64,000 nucleotides of DNA from Obrimoposthia wandeli (taxonomy: Eukaryota), in the NCBI GenBank assembly GCA_977020255.1, contig CDROCS010004896.1, positions 62,001 to 126,000 on the forward strand, read 5' to 3'. Of this stretch, positions 1 to 64,000 are shown piece after piece (positions within the stretch are counted from its first letter, which is position 1; each line of letters starts with the position of its first letter). Made by a program: the position numbers and the translations under genes. Below the pieces are notes generated by a model. That model saw only the letters and a list, made by a program, of their open reading frames with translations. It did no database searches and was not told the origin of the DNA.

Positions 1-512
1 TATTCAGAAAGAAGCTCACGAAGCTCCATTTCTACTAGCTCGATCATTTCTTCGTATTCTTCAGAATCGGCGCCGCCGCAATCTTCTGCAAGAAGGTCAG
101 ATTTGTTCAAGAATACTACGATGTACGGAACACCAACTTGACGAGAAAGCAAGATGTGCTCACGAGTCTGAGGCATCGGGCCATCAGTTGCGCCACATAC
201 CAAGATAGCACCATCCATTTGAGCAGCACCAGTAATCATGTTTTTAACATAATCGGCGTGACCTGGGCAATCTACGTGTGCGTAGTGACGATCAGTTGTT
301 TCATACTCAACGTGAGAAGTTGCGATAGTGATACCACGCTCGCGCTCTTCTGGTGCGTTATCGATGTTTGCGAAATCTACCATTTCGCCACCGAAAACTT
401 CTGCAGCAACACGAGTAAGTGCTGCTGTTAGAGTTGTTTTACCGTGGTCAACGTGGCCAATTGTGCCAACGTTTACGTGAGTTTTAGTACGTTCAAATTG
501 CGCTTTTGCCAT
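1..512 (-). CDS. tuf: Elongation factor Tu, 5' part (runs off the window)
   Basis: Manual translation from ATG at 512: [32 protein letters not shown]...[15 protein letters not shown]-loop GHVDHGKT present; follows the tRNA-Tyr-Gly-Thr cluster. Absent from the ORF track (no stop in window). Confidence 0.98.
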
Positions 513-562
513 GACCTTATAATCTCTCGTTGAGGTATGAATATATTTTTCGAACACACAAC

Positions 563-590
563 AAAAAGGCAGGCATAAGCCTACCTTCTT
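563..590 (-). terminator. Intrinsic terminator-like hairpin between tRNA-Thr and tuf
   Basis: Minus strand AAGGTAGGC-TTAT-GCCTGCCTT followed by TTTGTTG. Confidence 0.6.
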
Positions 591-600
591 TATTGAATAC

Positions 601-676
601 TGGTGCTGATAGGCAGATTCGAACTGCCGACCTCATCCTTACCAAGGATGCACTCTACCAACTGAGCTATATCAGC
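601..676 (-). tRNA. tRNA-Thr(GGT)
   Basis: Reverse complement GCTGATATAGCTCAGTTGGTAGAG...CTT-GGT-AAG...GTTCGAATC...TCAGCACCA; 76 nt with encoded CCA. Confidence 0.97.
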
Positions 677-693
677 AACAAATCTTTCTAAAT

Positions 694-722
694 TGGAGCG
701 GGTGGAGGGAATCGAACCCTCA

Positions 723-755
<33 letters not shown>

Positions 756-767
756 TACCACACCCGC
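694..767 (-). tRNA. tRNA-Gly(TCC)
   Basis: Reverse complement GCGGGTGTGGTACAATGGTAG...CT-TCC-AA...GTTCGATTC...CCCGCTCCA; 74 nt. Confidence 0.97.
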
Positions 768-835
768 AACTCAGCTTTTAATCCAGAGTACTGACTCTGA
801 ATTAACTACTCGACATAATCGCGTAGTCTGAATAA

Positions 836-919
836 TGGTGGTGGGGGAAGGATTCGAACCTTCGAAGCTTGCGCGTCAGATTTACAGTCTGATCCCTTTG
901 GCCACTCGGGAACCCCACC
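836..919 (-). tRNA. tRNA-Tyr(GTA)
   Basis: Reverse complement GGTGGGGTTCCCGAGTGGCCAAAGGG...CT-GTA-AA, long variable arm, GTTCGAATC...CCACCACCA; 84 nt. Confidence 0.97.
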
Positions 920-932
920 AGGAATGAGCGGC

Positions 933-960
933 ATTATGTCAGCATTTGAGCTGCTGTCAA
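933..960 (-). promoter_or_regulatory. Stable-RNA type sigma70 promoter of the tRNA-tuf operon
   Basis: TTGACA-16 nt-CATAAT followed by GC-rich discriminator GCCGC, just upstream of tRNA-Tyr. Confidence 0.85.
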
Positions 961-994
961 TACTTTTTCTCTTATTTATTAAAAACTTAGCGGT

Positions 995-1657
995 TTATTT
1001 CGAATGTGAACAATCTGTGAGCATCCACTGAAGTTTTTCACCTTCACCAACCACTCTTTTACGCATTGCTTCTGTTAGTTGTGTTACCTGAGGGAATTCT
1101 AACCAGAGCTCTTTCTCACCTCTAGAGACTTCTTTGATCACTACATCGTAATCTAGACCTGTCATCTTCTTAGATAGCTTGCTAGCAGAATCAGGGCTAC
1201 GGAAAAGCCCAAGCGAAATACCTTCCGCTAAATCCCCCTGAGTGATTATATAGCTATCGACACCTCTACCTTGTAACTCTCGTAGTAAGCGTAAGGACTG
1301 CTGCCGATTAGCTTGTGGGGGGATGTGCACCCAATGCTCTATACTCGTTCCAGTAGTTAACCCTCTTAGCTCGGACTTAAAGCCTAGCGCCTCTGCTCTG
1401 ACCTTTAGATGCTTAGCATCTATACGATCCGCTAGTGGGCCTACACTATAGCAACGACTACCTGAGCCTGAATCACTACTCGATTTTATTTCTTTATAAT
1501 TAATATCACTGTCATCTAACTCTGATAAGAGAACTAAAGATTCGCCCATCTGCTCTTGGTCTTTTACAGCATTAATATTAGTTCCAGATTGATCACGCCA
1601 AAACCAGACCATTACTAATAAATTCAAACAAACTAAACTAAGGAATACCCAACGCAT
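995..1657 (-). CDS. SPOR-domain membrane-anchored protein
   Basis: N-terminal TM helix and ISLGLFRSPDSA SPOR-like motif; conserved position after coaX. Confidence 0.8.
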   Translation of the reverse strand: MRWVFLSLVCLNLLVMVWFWRDQSGTNINAVKDQEQMGESLVLLSELDDSDINYKEIKSSSDSGSGSRCYSVGPLADRIDAKHLKVRAEALGFKSELRGLTTGTSIEHWVHIPPQANRQQSLRLLRELQGRGVDSYIITQGDLAEGISLGLFRSPDSASKLSKKMTGLDYDVVIKEVSRGEKELWLEFPQVTQLTEAMRKRVVGEGEKLQWMLTDCSHSK

Positions 1658-2395
1658 TTAATTTCTCACCTGCCAAAGTCCTTTCAATACAAGATTTTTG
1701 TCTACCTTAGCGGTAGTAAAAAATCCGGCCAACAACTCACAATCACCGCCAGTGATTATGATTTCGTATTTTGGATACTGATGTGTGACTTTTTCAATTA
1801 AAGCAACTTGCTGATTAATCACACCATACTCTACACACTGCAACGTATTATTGCCCAGTTTATTAAGCCTGCCGTCATCACTATTAAAGGAGACAACTTC
1901 ATCGTAACGCTTAACTTGCTCGGCCTTCGTGAACAATGCTGCTTGAGCCATTGCCATACCAGGTACAATATAACCTCCCTGATGCATTCCATCCCAATTA
2001 ACAACATCAATAGTTAGAGCGGTTCCCGCATCAATAACAACAACGCCTTTCACATTCGGCAAAGTGCTCAATATTTTGTAAGAAGCAATCATAGCCAACC
2101 AACGATCAACCCCCAGTCTTTCTGGCTGCTGATAGCTGTTCGTTACTCCTGCTTGAGCAGACATACTCTTAACCGCAATGATTTCAGAAAAGGGCTTCCC
2201 TTTTAACAACAGAATCAAATCATCTGCTTGATTCACCGCCGACAATAATACCTTGGTGCTAGTAGCATCAAGGTTTCGCAGTGCTTCAGTTAAATCATCT
2301 AGCGATCCATAAAAAACATTAATGTCATTATTAAGCTGACTTTCTATTAGAGCCCACTTAACTCTTGTATTACCAGCATCAATCAATAGATACAT
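1658..2395 (-). CDS. coaX: Type III pantothenate kinase
   Basis: LIDAGNTRVK, LGVDRW, VIDAGTALTID and TGGD motifs; follows birA. Confidence 0.95.
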   Translation of the reverse strand: MYLLIDAGNTRVKWALIESQLNNDINVFYGSLDDLTEALRNLDATSTKVLLSAVNQADDLILLLKGKPFSEIIAVKSMSAQAGVTNSYQQPERLGVDRWLAMIASYKILSTLPNVKGVVVIDAGTALTIDVVNWDGMHQGGYIVPGMAMAQAALFTKAEQVKRYDEVVSFNSDDGRLNKLGNNTLQCVEYGVINQQVALIEKVTHQYPKYEIIITGGDCELLAGFFTTAKVDKNLVLKGLWQVRN

Positions 2396-3347
2396 TTTTC
2401 AACCGTAAACTAAGCTCACCAGCATTAATAGATTCAAGACCTTCTTCTGTTTCCAGTAATAGCTCCCCTTTGCTATTAACCCCCCTTGCAATACCAGATC
2501 GAGTTAGATTGGGTAGAATCAAATCAACCTCTCGATTTAGAAATGCATCACGCTCCGTCCAGTAATTCTTAAATACTGTAAAACCCTGTTTATCAAACTC
2601 TTCAATCGCTTTAATAAGATTTTCAATCAAAACCGAAGCAATTGCATTTCTATCAGTACTCTTTAAGTACTCTGAAAGCTGTGCCCAAGGTTGATCTATA
2701 TTTTCAGCATCAAACTCTGATAAATTAACATTAAGTCCTATCCCAATAACCACCTGACAATAGCCACTATATTCACCACTGACTTCTAACAAAATGCCAG
2801 CCAGTTTTTTATTATTCAAATATACGTCATTGGGCCATTTTAATTTAGCGTCATCAACACCCAATTCAGTTAATGCTCTTTCTACTGCAATCGCGATGAC
2901 GAGACTTAACCCTTCTAAGCTTCCTATGCCACCACCAAATGACCATAGCATTGATAGATAAATATTCTTACCAAATGGACTTACCCAAGTGCGCCCTCGT
3001 CGTCCGCGACCGCTTTCTTGCTTTTCTGCAAGCACCGCATAGCGCTTGCCCATATGGTCGGAGGCTTTTTCCAATAAATAGCTGTTTGTAGATTCTGTAT
3101 TTAGAAGGACTTCTAGACAATCTAAGCGACTTGAAACATTGTCTTTAATAATACGCTGGTCCAGTAACTGAATAGCATCACTAAGACGATAGCCTTTTCC
3201 TTTTACTGACGATAGCGGGATATTTAGTGCTTCTAGTTTTTTTAGCTGCTTCCAAACCGCAGCTCTAGTTACCCCTAACTGAGTACCTAGCTCTTCACCT
3301 GAATGAAAATTTCCATCAGATAATATTTCTAATAAATTGCGCAGCAT
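2379..3347 (-). CDS. birA: Bifunctional biotin-[acetyl-CoA-carboxylase] ligase / repressor
   Basis: N-terminal HTH (FHSGEELG...TRAAVWKQ), GRGRRGRTW, KWPND and KLAGIL motifs. Confidence 0.97.
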   Translation of the reverse strand: MLRNLLEILSDGNFHSGEELGTQLGVTRAAVWKQLKKLEALNIPLSSVKGKGYRLSDAIQLLDQRIIKDNVSSRLDCLEVLLNTESTNSYLLEKASDHMGKRYAVLAEKQESGRGRRGRTWVSPFGKNIYLSMLWSFGGGIGSLEGLSLVIAIAVERALTELGVDDAKLKWPNDVYLNNKKLAGILLEVSGEYSGYCQVVIGIGLNVNLSEFDAENIDQPWAQLSEYLKSTDRNAIASVLIENLIKAIEEFDKQGFTVFKNYWTERDAFLNREVDLILPNLTRSGIARGVNSKGELLLETEEGLESINAGELSLRLKNVSID

Positions 3348-3447
3348 AGTAAGTGCCTAATTTGAGAATAGAGCCATGTTAATACAGGCTGGTAAACCTT
3401 TCATGTTTTTATAGCTTACTTGTACTTATAAAAACTTTCTCACAGGC

Positions 3448-3486
3448 AAAAAAAATCCCCAACAGAGTTAACTGCTGGGGATTTTT
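3448..3486 (-). terminator. rrn operon intrinsic terminator
   Basis: Minus strand AAATCCCCAGCAG-TTAA-CTCTGTTGGGGATTT followed by a T-run, directly after 5S. Confidence 0.85.
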
Positions 3487-3495
3487 AGAATAAGA

Positions 3496-3612
3496 GCTTG
3501 ACGATGACCTACTCTCACATGGGGAAACCCCACACTACCATCGGCGCGACTGCGTTTCACTTCTGAGTTCGGGATGGGTTCAGGTGGTTCCACAGTGCTA
3601 TTGTCGTCAAGC
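3496..3612 (-). rRNA. rrf: 5S rRNA
   Basis: Contains CCGAACTCAGAAGTGAAAC and GATGGTAGTGTGGGG...GAGAGTAGG; ends pair (GCTTGACGA/TCGTCAAGC). Ends approximate. Confidence 0.96.
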
Positions 3613-3876
3613 AAACCTTGCTGCTTCGTAGTTGTCTTAGTGTCTACAACCTTTCTTTGATGATTCATCTTAGATCGGGAGACCGCATTACTTAGCAAAT
3701 AGGGTCGGATACATGATTTGGTTTTTATCTTAGTGCTAATTCTCTGCTTGGACTTTCGCCTTTGGCTTAATATTAGAGTGTGTGCTTATTCAGTTTGTTC
3801 TGATCTCACAACACCACCGCTTGTCTTTTGCTCACCTTGGTATAAATATGAAGTATCGTGCAGTTTTGGTGTTATA

Positions 3877-4010
3877 TGGTCAAGCCTCACGGGCAATTAG
3901 TACAAGTTAGCTCAACGCCTCACAACGCTTACACACCTTGCCTATCAACCAGGTAGTCTTCCTGGGCCCTTTAGGAGACTCGAAGTCTCAGAGATATCTC
4001 ATCTTGAAGG

Positions 4011-4044
<34 letters not shown>

Positions 4045-4316
4045 TGTCCGAACGTAGCTACCCAGCAATGCCATTGGCATGACAACTGGAACACCAGCGG
4101 TTCGTCCACTCCGGTCCTCTCGTACTAGGAGCAGCTCTTCTCAAATATCTAACGCCCACGGCAATAGGGACCGAACTGTCTCACGACGTTCTAAACCCAG
4201 CTCGCGTACCACTTTAAATGGCGAACACACATACCCTTGGGACCGGCTTCAGCCCCAGGATGATGAGCCGACATCGAGGTGCCAAACACCGCCGTCGATG
4301 TGAACTCTTGGGCGGT

Positions 4317-4415
<99 letters not shown>

Positions 4416-4493
4416 GTGTCTGTCTCGCAGTTAAGCCGGCTTGTGCCATTACACTAACCTCCTGATGTCCGACCAGGATTAGCCGACCTTCGT

Positions 4494-4536
<43 letters not shown>

Positions 4537-4821
4537 ACCCACCACACAGTGTCCTCGATCCGGATAACGGACCAGAGTTAGAACCCCAAATTGACCAGGC
4601 TGGTATTTCAAGATTGGCTCCACAAAGACTGGCGTCTCTGCTTCAAAGCCTCCCAGCTATCCTACACAAGCCAATTCAAAGTTCACTGTGAAGCTATAGT
4701 AAAGGTTCACGGGGTCTTTCCGTCTAGCCGCGGTTATACTGCATCTTAACCGCAAATTCAACTTCACGAGTCTCAGGTGGAGGACAGTGTGGCCATCGCA
4801 GTTACGCCATTCGTGCAGGTA

Positions 4822-4856
<35 letters not shown>

Positions 4857-5969
4857 TACCGGTATATTTACGGCCGCCGTTTACTTGGGCTTCGATCAAG
4901 AGCTTCGCTTACGCTAACCGCATCAATTAACCTTCAAGCACCGGGCAGGCGTCACACCCTATACGTCCACTTTCGTGTTTGCAGAGTGCTGTGTTTTTAA
5001 TAAACAGTCGCAGCCACCTGGTATCTTCGACCGACGATCGCTTAGAGAGTGCCCTCATCACAGTCACTGGCGTACCTTCTCCCGAAGTTACGGTACCATT
5101 TGCCTAGTTCCTTCCGTTCCCAGAGTTCTCTCAAGCGCCTTGGTATTCTCTACCTTCCCACCTGTGTCGGTTTGGGGTACGGTCAATGTATATCTGAAGC
5201 TTAGAAGATTTTCCTGGAAGCATGGCATCACCGGTCGACTTTGGACTCGTAGAGTCACCGTCATCAATTCTCAGCCTTAGGATCCCGGATTTACCTAAGA
5301 TCCCAGCTCTACTACCTTAAACTAGGACAACCAACGCCTGGCTCGATTAGCCTTCTCCGTCTCTCCATCGCAATATACATCGGTACAGGAATATTAACCT
5401 GTTTTCCATCGACTACGCATTTCTGCCTCGCCTTAGGGGCCGACTCACCCTGCCCTGATTAGCATGGGACAGGAAACCTTGGTCTTCCGGCGGGGGAGTT
5501 TTTCACTCCCCTTATCGTTACTCATGTCAACATTCGCACTTCTGATACCTCCAGCCTGCCTTACAGCTTGACCTTCAACGGCTTACAGAACGCTCCTCTA
5601 CCATGCCTAATAAATTAAGCATCCGTAGCTTCGGTGTACAGTTTGAGCCCCGTTATATCTTCCGCGCAGGCCGACTCGACTAGTGAGCTATTACGCTTTC
5701 TTTAAAGGATGGCTGCTTCTAAGCAAACCTCTAGCTGTTTTAGCCTTCCCATCGTTTCCCACTTAACTGTAACTTTGGGACCTTAGCTGATGGTCTGGGC
5801 TGTTTCCCTTTCGACGACGGACGTTAGCACCCGCCGTGTGTCTCCCTCGATTGCACTCATTGGTATTCGGAGTTTGCAAAGGGTTGGTAAGTCGAGATGA
5901 CCCCCTAGCCTTAACAGTGCTCTACCCCCGTGGGTAATATATGACGCTCTACCTAAATAGATTTCGAGG

Positions 5970-6009
<40 letters not shown>

Positions 6010-6780
6010 ATCCATTACACGTCATCCCTTAGCTTTTCAACGTGAGTGGGTTCGGTCCTCCAGTTGATGTTACTCAACCTTCAACCTGCAATGGATAGGT
6101 CACCCGGTTTCGGGTCTACTGCCAGAGACTCAACGCCCAGTTAAGACTCGATTTCTCTACGGCTCCGTTAACACTTAACCTTGCCACTGACAGTAAGTCG
6201 CTGACCCATTATACAAAAGGTACGCAGTCACGGAACGCAATGTCCGCTCCCACTGCTTGTACGTACACGTCAATGATTCAGGATCTATTTCACTCCCCTC
6301 ACAGGGGTTCTTTTCGCCTTTCATTTTCCTCACGGTACTGGTTCACTATCGGTCATCTGGGAGTATTTAGCCTTGGAGGGTGGTCCCCCATGTTCAGTCA
6401 GAATACCACGTGTTCCGACCTACTCGATTTCTAACATAAGTTTTCGTATACGGGGCTATCACCCACTATGGCGGAACTTTCCAGAACCTTCTACTAACTA
6501 CAAAACAGCTTAAGGGCTAATCCCCGTTCGCTCGCCGCTACTAGGGGAATCTCAATTGATTTCTTTTCCTCCGGGTACTTAGATGTTTCAGTTCCCCGGG
6601 TTCGCCTCTTATAGCTATGTATTCACTATAAGATACCTGCCTTGGCAGGTGGTTTCCCCATTCAGAAATTTGCGGGTCAAAGGTTGTTTGCTACCTCACC
6701 GCAACTTATCGCAAGCTACTACGTCTTTCATCGCCTCCAGATGCCAAGGCATCCACCGTGCACGCTTAGTCACTTGACCA
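3877..6780 (-). rRNA. rrl: 23S rRNA
   Basis: 5' GGTCAAGTGACTAAGCG...GGATGCCTTGG and 3' ...GTGAGGCTTGACCA; conserved peptidyl-transferase segments; about 2.9 kb. Ends approximate; several local deviations (see findings). Confidence 0.98.
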
Positions 6781-7057
6781 TATAACCCAAAACCACCTCG
6801 ACAGTCACAAGAGACTATGGAAGTATTAACGCTAAGGGTAATATTGTTTGATCAACTAACTGAGTTTGCTTATCATTTAATATTTTTTTCTTTTACACAG
6901 AATTAGCATTCGATCCGAAGATTGAAGGCTAATAAGTATAAATAGAGAATTAGCACTGAGATAAATAATCAATCTGTAATTCCAGCATTAAGCTTAGGTA
7001 AACCTAAGTCCAATCTGTTGTCACAAGTTAATCAATAACTCATATCATGTATCCTAA

Positions 7058-7070
7058 TTTTTAAAGAACG
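7058..7070 (-). promoter_or_regulatory. Spacer boxA antitermination element
   Basis: Minus strand CGTTCTTTAAAAA, close to boxA consensus TGCTCTTTAACAA, located between tRNA-Ala and 23S. Confidence 0.7.
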
Positions 7071-7140
7071 TCTGGCATAAAAAAACCAGAGTTAAAAAAT
7101 CTTAAAAAGATATTTTAAGTCTGATTTCTGTTTCTGAAAA

Positions 7141-7216
7141 TGGTGGAGCCTAACGGGATCGAACCGTTGACCTCCTGCGTGCAAGGCAGGCGCTCTCCCA
7201 GCTGAGCTAAGGCCCC
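7141..7216 (-). tRNA. tRNA-Ala(TGC) in the ITS
   Basis: Reverse complement GGGGCCTTAGCTCAGCTGGGAGAG...CT-TGC-AC...GTTCGATC...CTCCACCA. Confidence 0.97.
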
Positions 7217-7254
7217 ATTTCACAGAGATGCATTCGTTAACATGTGATCTAAAT

Positions 7255-7282
7255 TGGTAGGTCTGGGCAGATTTGAACTGCC

Positions 7283-7324
<42 letters not shown>

Positions 7325-7331
7325 CAGACCT
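7255..7331 (-). tRNA. tRNA-Ile(GAT) in the ITS
   Basis: Reverse complement AGGTCTGTAGCTCAGTTGGTTAGAG...CT-GAT-AA...GTTCAAATC...GACCTACCA. Confidence 0.97.
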
Positions 7332-7397
7332 ATTTAGGTCACAAATATTTAGATAATTCGTGTGAGCACTTAGCCAAGATTGGCTGAGAATATCGTT

Positions 7398-7524
7398 TAA
7401 GGAGGTGATCCAGCCCCAGGTTCCCCTAGGGCTACCTTGTTACGACTTCACCCCAGTCATGAATCACTCCGTGGTAAACGCCCTCCTAGCAAGCTAGGTT
7501 AAGCTATCTACTTCTGGAGCAACC

Positions 7525-7578
<54 letters not shown>

Positions 7579-7592
7579 GACATTCTGATTCA

Positions 7593-7643
<51 letters not shown>

Positions 7644-7757
7644 GACTACGACATGCTTTATGGGATTAGCTCCACCTCGCGGCTTGGCAACCCTTTGTAC
7701 ATGCCATTGTAGCACGTGTGTAGCCCTACTCGTAAGGGCCATGATGACTTGACGTCG

Positions 7758-7789
<32 letters not shown>

Positions 7790-7869
7790 CTCCTTAGAGT
7801 CCCCAACTAAATGATGGTAACTAAGGACAAGGGTTGCGCTCGTTACGGGACTTAACCCAACATTTCACA

Positions 7870-7901
<32 letters not shown>

Positions 7902-7986
7902 CTCAGTGTTCCCGAAGGCACCAAAGCATCTCTGCTAAGTTCACTGGATGTCAAGAGTAGGTGGCACCTCTTCGCGTTGCTTCCAG

Positions 7987-8023
<37 letters not shown>

Positions 8024-8127
8024 GTCAATTCATTTGAAAGTTTAATCTTGCGACCGTACTCCCCAGGCGGTCTACTTATCGCGTTAGCTGCGCCACTAAG
8101 AGATCAAGTCTCCCAACGGCTAGTAGA

Positions 8128-8164
<37 letters not shown>

Positions 8165-8363
8165 CGTTTACTCCCCACGCTTTCGCACCTCAGTGTCAGT
8201 ATCGAGCCAGTCAGTCGCCTTCGCCACTGGTGTTCCTTCCCATCTCTACGCATTTCACCGCTACACAGGAAATTCCACTAACCTCTCTCGTACTCTAGTG
8301 AGTCAGTTTTGAATGCAGTTCCAAGGTTGAGCCCTGGGCTTTCACATCCAACTTAACAAACCA

Positions 8364-8394
<31 letters not shown>

Positions 8395-8579
8395 TTAACG
8401 CTTGCACCTTTAGTATTACCGCGGCTGCTGGCACTAAATTAGCCGGTGCTTCTTCTGCGAGTAACGTCACAGCTAGCAAATATTACTTACTAACCTTTCC
8501 TCCTCGCTGAAAGTGCTTTACAACCCGAAGGCCTTCTTCACACACGCGGCATGGCTGCATCAGACTTTCGTCCATTGTG

Positions 8580-8662
<83 letters not shown>

Positions 8663-8946
8663 GAGATCGTCGCCTTGGTAGGCCTTTACCCCACCAACTA
8701 GCTAATCTCACTCAGGCTCATCGAATAGCGCAAGGCCCGAAGGTCCCCTGCTTTCCCCCGTAGGATATATGCGGTATTAATCATCGTTTCCAATGGCTAT
8801 CCCCCACTACTCGGTAGATTCCTAAGCATTACTCACCCGTCCGCCGCTCGACGCCTGATAGCAAGCTATCTTCGTTTCCGCTCGACTTGCATGTGTTAAG
8901 CCTGCCGCCAGCGTTCAATCTGAGCCATGATCAAACTCTTCAGTTT
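7398..8946 (-). rRNA. rrs: 16S rRNA
   Basis: AGAGTTTGATCATGGCTCAG near the 5' end, GTGCCAGCAGCCGCGGTAA, and 3' anti-SD GATCACCTCCTTA. Ends approximate. Confidence 0.99.
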
Positions 8947-9110
8947 TAAATCTTACTCAAAATAAAAACTAACTTTTATACTCACCAAATTAATGTAGAG
9001 TTCGTAAGTTCTTACTTTGTTTTATGCTTTGATGTCATCCTAACAGCGAACTGTTAAGTGACTGTCTCCACTCAATCAAGGTAAGCACCCACACGAATTA
9101 TCTAAATATA

Positions 9111-9123
9111 TTGTTAAAGAACA
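9111..9123 (-). promoter_or_regulatory. Leader boxA antitermination element
   Basis: Minus strand TGTTCTTTAACAA, just downstream of the proximal rrn promoter. Confidence 0.8.
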
Positions 9124-9155
9124 TTGCTTAGGCTTTCACCTTAAGCGGGCTGCGT

Positions 9156-9183
9156 ATTCTAATGATTTAAATCATCAAGTCAA
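9156..9183 (-). promoter_or_regulatory. rrn promoter, proximal (4th of 4)
   Basis: TTGACT-16 nt-TAGAAT, then GC-rich ACGCAGCCCGC. Confidence 0.8.
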
Positions 9184-9240
9184 CAGCTTTTTTAAACTTT
9201 CTTCAGCAGCCAACCTAAGTTGCCGTTGAAGATGAGGTGC

Positions 9241-9268
9241 ATTATATATTGCTTAATGACTATGTCAA
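9241..9268 (-). promoter_or_regulatory. rrn promoter (3rd of 4)
   Basis: Perfect TTGACA-16 nt-TATAAT, then GCACCTC. Confidence 0.88.
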
Positions 9269-9323
9269 CCTCTTTTTTCCTTTGTTTTCAAAGCCTTGCG
9301 AGCTTCTCTTCAAAGGAGGGCGT

Positions 9324-9351
9324 ATTCTAAACAAACGTTTTAAATAGTCAA
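9324..9351 (-). promoter_or_regulatory. rrn promoter (2nd of 4)
   Basis: TTGACT-16 nt-TAGAAT, then ACGCCCTCC. Confidence 0.8.
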
Positions 9352-9416
9352 CCCTTTATTCTCATTTGTTTTTCTAGTTGCTCTTTCGAACCACTGTCTC
9401 AACAAGTGAGCGGCGA

Positions 9417-9444
9417 ATTATAGGGATTTTATAATCGCCGTCAA
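9417..9444 (-). promoter_or_regulatory. rrn promoter, distal (1st of 4)
   Basis: TTGACG-16 nt-TATAAT, then TCGCCGC; lies about 10 nt after the tyrS stop. Confidence 0.8.
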
Positions 9445-9453
9445 CTGTTTTCT

Positions 9454-10758
9454 TTAGCTTTCTTTAATTTCGAACAAATGATGCTTCTTTTTACCCAATT
9501 TCACTAGAAAGAAGCGTCCATATAAGGCTTTATCAGCTGCAAAGCTCTCTGCCGTGCTCATATTATCAGCAGCGCCCTTAGCCTCTCCGTTAATCAAAAC
9601 GGCGTTGCGGCCCAGTGCATCCTTAACTTCACGCCCGGCTTTCACCATTCCACATTCTGTAAAGAGTGAGGTTAAAGGGGTTTCAGCGATATCAGCCAGC
9701 ACCAGATCGCTTGATGGCAGACCGTCCAGCTTAATTTGCTCAAGCTCTTGCTCTGAAAGCATCGCTAAGTCACCTGAGAACAACGCCTCTGTTATTCGTC
9801 TAGCCGACTGCAACGCTTCTTCGCCATGTATTAAGCGCGTAACCTCTTCTGCCAATATACTTTGGCCTGTTTTACGACCCTGGATTTCAGCATCGTGCTT
9901 TTCTATCTCTTCAATACGCTCGATTGACATGAAAGTGAAGTAACGCATGAACTTATACGCATCTTCATCTGCAGTATTCATCCAAAACTGATAGAAGGCA
10001 TACGGAGATGTTTTAGTAGGATCCAACCAAATAGTGCCACTTTCTGTTTTACCAAATTTAGTGCCGTCAGATTTAGTGACTAAAGGAAGCGTTAAACCGA
10101 AAGTTTTCTTGCCGTACATGCGGCGCGCAAGATCAACACCACCAACTATATTACCCCACTGATCCGAGCCACCAATTTGAATGGTACAGTTTTCGCGCTC
10201 TGCCAATTCTGCAAAGTCATAAGACTGCAGCAACATATAGGTAAACTCAGTGAATGAGATACCTGCACCTTCACGGTCAATACGTTGCTTAACCGATTCT
10301 TTTTGAATCATGTTGTTAATTGAGAAGTGCTTACCGACATCACGTAGGAAGTCGAGCACGTTCAATTCACCCACCCAGTCTAGATTATTAACAACCGCGG
10401 CACTCTTTTCACCGGCATCAAAATCAATAAAGCGGCTAACTTGAGCTTTTAGCTTATCAACCCAATTGGCAACAATATCTGGGGTATTTAATTTGCGTTC
10501 TTGTGCTTTAAAACTAGGATCACCAATCAATCCTGTCGCACCGCCAACTAATGCAACGGGCTTATGGCCAGCGTCCTGGAAACGTTTTAATGCTAATAAA
10601 GGAACAAGACTACCAATGTGCAAGCTATCGGCGGTCGGGTCAAAACCACAATAAAGGGTTCGGCAGCCATCTTCTAAATGCTCAATGAATTCTGCGTCTG
10701 CCGTGGTCTGGCTAATAAGGCCTCGAGCCTTTAAATCTTCGATCAATGCTGCCGTCAT
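9454..10758 (-). CDS. tyrS: Tyrosine--tRNA ligase
   Basis: GFDPTADSLHIGS (HIGH-like), GGSDQWGNI and KFGKT motifs. Confidence 0.98.
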   Translation of the reverse strand: MTAALIEDLKARGLISQTTADAEFIEHLEDGCRTLYCGFDPTADSLHIGSLVPLLALKRFQDAGHKPVALVGGATGLIGDPSFKAQERKLNTPDIVANWVDKLKAQVSRFIDFDAGEKSAAVVNNLDWVGELNVLDFLRDVGKHFSINNMIQKESVKQRIDREGAGISFTEFTYMLLQSYDFAELAERENCTIQIGGSDQWGNIVGGVDLARRMYGKKTFGLTLPLVTKSDGTKFGKTESGTIWLDPTKTSPYAFYQFWMNTADEDAYKFMRYFTFMSIERIEEIEKHDAEIQGRKTGQSILAEEVTRLIHGEEALQSARRITEALFSGDLAMLSEQELEQIKLDGLPSSDLVLADIAETPLTSLFTECGMVKAGREVKDALGRNAVLINGEAKGAADNMSTAESFAADKALYGRFFLVKLGKKKHHLFEIKES

Positions 10759-10917
10759 GACGTTCTCTTGTCAGTCTAAAGTAAGAAAATAAGCGGTCGT
10801 CACAATACCGAACCCGCTAATAAAAGCAATAGAGATGCAGCGAATGGCACCCAATAAGCCGATATTGTTGTACACTGTGGCGATAGAAAAGATTCATTTT
10901 TAGGAACAATAATAATT

Positions 10918-12222
10918 ATGGCAGTTCTTGGCCAGTGGCAGTATTTCCCCAAGACCCACATTGCAGCAATAAGCTTGATCGTATTCAGCGTCATTTTCGC
11001 AGCAGGGGAACATTCAAATTCAAAACAAAAGCGCGAAATACAAACGTTAGTCGTTAGTAGCGAAGAGACTGCAGAAACAACACCGCTCGAAGTAATCGAA
11101 CGTTGGCAGCAAGCTGAATTAAAACCCGGAGATAATTTGTCGCGGGTATTTACTAACTTTTCATTAAGTGCGGCTGATGCTCTGGCAATTGCTCATAGCG
11201 CCCCAAAAGGTGTTTTGAACTTGCAACCAGGACAAGTTATAAAGTGGCAACGTACTGACGATAATCATGTAACACGCATGCGTATTGAGACATCCCCTTT
11301 AATTGCTCATGAATTCAATAGAACAATTAAAGGTAAGTATGACTATAAACTAGATGAAAGAGTTGCCGACAGGCGACCCAAGTTTGCTCAAGCGACTATT
11401 CAGTCCTCTTTATTTTTAGATGGCGCTAAGCAAGACATTCCACAATCAACCTTAATTGAATTAGGTGGCCTTTTTGGCTGGGACATCGACTTTGCATTGG
11501 ATATTCGACAAGGAGATACATTCAGCCTTATCTACGAAGAGTTATTTTTAGATGGTGAACGTATCGGCTTCGGCAACATATTAATTGCTAACTTCGTTAA
11601 CCGTGGGCGGGAATTAACGGCAATTCGTTATGAAGGTTTGAAAGGAGAAGCACAATATTATGATCCTTCTGGCCACAGCATGCGAAAAGAGTTCTTACGT
11701 AACCCTATTGATTTTGCTCGCATAAGCTCACGCTTTAATTTACGACGCAAACACCCCGTACTGAATAAATTCCGCGCCCATAGAGGCACGGATTACGCCG
11801 CAAGAACAGGTACACCAATAAAATCTACGGGCGATGGCAAAGTGATTTTTGCTGGCCGTAAAGGAGGTTTTGGCAACTGCGTTATTGTTCAACACGGAAG
11901 TCGTTATCAAACCTTGTACGCGCACCTAAGTAAATTTAATCGCAAGGCACGCAAAGGTCGCCGAGTGAAACAAGGGCAGGTTATTGGCTATGTTGGTAGT
12001 ACAGGTCTTGCCACTGGGCCTCACTTACACTTTGAGTTTAGAGTCGATGGTGTTCATAGAGACTCGTTACGAATTAAATTACCTAAGTCTCGATCAATCG
12101 ACAAGAACGAGAAAAAATCTTATAAGGCTGAAGCTCAACGTATGATTGAATGGTTAAAGAGCCAGCAAGGAACTCAACTGGCGAATGATGATTCTTTAGA
12201 GCTATCCAAAGGTCCAAGATAG
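10918..12222 (+). CDS. M23 family metallo-endopeptidase (MepM/Csd-like, membrane anchored)
   Basis: HRGTDYAA (HxxxD) and TGPHLHFE (HxH) zinc motifs; N-terminal anchor; conserved position between tyrS and anmK. Confidence 0.9.
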   Translation: MAVLGQWQYFPKTHIAAISLIVFSVIFAAGEHSNSKQKREIQTLVVSSEETAETTPLEVIERWQQAELKPGDNLSRVFTNFSLSAADALAIAHSAPKGVLNLQPGQVIKWQRTDDNHVTRMRIETSPLIAHEFNRTIKGKYDYKLDERVADRRPKFAQATIQSSLFLDGAKQDIPQSTLIELGGLFGWDIDFALDIRQGDTFSLIYEELFLDGERIGFGNILIANFVNRGRELTAIRYEGLKGEAQYYDPSGHSMRKEFLRNPIDFARISSRFNLRRKHPVLNKFRAHRGTDYAARTGTPIKSTGDGKVIFAGRKGGFGNCVIVQHGSRYQTLYAHLSKFNRKARKGRRVKQGQVIGYVGSTGLATGPHLHFEFRVDGVHRDSLRIKLPKSRSIDKNEKKSYKAEAQRMIEWLKSQQGTQLANDDSLELSKGPR

Positions 12223-12270
12223 TAAGTAGAAACAATAATATAGTTCACTCATAAATAATAAGGAGCGGCC

Positions 12271-13371
12271 GTGCTTTACATAGGTCTCATGTCTGGCACG
12301 AGCTTAGATGGTATCGATGCTGCATTAGTAGAAATCGACCAACAAGGTCTGCCTCATTTATTAGCGAGTCACTACCTACCTTATGACAATGCCCTGCAGA
12401 CAAGTTTATTTCAACTCAGCCAAGCGACAGAAGTTAGACTCGAACTATTAGCGGCCCACGATCAAAAACTGGGACAATTATACGCGACCTGCTGTTTAGA
12501 TTTACTCGACAAATACGGTTATAAGACTAGCGACATTCATGCGATTGGCTGCCACGGCCAAACAATCCGCCACAAACCAAGACCTGATGCTTTCAGTATG
12601 CAAATTGGTGATGCAAATATAGTCGCTGAACTTACCGGCATTACCACCATTGCAGATTTTCGCCGACGTGATATTGCTGCTGGCGGAGAAGGAGCTCCCT
12701 TAGTTCCTGCCTTTCATCAACATATCTTTCTTGATTACCATAATCCCCGTCAAATTCTAAATTTAGGCGGTATCGCAAACATTACTGTTCTCTCTCAAGA
12801 TCCAGAGAATACTTTTGGTTTTGATCTTGGCCCTGCTAATGCGTTATCCAATGAATGGGTTGAAAAACATTGGCAACTGAATTTCGATGAGGGTGGCTTA
12901 CTTGCTCGCTCCGGAAGCATTCAACCTGATTTATTAGAGAAATGGCTGGCCATTGATTATTTTAATCGATCTCCGCCAAAGAGCACCGGTCGAGAGTTGT
13001 TTAACCTTTCCCAGTTTGAAAAATTAACACCTGAAATGAACAGTCTGAAAAAAGAAGATGTATTAGCCAGCCTAATTGAATTAACGGCTATTTCGGTCAG
13101 TCGCGGGGTAGAAATGTGGGGCTATACCGATGGTGAACTGTTTCTATGCGGGGGAGGTGCTCATAATATTTATCTAGTTGAACGCATTCAGCACCATTTG
13201 CTTGATATCCGTATCGGTCGTACCGATGACTTAGGCATTCCTGTGGATATGGTAGAAGCTTGTGCATTTGCTTGGTTAGCGCATCGAACGATGAATGGTT
13301 TAGCAGGTAACTTGCCTAATACCACAGGCGCGAAAGGCCCAAGAGTTCTAGGCGCCATTTTTCCAGGGTAA
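12271..13371 (+). CDS. anmK: Anhydro-N-acetylmuramic acid kinase
   Basis: IGLMSGTSLDGID, HGQTIRH, GGEGAPLVP, LNLGGIANIT and EACAFAWLA motifs; GTG start. Confidence 0.97.
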   Translation: MLYIGLMSGTSLDGIDAALVEIDQQGLPHLLASHYLPYDNALQTSLFQLSQATEVRLELLAAHDQKLGQLYATCCLDLLDKYGYKTSDIHAIGCHGQTIRHKPRPDAFSMQIGDANIVAELTGITTIADFRRRDIAAGGEGAPLVPAFHQHIFLDYHNPRQILNLGGIANITVLSQDPENTFGFDLGPANALSNEWVEKHWQLNFDEGGLLARSGSIQPDLLEKWLAIDYFNRSPPKSTGRELFNLSQFEKLTPEMNSLKKEDVLASLIELTAISVSRGVEMWGYTDGELFLCGGGAHNIYLVERIQHHLLDIRIGRTDDLGIPVDMVEACAFAWLAHRTMNGLAGNLPNTTGAKGPRVLGAIFPG

Positions 13372-13392
13372 ATGTTACTTGCTAAACATTCT

Positions 13393-13911
13393 CTAGAAGT
13401 AGGCGTAACCAACTTTCTCTAAGCGATTACGCTCAGCAACACCAAAAGGTACGGCCTCAACAAAAGGCGGCAACTGGTTTTCCATAATGCCATTGGCTCC
13501 CATCCAGCGCTTGCAGACTTTCACATCAATAACATTAAACGCATCCAATCTTGCGGCTAGATCAACGAGTGCTTTATTACTGCGATAATTGCTGCGTATA
13601 AAAGCTTTGATTTCTTCACCGTGCAATACCACGGCGATAGGCTCATCAATATTATACTGGCTTTCACCATTCGCTATTTTTTCTGCTTGCTCTAATAACT
13701 GCCTTAATTCAGCCAGTGTATGCAAAGCTACATCTGCTTGTAGTTTCTGAGGTACAAGAACCCCCTCTTCAACCACTGCATCCGCGGCAGATATAGAAGC
13801 AACTTCCTGTGTTTGAACAGCTGGTTGAATCGCAGTATCTTGCGCCAACGTAGAGTTCGCTAATAATAAACTGGGTAATATTAAGACGATAAAAGTCAGT
13901 TTTTTAAACAT
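13393..13911 (-). CDS. Exported DsrE-like protein
   Basis: Signal peptide; IAVVLHGEEI and VKVC motifs typical of the DsrE fold; conserved position after erpA. Confidence 0.6.
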   Translation of the reverse strand: MFKKLTFIVLILPSLLLANSTLAQDTAIQPAVQTQEVASISAADAVVEEGVLVPQKLQADVALHTLAELRQLLEQAEKIANGESQYNIDEPIAVVLHGEEIKAFIRSNYRSNKALVDLAARLDAFNVIDVKVCKRWMGANGIMENQLPPFVEAVPFGVAERNRLEKVGYAYF

Positions 13912-13943
13912 ACAGCGCTCCTTAGTCTAGCTAGCGAGTTAAA

Positions 13944-14291
13944 TTAAATTGCGAAAGAAGATCCACAGCCACAGGTTGAACTAGCGCCAGGATTACTAAC
14001 AACAAAACGTGAACCCTCAAGACCTTCCTGATAATCGACGTTGGATCCCACTAAATATTGATAACTCAATGAATCCACCAGCACACGAGCGCCGTCTTTG
14101 AAAATGATACTATCATCTTCATTACGCTCGTCATCAAAGGTAAAGCCATACTGAAATCCAGAGCAACCGCCACCTGTCACAAAGACGCGCAGACATAACT
14201 CATCATCAGCTTCTTCAACCAATAATGCTCTGATTTTTTCTTCTGCCGCGGCTGTTAAACCAATCGGCTCGGCTGATACTACTGCGTTCAT
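13944..14291 (-). CDS. erpA: Iron-sulfur cluster insertion protein ErpA
   Basis: [11 protein letters not shown] and CGCGSSF motifs; start moved to the ATG of MNAVVSAEP (ORF track 14336). Confidence 0.95.
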
Positions 14292-14341
14292 TTTATATCT
14301 CACAAAGGCTAACTCGACCATTATCGAATTAACCAACCAAT

Positions 14342-14794
14342 TTAGTCAACTATATCGCCAGTTTGGTCGCTCTTATTTTTAGGAGCCACTTGAGCACCCA
14401 CTGGTAATTGGGTAGTTTTCTTCAATTCATCCTTACTCTGATGAATCAATTTCCCATTCACTTCGGCACCTAAAACCATTTCCATCATGTGGTAATACAC
14501 ATCACCTTGAATCCTGGCTTTTTTCGCAAGCTCTATGTATTCACTTGCGTATATATCACCCACGACAGCGCCATTAACAACAACGTTTGGCGCGTTAATC
14601 TGCCCTTCTACACGGCCACTATCTGAAATGCGTACTACAGCACCACTGCCTGCTTCGGCAATAAGGTTACCTTTAACGGTACCTTCTATTTGCAAGCCTC
14701 CCTTAAACTTCACATCGCCTACGATTTCTGTTTTTGGTGAAATAAGTGTGTCGTAATGACTGGCGGCGGTTTTATCTTTACTACTAAACATCAT
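14342..14794 (-). CDS. Bactofilin (polymer-forming cytoskeletal protein)
   Basis: [26 protein letters not shown] beta-helix repeats; ATG at 14794 overlaps the upstream TGA (ATGA). Confidence 0.93.
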
Positions 14795-15531
14795 GCATCC
14801 TTTTGAGACCATTCGATGGTCTCTTCTACGCGCTGGGCTTTACTACCTGAAGATTGTAAAACGACCTGCACTTGTTCAACTTTAAAGTTTGCAGGTATAG
14901 AAACATCCCCAGCAACTTCTTGAAAATAGCGGAAGCTAAATCTCACTCCCAACTCATTGACCTTAGCGTCCAATTCACGCAATGGAATAATCTTGCGCTC
15001 ACCGTCTTCAGTACCGACAAAATTTATTGCCGCTAAACCTTTAATGTAACTGGTATTATCAGCAACCTGAGTCATCATAATGCTATAACGATACATATTG
15101 TTTTGGTCTAACGATTGGATGTTAATTTTGCTAATACGCAGCCCTTTATCTTGACCACTCGGCGCCATAATCCCTTTGTAAAAAGTAACTTCTTCTTCTA
15201 AAGTCGCAATTTGAAGTTTAAGTGCCTTAACCGTTTGACGAATACCTTCAGCCGCTTGGCGATCAACTTCACCGCCTTTTTCTAAAACACCGACTCGCTG
15301 GCGAAAACCACGAATTTCCTGGTCGGCCGCAATTATTTGTTCTTGCAGCTGATCACGCTCTCCACCCAGAGTACGCAATTCCTTCAGGCTGGCATACTGG
15401 CCGCCAAAGAAGCAACCCGCAGCCACCACCGCGGTAAAAAGCAAAAAATAAACCGCTCTAATAAAACGCTGCCAAGGGTTATAGGTCACTAGACTTAAGC
15501 GTTCTTGTTTACTACCGACTACAACGGCCAT
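14791..15531 (-). CDS. DUF6776-like TM/coiled-coil protein
   Basis: TM helix, coiled coil (LKLQIATLEEEVTFYKGIMAP), FSFRYFQ motif; translationally coupled to the bactofilin. Confidence 0.7.
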   Translation of the reverse strand: MAVVVGSKQERLSLVTYNPWQRFIRAVYFLLFTAVVAAGCFFGGQYASLKELRTLGGERDQLQEQIIAADQEIRGFRQRVGVLEKGGEVDRQAAEGIRQTVKALKLQIATLEEEVTFYKGIMAPSGQDKGLRISKINIQSLDQNNMYRYSIMMTQVADNTSYIKGLAAINFVGTEDGERKIIPLRELDAKVNELGVRFSFRYFQEVAGDVSIPANFKVEQVQVVLQSSGSKAQRVEETIEWSQKDA

Positions 15532-15556
15532 TCAGCTATCCTTTTTTAACATGTTC

Positions 15557-16606
15557 TTACGGTAGTAAAGCTACTATCTGTAAGCCTGTTTGCTCAGGTA
15601 AATCGAATACTATGTTCATATTCTGTACTGCTTGCCCTGACGCACCTTTCACCAGGTTATCAATCACCGAAAGAATCACAATCAAGCCAGTATCTTTATG
15701 CTGATGAATCGCAAGACGGCACATATTACTGCCTTTTACCGAACGCGTTTCAGGGTGGCTGCCCGCAGGCATAACATCAACAAACGGTTCATTGGCATAA
15801 CGCTGTTCAAATAACTTCTGCAGTCCATCCACACCCAAAGCTTCTACTTCAGCTGTTTTGCTTGGTGCATAGATCGTAGAATGAATACCGCGAATCATCG
15901 GTGTTAAATGAGGGACAAAGGTCAAACTCACTTTGCTTCCTGCAGCTTTAGTCAAACCTTGACGTATTTCAGGTAAATGACGGTGACCCGATACAGCATA
16001 GGCCATCATTGACTCTCCTGCTTCGCAAAACAGAGCGCCCATTTTTGCCTGACGACCCGCACCACTTACGCCTGATTTACAGTCAGCAATGATTCCTGAG
16101 GTTTCGATCAACCCTTGCTCTAAAAGAGGCAGCAAAGCCAATTGAACTGACGTAGGGTAACAACCTGGTACCGCAATCAGTCGAGCCTGCTTAATTTGCT
16201 CACGGTTAACTTCAGGTAAACCGTATACCGCTTCTGGCAATAATGACTTCGCGCCGTGAGGCTGGTTGTACCATTGCTCCCACTCATCCGCATCTTCTAA
16301 GCGGAAATCAGCACTGAGATCAATCACCTTAATGCCTTGATCTAATACTTGTTGCGCTAATGCATGTGCAACACCATGAGGCGTAGCAAAGAACACCACA
16401 TCACAAGGCGCTAAATTTTCTGCACTTGGCTCAGAAAAACATAAATCAACATGGCCGCGCAAATTAGGAAACATCTGCGCCACAGGAATACCTTTCTCAC
16501 TACGAGAGGTAATTACGGTTAATTCAACTTCTGGATGCTGACTTAACAGCCTTAATAACTCAACGCCGGTATAGCCTGTGCCACCAACAATGCCTACTTT
16601 AATCAC
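15557..16606 (-). CDS. argC: N-acetyl-gamma-glutamyl-phosphate reductase
   Basis: [22 protein letters not shown] (catalytic Cys), KSGVSGAGR and [11 protein letters not shown] motifs. Confidence 0.98.
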
Positions 16607-16762
16607 GTGTGTTCCTCTAATCTAAGATACAGGACAGATAAAGATGCTTATAATAAGCCTTATCAAAAGAATTGTTAGTTCGGAAAGCTAAAAATTTCGT
16701 ATAATTTGCATCAGTCGACAAAACAATAATAATTATGGATAGCAATAGATAGCAATGAAGGT

Positions 16763-18493
16763 ATGCGCATGAAGGTAAAAGAAAGCCAAATATCCCTCGC
16801 CTTACTTGCGACCTTTGTCGGTTTGATTAGTGCTGGCCTTGTTACTCTATTTCGCCTCGCCTATGAACTCCCCCTCGAGCACTGGCTCCCCACGGGTGAT
16901 CATGAAGGTTTCGAATCCCTATCAACAATGACCCGAGTCTTCCTATTATTAGGATCTACCGCCTTATTAATTTTCATATTCAGTCGCTTACAGCCCCAGC
17001 AACGTAAAATAGGGGTTGGTCATGTATTGCAGCGTATTGAACAGCATCAAGGCTACTTGCCAAAAACCAACCTCATCGCACAATTCTTTGGTGCCATCAT
17101 CGCATTAATTGGGGGTCATAGTGTCGGCCGAGAAGGGCCAGCCGTTCATATTGGCGCGGGGACCGCGAGTCAATTTGGTCAACTGTTAAAAACCCCACAT
17201 CATAGATTAAGAATTCTTGCCGCTTGCGGTGTTGCCAGTGCCATATCAGCCTCCTTCAATACCCCCATGGCGGGCGTCATCTTTGCTATGGAAGTAGTAT
17301 TACTGGAATACAGCATTAAAGGCTTTATCCCCATTATCCTTGCGTCAGTAACCGGAGCTATTTTAAGCCGTGCCGTCTTTGGCAATGAAACCGCCTTTAT
17401 AGTCCCTTCGTTAGAAATGGGATCTCTGTTAGAAATCCCCTACATTTTATTATTAGCACTTATCTGCGGAGTACTGGGTAGCCTATTTATTGTTTTAGTA
17501 AAATATATGCAACGATGGAATACTCGCCCACTTTGGCAAACTTGGGGCTTGCTCGGAGTTTGTGCGGCGATCACCAGTGTGTATTTACCCGAGGTGATGG
17601 GCATTGGCTACGATAGCGTCAACAGTTGGCTACAAGGAGAAGTCGTCTTTGGCTTGGCACTCGCCTTACTTTTTGCCAAAATGCTGCTTTCTGGCTGGGC
17701 TTCTGCGATGGGCTTCCCGGGTGGTTTAATCGGTCCCAGCTTATTTATGGGCGCAGCCATCGGTGTACTAATGGGCCAGCTATCCTCCTATTTCATGCCT
17801 GATTACCCCATTAACATCGGTTTTTACGCCATGCTCGGTATGGGAGCTATGATGGCTTCGGTATTGCGTGCTCCCTTAGCGGCTTTAATGGCTTTATTAG
17901 AACTCACCGCCAATCCGAATATCATTCTGCCGGGGATGATGGCTATTGTGATCGCAAGCTTAACGGTGAGTGAGGTTTTTCATCTGCCTTCTATTTTCCG
18001 TGTTCAAACAAACCTTGCTGTGAACCATGATCCTGTTCGACAATTATTACGTAATACTTGGGTTGGCCAGATAATGACCCAAAACTTTAATACCTGCCCA
18101 CGTATCATTAACCTCGACAGTGCTCAGCTCATACTGAGTGATCAGCCAGTATGGATCTTTCTTGAAAGTGAACAGCAATTATTATTGTCGTCTGATTTAG
18201 CGCATTTTATAGAGAGTCATATTGAGAATGACAACATTGATAAGTTTAATCAGGCTGATCCAGATCATCTTGAAATAGATTGTTTATTACTGCCCGGTGA
18301 TCGAAAAATGGTAAAATCGATTTCTTTAATGGCCAATTTGCAAAATGCTTTAGACCTGATGCAGCAACATCACATAGAATGGTTAGTTGTTCATCGTGAT
18401 GAGCAGTTTAATCAGGTGGTCGGTATCGTTAGCCGCGACATGATCGAACAACATTACCGCTATCAACCACAAGCGATTGAGTCGTCTAAATAA
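16763..18493 (+). CDS. ClC family anion channel/antiporter with degenerate CBS-like tail
   Basis: GREGPAVHIG, FNTPMAGVIFAMEV and GGLIGPSLF motifs; many TM helices. Confidence 0.9.
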   Translation: MRMKVKESQISLALLATFVGLISAGLVTLFRLAYELPLEHWLPTGDHEGFESLSTMTRVFLLLGSTALLIFIFSRLQPQQRKIGVGHVLQRIEQHQGYLPKTNLIAQFFGAIIALIGGHSVGREGPAVHIGAGTASQFGQLLKTPHHRLRILAACGVASAISASFNTPMAGVIFAMEVVLLEYSIKGFIPIILASVTGAILSRAVFGNETAFIVPSLEMGSLLEIPYILLLALICGVLGSLFIVLVKYMQRWNTRPLWQTWGLLGVCAAITSVYLPEVMGIGYDSVNSWLQGEVVFGLALALLFAKMLLSGWASAMGFPGGLIGPSLFMGAAIGVLMGQLSSYFMPDYPINIGFYAMLGMGAMMASVLRAPLAALMALLELTANPNIILPGMMAIVIASLTVSEVFHLPSIFRVQTNLAVNHDPVRQLLRNTWVGQIMTQNFNTCPRIINLDSAQLILSDQPVWIFLESEQQLLLSSDLAHFIESHIENDNIDKFNQADPDHLEIDCLLLPGDRKMVKSISLMANLQNALDLMQQHHIEWLVVHRDEQFNQVVGIVSRDMIEQHYRYQPQAIESSK

Positions 18494-18538
18494 AGTAATC
18501 TAACTAGATTCGATTTAATATAAACAAGAGAGAAGAAC

Positions 18539-18961
18539 ATGCTCTGGCTAAAAGCCTTTCACATCATTGCAGTTGTCACCTGGTTTGCGGCTTTGTTTTA
18601 TTTACCGCGGTTATTTGTTTATCACGCGATGGCAGAAGATCAGATAAGTAAAGATCGCTTTAAGATCATGGAACGTAAACTGTATCGCGGTATTATGACG
18701 CCTTCGATGATTGTAGTGATCGCCCTTGGTACTTGGATGATCACACTCAACTCAGAATATTATTTAAGCCAAGGCTGGATGCATGCAAAGCTGACCTTGG
18801 TTGCCTTTTTAGTGGGCTACCATTTTATGTGTGGTTCATTACTGAAAAAGTTTGCTCAGGATATTAACGATAAAGGTCATGTGTTTTATCGTTGGTTTAA
18901 CGAAGTACCGGTTTTATTTTTAATCGCCATTATTATTTTGGTGGTGGTTAGACCTTTTTAA
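18539..18961 (+). CDS. hemJ: Protoporphyrinogen oxidase HemJ
   Basis: WLKAFHIIAVVTWFAALFYLPRLFVYH, MERKLY, WMHAKL and FNEVP motifs. Confidence 0.95.
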   Translation: MLWLKAFHIIAVVTWFAALFYLPRLFVYHAMAEDQISKDRFKIMERKLYRGIMTPSMIVVIALGTWMITLNSEYYLSQGWMHAKLTLVAFLVGYHFMCGSLLKKFAQDINDKGHVFYRWFNEVPVLFLIAIIILVVVRPF

Positions 18962-19009
18962 TTATCAATTAAGTAAACTACCCATTTATTAGAATCTAAA
19001 AAAGTAAAA

Positions 19010-19120
19010 GTACGTATTTTTGAGTGTTTCTGTAGCGAGTGTGTGAGGCAGGAGCCGAGCCCAAGCCTACAGGGACCGTATTCACGGCGTCTCGTGGAAG
19101 AAATACTCAATCATACGTAC
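19010..19120. repeat. About 110-bp palindromic GC-rich intergenic element (REP/MITE-like or structured RNA)
   Basis: Outer inverted repeat GTACGTATTTTTGAGTGTTTC versus GAAATACTCAATCATACGTAC (18/21 match); pairing continues inward; GC-rich core. Confidence 0.5.
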
Positions 19121-19173
19121 GGCTTAAACAGGTTAATTTAACCAAATTTAAATATCATTTTAACGAGTCATCT

Positions 19174-20490
19174 ATGTCTTACTCTATCGACAAATCACAA
19201 AACCTTTTTGAACGCGCACAAGAATTTATTCCGGGTGGTGTTAACTCCCCAGTACGTGCCTTTAAAGGCGTGGGTGGAACACCTATTTTCTTCGAACGCG
19301 GTGAAGGTTCTTGCGTATTTGATGCTGACGGCAATCGCTATATCGATTACGTCGGTTCTTGGGGCCCAATGATTATGGGTCATGCTCGTGGTGATGTGAT
19401 CGAAGCTGTTAAAGCGCAATTAGACCAAGGCTTGAGTTTTGGTGCACCGACTGAGATTGAAATCGAAATGGCTCAAACTGTATGCGGCATTATGCCGGGT
19501 ATGGATATGGTGCGGATGGTGAACTCGGGTACTGAAGCGACCATGAGTGCTATTCGTTTAGCCCGAGGCTTCAACGGTCGCGATAAGCTAGTGAAATTTG
19601 AAGGCTGTTACCACGGCCACGCTGATGCGTTATTAGTAAAAGCAGGTTCTGGTGCACTTACCTTAGGTGTTCCGTCTTCTCCCGGTGTTCCTGCTGGCGT
19701 AGCCGACGATACCATCACGTTAAATTACAACGATATCGAAGATGTAAAAGCCTACTTCGCTGAAAAAGGTGATCAAGTCGCCTGTATTATCGTTGAGCCA
19801 GTTGCGGGGAATATGAACTGCATTCCACCCACAAAAGAGTTTTTACAATGCTTGCGTGAAGTGTGTGATCAACACGGCGCCGTATTAATTTTTGACGAAG
19901 TAATGTCAGGTTTCCGCGTATCGTTAACGGGGGCGCAAGGTTATTACGGCGTACAGCCAGATCTAACAACGTTAGGTAAAGTAATCGGCGGTGGTCTTCC
20001 TGTGGGTGCGTTTGGCGGCAAACGTGAAATCATGGAATACCTAGCGCCAATCGGGCCTGTTTATCAGGCTGGCACTCTTTCCGGTAATCCTCTTGCCATG
20101 GCGGCAGGTTTAGCGATGATGAAGTCGGTTCAACAAGATGGTTTGTATGAGCAGCTATCTTCTCGTGTCGCTCAGCTATGTACGGGCTTACAAGCCGCTG
20201 CTGATAAGCAGGGCATTCCTTTCACTACGAATAGTGCGGGCTCTATGTTTGGCTTCTTCTTCACAGAAGCAAAGCAAGTAACCAACTTTGCGCAAGTCTG
20301 TGAATGTGACCAAGAAGCTTTCAAAGCTTTCTTCCATGGCATGTTAGAGCAAGGTGTTTACCTAGCGCCTTCTGCTTTTGAAGCGGGCTTTATGTCTGCG
20401 GCTCATAGCGAATCCGATATCAACGATACCATTGCTGCTGCGGATTCTGTATTTGCTCAAATGTCTTCAGCTAAAGCGGCTGCTAAATAA
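19174..20490 (+). CDS. hemL: Glutamate-1-semialdehyde 2,1-aminomutase
   Basis: [42 protein letters not shown] (PLP Lys) and QAGTLSGNP; start set at MSYSIDKS (ORF track 19039). Confidence 0.98.
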
Positions 20491-20491
20491 G

Positions 20492-21109
20492 ATGCCTTTA
20501 ATGCTAACGATTGCAGGGCAGCTGCTTATGCTACTCGCGTCTTTATGGATGCTTAGAACCTGGAAATTAACAAATGACGCTCCTGGTTGGTATTCTGCTG
20601 CATTTTGCAGTGGTTTATTAATTGTCTCGTTCGCAGCGTCTAGTTTATTAACCCTCTTTATTGAACTCACTCCGATGTTTTGGTTTGAGCAACTAGCATT
20701 CTATGCGGCGTACCCATTATTAAGCTTTGTCTTGCTGGCACTGGCTTTTAATATAGATTGGCCAAAGGAGTCTTGGGGAAGAATATTATTGGGGGTTTGT
20801 GGTATTTATTGGGTCTGTCAGCAGACGCAGAATTTAAGCTACTTATTAGTCGCGAGTGCCCTGATCAGTAGTTTGGCGATCGCCAGATTATTAATCAATC
20901 AAGCTTCTGGCATTTGCACCAAGCAAGCGAACCTTACACTATCCGTTGCGAGCTTAGCCAGTTTGATCATTATTTTACACAGCCTAAGCGGTAACCCTAT
21001 CGCGACAGAGTTAGCTGCAAAATGGCCGCTAGAGTTGGCTTTAGGATTATTATTGTGTGCGATCAATCGAGCCTTCGTTCTTAACCTTAAGGCTAGATCC
21101 CCTGCTTAG
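20492..21109 (+). CDS. Hypothetical polytopic membrane protein
   Basis: About 6-7 hydrophobic segments; ATG 1 nt after the hemL stop (ORF track start 20378 lies inside hemL). Confidence 0.7.
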   Translation: MPLMLTIAGQLLMLLASLWMLRTWKLTNDAPGWYSAAFCSGLLIVSFAASSLLTLFIELTPMFWFEQLAFYAAYPLLSFVLLALAFNIDWPKESWGRILLGVCGIYWVCQQTQNLSYLLVASALISSLAIARLLINQASGICTKQANLTLSVASLASLIIILHSLSGNPIATELAAKWPLELALGLLLCAINRAFVLNLKARSPA

Positions 21110-21554
21110 CATTCACTTTATTTTGCAGCGTTTTAATACGACGCTGCAAAATTTCATGACTCGCATTACTCCCCCGCAAAAATAGCCGTGCACGTTGCAA
21201 TAATTGCTGTGCTTGCTGTAACTCTCCTAGCTGATAATTCAACCAAGCTTGACGATAAAAAATCGCCGAGTTACGCGGCTGTATCTGACGAGCGCGATCA
21301 AGATAAGATAAGGCCTGCTGATGCTGATTTTGTTGGCGTGCATCTTCTGCTTGAGTTAATAACACTTGTACCGCAGGGTGGTGCTTGCCTTCATCCAATC
21401 GTAAAAGGTCATCTTGTTGTGTGGGCTTACTAGCCCCATGCCTTTCTACTTCGTAGCTTTGCTGCTTTTTTGGATCATGCTTCAAACTATTTGGAACACT
21501 GCTACACGCGGCTAATAAACTAATAAAGAGCGCTAAAAAAACCAATCGAACCAC
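21093..21554 (-). CDS. TPR lipoprotein, LpoP-like PBP1B activator candidate
   Basis: Lipobox LAAC, flexible linker, TPR-like helices (ALSYLDRARQIQPRNSAIFYRQA); overlaps the 3' end of mrcB. Confidence 0.75.
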   Translation of the reverse strand: MVRLVFLALFISLLAACSSVPNSLKHDPKKQQSYEVERHGASKPTQQDDLLRLDEGKHHPAVQVLLTQAEDARQQNQHQQALSYLDRARQIQPRNSAIFYRQAWLNYQLGELQQAQQLLQRARLFLRGSNASHEILQRRIKTLQNKVNAKQGI

Positions 21555-23959
21555 GAACTACTCCTTTGTTTTACTGTTTCAATCGAATCGACTTTGGGAC
21601 CCGGTAACTTCCCGTCATCCTCACAGAATATTTCACGCCCTATTAAAGACCCAGACTTAAATGGCATTCTTCTAACACCGCCACAATCTTCTTCAACGGG
21701 CTGTCCATAAACATTGACCCAAGCCCAATCAAGATCGACTAGCGGTGTTAAAGGCTCTAAACCTGATTGCTTAAATATATTTTGCCAAATGGGAAGTGCA
21801 CCACTGGCGCCAGTAAAGGGCATCGGTTTATTATCATCGCGACCGAGCCAAACAACACCAAGGTGACGATCATCAAAACCCGCAAACCAAGCATCACGCT
21901 GCTCATCACTGGTGCCTGTTTTAGCCGCGATTTTAGTGGTATTAAACGTTTGCGCTAAACGCTTGCCCGTTCCTTGAACGACCACTTGCTGCAATCCATA
22001 ACGCAGTCTTTCTATTAACTCAGGTGAAAAAGCTTGTCGACCTTGCACGGCATAAGACGTTAATACCTGATTATCACGGGTCGTTAAGGCCTGAATAACT
22101 CTTGGTTTCATCGCAAAACCACCTGAGGCATAAGTCTGAAACATTTGGGTAACCTCAAGTGGGGACATCGATAACGAACCGAGCAATATCGATGGATAAG
22201 GCGGAATAAATTTTTCGACGCCCAAGCGTTCAAACGTATCAACTACCTGACCAATGCCTACCTTCATGCCTAGGCGCGCAGTCGCTTGGTTATAGGACTT
22301 AGCCATCGCATCGACCATGAATATTCTTCCATGATCTTTCTTATCATAATTTTGGGGTTGCCATACACTACCATCCTGACCCGCAACACTTACCGCTTTA
22401 TCATCAACAATACTTGACCAATCATATCGACCTGACTCTAATGCAGCTAAATAAACGGCGGGCTTAGCCAGTGAGCCAATCGAACGCTGAGCATCTAAGG
22501 CTCTATTAAAACCGAAATAACGCACACGACGAGAACCGACAATCGCACGCACTTCTGCGCCATCGACACTGGTAACAACAGCAGCAGCTTCTAGTGTTGG
22601 CTTAGCGAATCCCGCTCGTTTTTCTAAAGCTTCAACATGCTGCTGCACCGAGCTTTCTGTTGCATGCTGCAACCAAGGGTCGAGTGTCGTAAAAATCCTT
22701 AGACCTGTATTTTGTAAATCTTCCAAACGGTAATCGGTTTGCAGTTGGCGCTTAACTAACTGAATAAACGCGGGGTACTCACGCTGACCCGCTCGCCCTG
22801 ACTTAGCTACACGAATCGGCTGGCCTTGTGCATTGATACGCTGCGCAGCAGAGATGATGTTAAGTTCTGCCATCACATTTAATACAATGTCACGTCTTGA
22901 GCGAGCACGTTCAGCTTTGCGAAATGGGTTGTAATAAGATGGGCCTTTTATCATGCCGACTAGCAAAGCGATTTCGGATAAATCGAGTTGCTGAACATTC
23001 TTGGCAAAGTAAAAACGACTTGCTAAAGCAATACCATGTATCGATCGCCGACCCGCTTGCCCTAAATACACCTCGTTGAGGTAAGCCTGTAAAATTTCTT
23101 CCTTGCTATAGTGAAGCTCTAACAACAAAGCCATGAAGGCTTCTTTCACTTTACGACGCAATGATCTTTCATTGGTTAGAAAAAAGTTTTTCACCAATTG
23201 CTGAGTTAAGGTTGAGCCGCCTTGAACTGTTCTGCCAGCGGCAATATTAGCTTTCATAGCACGTAAAATGCCACGAATAGAAAGTCCAAAATGTTCAAAG
23301 TAAGCGCGATCTTCAACCCCAATTAAGGCTGCAACTAATGCAGGAGGCACATCTTGCAAGGTAATTAATTCACGATCTTCATGATGAGCAGGAAAGATAC
23401 CGCCAATGTATTGAGGCTCAATACGCACCAGACCTTCAGTTTGTCCCGCTACAGAGAGTTCATCGATACGACCTGCAGAAAATGATAATCGAACTTTCAC
23501 TGCTGCTTCATTTCGATCGGAAAATGAAAAACCACGACGATAAATTATCCAGTCCTGACCTTCTCGACCATAGGTGCCCGGAGTCATAACATGACTAACG
23601 GCCTTATAATCATTCCATTTCAGTTCCGCCGTTAATTGCTCGGCCGATAACAATAGTCCGGGATACAGCGATAGTGGGCGAGCATACACTTTTGCCGGCA
23701 GAGTCCATTTATTACCATCAAACTGCGAGCGTACTTGAGCATCCAGATAGACTAGCCATGTACCAAGTACCAAGGAAAATAGAATAGATAGTCGCCAGAG
23801 CCAAGACCAAGAACGTTGCTTCCACGTACGCTGATTGCTCACCGTAGAAGTCGGCTTTAATGGCTTCTTTTTAGTCGCTGTCTTTTTGCTCGCAGCCGGT
23901 TTTTTAGTACTAGATTTACTCGCCCTAGTTGGCTTTTTAGCAGTCGTCATATTGTGCAT
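21533..23959 (-). CDS. mrcB: Penicillin-binding protein 1B
   Basis: Transglycosylase VEDRAYFEH and GGSTLTQQLVKN; UB2H-like region; transpeptidase GSLAK, SYN and KTG motifs. Confidence 0.96.
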   Translation of the reverse strand: MHNMTTAKKPTRASKSSTKKPAASKKTATKKKPLKPTSTVSNQRTWKQRSWSWLWRLSILFSLVLGTWLVYLDAQVRSQFDGNKWTLPAKVYARPLSLYPGLLLSAEQLTAELKWNDYKAVSHVMTPGTYGREGQDWIIYRRGFSFSDRNEAAVKVRLSFSAGRIDELSVAGQTEGLVRIEPQYIGGIFPAHHEDRELITLQDVPPALVAALIGVEDRAYFEHFGLSIRGILRAMKANIAAGRTVQGGSTLTQQLVKNFFLTNERSLRRKVKEAFMALLLELHYSKEEILQAYLNEVYLGQAGRRSIHGIALASRFYFAKNVQQLDLSEIALLVGMIKGPSYYNPFRKAERARSRRDIVLNVMAELNIISAAQRINAQGQPIRVAKSGRAGQREYPAFIQLVKRQLQTDYRLEDLQNTGLRIFTTLDPWLQHATESSVQQHVEALEKRAGFAKPTLEAAAVVTSVDGAEVRAIVGSRRVRYFGFNRALDAQRSIGSLAKPAVYLAALESGRYDWSSIVDDKAVSVAGQDGSVWQPQNYDKKDHGRIFMVDAMAKSYNQATARLGMKVGIGQVVDTFERLGVEKFIPPYPSILLGSLSMSPLEVTQMFQTYASGGFAMKPRVIQALTTRDNQVLTSYAVQGRQAFSPELIERLRYGLQQVVVQGTGKRLAQTFNTTKIAAKTGTSDEQRDAWFAGFDDRHLGVVWLGRDDNKPMPFTGASGALPIWQNIFKQSGLEPLTPLVDLDWAWVNVYGQPVEEDCGGVRRMPFKSGSLIGREIFCEDDGKLPGPKVDSIETVKQRSSSWFDWFF

Positions 23960-24051
23960 ATGCTAACACAGACTAACTTAGTCATATGCTTGAGTTCTGT
24001 TAAACTGCTGCCAACAAGTTATCATTATTCTAATTTATAGAGACATAACAC

Positions 24052-25044
24052 ATGGCTAAGTATCACATTTATGGCATCGGCAACGCACTGGTTGATAAAG
24101 AGTTTGAAGTTGAAGACAGCTTTTTTTCTGATCTAAATATTGAAAAAGGCATCATGACCTTAATCGAAGAAGATCAACTGGCCGAACGCTTAGCCGTATT
24201 GAATGATCGCTTTGGTCTTAAAAAACGAGCTTGTGGTGGCAGCGCAGCCAATACCATTATTGGTGCGAGCTACTTTGGAGCAAAGACCTTTTATAGCTGT
24301 AACGTTGCTAACGATGAAGCCGGTGACTTTTATATGCAAGATATGAAAGACGCGGGTGTTGATACCAATCTTGGCGATGATCGCGACGAAGGCGTTACAG
24401 GTAAATGCCTAGTAATGGTAACCCCTGATGCAGAACGTACCATGAATACTTACTTAGGTATTACTGCAAATCTAGAACAAAAGCATATTGATGAGGTAGC
24501 ATTAGCGGATTCTGAATACGCTTATATTGAAGGCTACTTGGTAACGTCTGATCTTTCTCGTGCTGCAGCGATTCAAGTTCGCAAACTAGCAGAAGAGAAA
24601 GGCATTAAAACGGCTTTAACCTTCTCTGATCCAGCCATGGTTCAATTCTTTAAAGATGGCCTAAAAGAAATGATCGGCGATGGCGTCGACTTATTATTCT
24701 GTAACGAAGAAGAAGCTATGCTATTCGCCGATACCGATAAGCTAGAAGACGCAATTTCTTTCATGAAGACTCAAGCTAATACCTTTGCGATTACTTTAGG
24801 CAGTAAAGGTGCCATTGCTTTTGATGGCAAGACGACTCATGTAATTGAAGCAAATGAAGTGACGGCTGTTGATTCTAACGGTGCTGGAGATATGTTTGCA
24901 GGCGCTTTCATGTATGCAATCACTCATGGACATGATTTTGCAGCCGCAGGTCGTTTAGCCAGCGCAGCATCCTCAAAAGTCGTTAGCCAATTTGGTCCAC
25001 GCTTGGAAGCAGAACAGCACGAGCCATTGAAAGCCGTTCTGTAG
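24052..25044 (+). CDS. PfkB/adenosine kinase family sugar kinase
   Basis: GIGNALVD, GGSAANT and DSNGAGDMFAGAF motifs. Confidence 0.9.
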   Translation: MAKYHIYGIGNALVDKEFEVEDSFFSDLNIEKGIMTLIEEDQLAERLAVLNDRFGLKKRACGGSAANTIIGASYFGAKTFYSCNVANDEAGDFYMQDMKDAGVDTNLGDDRDEGVTGKCLVMVTPDAERTMNTYLGITANLEQKHIDEVALADSEYAYIEGYLVTSDLSRAAAIQVRKLAEEKGIKTALTFSDPAMVQFFKDGLKEMIGDGVDLLFCNEEEAMLFADTDKLEDAISFMKTQANTFAITLGSKGAIAFDGKTTHVIEANEVTAVDSNGAGDMFAGAFMYAITHGHDFAAAGRLASAASSKVVSQFGPRLEAEQHEPLKAVL

Positions 25045-25124
25045 TCAGAAGCTAGTACTGAGTATTACAGCAGGTTATATTTCTTTATTTAGGTAAGGGA
25101 ATATAATCTTAATCACTCACAGCC

Positions 25125-25478
25125 TTACTCTGCTGAGAAGGAGCGGGCTTTTAAAGTAAACTCTCTAATAACGTGATAAGTAATTAGACCCCGTTTATTA
25201 ACACGGCACTGCGCATAACCTTCTTGGTCATTATCCTGCAGGTCTAAAAAGATATCAAAATGTTCATTGGTTTCACGACTGGAAGCTTTGTCGATATAGA
25301 CATAAGCATCATTCGGTAATACATACTTAATATATCCCTTACAATGCTCCATTGCATCACCGATATCACCCACCTTGCCCTGCATTTCATATTGCTCTTT
25401 ATACAGGCGACAAGAGGCGAAGATCAGGCAAGCCAGTAAAATAATTAATAATTTATTAACACTCATAAACAACCACAA
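25125..25478 (-). CDS. Small hypothetical lipoprotein
   Basis: Hydrophobic leader with lipobox-like FASC; no recognised domain. Confidence 0.6.
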   Translation of the reverse strand: MWLFMSVNKLLIILLACLIFASCRLYKEQYEMQGKVGDIGDAMEHCKGYIKYVLPNDAYVYIDKASSRETNEHFDIFLDLQDNDQEGYAQCRVNKRGLITYHVIREFTLKARSFSAE

Positions 25479-25601
25479 TTTTTCAACAATATTGGAAGTA
25501 TAGTATTTTGTGACCTAAATTCTGTTGTATTCCAGTATTAATAACGTAACTAACCGACCAATTTCATGAATATACGACGAAATAACTAGCATTCATCCCG
25601 C

Positions 25602-26081
25602 TTACATCAATAGCTCTGGACGAATGGGATGAAACTCATCCGTCGCTTCTATTAACGAACCTGCTGTTAATTTCAAAACCCCATACACTTCTGTATGCAC
25701 ACCATAAGCTTGGCGCACTTTTTCTAATAGCAGGTCAAAATCACCATCACCAGATAATAAGATGATGGTATCAATATCGTCTCTAGCGGCCGCTTCCATC
25801 ACATCAATAGCGATGCCCACATCCCAATCACCTTTGGCACTGCCATCACGTCGCTGAATATAAGGTTTAAGTCTTACTTCAAAGCCGATATGTTTAAGTG
25901 CATCTTGAAATTTAATTTGCTGATCATCGCCTTTATTAATGGCATAGGCTTTAGCGCAAACGATCTCACCTTGCTTAGCAATCTCTTTCCATAGCTTACG
26001 ATAATTAAACGGACGCCCATATGTATCACGAGTGGTGTAATAAATATTTTGCACATCGACAAAGATTGCTATTTTTTTCAT
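25602..26081 (-). CDS. NYN (LabA/DUF88, PIN-like) domain protein
   Basis: IFVDVQNIYY, KGDWDVGIAID and LLSGDGDF acidic catalytic motifs. Confidence 0.92.
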   Translation of the reverse strand: MKKIAIFVDVQNIYYTTRDTYGRPFNYRKLWKEIAKQGEIVCAKAYAINKGDDQQIKFQDALKHIGFEVRLKPYIQRRDGSAKGDWDVGIAIDVMEAAARDDIDTIILLSGDGDFDLLLEKVRQAYGVHTEVYGVLKLTAGSLIEATDEFHPIRPELLM

Positions 26082-26097
26082 GAGGACATCTCTGAAA

Positions 26098-26131
26098 CTA
26101 AAGCCATTATCCTAATAGATTATGGCTTTAG
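26098..26131 (-). terminator. Hairpin after the TonB receptor gene
   Basis: CTAAAGCCATTATC / GATTATGGCTTTAG, 13/14 bp stem. Confidence 0.6.
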
Positions 26132-26182
26132 AAGATTCATAAAAATTCACTGGAAGCACAACGAGTATTGAGAACCAATATA

Positions 26183-28405
26183 TTAAAACTGGTATTTTGC
26201 ACCGACATTAATAGATCGAGGTTTGCCTGGACGAAAACCATATGGCTTAACGCCGGCCACATATTGCTCATCAAATACATTATCAATGGTGCTATAGAAT
26301 TGCAGATCCGTCATGTAATGATAACTCGCGCTTAAATCAACAATGGTATGCGCTTCAATTAAATCAGCTTTGCTAATGCGGCCTTTACCGGACACATTTC
26401 GCATCTCACTTTGATATAAGATAGAGGAATTCAGCTTCCACTTTTCTCGGCCAATTCCCACTTGCACATTCAAGCGATGCTCGGGTAAATACCCTATTTC
26501 ATAACCTGCTTCAATCACTTGGCCTGTTTCACCAAAGGCACCACTGGTATCGACAAAATCATCTCCAAACTCACCGTGGCTATAGGTATAAGTTGATGAC
26601 AGTGGAACCATAAATCCACTCACTAATAACTGTCGATTCCAGCCGGCTTCTAAGCCATAAACTACGGCACTACCTGCATTGGCTTGCTCGCCCGTATTAT
26701 TGCTATCGCAAGAACCTTGAGCAAAGCTACAAGTACCACTGAATTCGCTGTAATTATTTACGAAGGCAATGACTTCGGCCTGACCTTCTAAAGCCCAAGC
26801 ACCTGAAAAACGAGAACCTAATTCAACGTTCGTGCTTTCCTCTGGTTTCACATTATCTGTAGCACCGGGCGTTGCCGCCGTGAAGCCTTTATAAACACCG
26901 GCCAAAATACCGACATCATCGGTTAGCTGAGAATAAACCCCGATACCAGGCAGCCAGACTGACTGCTTTAACGTATTTTCTGATTCTTTAATACCCGTGA
27001 GTTTTCCATAAACAGTTTTGGATGATTCAATATTTTCATGACGAAGACCCAAGCTTAGAACCGTATCATCAATTTGAATTTTATTTTGAATATAGACCGC
27101 TACCGCTAATGCGTCATTGGTATTTCGCGCAGTCGTTTTAAAGGTGCCATCAACAGCCTGCAAGGTTCCGCCCATTAACATATCGTAATTTTGTTCAGTA
27201 TGATCACGCTTAACTTGGTCTTGATGAATACGAATACCGACTTCAATGTCATTTTTGAAACCAAAAAAATCATAGCGATCATTGATGCGCGTTTGGAGTC
27301 CTTGCGAGAAAAATTTACGGCCGTTGTTACCAATACGTAATTGTTGATCAGTACCGACACTACTCGCTTCGCCTTTCAACACATCATAATAAGCGGCATT
27401 CGTTATCGGGTCGGATAACACATCATCAATGCTGACATCATAAGTATTAAAAGCATTTATTTTAAACCAATCACGATCAAAGTTATTCCTGTACACATTG
27501 GTTGTAACAACCAGGTCATCAACTTCTAATTGATGCGTAAACTGAAATTGCTCATGCGCCCATTCACTTTTATCCAAACTCGACGCTGCATAACGACGAT
27601 TAGCATCATCTTCAAAATCATTTCGGGTTAAACCCAGATACGTTTCGTTAGCATCTTCGTCGGCATAACCGATTTTTAATAAAAACAACTGACTGACTTC
27701 ACCCTGTGTTTGCCAGCTGGTTTTCAGATTGATATCGTTTCTTTCAAAACCCGTATCATCGCTCGCGCCTGCACCATCGAGGTCTTTGAAACCATCAGCA
27801 CTGACTCGTAGACCTTCAATCAAATAACCAAACTGCTCTATTTGCTGGCCTTGATATACGTTGTAGCGCTGGAAATTATCCGAACCATATTGAACATCCA
27901 GTTCGCCCGTCGACTCATAAGGAATCTCGCGGCTCACCATATTTATCGCACCACCGACGGTGGCAGGACCGTATTGAATCGCAGAAGGGCCTTTAAATAC
28001 CTCAACCGCACTCATGCGTGACATATTTGGAAAATAGTACGCAGCGGGAGCCGAATAAGGAGCTGGCCCGGATAAAATACCATCTTCCATTACCGTGATT
28101 TTTTTACTGCGCTCAGGAGACGTACCGCGTAAACCAATATTCGGACGTAAGCCATAGCCATCTTCTTCTTGAATATTGACACCCGGCACCGCATTTAAAA
28201 TACGATGTAAGTCGGTGTATTCAAAAGTATCTAAAGCAAGCTCATCAATTAGAGTCGCTGACCCTGGCTGCCGTAAAATGGCATCTTTACCCCCGGTAAT
28301 ATAAACACTATCAAGCTCAATGCCGTTTTCGGCTTGAGCAATAATAGAATCGGTGGCCAATAACAAAATCAGCGGAAAGGTATAAATAGCAGAAATATAG
28401 TTCAA
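26183..28405 (-). CDS. TonB-dependent receptor (FecA-like)
   Basis: Signal peptide, TonB-box-like DSVYITG, plug motifs PGVNIQEEDGYGLRPNIGLRG and VEVFKGP, C-terminal KYQF. Confidence 0.93.
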   Translation of the reverse strand: MNYISAIYTFPLILLLATDSIIAQAENGIELDSVYITGGKDAILRQPGSATLIDELALDTFEYTDLHRILNAVPGVNIQEEDGYGLRPNIGLRGTSPERSKKITVMEDGILSGPAPYSAPAAYYFPNMSRMSAVEVFKGPSAIQYGPATVGGAINMVSREIPYESTGELDVQYGSDNFQRYNVYQGQQIEQFGYLIEGLRVSADGFKDLDGAGASDDTGFERNDINLKTSWQTQGEVSQLFLLKIGYADEDANETYLGLTRNDFEDDANRRYAASSLDKSEWAHEQFQFTHQLEVDDLVVTTNVYRNNFDRDWFKINAFNTYDVSIDDVLSDPITNAAYYDVLKGEASSVGTDQQLRIGNNGRKFFSQGLQTRINDRYDFFGFKNDIEVGIRIHQDQVKRDHTEQNYDMLMGGTLQAVDGTFKTTARNTNDALAVAVYIQNKIQIDDTVLSLGLRHENIESSKTVYGKLTGIKESENTLKQSVWLPGIGVYSQLTDDVGILAGVYKGFTAATPGATDNVKPEESTNVELGSRFSGAWALEGQAEVIAFVNNYSEFSGTCSFAQGSCDSNNTGEQANAGSAVVYGLEAGWNRQLLVSGFMVPLSSTYTYSHGEFGDDFVDTSGAFGETGQVIEAGYEIGYLPEHRLNVQVGIGREKWKLNSSILYQSEMRNVSGKGRISKADLIEAHTIVDLSASYHYMTDLQFYSTIDNVFDEQYVAGVKPYGFRPGKPRSINVGAKYQF

Positions 28406-28488
28406 AACAGTGAATTCCAGCAGAAGCGATGCTCAGCATTTAAACACAAATGAGACGTATTAGTAATAAGATTAATCAACAATCTAGC

Positions 28489-28513
28489 CGCTTATTCCGA
28501 GCATGAATAAGCG
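28489..28513 (-). terminator. Hairpin after the peroxidase-like gene
   Basis: Perfect 9-bp stem CGCTTATTC / GAATAAGCG. Confidence 0.55.
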
Positions 28514-28528
28514 ACTGAACTAGAAACG

Positions 28529-29806
28529 CTATAAGCCGCAGCTCTCTACTTTTTCAGGGTCTAATAAATTTTCATAGCGGGCATCGGTAAGAGACATAAT
28601 GAAGCAGACTAACGCTTCTATTTCACCATTATCTAAATTTTGCTTATTTTTGCCTAGAATATCATGGGCAATATTCTCATTAATTTCAGCACCTCCCCAA
28701 GGCAAACCCGTTTCAGGGTTGTTAACTGCACCACCAGGGAGATCGAGTGCCACATCTTTAGCGTGTTGATAAAAACGAATTACCGTTTCTAGCTCGTTAA
28801 AAATACCGTTATGCATATAAGGTGCGGTAACCGCAACATTACGCAGAGTCGGCACCTTGAACTTACCTTTTTCCGTTTGGGTATCAACATGTGGGTTATT
28901 GAGTAGTCCCTCGTCCAAACTCGTAGCTCCATTAAAACTGCGTAATGAAGTATTCACTGGCACGCCTATGTTGTGATATTCAAAACTGGTGAATAATTCT
29001 TCTTTAATTCGAAGCGGTTGTAATTGGTGACAAGCAGCACACGTTAGATTACTACCAAAAAATAATACCTGCCCCGTTCTAGCTTTTGACGTAATTGGAA
29101 ACTCATAAAAGTTTTCATCCCTAAAGTTTAAGAATGTTCTATCGTACTTAGAGTCAAAAGGCGAAAATTCATCCGTCTTCTCAAACTCGCCAATACTTTC
29201 AGCCATCGCGGCATACGCTAGCTCAGCATCATCAAATATATTACTGCCAAAAACATGCTCAAAACCTGCGATATATTCAGAGTTTTCTTTGATCCGTTCA
29301 ACCACCGAGGCTTTATCTGGCATATTCATTTCGCCTGGATTCGTAGGAGGACCACCCGCTTGCCCCTTCAGATCTGTTTCACGACCATCCCAGAACTGTC
29401 CCCCCATAAAGCCTTCATAAGCACCGATATCTAAATCAGTCATGATCTTATTTGAACGATCTCGCGTGCCTTCATGAAACAACGGGCTAAAAGAAGCATA
29501 CGCGGCCGAAGGTGCATTACGATCGCCAATGGATATTCCGTTATCGCCTAATGATCCTGCGGCTGCCACATCATCGCGACTCGCATCATTTGTTCTTTCG
29601 TCAATAAAGCCGTGGTCTGTGTTATGACATGTCGCACAAGATTGGGTGCGATCAAACGATAGGCTTTTATCTGAGTACAGCTGCTCACCTAGCGCTACCT
29701 TTGTATTCAGTTCAGGGGCACTGTTAGTATTTGAAGATCCGCCGCAGCCCGATAACAAGGCCGATGAAATACCTGTTATGACTAAACCCATGGTCAATTT
29801 GTTCAT
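28529..29806 (-). CDS. Di-haem cytochrome c peroxidase / MauG-like lipoprotein
   Basis: Lipobox LSGC; CATCH and CAACH haem motifs; GGQFWDGR and FKVPTLRNVAVTAPYMHNG family motifs. Confidence 0.9.
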   Translation of the reverse strand: MNKLTMGLVITGISSALLSGCGGSSNTNSAPELNTKVALGEQLYSDKSLSFDRTQSCATCHNTDHGFIDERTNDASRDDVAAAGSLGDNGISIGDRNAPSAAYASFSPLFHEGTRDRSNKIMTDLDIGAYEGFMGGQFWDGRETDLKGQAGGPPTNPGEMNMPDKASVVERIKENSEYIAGFEHVFGSNIFDDAELAYAAMAESIGEFEKTDEFSPFDSKYDRTFLNFRDENFYEFPITSKARTGQVLFFGSNLTCAACHQLQPLRIKEELFTSFEYHNIGVPVNTSLRSFNGATSLDEGLLNNPHVDTQTEKGKFKVPTLRNVAVTAPYMHNGIFNELETVIRFYQHAKDVALDLPGGAVNNPETGLPWGGAEINENIAHDILGKNKQNLDNGEIEALVCFIMSLTDARYENLLDPEKVESCGL

Positions 29807-29886
29807 GGTTACCCTACACCTCTATATGCACTGCTATTTACGACACGGTAAAAACTATAAGAATACTACTACATTTACTATGGATT

Positions 29887-29934
29887 TGTAATGAGATTAA
29901 TTGTCACAAGTAAATGCTATTGCAAATCATTGTC
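29887..29934. promoter_or_regulatory. Two Fur-box-like sites in the divergent promoter region
   Basis: TGTAATGAGATTAATTGTC (29887-29905; 13/19) and GCTATTGCAAATCATTGTC (29916-29934; 14/19) versus GATAATGATAATCATTATC. Confidence 0.6.
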
Positions 29935-30016
29935 ATTTAGATTACCTTGTCATCAAATATTACTCCGCAGGCTAATTACCTGCAGTCTCTCAATTTATTT
30001 GAATGGATTTAACGCA

Positions 30017-31447
30017 ATGAAATTTCTAAAACTAGCCGCTTGTATAACCTCTGCATCATTACTGATAGCGTGTGGCGGTGACGACTCTGATAGTAGCTCT
30101 GCTCCAGCAATCAACGTAGAAAAAGCTCAGCTAGTTTTGAATACCAATGCTGACATCGCTTTGGCCGCTTATACCGATTCTGTGGAAACAGCAAAGACTC
30201 TTAAAATCGCTTTAACTGCATTAAAAAATACACCATCGGCTACAACGTTAGCCGCTGCTAAAACGGCTTGGTTGGTTTCTCGCGAACCTTATGGTCAGAC
30301 TGAAGTTTATCGTTTCCGTAATAGCCCTGTTGACTCCTTAGATGTTGAAGGCGATTTAAACGCTTGGCCACTAGGTGAAGCACTGATCGATTACGTTGAA
30401 ACTAATACCTCTGATTTCGGCGATGATCAAGTGGGCGTGACAGGCAACGACGCTGGTATCAACGGCGGTGGTGCAATCACGGCTGCTGAAGCACAAGCTG
30501 CGCAAACGAATAACATCATTGGTAATGTTGCAGTAACAATCGATGCTGACTTACTAGGCAATACTTTATCTGCAGAAGATGAGCACGATGTGATTACGGG
30601 CTACCACGCCATTGAGTTTTTATTGTGGGGCCAGGATTTAAATACTAGCGATCAAACAACTACCGACGGTACGGACCGTGATGAAGCGGTTAATACGACT
30701 GCTATGGGCGGTCAGCGTCCATTAGCTGATTTCGTTTCTAGTGCTGATGGCGATACCGCTGCTCGTCGTCACCAATATCTAGAAGTGGTTGTTGATAAGT
30801 TAATTACAGATCTTGAAGCGGTACAGTCTGAGTGGGCTACCGGTTCTGTTACTAACTACCGCGCTACATTCACCACAATTGCAGACGAAGCTGACGCGAA
30901 GCAAAAGCTAACTGAAATCCTTACCGGTATGGGTACATTGTCTGAAGGTGAATTAGCTGGCGAGCGTATGCAAATAGCGTTCTCTTCTAACTCACAAGAA
31001 GATGAGCATTCTTGTTTCTCTGATAATACTCACCGTGATGTTTGGTTAAATGCTGAAGGTGTTTCGAACAGCTTTTACGGTTCTTATGCCGGTTATGATA
31101 GCAACCTCGACGGTACTGATAACGAAACAACTAACTCAGTTGACGGCTATGGTATTGATGAGTATCTAACCGAAGTAGGTTTGACGGGTATTGCTGTTGA
31201 AACAGCGGCTGCATTAACATTAACTCAAACTAACTATAACCTTATCGATGCTTCTGCCCGTGCTGGTACTCCGTTTGATGTATTAATTATGTCAGCGACT
31301 GAAACAAACCCTGTCGCGTTAACTATTAAGTCATTAAACGCGCAGTCTCGTTTAATTCAAGATACTGCTGACCAGCTTGGGTTAGGTGTTGTGGTTGAAG
31401 ATGATGCCTCTGACTGTAATACACAAAGCCCAACCACTGGGTGTTAA
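30017..31447 (+). CDS. Imelysin family (peptidase M75) lipoprotein, IrpA/IcmP-like iron-regulated protein
   Basis: Lipobox LIAC, LNAWPLGEALIDY, GYHAIEFLLWG (GxHxxE), GELAGERM and EDEHSCFSDNTH; start set at MKFLKL (ORF track 29891). Confidence 0.92.
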   Translation: MKFLKLAACITSASLLIACGGDDSDSSSAPAINVEKAQLVLNTNADIALAAYTDSVETAKTLKIALTALKNTPSATTLAAAKTAWLVSREPYGQTEVYRFRNSPVDSLDVEGDLNAWPLGEALIDYVETNTSDFGDDQVGVTGNDAGINGGGAITAAEAQAAQTNNIIGNVAVTIDADLLGNTLSAEDEHDVITGYHAIEFLLWGQDLNTSDQTTTDGTDRDEAVNTTAMGGQRPLADFVSSADGDTAARRHQYLEVVVDKLITDLEAVQSEWATGSVTNYRATFTTIADEADAKQKLTEILTGMGTLSEGELAGERMQIAFSSNSQEDEHSCFSDNTHRDVWLNAEGVSNSFYGSYAGYDSNLDGTDNETTNSVDGYGIDEYLTEVGLTGIAVETAAALTLTQTNYNLIDASARAGTPFDVLIMSATETNPVALTIKSLNAQSRLIQDTADQLGLGVVVEDDASDCNTQSPTTGC

Positions 31448-31483
31448 TATTGAGTTGATTCAATAAAAAGGATTTTATTGATC

Positions 31484-31512
31484 TAGAAAGCCGAGCAATG
31501 CTCGGCTTTCTA
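31484..31512 (+). terminator. Strong hairpin after the IrpA-like gene
   Basis: Perfect 13-bp stem TAGAAAGCCGAGC-AAT-GCTCGGCTTTCTA. Confidence 0.75.
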
Positions 31513-31564
31513 CTATCTTAAACAAAATATTTTTTCCTTATTTGTATGTTGAAGTAGGTTGTAA

Positions 31565-33043
31565 ATGAAAGCTGTAATACTAATCACTAGCGCAATTTTT
31601 TTATTATTCGGCTGTGATAACTCACTAACAAAAGATTATTCCAGCTTAGATGCACCCAAATATAATGAAGAAGAAAACTATCCTGGTGGAGAAACCAGCG
31701 TTTCATATCAACCCTTTGCCAGCTTGCAACTTCCTGCAAAAAATTTAGCCGAAGACCTAAGACCCGATTTTTACGCGGGTAAAGCCCTTGCCAATCAGCC
31801 TTGGATCAAAGCACCGACCACAACTATTGCACGCGATGGCCTTGGCCCAATTTACAATGCCCGCACATGCTTAACCTGCCATATAAAAGGCGGTAAAGGT
31901 TTTATTCCTGCCGATAATAAATCTCCGATTAGCAGCACGCTGGTGCGTCTCAGTAAAGTAGGCGATCAGTTTGATAAATTAAAACAGTCCGGCGTGATTC
32001 CTCATCCTGTTTATGGCGATCAAATTCAGGGCCAGTCTGTTTCGCTGGCACACCAATTAAGACACTCACAAAAGCCGGACACACTAAAACATGATGTTGC
32101 TCCAGAAGCCTATGTCTATATTAACTGGAGTGAAGAGATTTTTAATTATCCTGATAGACATCAGGTCCAGTTACGAAAACCTGAAATAGAGTTTAAAAAT
32201 CTGGGCTATGGCCCACTCGGCGACGATACGTTATTTAGCTTAAGAGTTGCGCCGACGATTCACGGCATGGGCCTCATCGGCTTAATCGCTGAACAAGATA
32301 TTATTAATTTAAGTGATGAGTATGATAAAAACCATGATGGTATTTCAGGTCGCATAAACCAAGTTTGGGATGTAGAAAAACAAGCAACGGTATTAGGACG
32401 TTTTGGTTTAAAAAGTAATAAGCCCACTTTAGATATGATTGTGGGAGGTGCATTCGCCAATGATTTAGGCATTACCAATTCCTTATCGCCTAGCCAGCCT
32501 TGCACTGCCTTGCAGCCAACATGCCTGAAAATCCCTAATGGCAATGATGAACAAGGTGTGGAGTTACCAGACCATTTATTAAAATTGGTGATCAACTTTA
32601 ATCGTGACCTTGCACCGCCTTTACGCAGAAATAGCCAAGATAAAAATGTCTTAGCGGGTCGTGAATTATTTTATAGTAGTGGCTGTAATCAATGCCACAA
32701 CCCTAGATTTGAAACTCAAAGAAGTGATGAAGCGGCTCATTTATCGGAACAAGTTATTTGGCCTTACAGTGATTTTTTATTACACGATATGGGATCTAAT
32801 CTTGCAGATGGCCGTCCAGATTATCTAGCCTCTGGTAACGAGTGGCGTACAGCACCCCTTTGGGGGATTGGCTTACTATCACAAGTTAATGGCAGTATCG
32901 TTTTATTACATGATGGTCGGGCGAGGTCAGTAGAAGAAGCCATTTTATGGCATGGGGGCGAAGCTGAATTAGCCAAAACTCGGTTTATCAATTTGGATAA
33001 GTCAGACCGCATTAATCTGATTAAATTTGTTAACTCGCTTTAG
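31565..33043 (+). CDS. Di-haem oxidoreductase family (DUF1111/DHOR) lipoprotein
   Basis: Lipobox LFGC; DGLGPIYNARTCLTCH and GCNQCH haem motifs; WRTAPLWGIG and LLHDGRAR. Confidence 0.92.
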   Translation: MKAVILITSAIFLLFGCDNSLTKDYSSLDAPKYNEEENYPGGETSVSYQPFASLQLPAKNLAEDLRPDFYAGKALANQPWIKAPTTTIARDGLGPIYNARTCLTCHIKGGKGFIPADNKSPISSTLVRLSKVGDQFDKLKQSGVIPHPVYGDQIQGQSVSLAHQLRHSQKPDTLKHDVAPEAYVYINWSEEIFNYPDRHQVQLRKPEIEFKNLGYGPLGDDTLFSLRVAPTIHGMGLIGLIAEQDIINLSDEYDKNHDGISGRINQVWDVEKQATVLGRFGLKSNKPTLDMIVGGAFANDLGITNSLSPSQPCTALQPTCLKIPNGNDEQGVELPDHLLKLVINFNRDLAPPLRRNSQDKNVLAGRELFYSSGCNQCHNPRFETQRSDEAAHLSEQVIWPYSDFLLHDMGSNLADGRPDYLASGNEWRTAPLWGIGLLSQVNGSIVLLHDGRARSVEEAILWHGGEAELAKTRFINLDKSDRINLIKFVNSL

Positions 33044-33051
33044 GTTTATCG

Positions 33052-34221
33052 ATGAAAATTAACGCATCGCGTCGTTCTTTTAACCAAGCATTATTAAGCA
33101 TCGGCGCAACGGCACCGATGCTGAGCCACAGTGCTTGGAATTTGAACTGGCTGGGACTAGGCAATCAACCACAGCCCAATGAATACTGGCTTTCAGCTCA
33201 GGGACAAAGCCAAGGTCAATATGGATTAGGCTGGGTCGATACCCACGGCGAAAAACTTTCACAAGTCTCTACTCAATTTCGTGGGCATGGCTTCTGCCAA
33301 AACCCAACGCAGCTAGATCATATTATTATGTTCTCTCGCCGCCCTGGCACAGAAGGCATTCGACTTAATCTATCTTCCAGTAAAATTGATGCCACATTTA
33401 GGAGTGCTCCAGATCGTCACATGCATGGCCATGGTTGCTTCAGTGCTGATGGCGAAAAACTCTTTTGTGCCGAGTCAGAAATAAGTACAGGAAAAGGCAA
33501 GATCACTATTCGCGATACTCAGACTCTCACCTTAATCGGTGAGTTTGATAGTTATGGAATTGGCCCTCATGAAATTGCGTTGATGCCAGACGGCAATAGC
33601 TTGGTCGTTGCGAATGGAGGATTATTAACTCACCCTGACTCCGGACGTGAAGTATTAAACCTCAATAGCATGCGCGCCAGCCTAGCTTACATTGATATTC
33701 ATAGCGGTGAGTTAATCAGCGAACATTTTATTCCAGAAAAAAAAGCCAGTATCCGACACTTAGATGTCGCCAACGATGGTACGGTCGCCATCGCGCTGCA
33801 AGTGCAACGTAAGGCTATGGGCCATAATAAGCTCACACCCTTAGCTGCAATTCACAAGCAAGGCCAAGAGATTATATTATTGCAGGCGCCAACAACATTA
33901 TTGTCTAAATTGAATGATTACATGGGCAGTGTGAAAATCAATAATAAAAGTCGCATTACTGCCTTTGCTAGCCCTAAGGGTAATCTCGCCATGTTCTGGC
34001 ATTTGGATGATTTATCCTTACAGGGCTACCATAGCTTTCATGATGTCTGCGGCTTAACCGTTAGCCAAGATAATAAATATTTCGTTTTATCTAATTCAAG
34101 CGGTAAAATTCGCCAAATTAATGCGGCAACTTTAAAGCTTGATAAAGAAAGAAGCCTTAGCTTTCCTCATACTCGCTGGGATAACCACATGATTTCCGTG
34201 TTATCTAGCAATACAAAATGA
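33052..34221 (+). CDS. DUF1513 family Tat-exported beta-propeller protein
   Basis: Twin-arginine leader SRRSF; RGHG, FSRRPG, GHGCFS, GIGPHE, VANGG and SIRHL motifs. Confidence 0.88.
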   Translation: MKINASRRSFNQALLSIGATAPMLSHSAWNLNWLGLGNQPQPNEYWLSAQGQSQGQYGLGWVDTHGEKLSQVSTQFRGHGFCQNPTQLDHIIMFSRRPGTEGIRLNLSSSKIDATFRSAPDRHMHGHGCFSADGEKLFCAESEISTGKGKITIRDTQTLTLIGEFDSYGIGPHEIALMPDGNSLVVANGGLLTHPDSGREVLNLNSMRASLAYIDIHSGELISEHFIPEKKASIRHLDVANDGTVAIALQVQRKAMGHNKLTPLAAIHKQGQEIILLQAPTTLLSKLNDYMGSVKINNKSRITAFASPKGNLAMFWHLDDLSLQGYHSFHDVCGLTVSQDNKYFVLSNSSGKIRQINAATLKLDKERSLSFPHTRWDNHMISVLSSNTK

Positions 34222-34240
34222 TCACACTTGGATTAATTAC

Positions 34241-35341
34241 ATGTTCAAATTTATAGCCTCAATATTGGCTTTTAGCAGCGTTCTTTTTCTTTCAGCCTGC
34301 GGCGGCAGTAGTTCATCATTAAGCACAGGGAATAATGAACTCAACCTTGCTGCTAAAGAAATCATCGACAATACAATTATTCCTGCGTCGAATCGATTTC
34401 AACAGCAAGTCAGCACATTGGTCAGCGAAAGTTCCGACTTTTGTAGTGCTACAAATCAGACTCCTGAGAATTTAACGGCAATACAAAACCAATGGCTTGA
34501 TACTAACCTCGCATGGTTTGAACTATTGCCTTATCTCTTTGGACCGATGGTGAATAGCGAAGTATTACCCACCTATATTTTTATCGATTACCACCGTCAA
34601 CGTGGTGATGATGATACAGCAGTTATCCGCAGTAATATTGATAGCTTAATAGCCAGCGCTACTGATGAAGACTACGATTTAGCACTTTCAAGATTAGGAG
34701 CGAACAGTCTCGGTTTATTAGCGCTAGAAATCGCGGTATTTGAAGACGCCGCTAACCAGTCGATGATTGCAGCGGATATTCTACTTGAATTTCAGAATAC
34801 TCCCCGCAAATGTCAGCTGTTGATTGATATGGGCAATAAATTATTAGTACAAGCAAATGAAGTGCAACAAGGCTGGACTGTTAACTACCGAAACACAGGG
34901 AAAAGCTATCGTGATCTTGTCATTAATAATCAATTAGAAACGCTTCTTGATGATGACTCAGGCGAGTCCGCTATAAAGAAGATCACGATCTCCGTTCAAG
35001 AGTTTTATGATTATTTAGGTAAGCGTAATGTTACTAATAATGTGGCTCAACTATCCAATTCAATTTGGACTTCCCTGGATAAATCATTGAGTAGTACAGA
35101 AGAACTGCTAGTAGGAACGGATGCGACAGAATTGAGTTTGAATCGAATCATGAGCAATAACCGCTTTGACCAAACCGTCATACTGTTTAACGAAAACATG
35201 GCTACTTTGCGCGCAGCACTCGTTGAAAAAAATAGCATCGATATGGCCGCTGCCGCTAAGGCCTTGGATGGGAATTTTAAACGTGAAATACCTGATGCAT
35301 TAAATATCAACTTAGGGCTAAACTTCAGTGATGGGGATTAG
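34241..35341 (+). CDS. Second imelysin-like lipoprotein (His-less motif variant)
   Basis: Lipobox LSAC, AIQNQWLDTNLAW, GLLALE, C-terminal LGLNFSDGD. Confidence 0.8.
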   Translation: MFKFIASILAFSSVLFLSACGGSSSSLSTGNNELNLAAKEIIDNTIIPASNRFQQQVSTLVSESSDFCSATNQTPENLTAIQNQWLDTNLAWFELLPYLFGPMVNSEVLPTYIFIDYHRQRGDDDTAVIRSNIDSLIASATDEDYDLALSRLGANSLGLLALEIAVFEDAANQSMIAADILLEFQNTPRKCQLLIDMGNKLLVQANEVQQGWTVNYRNTGKSYRDLVINNQLETLLDDDSGESAIKKITISVQEFYDYLGKRNVTNNVAQLSNSIWTSLDKSLSSTEELLVGTDATELSLNRIMSNNRFDQTVILFNENMATLRAALVEKNSIDMAAAAKALDGNFKREIPDALNINLGLNFSDGD

Positions 35342-35483
35342 CGCTCTTCGTATCATGCAAAGAAGATAGTGAAGACTGGAATTGATAACATAATGACTGC
35401 AAGAGAAATGACATACCATTTTGTATAAGGGTCCATTTTCAATATAACTCTCCGAACATTAATTTAAATATATGATGGCAAGT

Positions 35484-35508
35484 GTACGAGATTTTCTTAA
35501 TCTCGTAC
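35484..35508. terminator. Hairpin between convergent imelysin and polB genes
   Basis: Perfect 10-bp stem GTACGAGATT / AATCTCGTAC. Confidence 0.55.
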
Positions 35509-35548
35509 TGCTCCACATCAGGTTTTATCTACTTATGTATATGACCTG

Positions 35549-38035
35549 CTAAAACAAACTCATCTGTTGTCCGCATATCTCTGCAAAGCTCGTATCATAC
35601 AAAGCCAATAAGCCATCACATACTGGAGCAAGCTGCTTTTCTAGATAGTGTTGGTAATCTATTTGAAGTGATCCTTTAGCACTTTCGAATACCGCTAATG
35701 GCTGCGGACCATTCGTGGTCATCAAATATTGAATCCAGCCGCCACGGTCTTGATAGAGTAACGGCAATCCCTGCTGCTGACGCCATAGCTCTAATACCGC
35801 AGCGGCTTTAGCATGAGGAGGAATATTACGCTGATACTCTGCCAGCGGGCGGCGTAAACGTTTACGATAAATCAATTGTTTATCTTGCTCTCCAGCCATC
35901 AAGGCTAGCACTTCAACTTTCATCCATTCTTCAAAAGGTTGTTCAGAAAAAATACGTTCAAACAGTTGCTTTTGAAACTGTCGCGCGAGAGGTGTCCAAT
36001 CACTTCGAACCGCTTCTAGACCTTTAAAAATCGTTTCAATTTCTTCTTCGCCCGGAGCCGATAACGTATGCACCGTTCCTGCATAGCGCTTTTTACTGCC
36101 GGTCTCTGCACCTCGAATAGAGGGCATAAAGAAACGTTGATAGTGAGTTTCATATTCAATTTCAAGCTTACTGTCGAGCTGATGCTCTTGCTGAATGGTA
36201 CGGGTCCACCAGCGGTTTAAATCTTTACTTAATTGTTGGCCAATCACATCCGCTTGCGGCTGTGTTTTCTTTTCTTTTAGCCAGACGAATACTGAGTCGG
36301 TATCACCATAAATAACATCGTAGCCTTGGGTCTTAATCCATTGCGCTGAACGTTGAATAATTTCATGACTTCTTTCAGTGATAGAACTGGATAAACGCAT
36401 ATCAAAAAAGCGACAGCCGTCACTGCCAAGGACACCATAAAATGAACTCATGATGATTTTTATAGCTTGCGCTAAATGATGATTTTTTTCTTTTTTAGCT
36501 TGGTCACGCTGCTCGCCTAGCATAGTGACTAGGTCCGGTAGACAATGTTTTTCTCGATCAAAGAATCCCCCATTAAAGCCTCTAATGGTGTCTTCTACCG
36601 CTGTTAAGCTTTCAGTCTTTAAAGCCTCACTTTTCAATCCTTCAATCAGTCCCATCGGATCAATTTTAAAGGTTCGCATAATCGAAGGATAAAGACTTTT
36701 AAAATCCAATACTAAGATGCTGTCGTACAAACCCGGGCGAGAATCCATCACAAATCCCCCAGGGCTTTTTATATCACTAAAGCCTTCATTGTAATTCGGG
36801 GCGACATAACCATTACGATGCAACAAAGGTAAATACAGGTTTTCAAATCCCGCAACCGACCCGCCCATACGGTCTAATAATAAGCCCGTTAAACTGCTGC
36901 GTTGAATGGCAAAATCCATTAATTCGGTATGCTGAAAAATATCCCACACTAAAATACAGTCTTCTAAGTTGTAAGCGGCGAGTGCGGGTTTGTCATTATC
37001 AAATAAGTATTCAATTTCATGATCATAAGACTCATATACTTTAGCCTCGCCCGTGATCAGCTTACGTCGACCTAATAACTCTTCCGCGACGTTATCGAGC
37101 GAAAAACTTTCAAACTTATATTCCGCTTGGCGTAGCATTTCAATGCCATCAATAATGCAACGGCCCGGTACATGAACATAACTTCGATTGGCTTTGTTTT
37201 GATCATGACGCCAGCTTACTTCTTGTTGATTGCGCCCAAGAATAAACGGAACTTCTAGCTCATCACATTTACGTTGAATAAAATCCATATCAAATTGGAT
37301 GAAGTTCCAACCAATAATGATGTCAGGATCTAAGCGCTGCATTTCTTTAAAGAAGATTTCCAATAAAGACACTTCGTCATCAAAATAGAGGCAATGCTCA
37401 GCGGGTATAGTATGGTCTGCTGTGCCGACCATCCAGATATAGCTGACCCGTTCTCGCGCCCCATCAATGACTACTTCACCATGGCACGCGATCGAGAATA
37501 GTTGATCTCTTTTTCCCTCTTTGGGAAACGTCGTTTCAATATCAACGGAGAGCACCGTTAGAGCTGCTGTACTCACAGCATCAAGGCTGGGTTTAGTCTT
37601 ACCCTGCTTGCAGAGTAGGTAACCGTCTTCCTGCTGCCAGAGCCCATGAATTTCAACACCTCCGCGAATAAAGCGCTCCATCAAATAGCGGTCAGTCGGA
37701 CGTAAGTCATACTCCCAAACTGGAATATCCCAATCACTTAATAAGTAGTTAAAACGATAGATGTCCTCTTGGCGCAAGTAGCAGGCCACCAGCGGTTGCT
37801 GATTAAAGGCTTTTAGTGATACTTCTCGAATTGTGACCGTAATACCTTCAGCGCGAGCCAAGCGTTGCGCCTTAACTTGCTCTGTTACCGGTACAAAACA
37901 AACCGACGGCTGCTCGATACACAAGCATAAGGGTCCCGCAGAACTTGCAAACCAGAATTCCAGTTCACTGCTCTGCTCTCCTTCATACCAGCGACTGGTT
38001 AGTAGAAAGCCTTGTTGGCTGCTTGTGCTCATCAA
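35549..38035 (-). CDS. polB: DNA polymerase II (family B)
   Basis: Exonuclease DIET and GWNFIQFD; polymerase DFKSLYPS, KIIMSSFYG, YGDTDS and KKRYAG. Confidence 0.97.
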   Translation of the reverse strand: MMSTSSQQGFLLTSRWYEGEQSSELEFWFASSAGPLCLCIEQPSVCFVPVTEQVKAQRLARAEGITVTIREVSLKAFNQQPLVACYLRQEDIYRFNYLLSDWDIPVWEYDLRPTDRYLMERFIRGGVEIHGLWQQEDGYLLCKQGKTKPSLDAVSTAALTVLSVDIETTFPKEGKRDQLFSIACHGEVVIDGARERVSYIWMVGTADHTIPAEHCLYFDDEVSLLEIFFKEMQRLDPDIIIGWNFIQFDMDFIQRKCDELEVPFILGRNQQEVSWRHDQNKANRSYVHVPGRCIIDGIEMLRQAEYKFESFSLDNVAEELLGRRKLITGEAKVYESYDHEIEYLFDNDKPALAAYNLEDCILVWDIFQHTELMDFAIQRSSLTGLLLDRMGGSVAGFENLYLPLLHRNGYVAPNYNEGFSDIKSPGGFVMDSRPGLYDSILVLDFKSLYPSIMRTFKIDPMGLIEGLKSEALKTESLTAVEDTIRGFNGGFFDREKHCLPDLVTMLGEQRDQAKKEKNHHLAQAIKIIMSSFYGVLGSDGCRFFDMRLSSSITERSHEIIQRSAQWIKTQGYDVIYGDTDSVFVWLKEKKTQPQADVIGQQLSKDLNRWWTRTIQQEHQLDSKLEIEYETHYQRFFMPSIRGAETGSKKRYAGTVHTLSAPGEEEIETIFKGLEAVRSDWTPLARQFQKQLFERIFSEQPFEEWMKVEVLALMAGEQDKQLIYRKRLRRPLAEYQRNIPPHAKAAAVLELWRQQQGLPLLYQDRGGWIQYLMTTNGPQPLAVFESAKGSLQIDYQHYLEKQLAPVCDGLLALYDTSFAEICGQQMSLF

Positions 38036-38106
38036 TTAAAATCTGTTTTAGGGTCTATACTGATTATAAAATACGCCGCAATGTAACAAGCCTGAAGGAT
38101 ATAGCA

Positions 38107-38457
38107 ATGAATGGCCCGATAATCAGTGATGATCCACTTTATCAATTATTAAGAAACGATGATGTTGATGGATTCAATCAAGCTCGGTCTCAGGGGACAG
38201 GCTGTAATCTTGCAGGTACTGACTTACGAGGCTTGGACCTTCGCAGCTTAGTGATAAATGGCATGAGTTTAGAAGATACCTACTTTCGAGGCGCTGATTT
38301 GCGAGGTATCGATTTCCGAGGCTGTAACCTTAATGGTGCATCTTTAGCCGATGCCAAAATCAGTGGTTGCTACTTCCCTATCGAACTAAGCCCAGAAGAA
38401 ATTCGGTTATCTGTCGCTATGGGGACTCGATTGCGTCACATTTACAATAAAAGTTAG
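38107..38457 (+). CDS. Small pentapeptide-repeat protein
   Basis: DLRGL DLRSL...FRGA DLRGI DFRGC NLNGA SLADA repeats; start set at MNGPIISD (ORF track 37945 overlaps polB). Confidence 0.88.
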   Translation: MNGPIISDDPLYQLLRNDDVDGFNQARSQGTGCNLAGTDLRGLDLRSLVINGMSLEDTYFRGADLRGIDFRGCNLNGASLADAKISGCYFPIELSPEEIRLSVAMGTRLRHIYNKS

Positions 38458-38534
38458 ATTTATCCTTTTAAGCTAGAGCGTTTATCGGTATCTTTCAATG
38501 ATACTCACAATAATTTTAAGCGTTGGAGATCTCT

Positions 38535-39320
38535 ATGTACCTTCCCGGCAAGCCGCATGAGTCAATGGAAATAATATATGCGCGCATGCAGCAGCTGGCG
38601 AAAGGCCTGCTGGACGGCTTCCCCTTAGATAAAGATCCACTGGTACTTGAAAATGTTGAGGACCTTTATCAGCATTTTGATAGCAACCAACTCTTCTTGA
38701 TCACCGACGGCATGATCCACGTGAACCATGAAGGGCAAAACATCCTAAGCTTTGATGAAGGTGATTTGGTGGGTTTTAATCGTGCCTTCGACCTACCTTG
38801 CCCTACTTTTCGTGCCGACGAGTTCGTAGAAGTACAGCTGATTGATCGTGATGCCCTACTGCGCCATATCTATAGTGATAAACGCCGTCAGCATTATTGG
38901 AGCCATTTTTTAATGTGCCAGAACAGCCTTCTGCTGAATCATCTTGCACAAATAAGCAAATCACAAAAGAAAACGATCGCGGGTTTTCAAAACTTCCAAC
39001 CAGGCGATGTCATTATTAAAGAAGGTGATGATGCCGAGCATGTTTATACCATTATCAGTGGTGCAGCCGATGTTTTTGCTGATGGTGTAAAAGTCGGTGT
39101 GATTGGTGAAGATGAAGTCTTTGGCGCTATGGCCGTCTTTACTGGGGAAAAGCGTTCGGCAACGGTTCAAGCTCATACTGATTGCACTGTTATGGCCGTT
39201 CCGCAAAATGATTTTGTACACCTGATCGAAGCTCAGCCTAAAGCGGCGGTCAATTTAATCGAGAACCTCGCTCGCCGCATAATTACCCTCAACCAACAAT
39301 TAGTTGAACAGCAGAAGTAG
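38535..39320 (+). CDS. Tandem cyclic-nucleotide-binding domain protein without HTH
   Basis: C-terminal cNMP domain (FQPGDVIIKEGD...VYTIISG...FGAMAVFTGEKRSATV); degenerate N-terminal copy. Confidence 0.85.
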   Translation: MYLPGKPHESMEIIYARMQQLAKGLLDGFPLDKDPLVLENVEDLYQHFDSNQLFLITDGMIHVNHEGQNILSFDEGDLVGFNRAFDLPCPTFRADEFVEVQLIDRDALLRHIYSDKRRQHYWSHFLMCQNSLLLNHLAQISKSQKKTIAGFQNFQPGDVIIKEGDDAEHVYTIISGAADVFADGVKVGVIGEDEVFGAMAVFTGEKRSATVQAHTDCTVMAVPQNDFVHLIEAQPKAAVNLIENLARRIITLNQQLVEQQK

Positions 39321-39482
39321 ACCCCCCTATTCTGCTGTTTTCTTTTATCATCAATACAGCGTTACCGCTTCTAATACATCATTGGAATTCAAGATAAAGA
39401 CACCACTGCTAAATATCAGCAAAAAATAAATTTTGTTCTAAACTTATTTTATCAACACGATAAACTGAGTAAGTAGTCAAAT

Positions 39483-40574
39483 ATGCCTCTATTTCATAAT
39501 CCTTCAGAACACTCCCGCCTTTTAAAGAGAATTGCGTCTTTAGAAGCAGAAAACGCTGTATTGCTAGAAGATCTATCCAACAAAGAATCTATAACTATTA
39601 ACAACAATGAGCAGCACCAAGCTGAAAAAGATAAGTACGATCTCAATACACTGCTCTTTGCCAAATACATCAACTCTCAAGAAATTATTAATGACATACG
39701 TCACTCAGTAGCAGAGTCGTCTGCTGAGTCATTGAATGAAAAAGAAAGCCTCTCTGGCTCGATGCAGAACTTCAGTGAAATTGGTTCGTTGATAGGTACC
39801 AGCAGCACAACACTCGGGGGGTTAAATACGCAGATGGGCAGTATTGCTAGCACCGTGGAAATACTATCAAGCACAGCCCTTCAAATCGAAACCTTCATAT
39901 CACAGATTCAGGATATTGCTGCACAAACGAATCTACTCGCCTTAAATGCTGCTATCGAAGCTGCTCGAGCTGGTGAACAAGGTCGAGGCTTTGCGGTCGT
40001 TGCAGATGAGGTGCGAGCACTCGCCGCTCGCTCTGCTGATGCCTCAGAACAAATTACTAATTTAACTACCACCATTAAAACTCAAACTGAGTTAGCCACA
40101 AAAGAAATTGCTCATCAGCAGTTGGAAACAGAAAAAGTCACTGTCGTTTCAAATTCCATTAGTGAAATTATCGGTGATGTCTCTGCAGCAGCGCAGAGTA
40201 TGTTCCAGTCAATTAAGAAAACCAGTCATGTGTCGTTTCTGCAATCAGTGAAACTTGATCACATTGCTTGGAAAACTGACATTTATAAAAATATTATCGG
40301 CTTGAATAAAGAAGGCCAATATGACTTTTCTACCCATACACAATGCCGATTAGGGAAATGGTATTACGAAGAAGCTCATGCAGATATTGATAAGTCATCG
40401 CATAAATATAAAAATTTAGAAACACCCCATAAGAAGGTTCATGAGTCCGGACATGAAGCACTCAATTTGTTCAAAAAAGGGGATAATACAAAAATGATTG
40501 CTGCTCTCGATAATATGGAAAATGCGAGTATTGAAACAACACATTTAATTGCTGGATTAGAAAGCGACTTTTAG
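39483..40574 (+). CDS. Soluble methyl-accepting chemotaxis protein with C-terminal CZB domain
   Basis: [31 protein letters not shown]; CZB motifs [16 protein letters not shown] and HKKVH; no TM segment. Confidence 0.92.
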
Positions 40575-40590
40575 CGGTTTATTAAAACAG

Positions 40591-40626
40591 CAAAGGCCGA
40601 GCATCATTTAAAATACTCAGCCTTTG
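40591..40626 (-). terminator. Hairpin between convergent MCP and aminotransferase genes
   Basis: 14-bp stem with two G-U pairs on the minus strand, followed by CTGTTTT. Confidence 0.5.
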
Positions 40627-40646
40627 TTTTACTGCAAAGCTATTAG

Positions 40647-41972
40647 CTACTTAGCTGCAATAGCCTCAGCCATAGAACGATCAGCAATCTCTTCCAACCA
40701 AGCCAAATCCACCGTTTTATGAGCTTCACAGATGAACCAAGGTTCACGAGAATCAGGTTCTAACATAATGCCGTGCTTGATTAGGTTCATAGCAAACGCG
40801 GTATACAGCTCACTATCCGTTTGTTTCCAATCACGGTAATTCGTCGGAACCAAATCACCAAAATGAATACCAAACATCGAGTCTGGACCGGCAAAGCGAT
40901 GTTCTACACCATGCTTAGTGAAAACACGAGAAAGTACCTGCTGAATCTCCGCACCCACCTTGTTGATGGTTTCATACGCGTCAGTTTCGTTGAGTATGGT
41001 CAGCGTCGCTTTAGCAGCACTTAATGCGATCATATTAGCGGTATACGTACCACCATGAGTCACACCTTTGCTGCTGAAACTAATAACATCCATCACGTCC
41101 GCACGGCCACCAAAAGCCGCCACAGGATAACCATTACCCATCGCTTTCGCGTACGTGGTTAAGTCAGCTTTAATGCCATACAACTCTTGTGCCCCACCTT
41201 TAGCGACGCGAAAGCCGGTTTTTACTTCATCCATGATCAGTAAGGTGCCATTGGCATCACACATGTCACGGAGCTTCTGCATGTATTCTTGGCTTGACGC
41301 GATGCTGCCGCAGTTGCCTAAGATCGGCTCAATCACGATCGCCGCAATATCATCACCCACACGAGCGAAAACAGCATCAATCGCTTCGAAGCTATTCAGC
41401 GGCACTGTTTCTAAGTGCTCGCGGCTCGCTTCTGGAATACCGACACCAAAAGACGCAATTTCAGGGTCTTGGCCTGAGTCAGCATCCCAGTTGTCGACAT
41501 CGGATTTCCACATCATTTCGTCATACAGACCGTGGAAACCCCCTTCAACCACAACGATCTTATTACGACCGGTAAATCCACGCGCCGTACGAACAGCCCC
41601 GATCACCGCTTCGGTACCGGAATTAGCAAAGCGCATCTTTTCGATGTTGGGACACATCTGCTTAATCAGCTCGATCACTTCTGAATCAAGATCGGTAGAG
41701 AAACCAGAAATAGTGCCGCGCTCAGTAATCGCTTTAATCACTTCTTGGTCGACACGCGTATCGCGATAACCCAAGATAATCGGGCCATAAGCCAAACGAA
41801 AATCAGTAAACGTCTGATCATCAGCATCCGTAATGGTGCAACCTTCGCTGCTTTTAACAAATACAGTATTGTCTTCACCCCAATAGCGATAGCTATCGGC
41901 AACGCCCATTGGCATATTGGTATGAGCTTGCTGTAACAGAGTATTGGTAACCGGTTTAGCTGGATTCGTCAT
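40647..41972 (-). CDS. Class-III PLP aminotransferase, HemL/GSAM-like paralog
   Basis: NSGTEA, EGGFHG, EPILGN, DEVKTGFR, AKAMGNGYPVAA and HGGTY; start uncertain (ATG 41972 or GTG 41987). Confidence 0.85.
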   Translation of the reverse strand: MTNPAKPVTNTLLQQAHTNMPMGVADSYRYWGEDNTVFVKSSEGCTITDADDQTFTDFRLAYGPIILGYRDTRVDQEVIKAITERGTISGFSTDLDSEVIELIKQMCPNIEKMRFANSGTEAVIGAVRTARGFTGRNKIVVVEGGFHGLYDEMMWKSDVDNWDADSGQDPEIASFGVGIPEASREHLETVPLNSFEAIDAVFARVGDDIAAIVIEPILGNCGSIASSQEYMQKLRDMCDANGTLLIMDEVKTGFRVAKGGAQELYGIKADLTTYAKAMGNGYPVAAFGGRADVMDVISFSSKGVTHGGTYTANMIALSAAKATLTILNETDAYETINKVGAEIQQVLSRVFTKHGVEHRFAGPDSMFGIHFGDLVPTNYRDWKQTDSELYTAFAMNLIKHGIMLEPDSREPWFICEAHKTVDLAWLEEIADRSMAEAIAAK

Positions 41973-42201
41973 AATTTGATTCTGCACTCATGATTGATGA
42001 TCACATTTGATTTATGGCGCGCATAATACAGGGCTATAAAGGGCTTTGCATCCAAGATGTATCATTGCTGAATAAAAGCTACAAAAATTCACACGCTATT
42101 AGTCTTACTATTTATAAGGTTGATCTATAACTATCAAGGAATAAGCGCTAACGTGCTACACTTTCACTCATCATTTACACCTTATATTTGAGCTGCTATT
42201 C

Positions 42202-43788
42202 ATGGATTTTCTCTGGATTCTTATTGCTTTCATTTGCGGTTTTATCGCAAAGCAAATCAATCTTCCCCCTCTAATCGGTTATTTAGCCGCTGGCTTTGGT
42301 CTACATGCTTATGGGGTAACCCCGCATGCTAATTTAGAAACCTTGGCCAACATCGGTATCACCTTGATGCTATTTACCATTGGCCTGAAGGTGAATGCCC
42401 AGAGTTTATTGAAAACCTCAGTATGGGCTGGCACTAGTTTACACATGCTGACTTGGGTGATTGTGGGCGCACTATTATTGAAAGGTTTTGCGTTATTAGG
42501 GATCAGCTATTTTGTCGACCTTGACTGGCCTGCCCTTGCCTTAATCAGCTTTGCGCTTAGTTTTAGCAGCACCGTATGTATTGTTAAGCTGTTAGAAGAC
42601 AAAAATGAAATGAAAGCTCGCCACGGTAAGTTGGCGGTCGGTATTCTCGTGATGCAGGACATTGTCGCCGTGGCTTTCTTAGTCATCGCTACCGGTAAGA
42701 TACCTTCTTTATATGCTTTGGCTTTGCTACTACTTTGGCCCGCGCGTCCGCTCTTAAACCGCATTCTAAACATGAGTGGCCACGGTGAATTATTGCCCTT
42801 AATCGGTATATTCTTGGCCTTAGGGGGTTATGAATTATTTGAATTAGTGAATATGAAGGGTGACTTAGGTGCCTTGGTTGTTGGCCTATTATTAAGCCAA
42901 CATACCAAGTCAGCAGAATTAGCAAAATCATTATTAAGTTTCAAAGATCTCTTCTTAATCGGCTTCTTTTTATCCATCGGCTTTACCGCATTACCCACTT
43001 TCGAGATGATGCCCGCGCTGGCAGTCGTCAGTTTCATATTGATTATCAAGGGCGTATTACTGTTCCATATTTTAGCCGCTCTTGGGGTTGCTGGTCGTAA
43101 TATGTTTCTCGGCAGTATGGTACTGACCAACTACAGCGAATTTGGCTTAATCGTGGCCGCCTTGTGCGTTCAAAATGGCTGGCTCGATAAAGACTGGCTA
43201 GTGATCATCGCCCTCGCCGTGAGTATCTCATTCGTCTTTACCAGCATATTTTACAACTACGCGCACACGGCTTATGCCTACGCCAGGAACTGGGTTAAGT
43301 ATTTCGAAAGAGAGCAACCGATACCGGCCTACCAAGAACAACTTAAAAGCGCTGAAATTTTAATCATAGGAATGGGCCGTGTTGGGCGCAGTTCGTACGA
43401 TGTTCTTCATGCCCAGCTCGACGATAAGGTTTGGGGCGTAGAATCAGATATTGATAAGGTTCGCCGACACAGAGACGAAGGCCGCCACATCATTTTAGGT
43501 GACGCTGAAGATGCCGACTTCTGGGAAACTCGTGAACTATGGCATATTAAACTCATCATGCTTGCGATGCCTGCGGTAACTGATATTCACGACATTACGG
43601 TTCAGCTCAAACTCAGCGGTTATACCGGCCATATCGCCGCGATTGCCCGCTACGAAGATGAACGTGAAAAACTCATGGCGATGGGGATCGACAACGTCTT
43701 TAACTATTACGTAGAAGCCGGTACCGGTTTCGCTGAAGAAAGCTTGCATCTATTAGAGCAAGACAGCCAAACTAAACGAGCTATTTAA
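42202..43788 (+). CDS. CPA2/Kef-type cation:proton antiporter with TrkA-N domain
   Basis: About 12 TM helices; LMLFTIGL, FSSTVCIVK and ILVMQDI; C-terminal IGMGRVG Rossmann motif. Confidence 0.9.
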   Translation: MDFLWILIAFICGFIAKQINLPPLIGYLAAGFGLHAYGVTPHANLETLANIGITLMLFTIGLKVNAQSLLKTSVWAGTSLHMLTWVIVGALLLKGFALLGISYFVDLDWPALALISFALSFSSTVCIVKLLEDKNEMKARHGKLAVGILVMQDIVAVAFLVIATGKIPSLYALALLLLWPARPLLNRILNMSGHGELLPLIGIFLALGGYELFELVNMKGDLGALVVGLLLSQHTKSAELAKSLLSFKDLFLIGFFLSIGFTALPTFEMMPALAVVSFILIIKGVLLFHILAALGVAGRNMFLGSMVLTNYSEFGLIVAALCVQNGWLDKDWLVIIALAVSISFVFTSIFYNYAHTAYAYARNWVKYFEREQPIPAYQEQLKSAEILIIGMGRVGRSSYDVLHAQLDDKVWGVESDIDKVRRHRDEGRHIILGDAEDADFWETRELWHIKLIMLAMPAVTDIHDITVQLKLSGYTGHIAAIARYEDEREKLMAMGIDNVFNYYVEAGTGFAEESLHLLEQDSQTKRAI

Positions 43789-43800
43789 GACTATAAAACA

Positions 43801-44262
43801 ATGACACAAAATACTATCTGGGTAGATGCTGACGCCTGCCCAAACGCGATTAAAGAAACATTATTTAAAGCCGCTAACCGCAAAGAAATCCCACTGATTT
43901 TAGTCGCCAATCATTTCCTCAAAGTGCCGCCGTCCATTTGGATTAAAAGTATTCAAGTAGAATCGGGCTTTGATGTTGCTGATGATTATATTGTGGCCGA
44001 AGTGAACAAAGATGACTTAGTCATTACTTCTGACATTCCTTTAGCGGCTGAACTCATTGAAAAAGGCGCTCAGGTTATTACCGCTCGCGGTGATATTTTT
44101 GACAAAACCAATATCAAACAGAAACTCAACATGCGTGATTTCATGGATACCATGCGCAGCTCAGGTGAACATAGCGGTGGCCAGGCCGCAATGAATGCCA
44201 AAGATAAGCAAACGTTTGCTAATGCACTGGATCGTTATTTAGCTCGATTTAAGAAAGCATAG
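43801..44262 (+). CDS. yaiI: YaiI/YqxD (DUF188) family protein
   Basis: [17 protein letters not shown] and [11 protein letters not shown] motifs. Confidence 0.9.
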
Positions 44263-44385
44263 ATATGAACAATGTTAATGTTCCAGCAGTGAGATAGTTT
44301 AATCCGTAATATCCTCTATTCAGCTCTTTAAGTTTTAGGCTAGTCTGTTAGTTAATACAGTAACTTAGCCTTAGGATTAGAACTT

Positions 44386-45225
44386 ATGAGCAAGACCTCA
44401 GATTATATACCTCCAGCAGTATGGCAAGCCGAAAAAACTGGCGGTGAGTTCGCCAATATCAACCGCCCAACCTCTGGGGCTACTCACGAAAAAACATTAC
44501 CTTTTGGTAAGCACCCCTTCCAGCTTCATTCTTTAGCGACCCCCAACGGCGTTAAAGTCACTATCATGCTAGAAGAGCTGATTGAAAAAGGCATCGACGC
44601 TGCTGAGTACGATGCCTATCCGATTAACATTATGGAAGGTGATCAGTTCGGTTCGGGCTTTGTCGATATTAACCCTAACTCTAAAATTCCTGCTTTAGTC
44701 GATAATAGTGGTAAGAAGCCTGTCCGTATTTTCGAGTCGGGGGCTATCCTGATTCATTTAGCGGAAAAATTTGATAGCTTTTTGCCACAAGGCGCAGCGA
44801 AAGCAGAAGTATTGTCTTGGCTATTTTGGCAGATGGGCAGCGCACCTTTCTTAGGCGGTGGCTTCGGTCACTTCTATGCTTACGCGCCTGAAAAATTAGA
44901 ATATCCGATTAATCGCTATGCTATGGAAGTGAAGCGTCAGCTCGATGTGTTGGATAAACAGCTGGCCAAGAATACCTATATTAGCGGCGAAGATTACACG
45001 ATTGCTGACATGGCTATCTGGCCTTGGTACGGAACGTTAGTATTGGGAGGGTTGTACAGTGCTGCTGAGTTCTTAGATGCTAAATCCTATAAGAATGTTA
45101 TCCGCTGGGCTGAAGCGATTGCAGAACGTCCTGCGGTTAAGCGCGGAAAGATGGTGAACTGCACTTGGGGTGAGCCAGAAGATCAACTGGCTGAGCGGCA
45201 TAGCCAGGCTGACTTTGAAAAATAA
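44386..45225 (+). CDS. yghU: Glutathione-dependent disulfide-bond oxidoreductase (GST family)
   Basis: NRPTSGA, LHSLATPNGVKV, NPNSKIPAL, FESGAIL and GGGFGHFYAYAP. Confidence 0.95.
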   Translation: MSKTSDYIPPAVWQAEKTGGEFANINRPTSGATHEKTLPFGKHPFQLHSLATPNGVKVTIMLEELIEKGIDAAEYDAYPINIMEGDQFGSGFVDINPNSKIPALVDNSGKKPVRIFESGAILIHLAEKFDSFLPQGAAKAEVLSWLFWQMGSAPFLGGGFGHFYAYAPEKLEYPINRYAMEVKRQLDVLDKQLAKNTYISGEDYTIADMAIWPWYGTLVLGGLYSAAEFLDAKSYKNVIRWAEAIAERPAVKRGKMVNCTWGEPEDQLAERHSQADFEK

Positions 45226-45417
45226 CTGAGCTGTAATAATTAAAAACTGGATCCCTCTGCTTGTTAAAACAAGTAGGGGGAAGTACTTCATGCTTTTCGC
45301 TAGAGATTTCAAGTGCATTTATGCAAGTATGGCTAATGCTTTCGTTCAACTTTGTGCTTATCCACCAATGCTTTTTAGCTAAAATTCTAATTTAAAACCC
45401 TTACATACGTTGCAAGA

Positions 45418-46316
45418 TCACGAGGGTTCGAAGCTATGCACAGGATCAAACCACAGCTCTTGTTTATCAAGTGGCGTTGCTGAAGGAAGTAACGGATTAT
45501 TAATTTTGAATAACTTCCTGTTCGGTAAATTAACTCTATCAATATCTTCTTTATGGTATTTTAAAAATAACTTTTCAAAAGAGCCATCTTTAATCATCAT
45601 TTTCATTCCCAACTCAATCCGTTCCGCAATAACAGAACTCTTCTTGGAGGTGAAAAAATACTTTGGCCATGGATAGTATAAAAGAATAGTCTCTTCAATC
45701 ATTAAATTCGGGAGAATATCCTTCCGCGCATCATATTCTTCAGGCGCTTCATTAATACCCCTAGAAAAATAATCAAACCTTCCTTCCATTAACATTCTAA
45801 ATAAGCCTTCATAATCAGGGCCTGTCACTACTTCGAATCCATTCCCTTCAAAAACTTTTACATCATTCCATATATGACCTTGGCCAACCTGTAGCCTTTT
45901 TAATTCTTCCACTGTCTGAATGGCCGCGAATTTAGCTTTATCTTCCTTTTTAATAAGAAAAACTCGATAACCTAGCAACCTTTCCGAATGGGAATTCGGA
46001 TAGGTAATAATGCTTCTTCACGGTTTTTCGATGACGTTGTCCAAACCACATTAACGGCTTCTATCTCTTCTGCTTTCAAAAACTCAATTGCTCGACCAAC
46101 ATTCATCTTTGCTGCTGGGAGCATTTGGAAGGGACCATAGGATTCTGATGTTTTTTCAAGAATGGTTCTTAATAGATTTATGCCATAATCAAAACGCTTG
46201 TCATCTTTAGATACTGGCGATGGAGAATAAATAACGGTCAATTCCTGAGCCATTACCGGGAATGTAATGCAATAGCTTATTAACAAAAAGAGACTCGTAT
46301 TCAATAAAACCTTCAT
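45418..46316 (-). pseudogene. Extracellular solute-binding protein (family 3-like), split by a 1-nt deletion
   Basis: ORF 45972-46316 (signal peptide ...LLPIRIPIRKG) and ORF 45418-45978 (LGYRVFLI...) join if one T is added at 45977-45978 (GGT TTG CTA GGT TAT = GLLGY). Real lesion or sequencing error. Confidence 0.75.
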
Positions 46317-46507
46317 GGCTTGCTATTCTCAATGTAACTTACACTATAGGTTAGTTAATTAATCAGAGAACTCCAAGCTAAGTTCTCGTATAGGCATGAC
46401 TTCGATTACCCGATAGAGCTTACCAAGGGTAAGATAATACGACCTCAATAACTGGCGAAATTATCGCTAAAATTATATCCATACGCTTATCGACCTCCTA
46501 CTTGCAG

Positions 46508-47413
46508 CTACGCTTTATTTAATAACTGAAGAATATATTCCACAGTTTCAGCGGGCTCTTCCATAGGAAAGCAATGATTACGGCCAAATTCATACAGTTG
46601 AATTTTTTTGTTCTTTTTACCAGCCTTTTCAATTCCTTGGCGAACAAAAAAGAAGCTTTTTTCAGCAATAATAATGTCGGTTTTTATCGATAGTTTCTTA
46701 ACTGATTTCCACAGGCTTTTTGGGAATGATCCGAAGATTGATGCTTCCCAACGAGGTGAACAAGAAAGCTCTCGCTCCCCTTGCTCATTAATATGCGAAG
46801 CTGAATGTAAAAAGTGCTCCATTACTTGAGAATCGAAATTACGGTACAGCGCTTTATTCGACAGCTCTATTTTCATATCGCCAATATTCTGCCATTTATA
46901 CTTTCTATTATTCACCGCTTTAAAGGTCGATGTATATTTCCATAAATGAGAAGCACGAATAAAGTATTGCATGACTGACATTGATCGTTTCAACATGATT
47001 GGGTCGAGTAAAATAATACGGCTAAACAGATCAGGATTACGACTCGCGGCAATAAGCGTCAATACACCGCCAAATGAATGTCCTATTCCTATTACTGGGC
47101 CTTTATTAGCCACATCCATTTCTATACGGATCGACTCAGCCAGCGCATCGGCCAATGCCAACCAATCAGGCATACGGCAATCAAACCAGCTAGAACCTCC
47201 ATGCCCAGGAATGTTGCTAATATAACAATCCCAGTTTTCTGGCATTAGATGAACCAACGGTATTAAAGTACCCGCCGAGAACCCCGTGCCATGAAGTAAG
47301 TGTACCCGCTCTTCGGGATTGGCAACTTTTCGATGAAGGCCGTGTATATTATGGCCAAACGAAGTTTCCTGTTGCCAAGTTTCTATGTCAGTAAAGTCTA
47401 AAGATTTATTCAT
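46508..47413 (-). CDS. Alpha/beta hydrolase
   Basis: LLHGTGF oxyanion motif, nucleophile elbow GHSFGG, IILLDP, C-terminal HCFP. Confidence 0.9.
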   Translation of the reverse strand: MNKSLDFTDIETWQQETSFGHNIHGLHRKVANPEERVHLLHGTGFSAGTLIPLVHLMPENWDCYISNIPGHGGSSWFDCRMPDWLALADALAESIRIEMDVANKGPVIGIGHSFGGVLTLIAASRNPDLFSRIILLDPIMLKRSMSVMQYFIRASHLWKYTSTFKAVNNRKYKWQNIGDMKIELSNKALYRNFDSQVMEHFLHSASHINEQGERELSCSPRWEASIFGSFPKSLWKSVKKLSIKTDIIIAEKSFFFVRQGIEKAGKKNKKIQLYEFGRNHCFPMEEPAETVEYILQLLNKA

Positions 47414-47497
47414 GCTGCATTTGTAATAGATATCCAGTATCAGTTCAATACGCAGTTACTTAATGTATCAAAAAAATTATTCGTCCGCTGATCGCTG

Positions 47498-48469
47498 TTA
47501 CGCACTTTTAATATCAAAACTTATAACCTCAGCAATGGTTTCCAAGCCAAGCTGCAGCATTAAAATCCTATCGATACCCATCGCAACTCCAGCGCAATTA
47601 GGTAGACCTGCTTCGTCATCGGCCATCGCCACTAATAATTTTTCATCAATTGGGCGATCAGTTCCTTTCAGTTCTTTTTCGAAACGCTGTCTTTGCTCTT
47701 GGCTATCGGTCAATTCGTGATAGCCATTGGCAAGTTCTAAGCTATTAAGATAAACCTCAAAACGCTCAGCAATAACCTGCCCATTATCGTCTTTGTTTAA
47801 CTTAGCTAATGCGGCCTGGCTTGCGGGGTAGTTATAAATAAAGACCAGCTGATTTGTCGGCAAGGCCTTTTCTACTTTATGACTCATGATCATATCAAGC
47901 CAGCCATCGCGATTAAGCTCTAGGTCGCCACCGGCTAATGCGAGACCTAATTCTTTGATGTCATCATCGCTAGCAGAGAAAGGATCTAAACCTGCATATT
48001 GAATAACGGCTTGCTGGTAAGTTAAAAATAACGGCGCATCTTCTAACTCAATTTCTGAATCATTAAACAGTTCATCTAATAAATCAGCGACTTCGTGCAT
48101 CAGTTCTTGATGATCCATACCCAAGCGATACCATTCCAGCATGGTAAATTCTGGATTATGTCGGCCGCCGGCTTCGCCCGCACGGAAGACTTTCCCTAAG
48201 GAATAAATATCTCCGCTGCCTGCGCACAATAAACGCTTCATCGAGTATTCTGGCGAGGTATGCAGATATAAGCTTGGCATAACATCAGAGGCAGCTACGG
48301 CTATCGGTTCGATATTCATATCCGCGACGGGCGCATGATTGAGAATCGGCAGCTCAACTTCTAATGCATTGGTTTCGATAAAGAATTCACGAATACTGCG
48401 ATTAAGTGCCGCGCGTGCATGCAATGCTTCGAACGTTGCACTGGGTTTCCAATTCACGGGGACTGACAT
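47498..48469 (-). CDS. epmA: EF-P lysine (R)-beta-lysyl ligase
   Basis: LHTSPEYSMKRLL, FRAGEAGGRHNPEFTMLEWYR, ELANGYHEL and GVAMGIDR; next to efp. Confidence 0.96.
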   Translation of the reverse strand: MSVPVNWKPSATFEALHARAALNRSIREFFIETNALEVELPILNHAPVADMNIEPIAVAASDVMPSLYLHTSPEYSMKRLLCAGSGDIYSLGKVFRAGEAGGRHNPEFTMLEWYRLGMDHQELMHEVADLLDELFNDSEIELEDAPLFLTYQQAVIQYAGLDPFSASDDDIKELGLALAGGDLELNRDGWLDMIMSHKVEKALPTNQLVFIYNYPASQAALAKLNKDDNGQVIAERFEVYLNSLELANGYHELTDSQEQRQRFEKELKGTDRPIDEKLLVAMADDEAGLPNCAGVAMGIDRILMLQLGLETIAEVISFDIKSA

Positions 48470-48514
48470 ATAAAAACTCTCTACTTACTTAGCTAGCAAT
48501 TTATTTTTCACATA

Positions 48515-48542
48515 AAAAAAGGAAGCCTAGGCTTCCTTTTTT
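48515..48542. terminator. Palindromic terminator after efp
   Basis: Perfect palindrome AAAAAAGGAAGCCTAGGCTTCCTTTTTT. Confidence 0.8.
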
Positions 48543-48596
48543 AAATAAGCGGCTAAATCACTTTAACTCGGCTTACCTATTACTATTAATAGTCGA

Positions 48597-49166
48597 TTAC
48601 TTCGCGCGGCTAACGTATTCGCCAACACGAGTATCGATGCGTAACATTTCACCGATTTCGATGAATAATGGTACACGAACCATAGCGCCCGTTTGTAAAT
48701 AGGCAGGCTTAGAACCACCTTGAGCGGTATCGCCTTTAAGACCAGGATCAGTCTCAGTTACTTCAAGGTCAATGAAGTTAGGCGGTGTGATGCTTAAGAT
48801 AGCGCCATTAAACAAGGTAACTTCGTAAACTTGCTGCTCTTTCAGCCAGTTCTTGTTTTCGCTGATCGCTTCTTCTGACGCAGGATGTTGCTCAAAAGAA
48901 CCATCCGTCATCATGAAGTGCCAGAATTCACCGTCGGTATATAAGTATTCCATGTCGATGTCCATGACATCGGCACCTTCCAGCTTTTCACCCGACTTGA
49001 AAGTACGCTCCCAAGTACGACCGTTTTTCAGATTTTTCAACTTAACACGGCTAAAGGCTTGGCCCTTACCCGGCTTAACAAATTCGTTTTCTACGATGGC
49101 ACAAGGATCGCCATCCAGCATTACTTTAAGACCTGATTTAAATTCGCTGGTAGAATAATTAGCCAT
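48597..49166 (-). CDS. efp: Elongation factor P
   Basis: KPGKGQAF (modified Lys loop), [11 protein letters not shown] and DTRVGEY. Confidence 0.99.
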
Positions 49167-49223
49167 GAGACCCTCGCCAAGACAATAATGGGGTTCAGTA
49201 AATCTGCCCCCAGAAAAAGAGCT

Positions 49224-50273
49224 ATGATAACCGAAACCCCGTTAGTGATCGAATCTTTAACCGATATTAATCTGGTGCCAGCGCAATCTTACCAACAGAG
49301 TAGTTGGAATCAAGTACTCGCAGGCGCGACCAAAGATGTTAAAAGCCTATTAAATCAGCTCGAAATTCAGGTTTCTGATCTCACTCAGCGCCAGCAGGCA
49401 TGTCTCGACTTTCCCTTATTGGTACCTCAACCTTTCATCAATAAGATGGAAAAAGGTAATGCTAATGATCCATTGCTATTACAGGTCTTACCGCAAAGTG
49501 CTGAGCTGGAGTCAGTAGATGGCTATATTAATGATCCTCTGGCAGAGAAACATAGCAACTTACAGAAAGGCCTTATTCATAAATACCATGGCCGAGTATT
49601 GGTACTATTAAGTACTGGTTGTGCCGTTAACTGTCGTTACTGCTTTCGCCGCCACTTCCCTTATCAAGAGAACAGAATAGGTAAGAATGATTGGCAAGCT
49701 ATTTTGGATTATGTAGCTCAAGATACGTCAATTGAAGAATTGATTTTAAGCGGTGGTGATCCTTTGATGCTGAGCGATCAGCAACTGGAAAAATTTATTA
49801 AGCAAGCTGAGGCCATTCCTCACTTAGAACGTCTTCGAATTCATACACGCCTGCCCGTTGTCATCCCGCAGCGCTTAACTGATAGATTTGTCGATATATT
49901 ACACTCATCACGTTTTAATTGTGCAGTCGTACTGCACATTAATCACAGCAATGAACTTGATCCGCTAATGATTAAAGGTCTAATGAAGCTGAGAGCGTCA
50001 GGCATCACCTTATTAAACCAAGCCGTATTATTGGCGGGTATTAACGACTCAGTCGAATGTCAGATCACATTAAGTAAGGCTTTATTTAAGGCAGGTATAT
50101 TGCCTTACTACTTACACGTTTTGGATAAAGTGACTGGAGCTCATCATTTTGATGTTGATAATACCAAGGCAAAAAGATTACATGAACAGTTATTATTAAA
50201 ATTATCTGGCTATTTAGTACCGAAACTTGTCCGTGAAGAACCGGGTAAAGGCAGTAAGACCCCCGTACTATAA
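49224..50273 (+). CDS. epmB: EF-P beta-lysylation protein (lysine 2,3-aminomutase, radical SAM)
   Basis: [32 protein letters not shown] and PYYLHVLD; divergent from efp; start set at MITETP. Confidence 0.96.
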
Positions 50274-50412
50274 GAGTATCAACAATAGTTATGACTAGAT
50301 GCTCTGAGACAAACAGGTTAGTCTATTACGCTTTCACGATGGATTAGTGAAGATCAGCTATAATTACAATAATATACGCATAGTCAATTTACATTTTTTG
50401 GTAGAAAAAGGC

Positions 50413-52221
50413 ATGGACAGCACAAAAACGCCGATTAAGCTTCATATACCCAGCCCTACACAGCATCAGCTTTCTTTTTGCCAAGCGAATGTGGAAGGGA
50501 TTACTAACTGGGCTAAAAATCTTCCCATGGCCAATACAGGGGAAGCGGCTAGGCAGTTGTACCAAGCCATTCGCGAATTAAACCAATTACACGCGGACCC
50601 GTTATTACGCTTTAAACTTTTAGAAGTTATTCGTCCTTACATTTATTCAATCGGCACTTTGCTTGCCAAGCACTTTTTGCAATCTTCAGTATCACTGAAC
50701 GAACGTCAGCTTAAAATTGCTAACTTAAGCCAATCATTACAAACTCATTTAGCGACAGGTTATAAAATCGTTGTCGCCAACAGTCTTGTCGCTATTTCGC
50801 CCGTCGATAAGCCTTCAAAGATTGTTACCACGTCGATACATCGTGCCATTACCGATACGACCAGCACGATACTTAGAGCGTTTCAGCTTTACTGTCATCC
50901 TCCCGAGCGCTCCTGGTCTGAAATAAATCAGTTGTTCCTTTTGGCAGAGATGCGTCATCTAGAAAAATATAAGGTTAACGATACACAAAACCGTTACCTC
51001 AGTACGACAGACATCAGCTCCGCTTTTATCCGTGCGCATTTATTGGGCACCGCTAAGCCGAATAATTTACGCCAACAAGATCTCATTCAGCTTTATGATG
51101 CTAGTGAGCTTTGGGCTGATAGAGTAAGCATTACAAATTGCGATGATGAATCAGCACTTTTCATTATCAACCTGCATCGAGATCGTGTTGCTCAATACCG
51201 ACAACATTTACGTGATGAGCAGAAGCCTCTATTTCGCAGTTTAAATACTGAAGCATTGGTCGATGAACTAAAATCGTATGCCGCCAACCCTCAAGGTCCT
51301 AGTAGTATTACTGTGCCTGGAAAGCTTAGCGATAATTTATTGACCCATGCCATTCAAGCTTGGGGCATCCATTGGCAGCGTTCATTCCGTCGAATGCCAA
51401 CAGAGGGTAACCTTCGACTTTGCATTGGTTTGAGTGCTACGCATTATCATATCGCAGGCAAAAAAGATTTCGAGAGACTACAAATCGAATTACGCCCTAA
51501 AAATGACAATAACAGCAATGCTAAAAAAATAGATACCGGACATCGCTCCGACAATGATGTTTGGTCTGGTGCTTTTGATGCGGGTGGCTCCGTCATCCCT
51601 GAAAATACCAACATGGACATAGATGCCATTGATTTCATCAACAAGCACAAGAAAGAAGAGGATGAACACCTTACAGACCATGCCAAGCATCCCGCTCATG
51701 AAGTCAGTCTGATCAATACCAGCCCAGGAGGCTATTGCTTACAATGGGTAGGAGAACTACCTGCAAGCATTCAAGCGGGCGAAATACTGGGTATTCAAGA
51801 AGGTGGTGTTCGCCATTGGGCAATCGGGGTTATTCGTTGGATTCGTCACTTAGGAAAATCGGGGACGCAGTTAGGTATCGAACTCTTAGCGCCTAAAGCT
51901 GAAGCGGGTGCGGCACAACTATTACAAAAGACCGGGCAAAATGGCAGCTACATGCGCTCCCTATTACTGCCAGGCATTAAAGCTATCGCCCAACCTGCAA
52001 CGTTAATTTTACCCCGCATGCCATTTCGCACAGGGAACAAAATTGATGTATTACACCAGGAGACCCGGGGGCGACAGCAATTAACAAAGCGTATAATTTC
52101 TACTAATAGCTTCAGTCAGTTTCAATTTCGCAGCAGTGGCGTTAAGCCCAAGCCACAGGCCTTATTGCAAGATAGCGACTTAAAAGATGATGACTTTGAC
52201 TCACTTTGGACGAAATTATGA
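50413..52221 (+). CDS. fimW: FimW-like c-di-GMP receptor (helical N-terminus, PilZ-like C-terminus)
   Basis: LPMANTGEAARQLYQA N-terminus; PilZ-type RSFRR and NTSPGGY motifs; directly upstream of a FimX-like gene, as in Pseudomonas. Confidence 0.75.
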   Translation: MDSTKTPIKLHIPSPTQHQLSFCQANVEGITNWAKNLPMANTGEAARQLYQAIRELNQLHADPLLRFKLLEVIRPYIYSIGTLLAKHFLQSSVSLNERQLKIANLSQSLQTHLATGYKIVVANSLVAISPVDKPSKIVTTSIHRAITDTTSTILRAFQLYCHPPERSWSEINQLFLLAEMRHLEKYKVNDTQNRYLSTTDISSAFIRAHLLGTAKPNNLRQQDLIQLYDASELWADRVSITNCDDESALFIINLHRDRVAQYRQHLRDEQKPLFRSLNTEALVDELKSYAANPQGPSSITVPGKLSDNLLTHAIQAWGIHWQRSFRRMPTEGNLRLCIGLSATHYHIAGKKDFERLQIELRPKNDNNSNAKKIDTGHRSDNDVWSGAFDAGGSVIPENTNMDIDAIDFINKHKKEEDEHLTDHAKHPAHEVSLINTSPGGYCLQWVGELPASIQAGEILGIQEGGVRHWAIGVIRWIRHLGKSGTQLGIELLAPKAEAGAAQLLQKTGQNGSYMRSLLLPGIKAIAQPATLILPRMPFRTGNKIDVLHQETRGRQQLTKRIISTNSFSQFQFRSSGVKPKPQALLQDSDLKDDDFDSLWTKL

Positions 52222-52319
52222 CGTTTTCCGTCATTATGTGACCAAGATTACACATTTCCACCTGTTATTTAAGTCTAGCAACCTTATACTCAGCCCTCAT
52301 TGTACAAGAGTTCCATTAA

Positions 52320-54416
52320 ATGCCTTCTAGTAGTAGCCGAGATACACTTCATTTATTGCTATTGACCCACAAACAAAGTGACGCAGAAGGCTTAGTTAGT
52401 TTATTGCGAAACTCTGGGCGAGCGACTCGTGCTCACATGGTTTCCTCTCTAGACGACTTTAGAATTCAAATTCAAGATAAAACTTGGGATCTCGTTCTAG
52501 CAGAACCCAAGGCTCAGGACATAGATCCTAAAGAATTATTTAACCAGATCAAACGTCTCGATAAAGATTTACCCGTCGTCATGTTGGCGGAGGACGTTGA
52601 TCCAATGCAGCTAGAGTTTTATTTAAAGCTAGGTGCATGCGACGTTGTTCCTGAGGATGAAAGTAATTTACTTTCCATGGTCATACAGCGCGAACTCACT
52701 AACCTCGAGAGCCGCCGTACCCTTCGTACGACTCAAGTAAAGTTACGAGATGCCGAAAAGCGCTGCCAAGCATTATTAGAAAGCTCAAAAGATGCAATAA
52801 CCTATATTCACGATGGTATGCATATTTACGCTAACCAGGCCTATTTAGAGCTATTTGGTTATGAGAACGTAGATGATCTTGAAGGTATGCCCGTCATGGA
52901 CATGGTCGCCAATAGTGATCAGGACAATCTAAAAAAATCGTTAAAAGGCTTTTTAATGGCCGGTGGCAATCTTGATCTAAAATATAACGGCCTAAAAACG
53001 GACGATACCGAGTTCCCAATTACCATGTCTTTATCGTCGGCAACCTATGCTGATGAATCTTGTACTCAGATTGTTATCCGAGCCAAGTCAGACAGTTCAG
53101 ACCTCGAAGCCAAACTAAAAGAGATTAGCAGCCGTGATTTACTAACCGGTCTCTACAATAAACCTTACTTCATGCAGAGCCTAGAATCTGCGGTTGACCG
53201 TGCTGTTTTAAAAGGCAGTTTGGGAGCAGCGATGTATATCAACATCGATCGCTATGGCAAAGTTAAGTCGCAAGTCGGTATTAACAATGCGGATACCGTT
53301 CTATTTGCCGTCGCAGATTACTTAAAGTCCGCAATCAAGCCTGAAGATACTCTCGCCCGCATAGGGGAAGACATATACGCTTGGATTCGACCAAACATAA
53401 ATGCTGAAGAAGCCTTGCTCGTAGCGGAGAAATTCCGCGATGGTATTGAGCATTTGATCATCGATGCTAATTCGCAAACCATTACTATTACAGCAAGCAT
53501 TGGGGTCGCACTCATTAATGATAGTTGCAGTGAACCTGGAGACATTCTTCAAAGATCTCACCAGGCAGCAGATGCTGTTCGACACGATGAGGGGCATGAA
53601 AAGGGCAACGGTATTCACCTCTATGTTGCGGAAGAAGCCGCCGCTGAAAACACCGATATTAGTATTGAAAAACTAGTTATTGACGCCCTAAAGACAAGTA
53701 AATTTAGTTTACTGTTCCAGCCGCTGATTAACCTAAAAGGCGATGAACAAGAACACTATGAAACGTTATTGCGCTTACCTCAAGCCAATGGCGAAGAACT
53801 TTCTGCTGGAGAATTCTTAAACGGCTCGGTCATTCATGAGGACTTAAAACGTAAAATTGATCGCTGGGTGATTTTACATGCCACTAAACTACTGAGCGAG
53901 CATCGCCAACAGAATCTAAAAACTCGAATATTTGTTAATTTAAGTGCAGCCTCACTAATGGATAAGACCTTAGTAAGCTGGATTGGTGTCGCATTAAATG
54001 CCGCCAAGCTCGATAGTGACTCGGTCATATTCCAGTTTAATGAAGAGGATGCGACTAAGTTCTTAACTCAAGCTCAAGAGTTTACCGCCAATCTAAAAGC
54101 CAGCAACTATGCTTGTTCTTTGTCACGTTTTGGCTGTTCATTAAAGCCGTTTCAAACGCTAAAGCACTTGACTCTAGATTACGTGAAAGTTGATGGTTCT
54201 TTTACTCATGAACTGAATAAACCAGAATCTCTAGAAACCTTGAAGCAGGTTCTCGCGGACTTACATGAGCAAGAACTGAGAACAATTGTCCCGCTAGTTG
54301 AATCAGCCTCAGCCGTCGCCTCATTATGGCAACTTGGCACTCACTTCATTCAAGGTTATTACGTCCAGACGCCTCAATCAGGTATGGCATACAATTTCTC
54401 TGACGACGACGAATAG
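52320..54416 (+). CDS. fimX: FimX-like REC-PAS-degenerate GGDEF-EAL protein
   Basis: Pseudo-REC, PAS (HIYANQAYLELFGY), GGDEF as GEDIY, EAL as ETLLRL, DDFG as SRFG. Confidence 0.8.
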   Translation: MPSSSSRDTLHLLLLTHKQSDAEGLVSLLRNSGRATRAHMVSSLDDFRIQIQDKTWDLVLAEPKAQDIDPKELFNQIKRLDKDLPVVMLAEDVDPMQLEFYLKLGACDVVPEDESNLLSMVIQRELTNLESRRTLRTTQVKLRDAEKRCQALLESSKDAITYIHDGMHIYANQAYLELFGYENVDDLEGMPVMDMVANSDQDNLKKSLKGFLMAGGNLDLKYNGLKTDDTEFPITMSLSSATYADESCTQIVIRAKSDSSDLEAKLKEISSRDLLTGLYNKPYFMQSLESAVDRAVLKGSLGAAMYINIDRYGKVKSQVGINNADTVLFAVADYLKSAIKPEDTLARIGEDIYAWIRPNINAEEALLVAEKFRDGIEHLIIDANSQTITITASIGVALINDSCSEPGDILQRSHQAADAVRHDEGHEKGNGIHLYVAEEAAAENTDISIEKLVIDALKTSKFSLLFQPLINLKGDEQEHYETLLRLPQANGEELSAGEFLNGSVIHEDLKRKIDRWVILHATKLLSEHRQQNLKTRIFVNLSAASLMDKTLVSWIGVALNAAKLDSDSVIFQFNEEDATKFLTQAQEFTANLKASNYACSLSRFGCSLKPFQTLKHLTLDYVKVDGSFTHELNKPESLETLKQVLADLHEQELRTIVPLVESASAVASLWQLGTHFIQGYYVQTPQSGMAYNFSDDDE

Positions 54417-54536
54417 ACCCTACTGCGCTTTGTACTGATTACAGAGCGCAATTCTGCTACAATTCTTGCAAACTATCTTAACCTTATTATTGATTAGAGC
54501 CGTGTACTTCGGCTCTCAACAAGTGAGACTTTGCAA

Positions 54537-56372
54537 ATGCCTGTATATCGCAGTAAAACCTCCACTGCTGGCCGTAATATGGCTGGCGCTCGTGCTCTTT
54601 GGCGTGCCACTGGTATGAAAGACGATGATTTTTCTAAGCCAATCATCGCCGTATCAAACAGCTTCACTCAGTTTGTTCCAGGACATGTTCATTTAAAAGA
54701 CATGGGCCAGCTTGTTGCACGTGAAATCGAAAAAGCCGGCGGCGTCGCCAAAGAATTCAATACCATTGCTGTTGATGACGGCATTGCGATGGGTCACGAC
54801 GGTATGCTTTACAGCTTGCCAAGCCGTGAGTTGATTGCCGATTCTGTTGAATACATGGTTAACGCTCACTGCGCTGATGCCATCGTTTGTATCTCCAACT
54901 GCGACAAAATTACTCCAGGAATGTTATTGGCGTCTTTACGCTTAAACATCCCTGTTATCTTCGTCTCTGGCGGACCGATGGAAGCGGGTAAAACTAAGCT
55001 TTCTGAGCATAAGCTAGATCTAGTTGATGCCATGGTAATCGCCGCTGACGATACCGCTAGTGACGAGAAAGTTGCTGAATACGAGCGTAGTGCTTGCCCT
55101 ACCTGTGGTTCTTGCTCGGGTATGTTCACTGCCAACTCTATGAACTGCCTAATGGAAGCTCTGGGTCTTGCGCTACCTGGCAATGGTTCTCTTCTTGCAA
55201 CTCACAGCGATCGTGAACAGCTTTTCTTAAAAGCGGGCCGTCAGATTGTTGAAAACGCTAAGCGTTATTATGAAGAAGATGATTATTCTGTATTGCCACG
55301 CTCAATCGCTAACTTTAAAGCGTTTGAAAATGCGATGACCTTAGATATTGTGATGGGTGGCTCTACTAATACCATTCTTCACTTGTTAGCAGCCGCACAA
55401 GAAGCAGAATTAGATTTTGATTTGAAAGACATCGATCGTCTTTCTCGAAATGTTCCTCAGCTATGTAAAGTTGCCCCTAACTCGCCGCTTTATCACATGG
55501 AAGATGTACACCGTGCAGGTGGCATCATGGCTATTTTGGGCGAAATTGATCGTGCAGGTTTGTTGCATAACGAACTGCCAACCGTTCATAGCGCTTCGAT
55601 GAAAGACGCCCTTGATAAATGGGACATCATGCGTAACCCAACGCCTGAAGTAATTGAGTTCTACAAAGCAGGCCCTGCAGGTATTCCAACACAAACAGCC
55701 TTCAGCCAAAGCACTCGCTACCCATCCGTTGATGGCGATCGTGAAAATGGTTGTATCCGTAATCTTGATAACGCTTATTCATTAGAAGGTGGCTTAGCCG
55801 TACTTTATGGCAACATCGCCCTTGATGGCTGTGTTGTTAAGACTGCTGGCGTAGATGAATCTATTCACGTTTTCCACGGTAAAGCGAAAATCTTTGAATC
55901 TCAAGATAGTGCTGTTGCCGGTATTCTTGCGGATGAAGTAAAAGAAGGTGACATCGTCATCATTCGTTACGAAGGTCCTAAAGGCGGCCCAGGTATGCAA
56001 GAAATGCTATACCCAACGTCTTATTTGAAGTCCAAAGGCTTAGGTGCCGCGTGCGCCTTATTAACCGACGGTCGTTTCTCTGGTGGTACTTCTGGTCTAT
56101 CGATTGGTCACTGCTCTCCAGAAGCTGCTTCTGGTGGTGCGATTGGTTTATTGGAAGAAGGTGATGAGATTATCATTGATATTCCAAACCGTGGCATCAA
56201 TGTTCAGCTAACGGATGAAGAGCTTGCAACACGTCGTATTGCACAAGATGCAAAGGGCTGGAAGCCTGTCAATGAGCGCCCACGTAAAGTGAGCACCGCA
56301 TTGAAAATCTACGCAAAGTTCGCAACCAGTGCCGATAAAGGCGCGGTTCGTGATCTGAGTTTATTAGACTAA
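54537..56372 (+). CDS. ilvD: Dihydroxy-acid dehydratase
   Basis: [42 protein letters not shown] and [10 protein letters not shown]. Confidence 0.99.
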
Positions 56373-56444
56373 TTATTAGTTAGCCTACAGTGTGCATGAC
56401 TTCTAGGATTGCACACTTATTAGTAGTTTTCACAAGGAAGCAAA

Positions 56445-57704
56445 ATGTTTCGTACATTATTAATCACGATGATGCTATCTGCCCTATTCATCTCGACAGG
56501 TTGCGCAAGTAAACGCCTCACACAGAACGATAATTTTGATAAAACAACTTTAGATAAAGCTTCTGAATTTTTAGGTGACTCAGAACGAGCATTGGTAGAA
56601 GCGGAAGTAAAATATGAAGCGGCTATTAATGCCGATATGAATTTTTATGCTCCATTACATATGGAAGAAGTTTCTGCTGCTTTAGCTCTAGCCAAAGAAT
56701 CAGAACTTAAAGGTTTACAAAGTGAGAGTATTATCGCTTCTGCGAAAGTAATTACGTTAATACAACTTGCTGAAAAGAATAAAGAAAAAGTCCAAATTTT
56801 ATTGAAACCATTATTACAACAAAAAGAAATTCTAGAACAGATTAACAGCCCAAAAGTTTTACCTGATCAATACAATGATACATTAGAAGATATCACTGAT
56901 TTAATTACTAAAATTGAGGAGGGAAAAGAAAGTATAACTCCAGCCGACATAACTCCAATTTTAGAAGATTTACAGAAAATTGAACTGGATACTCAACTAG
57001 AAATTCATTGGCAGCCTGCCAAGAATACTTTGGATAAAGCAGAGAACGAAGACGCGGATGAAAACGCACCAAAAAGTTTTATCATAGCTGAAGAGCTTGT
57101 TGAGCAAACTGAAAAAGATATTCGCGCCCAATACAAAAATCGTTCGCTCGTAAGTGAAAAAGGTTTAGCTGCGTTGAGATCATCACAGCATGCTTTGTAT
57201 GTTGCTCGTGACGCTGAACAGTTAGTGAATCTTAATCAACAGCACTCTGAAAATGCTGTATTAAAATTCGAATCTTTATTAGCTCAAATAGGTGGTACTT
57301 TAAAAGCCGAAGACCTTCGTCATATGGCTCTACAAGATCAGGCAACTGCTTTAGCTCAATATGCCGAAACACAAGCAAGTCGATTAATTGCTCCTCTTCA
57401 AAAGCGGATTTCTGAATTAGAGGCTCAATTTGAAACGCCTAAAGTTTCTGATACGCCCGAAGTAGTTGATACACCTGAAGTAGTTGAGACACCTGAAGTA
57501 GTTGAGACACCTGAAGTAGTTGAGACACCTGAAGTAGTTGAGACACCTGAAGTAGTTGAGACACCTGAAGTAGTTGAGACACCTGAAGTAGTTGAGACAC
57601 CTGAAGTAGTTGAGACACCTGAAGTAGTTGAGACACCTGAAGTAGTTGAGACACCTGAAGTAGTTGAGACACCTGAAGTAGTTGAGACACCTGAAGTGGG
57701 TTGA
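56445..57704 (+). CDS. Helical lipoprotein with acidic C-terminal (ETPEVV)n tail
   Basis: Lipobox STGC, coiled-coil body, tandem repeat tail; the true stop may be TAA at 57805-57807. Confidence 0.75.
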   Translation: MFRTLLITMMLSALFISTGCASKRLTQNDNFDKTTLDKASEFLGDSERALVEAEVKYEAAINADMNFYAPLHMEEVSAALALAKESELKGLQSESIIASAKVITLIQLAEKNKEKVQILLKPLLQQKEILEQINSPKVLPDQYNDTLEDITDLITKIEEGKESITPADITPILEDLQKIELDTQLEIHWQPAKNTLDKAENEDADENAPKSFIIAEELVEQTEKDIRAQYKNRSLVSEKGLAALRSSQHALYVARDAEQLVNLNQQHSENAVLKFESLLAQIGGTLKAEDLRHMALQDQATALAQYAETQASRLIAPLQKRISELEAQFETPKVSDTPEVVDTPEVVETPEVVETPEVVETPEVVETPEVVETPEVVETPEVVETPEVVETPEVVETPEVVETPEVVETPEVVETPEVG

Positions 57705-57780
57705 GACTTACCTGAAGTAGTTGATACTGGAAGTAGTTAGGGGCTGAGAGTTGGGGCACCCTGAAGTAGTTGAGACACCT
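57432..57780 (+). repeat. 18-bp coding tandem repeat GAGACACCTGAAGTAGTT
   Basis: Three diverged leading units, 11 perfect units (57486-57683), then indel-damaged units up to about 57780. Confidence 0.97.
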
Positions 57781-57847
57781 CCGCTGGAGTCGCCTGCCGA
57801 AGATTAAATACCTATAGCAGGGTCTTTTATAAAATAGACTCTGCTAA

Positions 57848-59101
57848 TTAATCATCTCCTATCACCATATTTCGCCCAGCCTCTTTCGCTCGGTACAGAT
57901 ACTCATCAGCGGTATTTAACATAGCATTAAGTGTCTCTTGCTTAATATTCGTTACGCCAGCACTAAATGCAATACGCACAAAGTCCTCGTCATTAACATC
58001 TATGATTTGAGCGGCTAAGTGCTGCTTGAAGCCATCGATTAAGTTCACCACTTTACTATTGCTTAACCCAGGTACAATAATACAAAACTCCTCCCCTCCA
58101 ATACGGGCCACTAGAAAACGACCTAATATATTCTCTAGCTCACGAGAGAAAAATTTAAGTACTTCATCGCCCGCTTCATGACCGTACTCATCATTAACCG
58201 ATTTGAAATAGTCGAGATCAATTGCAACTACCGATATTTCAGTGTCATTTTTGACTGCCTGCTTTAATAGTTTATCGCCTTCCTCACAGAAATAGCGGCG
58301 ATTATAAAGTGAGGTTAAATAATCCCGATTGGCCAGTTCTTGGATTCTATTCATCTGCTCTAACGATTCTATGTTGTTCGTTATACGACAATAAAACTCT
58401 TCTTGCTGAAAGGGTTTATTAAGAAAATCATCGGCACCATTTTTAATGAATTTAATGGACAGTAGACCTCCATCTTCTCCCGACAAACCAATAATAATCA
58501 TTTCAGCTTTTTCATATTGACGACGAATAGCCTGTACCAATTCAAAGCCATCCATTTCAGGCATATTGTAATCGGTTATAACCATTTTTATGTCTGGATG
58601 CTGTTGCAGCTGTGCCATAGCCTCAATGCCATTCTCAGCTTCCAGTACTTGATATTTATGAGCCACGAGTAAGCGCACTATATGATTACGATACTGCTTG
58701 GAATCTTCGACAACCAGAACCTGAATAGTCTGGTTTTTATATAAACGGTTAATCATGTTAATCGCGTATCGATATGAGTAACGACTCTCTTTTACAACAT
58801 AATCTACCACACCTTTCTTAACTAAAGCCTCACGTCGTTTTTCATCGTAGCTTCCGGTTAATACAATTACAGGGAAGCCTTCCGTCAATAAGAAATCAAC
58901 CATTTCTCCGTTGGGCGCATCAGGCAAGGCTAGGTCGATAATCCCCGCAAAGAGTTCATCTTTATGCTTTTCATAAAGTTCTTTGGCCTGCGCCATAGAT
59001 GTTGCGAAGAGAGGCTCTAGCTCGAGAGATTGCTTCGCTAAGTGTTTTAATACTCTTAAAATAACCGAACTGTCTTCAACAATGAGCACTTTGTTTTTCA
59101 T
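57848..59101 (-). CDS. Diguanylate cyclase response regulator (REC-REC-GGDEF)
   Basis: Two receiver domains (IIDLALPD; ITDYNMPEMDG), DYLTSLYNRR, DLDYFKSVNDEYGHEAGD and intact GGEEF. Confidence 0.93.
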   Translation of the reverse strand: MKNKVLIVEDSSVILRVLKHLAKQSLELEPLFATSMAQAKELYEKHKDELFAGIIDLALPDAPNGEMVDFLLTEGFPVIVLTGSYDEKRREALVKKGVVDYVVKESRYSYRYAINMINRLYKNQTIQVLVVEDSKQYRNHIVRLLVAHKYQVLEAENGIEAMAQLQQHPDIKMVITDYNMPEMDGFELVQAIRRQYEKAEMIIIGLSGEDGGLLSIKFIKNGADDFLNKPFQQEEFYCRITNNIESLEQMNRIQELANRDYLTSLYNRRYFCEEGDKLLKQAVKNDTEISVVAIDLDYFKSVNDEYGHEAGDEVLKFFSRELENILGRFLVARIGGEEFCIIVPGLSNSKVVNLIDGFKQHLAAQIIDVNDEDFVRIAFSAGVTNIKQETLNAMLNTADEYLYRAKEAGRNMVIGDD

Positions 59102-59203
59102 AGGGGCTTCTCACCAATACTTTCAGCAGACCAATACTGAAAGTATAGGTCAACTGATAGAATTCGACGGTAAGAATTGTAAGCGGAATAAATGCTGAAA
59201 GAA

Positions 59204-59611
59204 TCAGCTCTGCACTAAGGCTTTAACCTTCTCTTCGATAATTGAGCGTATTTCACGAAAGCGCTCAGGCGCTTCATTTTTCGGATCAGGGATACCCCAA
59301 TCTTCGCGTTTATCTGCGACGATCATAGGGCATTCATCGCCACAGCCCATGGTAATTGCGTAATCGAAATGCATACCATCAAACTCAGAAAGAGGCTTCG
59401 AATCATGAACAGATAAGTCATATCCTAACTCAGACATAAATTCGATCGCCCTAGGATTAACCTTGCCTGAAGGTTTACTACCTGAGCTATATACCTCTAG
59501 CGCTTCAGTACCATGTAGCTTACCAAACGCTTCTGCCATCTGGCTTCGGCAAGAGTTTTCGACACACACAAATATTACTTTTTTCATCAATTTATTCATA
59601 CTCTTTCCCAT
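59204..59611 (-). CDS. arsC: Arsenate reductase, LMW-PTPase/thioredoxin type
   Basis: CVENSCRSQMAE P-loop and ITMGCGDECP; in an ars operon; start may be a later Met. Confidence 0.92.
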   Translation of the reverse strand: MGKSMNKLMKKVIFVCVENSCRSQMAEAFGKLHGTEALEVYSSGSKPSGKVNPRAIEFMSELGYDLSVHDSKPLSEFDGMHFDYAITMGCGDECPMIVADKREDWGIPDPKNEAPERFREIRSIIEEKVKALVQS

Positions 59612-60696
59612 TACTGGGCTCCTTGTACTCGTTGCTCAAATAACGGACGAGTCCTATTCACTAACGCAACCAGTGACAACATAACAGGGACTTCAACCAA
59701 CACTCCAACCACCGTTGCTAATGCCGCACCAGAATGTAAACCAAAAATACTAATCGCAACGGCAACAGCCAACTCAAAGAAATTCGATGTGCCTATCATG
59801 CAAGCAGGTGCGGCAATAGAATGCGGTAGGCGCCATAAATAAGCCCAACCATAGGCAATGGCAAAAATACCATACGTTTGGATCAATAAAGGAATAGCGA
59901 TTAAAAAAATCGCGAGCGGTTTTTGCAGAATGGTTTCAGCTTGAAAGCCAAATAATAAAACAACAGTCGCCAACAAACCGATGATAGACCAAGGCTTTAA
60001 CATCCCCACAAAAGCAGCCAGTTTCTGCTCACCTAGCTGATGTCCTACTTCTTCCTGCTGATGTGCCTGTTCTTTATTTGCACTATTAGCGAGTATTAAC
60101 GACCGCGTTAGAATGCCTGCTACTAAGGGTAAAACAACATATAACAGCGTCGATAGCAGCAAAGTCATCCACGGGACTTCGATATCACTAACCCCTAATA
60201 ACAAACCCGCAATCGGTGCAAACGCAAAGATCATAATCACGTCATTCACCGAGACTTGAACCAAGGTATAATTAGCATCGCCTTTCGTCAGCTGACTCCA
60301 AACAAAAACCATTGCGGTACACGGTGCGACACCCAATAAAATCATGCCGGCAATGTATTGCTGAGCATCTTCTGGAGATACCCAGTCTGCAAATAAACCT
60401 TCAAAAAATAACCAGCCTAATCCAGCCATCGTGAAGGGCTTAACTAACCAGTTAATAACCAAGGTTAATACTAAGCCTTTCGGTTTTTTCCCTACATCTT
60501 TGATCGCTGAAAAATCGACCTGAATCATCATGGGATAAATCATTAACCAAATTAATACAGCGACTACAATATTGACGTGCTCAAATTCAATACCCGCAAT
60601 AATAGAAAATACTTCAGCAAACTGCGTTCCAAGAAGAATCCCAGCAATAATGCTCAGTAGAACCCATACCGATAAATAACGCTCAAATAAACCCAT
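59611..60696 (-). CDS. acr3: Acr3 family arsenite efflux transporter
   Basis: [35 protein letters not shown] and [12 protein letters not shown]. Confidence 0.96.
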
Positions 60697-60759
60697 GATT
60701 TTTCCTAATTGTTACAGTTTTATATATTGAAGAAATACAAGAATATGTATTAATAGCGC

Positions 60760-61098
60760 TTAACAACACTGAGCTACTCGCTCTGGGCGGTCACCCATAT
60801 TGCTTAAACGAAGACTCAAATCGGTAAGATCTTGCTGAAGTGAAGCTTGCTCAAGAATACTTATTACCCAACTTCCAAGTTTTGAAGAAAGTCGGTAATA
60901 GATCCATTGCCCACGACGTTCAGCCTCTAACAACTCAGCTTCACGTAAGAGCGCTAGATGGCGAGATATTTTAGGCTGACTTAGTTCAAGTGCAGCCATA
61001 AGTTCGCAAACGCACAGTTCCTGCTCTTGCTGAATAAGAAGAATGCATTGCAAACGAGTAAGGTCACTAAGGGCTTTAAATAACTCAATAGGAGGCAT
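60760..61098 (-). CDS. arsR: ArsR family As(III)-responsive repressor
   Basis: FKALSDLTRL, ELCVCEL (metal-binding Cys), SQPKISRHLA and RRGQWIYYRL. Confidence 0.95.
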   Translation of the reverse strand: MPPIELFKALSDLTRLQCILLIQQEQELCVCELMAALELSQPKISRHLALLREAELLEAERRGQWIYYRLSSKLGSWVISILEQASLQQDLTDLSLRLSNMGDRPERVAQCC

Positions 61099-61115
61099 AT
61101 CTAGTCGTACTAATC

Positions 61116-61151
61116 ATATATGGAAAACCGAATATACGCTTTTCCATATAT
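61116..61151. promoter_or_regulatory. Probable ArsR operator
   Basis: Perfect 12-bp inverted repeat ATATATGGAAAA-N12-TTTTCCATATAT, 18 nt upstream of the arsR start. Confidence 0.6.
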
Positions 61152-61185
61152 ACTTCAAGTAATAGTAGAACAGTTTTAGACGATA

Positions 61186-63109
61186 CTAAACTTTGAAGCG
61201 TTGAACGGTTCCTTGCAGATCAGAGCCCAATTTAGCAAGTTCACCACTGGCCGTTGCTGCTTGGTTTGCTTGCTCATGGCAAACATGGGCGAGTTCATTA
61301 ATACGTACAACGTTGCGATTGATTTCTTCCGAAGCAAACCCCTGCTCTTTTGCTGCAGTAGCGACTTGTGTATTCATATCACCGATGTTCGAAATATTGT
61401 CATAAATAGAATCTAAAATCTGGCTTGATTCAGAAACCTTAGCAATACCTGATTGAGCGCGGTCGCGAGAACGCGTGACGGTTTCCACTACTTCAGCGGT
61501 TCCTTTTTGAAACTGATTGATGTTTTCACGAATTGATTCTGTGGATTCCTGAGTCCTGCTGGCAAGCGTTCGAACTTCATCCGCCACAACAGCAAAGCCA
61601 CGCCCCTGCTCCCCTGCTCGTGCAGCTTCAATAGCCGCGTTTAATGCCAATAAGTTGGTTTGCTCGGCTATCGCACTAATGGTTGATAAAATATCACCAA
61701 TACTTTCACTGTTCTTCTGAAGTTCTTCGATAGCATGAGTTGCCCCTTCTATTTCGACATTAAGTCGCTCAATTTCCCCTCTTGCATCATCTGTTACGAC
61801 TTTTCCTCTGCCAATTTCAGCCGTGACATCATTCACTGCTGAAGCAGCCGTATTGGCATTTTCAGCAATACTTTGAATCGTTGCTGTCATTTCATTAATC
61901 GCCGTGACTGCTTGCTCAATTTCTTGTTGTTGCTGCTCGCTGGCATCGCCTACCTCTTTGGTGATACATGACATTTCTTCGGAGGCTTGGGCGACTTGTA
62001 TAGAACCATCCTTCACTTGATTAACCGTATCTCGTAAGCTGGCAATTAAAGAGTCGAAGGATTTCGATAATATGCCGACCTCATCTTTCGAAATATGATT
62101 CACTAGCTGAGTAAGATCTAAGTCATCTGCAATTGTATAAATTCGTTCGGTAATGGATTGTACCGGGCGGTAAATAGCCCTAGAGATTAAAGTCATTAAT
62201 CCAGAAATCAAAGCAAATATTAAAATAATGATTGTGCTCAGAGTGGTATAAACATTTGCAGTTGTCCGTTCTATTTCAGCGCTGACAAACTCAGTCAAAG
62301 AGTTAAAAGATTCTTCAGTTTGATGAACTGTAGCGCGTAATTTACCCAATACTCCAGAGTTTGCATCGAGGCCTAATTGAATTTCCTTATTGGTTAAGTT
62401 ATTAAAATCCGCACGATAACGTTCAATTTTATTTCTCATTTCAGAAATCTGTAGTTCTGAATTTTTATCGGCTAAGACAGCCGGACCTTCCGCGACTGGA
62501 GCATTTTTAAATTTATCAAGAGTATTAATAAATTTAGAATAATTCGTGTCGAACTTGGCAATATATTTTTCATCTCGGCGAAGCATAAAATCTTTTTCAT
62601 TACGGCGTAACATCAACATATGGTACAACAGTTCATATTCCCCGGCAGCTGTAGCCAATGTTTCGAGATCATGCACGGCTGCCCGAAGCGAACCGTATAA
62701 ACCACTTTTAGCATCCAGTCCTATTTCTGTTTGTAGACCCACTAGCTGTTCAAAGATAGCGCCATAGTTAGTCACTAGGCCCAGAAAGAATTTCAACATC
62801 ATTACTTTCTAGACCCTGAGCTGACATAGCAGCTTTTAACCTCACGACATCCTCTTTCATATGCACGACTGACTTTGAAAATTTGTCACCATACTTTGCA
62901 TCTTTTCGAGCTAAGAAATCTTTTTCATGCTTACGTAAGATTAAGACATCACTACTTATCTCCTCTTTAATAAGTAATATATCACTTAACTTACCAATAC
63001 GGCTAAACTCATAAAAACTGACTGTCGTCGTTAATACCAAGCCTAAAATCACAAAAATTAAGATAATTAAGTGCTTATTCTTAATGCTTATATTATTGAG
63101 AAAATTCAT
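61186..63109 (-). pseudogene. Transmembrane methyl-accepting chemotaxis protein with bimodular helical sensor, split by a 1-nt insertion
   Basis: ORF 62768-63109 (TM1, ...[10 protein letters not shown]) joins ORF 61186-62802 (LVTNYGAIF..., TM2, HAMP, MA domain) if one base is removed from GGG at 62780-62782. Confidence 0.78.
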
Positions 63110-63261
63110 TCCAACGCCCTAAAATAATTCTACGTTCAATGAGTATAGGAGAGTTTGAGCAAGGTAGATGGCTTATAGATTTGTACTTGGGTTTACTTCC
63201 TTTATATAACTAAAAAGAAGCAAGACCCTATGTTATTGATGCTTAATTAAGAATTGAATGA

Positions 63262-64000
63262 TTAAAATGTAAGCCCTAACGCTAAGCTGATATTCCTGCC
63301 TGGCTGCGGCGCTTGTTCTTTTACGAATGAAGTATGCTGACGAATTTCTTCATCTAACAGATTATTCGCTTTTAAATCAATGCGATACTCACTTTTGGCT
63401 AATACCGCCTGATACGTCATACCCAAGGTTAATACGTCATAGCCCAGAGTCACGTCTTCATTAGTGGCTACCTGATCTTGCTTTTGGATTTGTTGCCACT
63501 GCCCATACAGTATCCAATCAGATTGCATTGAAAACAGAGCCATACTGGAAGCTTCAAAACCAAGACCAATACGGTCGGCTGGAATCCGTGGTAAGTCATC
63601 CGCTCTTACTCGATCAGCCATACTGGTGAGCACTAGACCATCGACCAATTCGTATGCCAAATTCAATTCACCACCGACAAAAGTCGTATCTTGCTGAACA
63701 AATTCATACTCGCCAAAACCATCAACCTCACGACCGGTACCTTGTGCATAGATGAAGTCTGAAATCTGATTTTGGTAAACGTTTAGCGCTGTGGTTAATC
63801 GGCCCTCTGTTTTACGCAGGCCTAGCTCTAAATTCAATGCCTCTTCCATTTTTAAGTTAGGATTGCCAATGTCATAGGTTTGCGTCGCTGCGTGAGCGCC
63901 ACAAGAGAACAGCTCTTGCGTTGCTGGAGCGCGCTGAGCCGAAGTCAGTGAGCCTGTTACCTGCCAGCCTTTGGCATTCGTAAAGTTAAGATCACGAACC
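63262..64000 (-). CDS. TonB-dependent receptor, C-terminal part (ZnuD-like); 5' end outside the window
   Basis: Frame open to the window edge: AQRAPATQELFSCGAHAATQTYDIGNPNL...ANNLLDEEIRQHTSFVKEQAPQPGRN...LTF. Confidence 0.85.
   Translation of the reverse strand, partial: VRDLNFTNAKGWQVTGSLTSAQRAPATQELFSCGAHAATQTYDIGNPNLKMEEALNLELGLRKTEGRLTTALNVYQNQISDFIYAQGTGREVDGFGEYEFVQQDTTFVGGELNLAYELVDGLVLTSMADRVRADDLPRIPADRIGLGFEASSMALFSMQSDWILYGQWQQIQKQDQVATNEDVTLGYDVLTLGMTYQAVLAKSEYRIDLKANNLLDEEIRQHTSFVKEQAPQPGRNISLALGLTF

What the first reader, a model, noticed from the sequence alone, without database searches (positions are those of the whole stretch)
26183..35341. Six-gene, entirely exported iron/redox locus with two di-haem cytochromes, two imelysins and no inner-membrane permease
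Seen: divergent arms share one intergenic region. Left arm: di-haem peroxidase-like lipoprotein, then a TonB receptor. Right arm: imelysin, di-haem DUF1111, Tat DUF1513, imelysin. All six products carry a lipobox, Sec or Tat signal. Known: the imelysin-DUF1111-imelysin-DUF1513 core occurs in Pseudomonas (IcmP locus), cyanobacterial IrpA is iron-regulated, and imelysin-fold EfeO works with the haem peroxidase EfeB and permease EfeU; the mechanism of the DUF1111/DUF1513 core is not established to my knowledge. Inference: a periplasmic or surface redox relay that captures iron from the receptor, changes its oxidation state with c-type haems and hands it on. No EfeU/FTR1 or ABC permease is encoded here. 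DUF1513 also precedes the second imelysin here.
Basis: partly seen in the sequence, partly recalled or inferred. Interest (0 to 1): 0.72.

Follow-up and report, generated by a model that had tools for sequence, protein, structure and literature searches.

The report
Exported iron-redox locus with MauG-type enzyme
A marine Oleispira-like bacterium carries a variant of a known but mechanistically unsolved iron-regulated system of exported proteins, here joined to its own outer-membrane receptor and to a close relative of the protein-oxidising enzyme MauG, which gives new handles for finding out how the system works.

Summary
Six adjacent genes in two divergent arms all encode exported proteins: a TonB receptor, a di-haem lipoprotein, imelysin 1, DHOR/DUF1111, Tat-signal DUF1513 and imelysin 2. 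The flanking genes are unrelated and no permease is present.

Two corrections:
- Imelysin 1 starts at 30017, not 29891.
- The 'peroxidase-like' protein is about 48% identical over its full length to Paracoccus MauG. It keeps the Tyr-His haem ligands and the distal pocket but lacks Trp199 and any mau context.

The four-gene core is a known, iron/Fur-regulated family whose mechanism is unsolved, and the lack of a permease is a known trait of it.

New here:
- **A clade with swapped gene order.** DUF1513 precedes imelysin 2.
- **Recurrent linkage of this MauG clade to the core.** It lies within 6 kb in 15 of 33 sampled genomes, in five layouts. It co-occurs with DUF1513 in 27 of 33 genomes, against 71 of 268 genomes without it.
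- **A receptor clade tied to DUF1513.** The receptor's three closest relatives in the sample all sit beside DUF1513 genes.
- **Two conserved non-coding elements.** A Fur-box-like operator lies in the shared promoter region and a stem-loop follows imelysin 1.

A DUF1513 cysteine that seemed to track MauG did not stay specific in a wider sample.

Verdict: a new variant of a known kind, of moderate interest.

The parts
26183..28405 (-). TonB-dependent outer-membrane receptor, 740 aa. It has a Sec signal, a TonB-box-like LDSVYITG, a plug domain and a C-terminal Phe.
   Evidence: Pfam Plug E 4.7e-14. TIGR01783 scores 152.7 bits, below its 223.5 cut-off. The best solved match is the FecA plug, E 3e-24. 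Its three closest homologues in 301 genomes (59-71% identity) all lie beside a DUF1513 gene.
28529..29806 (-). MauG-clade di-haem c-type lipoprotein, 425 aa. Lipobox Cys21; haem motifs C57xxCH61 and C256xxCH260.
   Evidence: E 4e-89 and about 48% identity over the full length to Paracoccus MauG. The equivalents of His35, Trp93, Gln103, Pro107, Glu113, His205 and Tyr294 are kept. Trp199 is replaced by Ser next to a 2-residue insert. TIGR03791 scores 91 bits against a 444-bit cut-off.
29807..30016 (.). Shared divergent control region.
   Evidence: It lies between the two start codons. The imelysin 1 start at 30017 is fixed by alignment with four orthologous loci.
29887..29905 (+). Upstream Fur-box-like site (13 of 19).
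   Evidence: It is conserved in L025 and partly in the other loci.
29916..29951 (+). Conserved operator block with the core ATTGCAAATCATTGTCATT (14 of 19 to the Fur consensus). It overlaps promoter-like hexamers on both strands.
   Evidence: Near-invariant in five loci whose proteins are only 60-77% identical. It is unique in the 64 kb window at up to 3 mismatches, with 0.03 expected.
30017..31447 (+). Imelysin 1, a lipoprotein of the ICMP/IrpA type with GYHAIE (GxHxxE) and EDEHxCFSDNTH motifs.
   Evidence: Pfam Peptidase_M75 E 3.6e-60. The motifs are at least 90% conserved in 34 orthologues.
31484..31512 (+). 13-bp perfect stem-loop just after imelysin 1. It is a likely partial terminator or an mRNA-stabilising 3' hairpin.
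   Evidence: -22.3 kcal/mol, z -7.15. It is present in L012, L014 and L015, and shorter in L025. In Bacterioplanoides L016 it is kept through compensatory changes.
31565..33043 (+). DHOR/DUF1111 di-haem lipoprotein. It has the CCP/MauG fold with an inserted beta domain. Haem motifs are C102xxCH106 and C374xxCH378; the Cys313/Cys320 pair is invariant.
   Evidence: Pfam DHOR E 3.4e-88. No solved homologue is found by sequence. The model has pLDDT 88. Z is 14-16 to hydrazine synthase gamma, bacterial CCPs and MauG.
33052..34221 (+). DUF1513, a Tat-exported seven-bladed beta-propeller. A ring of invariant residues (H79, H127, H173, H236, Y290, D331, H379) sits at the start of the innermost strand of each blade.
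   Evidence: Pfam E 1.7e-87. The model has pLDDT 93. Invariant columns come from 63 sequences. Fold matches are generic seven-bladed propellers.
34048..34050 (+). Codon of DUF1513 Cys333 (motif D-V-C-G). It lies on the inner strand of blade 6 and pairs with Gly292 on blade 5.
   Evidence: The family is dimorphic here, G292/C333 versus A292/A333. Cys is found in 39 of 41 DUF1513 proteins from genomes with the MauG clade and in 18 of 67 without it. The pattern is phylogenetically clustered.
34241..35341 (+). Imelysin 2, a lipoprotein of the IPPA/PA4372 type. It has GxxxxE (G158..E163) without the His, and a conserved Cys68/Cys191 pair.
   Evidence: Pfam Peptidase_M75 E 4.2e-14.

Best explanation
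This is a probably iron-repressed, entirely extracytoplasmic iron-acquisition and redox module. It belongs to the imelysin / DHOR(DUF1111) / imelysin / DUF1513 family (the PA4370-PA4373 and VC1264-VC1267 type). In this variant DUF1513 precedes imelysin 2, and two accessory genes are attached on a divergent arm: a dedicated TonB-dependent receptor and a MauG-clade di-haem lipoprotein.

Shown:
- the identity and export signals of all six proteins;
- the folds of DHOR (CCP/MauG-like di-haem) and DUF1513 (seven-bladed propeller with a ring of invariant His, Tyr and Asp residues on the inner strands);
- conservation of the layout;
- recurrent linkage of both accessory genes to the core;
- a conserved Fur-box-like operator between the arms;
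- a conserved stem-loop after imelysin 1;
- no FTR1/EfeU in the locus, and none found in relatives' genomes.

Inferred mechanism:
1. Under low iron, Fur leaves the shared operator and both arms are transcribed. The hairpin makes imelysin 1 the most abundant product.
2. The receptor imports an iron chelate of unknown nature.
3. In the periplasm, the membrane-anchored imelysins and the DUF1513 propeller bind the metal or the chelate.
4. The two CCP-fold di-haem proteins use peroxide or an electron donor to change the redox state of the iron or of its ligand.
5. The iron then crosses the inner membrane through an unlinked transporter that is not of the FTR1 type.

The MauG-clade enzyme most likely acts on a protein partner or supplies a long-lived high-valent oxidant, rather than simply removing peroxide.
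For: - Domain assignments come, and signals and motifs.
- The six-gene layout is identical in four Oleispira MAGs. The core plus the MauG gene is found in Bacterioplanoides, in eight further genomes of the order, and in two Myxococcales MAGs.
- Genome-level co-occurrence of the MauG clade with DUF1513 is 27 of 33 against 71 of 268, Fisher p 9e-10. Fifteen copies lie within 6 kb in five layouts.
- The closest receptor homologues lie beside DUF1513. A 40%-identical receptor sits inside the core operon in two Alteromonadales loci.
- Operator evidence is (combined p 1e-12 over 38 loci, not independent).
- Bacterioferritin genes sit inside a related locus.
- FTR1 was not found in four relatives' genomes while the controls rang.
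- Iron regulation, Fur control and cofitness of canonical loci are reported in PMC3143127, 10.1101/072470, PMC7600106 and PMC4324432.
Against: - No expression data exist for this organism; no RNA runs were found.
- The Fur box match is only 14 of 19, and three other 14-of-19 sites in the window lie by non-iron genes.
- The receptor falls below every NCBIfam cut-off, so its cargo is unknown.
- No metal binding by any component is shown, and Xu et al. saw no effect of ferric ion on imelysin stability (PMC3143127).
- Fitness phenotypes of canonical loci are pleiotropic, for example chlorite and various metals (10.1101/072470). The Leptospira homologues respond to peroxide as well as to iron (PMC7567364).
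- Neither the receptor nor the MauG gene accompanies most cores: 15 of 98 DUF1513-bearing genomes in the order sample have the MauG gene linked.
Confidence: 0.65

Rival explanations
1. Maturase model. The MauG-clade enzyme is not a redox partner for iron. It is a maturation factor that oxidatively modifies one of the co-encoded exported proteins, most plausibly DUF1513 near Cys333 and Tyr290 in the propeller's central ring. This would create a protein-derived ligand or cofactor needed for metal binding or catalysis, as MauG does for methylamine dehydrogenase and MbnH does for MbnP.
For: - The protein is 48% identical to true MauG, with the Tyr-His haem and distal pocket kept, and there is no mau context.
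- In three loci with the canonical order the gene directly follows DUF1513.
- The MauG clade occurs almost only with the G292/C333 form of DUF1513: 39 of 41.
- C333 and G292 sit on adjacent inner strands beside invariant D331 and Y290.
- The precedents are described in PMC11951088 and PMC6405878.
Against: - Cys333 is also present in 17 of 27 MauG-lacking genomes of the phylum sample.
- The tree needs only 3-5 changes, and the independent-pairs test is not significant.
- No Trp, the usual MauG or MbnH target, tracks the enzyme in any core protein.
- The hole-hopping Trp199 is missing, and the inter-haem Trp varies within the clade.
- BthA shows that Tyr-ligated family members can be plain peroxidases (PMC6405878).
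Confidence: 0.2
2. Periplasmic peroxide or oxidative-stress defence. The two CCP-fold di-haem proteins remove H2O2, and the imelysins and the propeller are accessory. Iron regulation would then reflect the overlap between the iron and oxidative-stress regulons.
For: - The Leptospira imelysin operon is induced by H2O2 (PMC7567364).
- A DUF1513 mutant is specifically sensitive to chlorite (10.1101/072470).
- Both di-haem proteins have the CCP fold.
Against: - It does not explain a dedicated TonB receptor, bacterioferritin insertion, the Fur-like operator or two metal-site imelysins.
- The MauG-type Tyr ligand is atypical for detoxifying CCPs (PMC7567364, PMC6405878).
Confidence: 0.1
3. The system handles another metal or a non-metal cargo, for example copper as in the MbnPH systems, or an organic substrate brought in by the receptor. 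Alternatively it frees iron by oxidatively destroying the organic ligand rather than by changing the iron's oxidation state.
For: - MbnH-type enzymes serve copper uptake (PMC11951088).
- A solitary DUF1513 that is 51% identical sits next to a DUF411 protein, a family often linked to copper.
- The receptor's cargo is unassigned.
- DUF1513 mutants are sensitive to several metals (10.1101/072470).
Against: - The Fur-type operator, the bacterioferritin neighbours and iron-responsive expression of homologues all point to iron (PMC7600106).
- No MbnP-like partner is present, and the MbnH model scores below its cut-off (129 bits against 363).
Confidence: 0.1

Closest known systems
Imelysin / DUF1111 / imelysin / DUF1513 operon (P. 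aeruginosa PA4370-PA4373 with IcmP; V. cholerae VC1264-VC1267 with IrpA)
   Same: The same four protein families are present, with the same motifs: GxHxxE in the first imelysin, GxxxxE in the second, two CxxCH in DHOR and a Tat signal on DUF1513. All are exported, no permease is encoded, and a Fur-type site lies upstream.
   Different: DUF1513 precedes the second imelysin. The proteins are only about 30-45% identical to canonical ones and form their own clade. A MauG-clade gene and a TonB receptor are attached on a divergent arm.
EfeUOB / EfeM ferrous-iron uptake
   Same: It has an M75 imelysin-fold metal-binding protein working with an exported haem peroxidase, under iron regulation.
   Different: There is no EfeU/FTR1 permease in the locus, and none was found in relatives' genomes. 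The haem proteins are c-type di-haem CCP-fold proteins, not the DyP-type EfeB. The imelysins carry no cupredoxin domain.
MauG (TTQ biogenesis in methylamine dehydrogenase)
   Same: About 48% identity over the full length. Both haem sites, the Tyr294 ligand, Trp93 and the distal Gln103, Pro107 and Glu113 are kept.
   Different: It is a lipoprotein. Trp199 is absent. It has an insertion of about 15 residues and a C-terminal Cys pair. No mau genes lie nearby, and no MADH light chain was found in five related genomes (which had no positive control). It is below the TIGR03791 cut-off.
MbnH-MbnP (with the MbnT receptor) and BthA
   Same: A MauG-like di-haem enzyme is encoded beside a periplasmic metal-handling partner and a TonB-dependent receptor, and Tyr-His ligation is present.
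   Different: There is no MbnP-like protein. Sequence similarity is far weaker than to MauG (E 3.5e-18 to MbnH and 3e-31 to BthA).
Hydrazine synthase beta/gamma and quinohaemoprotein amine dehydrogenase alpha/beta
   Same: A CCP-fold di-haem subunit is paired with a seven-bladed propeller subunit. The top Foldseek hits of DHOR and DUF1513 are chains C and B of the same hydrazine synthase entry.
   Different: The resemblance is at fold level only. Scores are tied with other CCPs and other propellers. There is no sequence similarity above cut-offs and no evidence of a complex.

Membership tests
Imelysin/DUF1111/DUF1513 iron-regulated cluster (PA4370-73 type) | First imelysin with the GxHxxE motif | tested here: met
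   G237-Y-H239-A-I-E242 (ORF numbering) is at least 90% conserved in 34 orthologues. Pfam E 3.6e-60.
Imelysin/DUF1111/DUF1513 iron-regulated cluster (PA4370-73 type) | DUF1111/DHOR di-haem protein | tested here: met
   Pfam DHOR E 3.4e-88 over the full profile. Both CxxCH motifs are invariant.
Imelysin/DUF1111/DUF1513 iron-regulated cluster (PA4370-73 type) | Second imelysin with GxxxxE and no His | tested here: met
   G158, A161 and E163 are conserved, and the protein has no HxxE.
Imelysin/DUF1111/DUF1513 iron-regulated cluster (PA4370-73 type) | DUF1513 protein with a Tat signal | tested here: met
   Pfam E 1.7e-87. R7 and R8 are invariant or nearly so in 63 sequences.
Imelysin/DUF1111/DUF1513 iron-regulated cluster (PA4370-73 type) | Gene order imelysin-DHOR-imelysin-DUF1513 | tested here: not met
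   Here and in 17 related loci DUF1513 precedes imelysin 2. This is why it is filed as a variant.
Imelysin/DUF1111/DUF1513 iron-regulated cluster (PA4370-73 type) | Fur/iron-dependent expression | tested here: inconclusive
   A conserved Fur-box-like operator is present, but no expression data exist.
EfeUOB | EfeU/FTR1 inner-membrane permease | tested here: not met
   None is in the locus. PF03239 was not found in four relatives' genomes, while the controls rang.
EfeUOB | DyP-type haem peroxidase EfeB | tested here: not met
   Both haem proteins are c-type di-haem proteins of the CCP fold.
MauG (TTQ biosynthesis enzyme) | Two c-haems with His35 and with the His205/Tyr294 ligands | tested here: met
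   The Tyr is kept in 29 of 29 clade members.
MauG (TTQ biosynthesis enzyme) | Surface Trp199 for hole hopping to preMADH | tested here: not met
   Ser plus a 2-residue insert here, and Gln or Ser across the clade.
MauG (TTQ biosynthesis enzyme) | mau operon or MADH subunits as substrate | tested here: not met
   No mau genes flank the linked or the unlinked copies. PF02975 was not found in five genomes, but that search had no positive control.
MauG (TTQ biosynthesis enzyme) | NCBIfam equivalog TIGR03791 cut-off | tested here: not met
   91.3 bits against a cut-off of 443.85.
MbnH/MbnP | MbnH model cut-off and an adjacent MbnP partner | tested here: not met
   TIGR04039 scores 129 bits against 363. 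No MbnP-like gene is in the locus.
TonB-dependent siderophore receptor | Plug plus 22-strand barrel scoring above the TIGR01783 cut-off | tested here: inconclusive
   The plug is clear. The full-length match scores 152.7 bits, below the 223.5 cut-off. The cargo is unknown.

The most novel reading that the evidence does not exclude
A clade of 'orphan' MauG enzymes, the closest known relatives of the TTQ-forming MauG, has the imelysin/DHOR/DUF1513 system as its physiological partner. The enzyme would install a protein-derived modification in the central His/Tyr/Asp/Cys ring of the DUF1513 propeller, or in another component. That would make this a third MauG-type protein-maturation system, after MADH and MbnP, and would give the long-unexplained DUF1513 core a defined cofactor and active site.
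Probability: 0.2. Interest if true: 0.78.

Novelty: new variant of a known kind. Interest (0 to 1): 0.5.

Why it matters
The imelysin/DUF1111/DUF1513 cluster is widespread: 98 of 301 genomes sampled in one order and 47 of 301 across the phylum carry DUF1513. It is iron-regulated in pathogens and in marine bacteria, and it has had no mechanism since it was first described.

This variant offers three experimental handles that the canonical operon lacks:
- a dedicated receptor whose cargo can be identified;
- a MauG-type enzyme whose chemistry (a bis-Fe(IV) state and protein oxidation) can be assayed and whose substrate can be sought by mass spectrometry;
- a defined residue dimorphism (G292/C333 against A292/A333) next to an invariant His ring in the propeller.

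It also places many 'MauG' annotations in genomes without methylamine dehydrogenase into a concrete genomic context.

Tried and rejected
1. **Cys333 as a specific marker of MauG presence.** In the order-level sample it looked near-perfect: 32 of 34 against 1 of 40. The DUF1513 tree then showed only two main MauG-positive clades, 3-5 label changes and a non-significant independent-pairs test. In a phylum-level sample 17 of 27 MauG-negative genomes also have Cys. I downgraded it to a lead.
2. **A Trp, Tyr, His or Met in imelysin 1, DHOR or imelysin 2 that tracks MauG in both gene-order groups.** None was found.
3. **A conserved alternative context for the unlinked MauG copies.** They share no neighbours.
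4. **MADH light chain in related genomes.** None was found, but the search had no positive control, so it carries little weight.
5. **Specific structural relatives of DUF1513.** Only generic seven-bladed propellers came back, tied at Z 30-34. The shared hydrazine-synthase top hit for DUF1513 and DHOR is not distinguishable from other CCPs and other propellers.
6. **Other 14-of-19 Fur-like sites in the window as internal controls.** They lie by non-iron genes and are probably chance.
7. **RNA evidence.** No RNA run holds the locus. Contigs of DNA runs show only that it is present.
8. **A terminator between the MauG gene and the receptor.** No significant structure was found.
9. **The large protein-database searches were not used.** The family scans and genome searches settled the identities.

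Full report
**What is there.**
The region 26183-35341 holds six ORFs in two divergent arms.
- Pfam assigns them as a TonB-dependent receptor, a CCP_MauG di-haem protein, an imelysin, DHOR/DUF1111, DUF1513 and a second imelysin. NCBIfam agrees but places none above an equivalog cut-off.
- Reading the translations, the receptor has a Sec signal and DUF1513 has a twin-arginine motif (SRRSF). The other four have lipoboxes.
- Each of the two cytochromes has two CxxCH motifs.
- DHOR has Asp at position +2 after the lipid-modified Cys, and the other three lipoproteins have Gly. By the E. coli rule this would keep DHOR on the inner membrane, but I did not test that.
- The neighbours are unrelated: an NYN-domain protein, PfkB and PBP1 on one side and DNA polymerase II on the other. 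The locus therefore has six genes and no permease.
- The listed ORF for imelysin 1 is 42 codons too long. Orthologous loci share the ATG at 30017, so the intergenic region is 29807-30016.

**Where it comes from.**
The window is one contig of a 1.35 Gb, 6912-contig assembly that also holds five other DUF1513 loci on other contigs. It is therefore a host-sized assembly with several bacteria in it.
- The closest relatives of the locus are Oleispira MAGs at 60-77% protein identity, then Bacterioplanoides.
- Near-identical DNA occurs in biofilm and seawater metagenomes from other studies. No RNA run was found.

**The core is known.**
- Xu et al. (PMC3143127) described the Fur-regulated PA4370-PA4373 and VC1264-VC1266 operons. 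They defined the two imelysin types and noted that such clusters lack EfeU.
- Price et al. (10.1101/072470) found the four genes cofit and proposed a role in iron uptake, with pleiotropic phenotypes.
- Homologues are induced by iron limitation in V. cholerae and Aliivibrio (PMC7600106, PMC4324432), and by peroxide in Leptospira (PMC7567364).
- I found no paper that establishes a mechanism.
- Here imelysin 1 keeps GxHxxE and an EDEHxCFSDNTH motif, and imelysin 2 has GxxxxE.

**What is different.**
- *Gene order.* In this window and in 17 related loci DUF1513 precedes imelysin 2. Their DUF1513 proteins form a well-supported clade.
- *The left-arm cytochrome.* It aligns over its full length with Paracoccus MauG at E 4e-89 and about 48% identity. 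This is far better than its match to bacterial CCPs, MbnH or BthA.
  - It keeps His35, Trp93, Gln103, Pro107, Glu113, His205 and the MauG-defining Tyr294. The Tyr is kept in all 29 clade members examined.
  - It lacks Trp199 and sits in no mau context. It is a lipoprotein and fails the TIGR03791 cut-off.
  - The inter-haem Trp varies across the clade.
- *Linkage of the MauG clade to the core.* In 301 genomes sampled from the order of the Oleispira MAG, homologues of at least 45% identity occur in 33 genomes.
  - 27 of those 33 also have DUF1513, against 71 of the other 268. These counts are not phylogenetically independent.
  - In 15 genomes the gene lies within 6 kb of DUF1513, in five layouts: divergent from the swapped-order core, directly after DUF1513 in the canonical order, divergent from a canonical core, upstream of one, and after imelysin 2 in Myxococcales.
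  - Unlinked copies share no neighbours.
- *The receptor.* Its three closest homologues in the sample (59-71% identity) all lie next to a DUF1513 gene.
  - Two of them belong to a second kind of locus: a DUF4856 lipoprotein, an imelysin, a DUF1513 paralogue, a fatty-acid-hydroxylase-like membrane protein and the receptor.
  - A 40%-identical receptor sits inside the core operon in two Alteromonadales loci.

Neither accessory gene is universal, however.

**Regulation.**
- The intergenic region holds two Fur-box-like sites, scoring 13 and 14 of 19.
- The second lies in a block (core ATTGCAAATCATTGTCATT) that is nearly invariant among five loci whose proteins have diverged to 60-77% identity. It is unique in the window.
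- It overlaps promoter-like hexamers on both strands, although such hexamers occur at chance frequency.
- Fur-like sites of at least 13 of 19 lie upstream of imelysin 1 in 30 of 38 related loci.
- One related locus carries two bacterioferritin genes between the MauG gene and imelysin 1.
- A perfect 13-bp stem-loop follows imelysin 1 (z -7.15). It is conserved in relatives, with compensatory changes in Bacterioplanoides. This suggests imelysin 1 is made in excess of the downstream proteins.

**Structures.**
- DUF1513 models confidently (pLDDT 93) as a seven-bladed propeller.
  - The invariant residues of 63 homologues include H79, H127, H173, H236, Y290, D331 and H379. Each sits at the start of the innermost strand of successive blades.
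  - Fold matches are generic propellers tied at Z 30-34: YVTN, lactonases, hydrazine synthase beta, the quinohaemoprotein amine dehydrogenase beta subunit and nitrous oxide reductase.
- DHOR has no solved homologue by sequence. It models (pLDDT 88) as a CCP/MauG-fold di-haem protein with an inserted beta domain. Z is 14-16 to hydrazine synthase gamma, CCPs and MauG alike.
- The locus therefore encodes two CCP-fold di-haem proteins and a propeller. That combination recalls hydrazine synthase and the quinohaemoprotein amine dehydrogenases, but only at the level of fold.

**A lead that weakened.**
- DUF1513 is dimorphic at two equivalent inner-strand positions on adjacent blades: G292/C333 or A292/A333.
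- In the order sample, Cys333 was present in 32 of 34 proteins from MauG-containing genomes and 1 of 40 from the others.
- The tree shows this reflects two clades and few changes.
- In a phylum-wide sample all 7 new MauG-positive genomes have Cys, but so do 17 of 27 MauG-negative ones.
- The MauG clade thus occurs almost only alongside the Cys form, but the Cys form does not require it. This fits a maturase acting on DUF1513 but is not good evidence for one.

**Permease.**
FTR1 was not found in four relatives' genomes that carry the locus, while the control genomes rang. The system is therefore not an EfeUOB with the permease encoded elsewhere. How iron would cross the inner membrane is unknown.

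**Conclusion.**
The locus is a new variant of a known, unsolved system. Its most interesting feature is the recurrent attachment of a MauG-clade enzyme and a specific receptor clade, which makes the mechanism experimentally approachable.

Noticed in passing
G000 contigs C2926, C3685, C2858, C1089, C4362 (loci L001-L011, L027-L031): The same assembly holds five more DUF1513 loci on other contigs. Four have the canonical order at about 30% identity. One, at a contig end, has the swapped order at 64-83% identity. The 1.35 Gb assembly therefore contains several different bacteria, including a second Oleispira-like one.
   Followed up: partly
L052:10-7234 (G001:C73) and L053:6637-13726 (G056:C6): A second kind of imelysin/DUF1513 locus occurs in the Oleispira MAG and in another genome. 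It encodes a DUF4856 lipoprotein, an imelysin, a divergent Tat DUF1513 paralogue, a fatty-acid-hydroxylase-like membrane protein and a receptor 58-59% identical to the window's.
   Followed up: partly
L034:8605-9551: Two bacterioferritin-type genes are inserted between the MauG-clade gene and imelysin 1 in a related locus.
   Followed up: partly
L066:7677-11356 (G285): A solitary DUF1513 gene, 51% identical to the window's, has no other core gene nearby. It sits next to a DUF411 protein and SelO.
   Followed up: no
window 31484-31512: A perfect 13-bp stem-loop lies right after imelysin 1. It is conserved across Oleispira and Bacterioplanoides loci, with compensatory base changes in the latter.
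   Followed up: yes
L020 and L021 (Thalassotalea, Paraglaciecola): The core here has two tandem DHOR genes, and the receptor is inserted between imelysin 2 and DUF1513.
   Followed up: no
window 28529-29806 and 30017-31447, with their orthologues in swapped-order loci: In the swapped-order clade both the MauG-clade protein (C401/C423) and imelysin 1 (C509/C518 in ORF numbering) have a C-terminal cysteine pair. Their counterparts in canonical-order or unlinked loci lack it. The MauG-clade proteins of this clade also carry an insertion of about 15 residues.
   Followed up: partly
window 25125-25478 (-): A 117-aa ORF with no Pfam match lies between the PfkB kinase gene and the NYN-domain gene. 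I did not examine it further.
   Followed up: no
window 28400-33100 in public runs X2-X6: DNA 95-100% identical to the locus is present in biofilm and seawater metagenomes from other studies. The bacterium is therefore free-living or biofilm-forming, not confined to the host of this assembly.
   Followed up: partly
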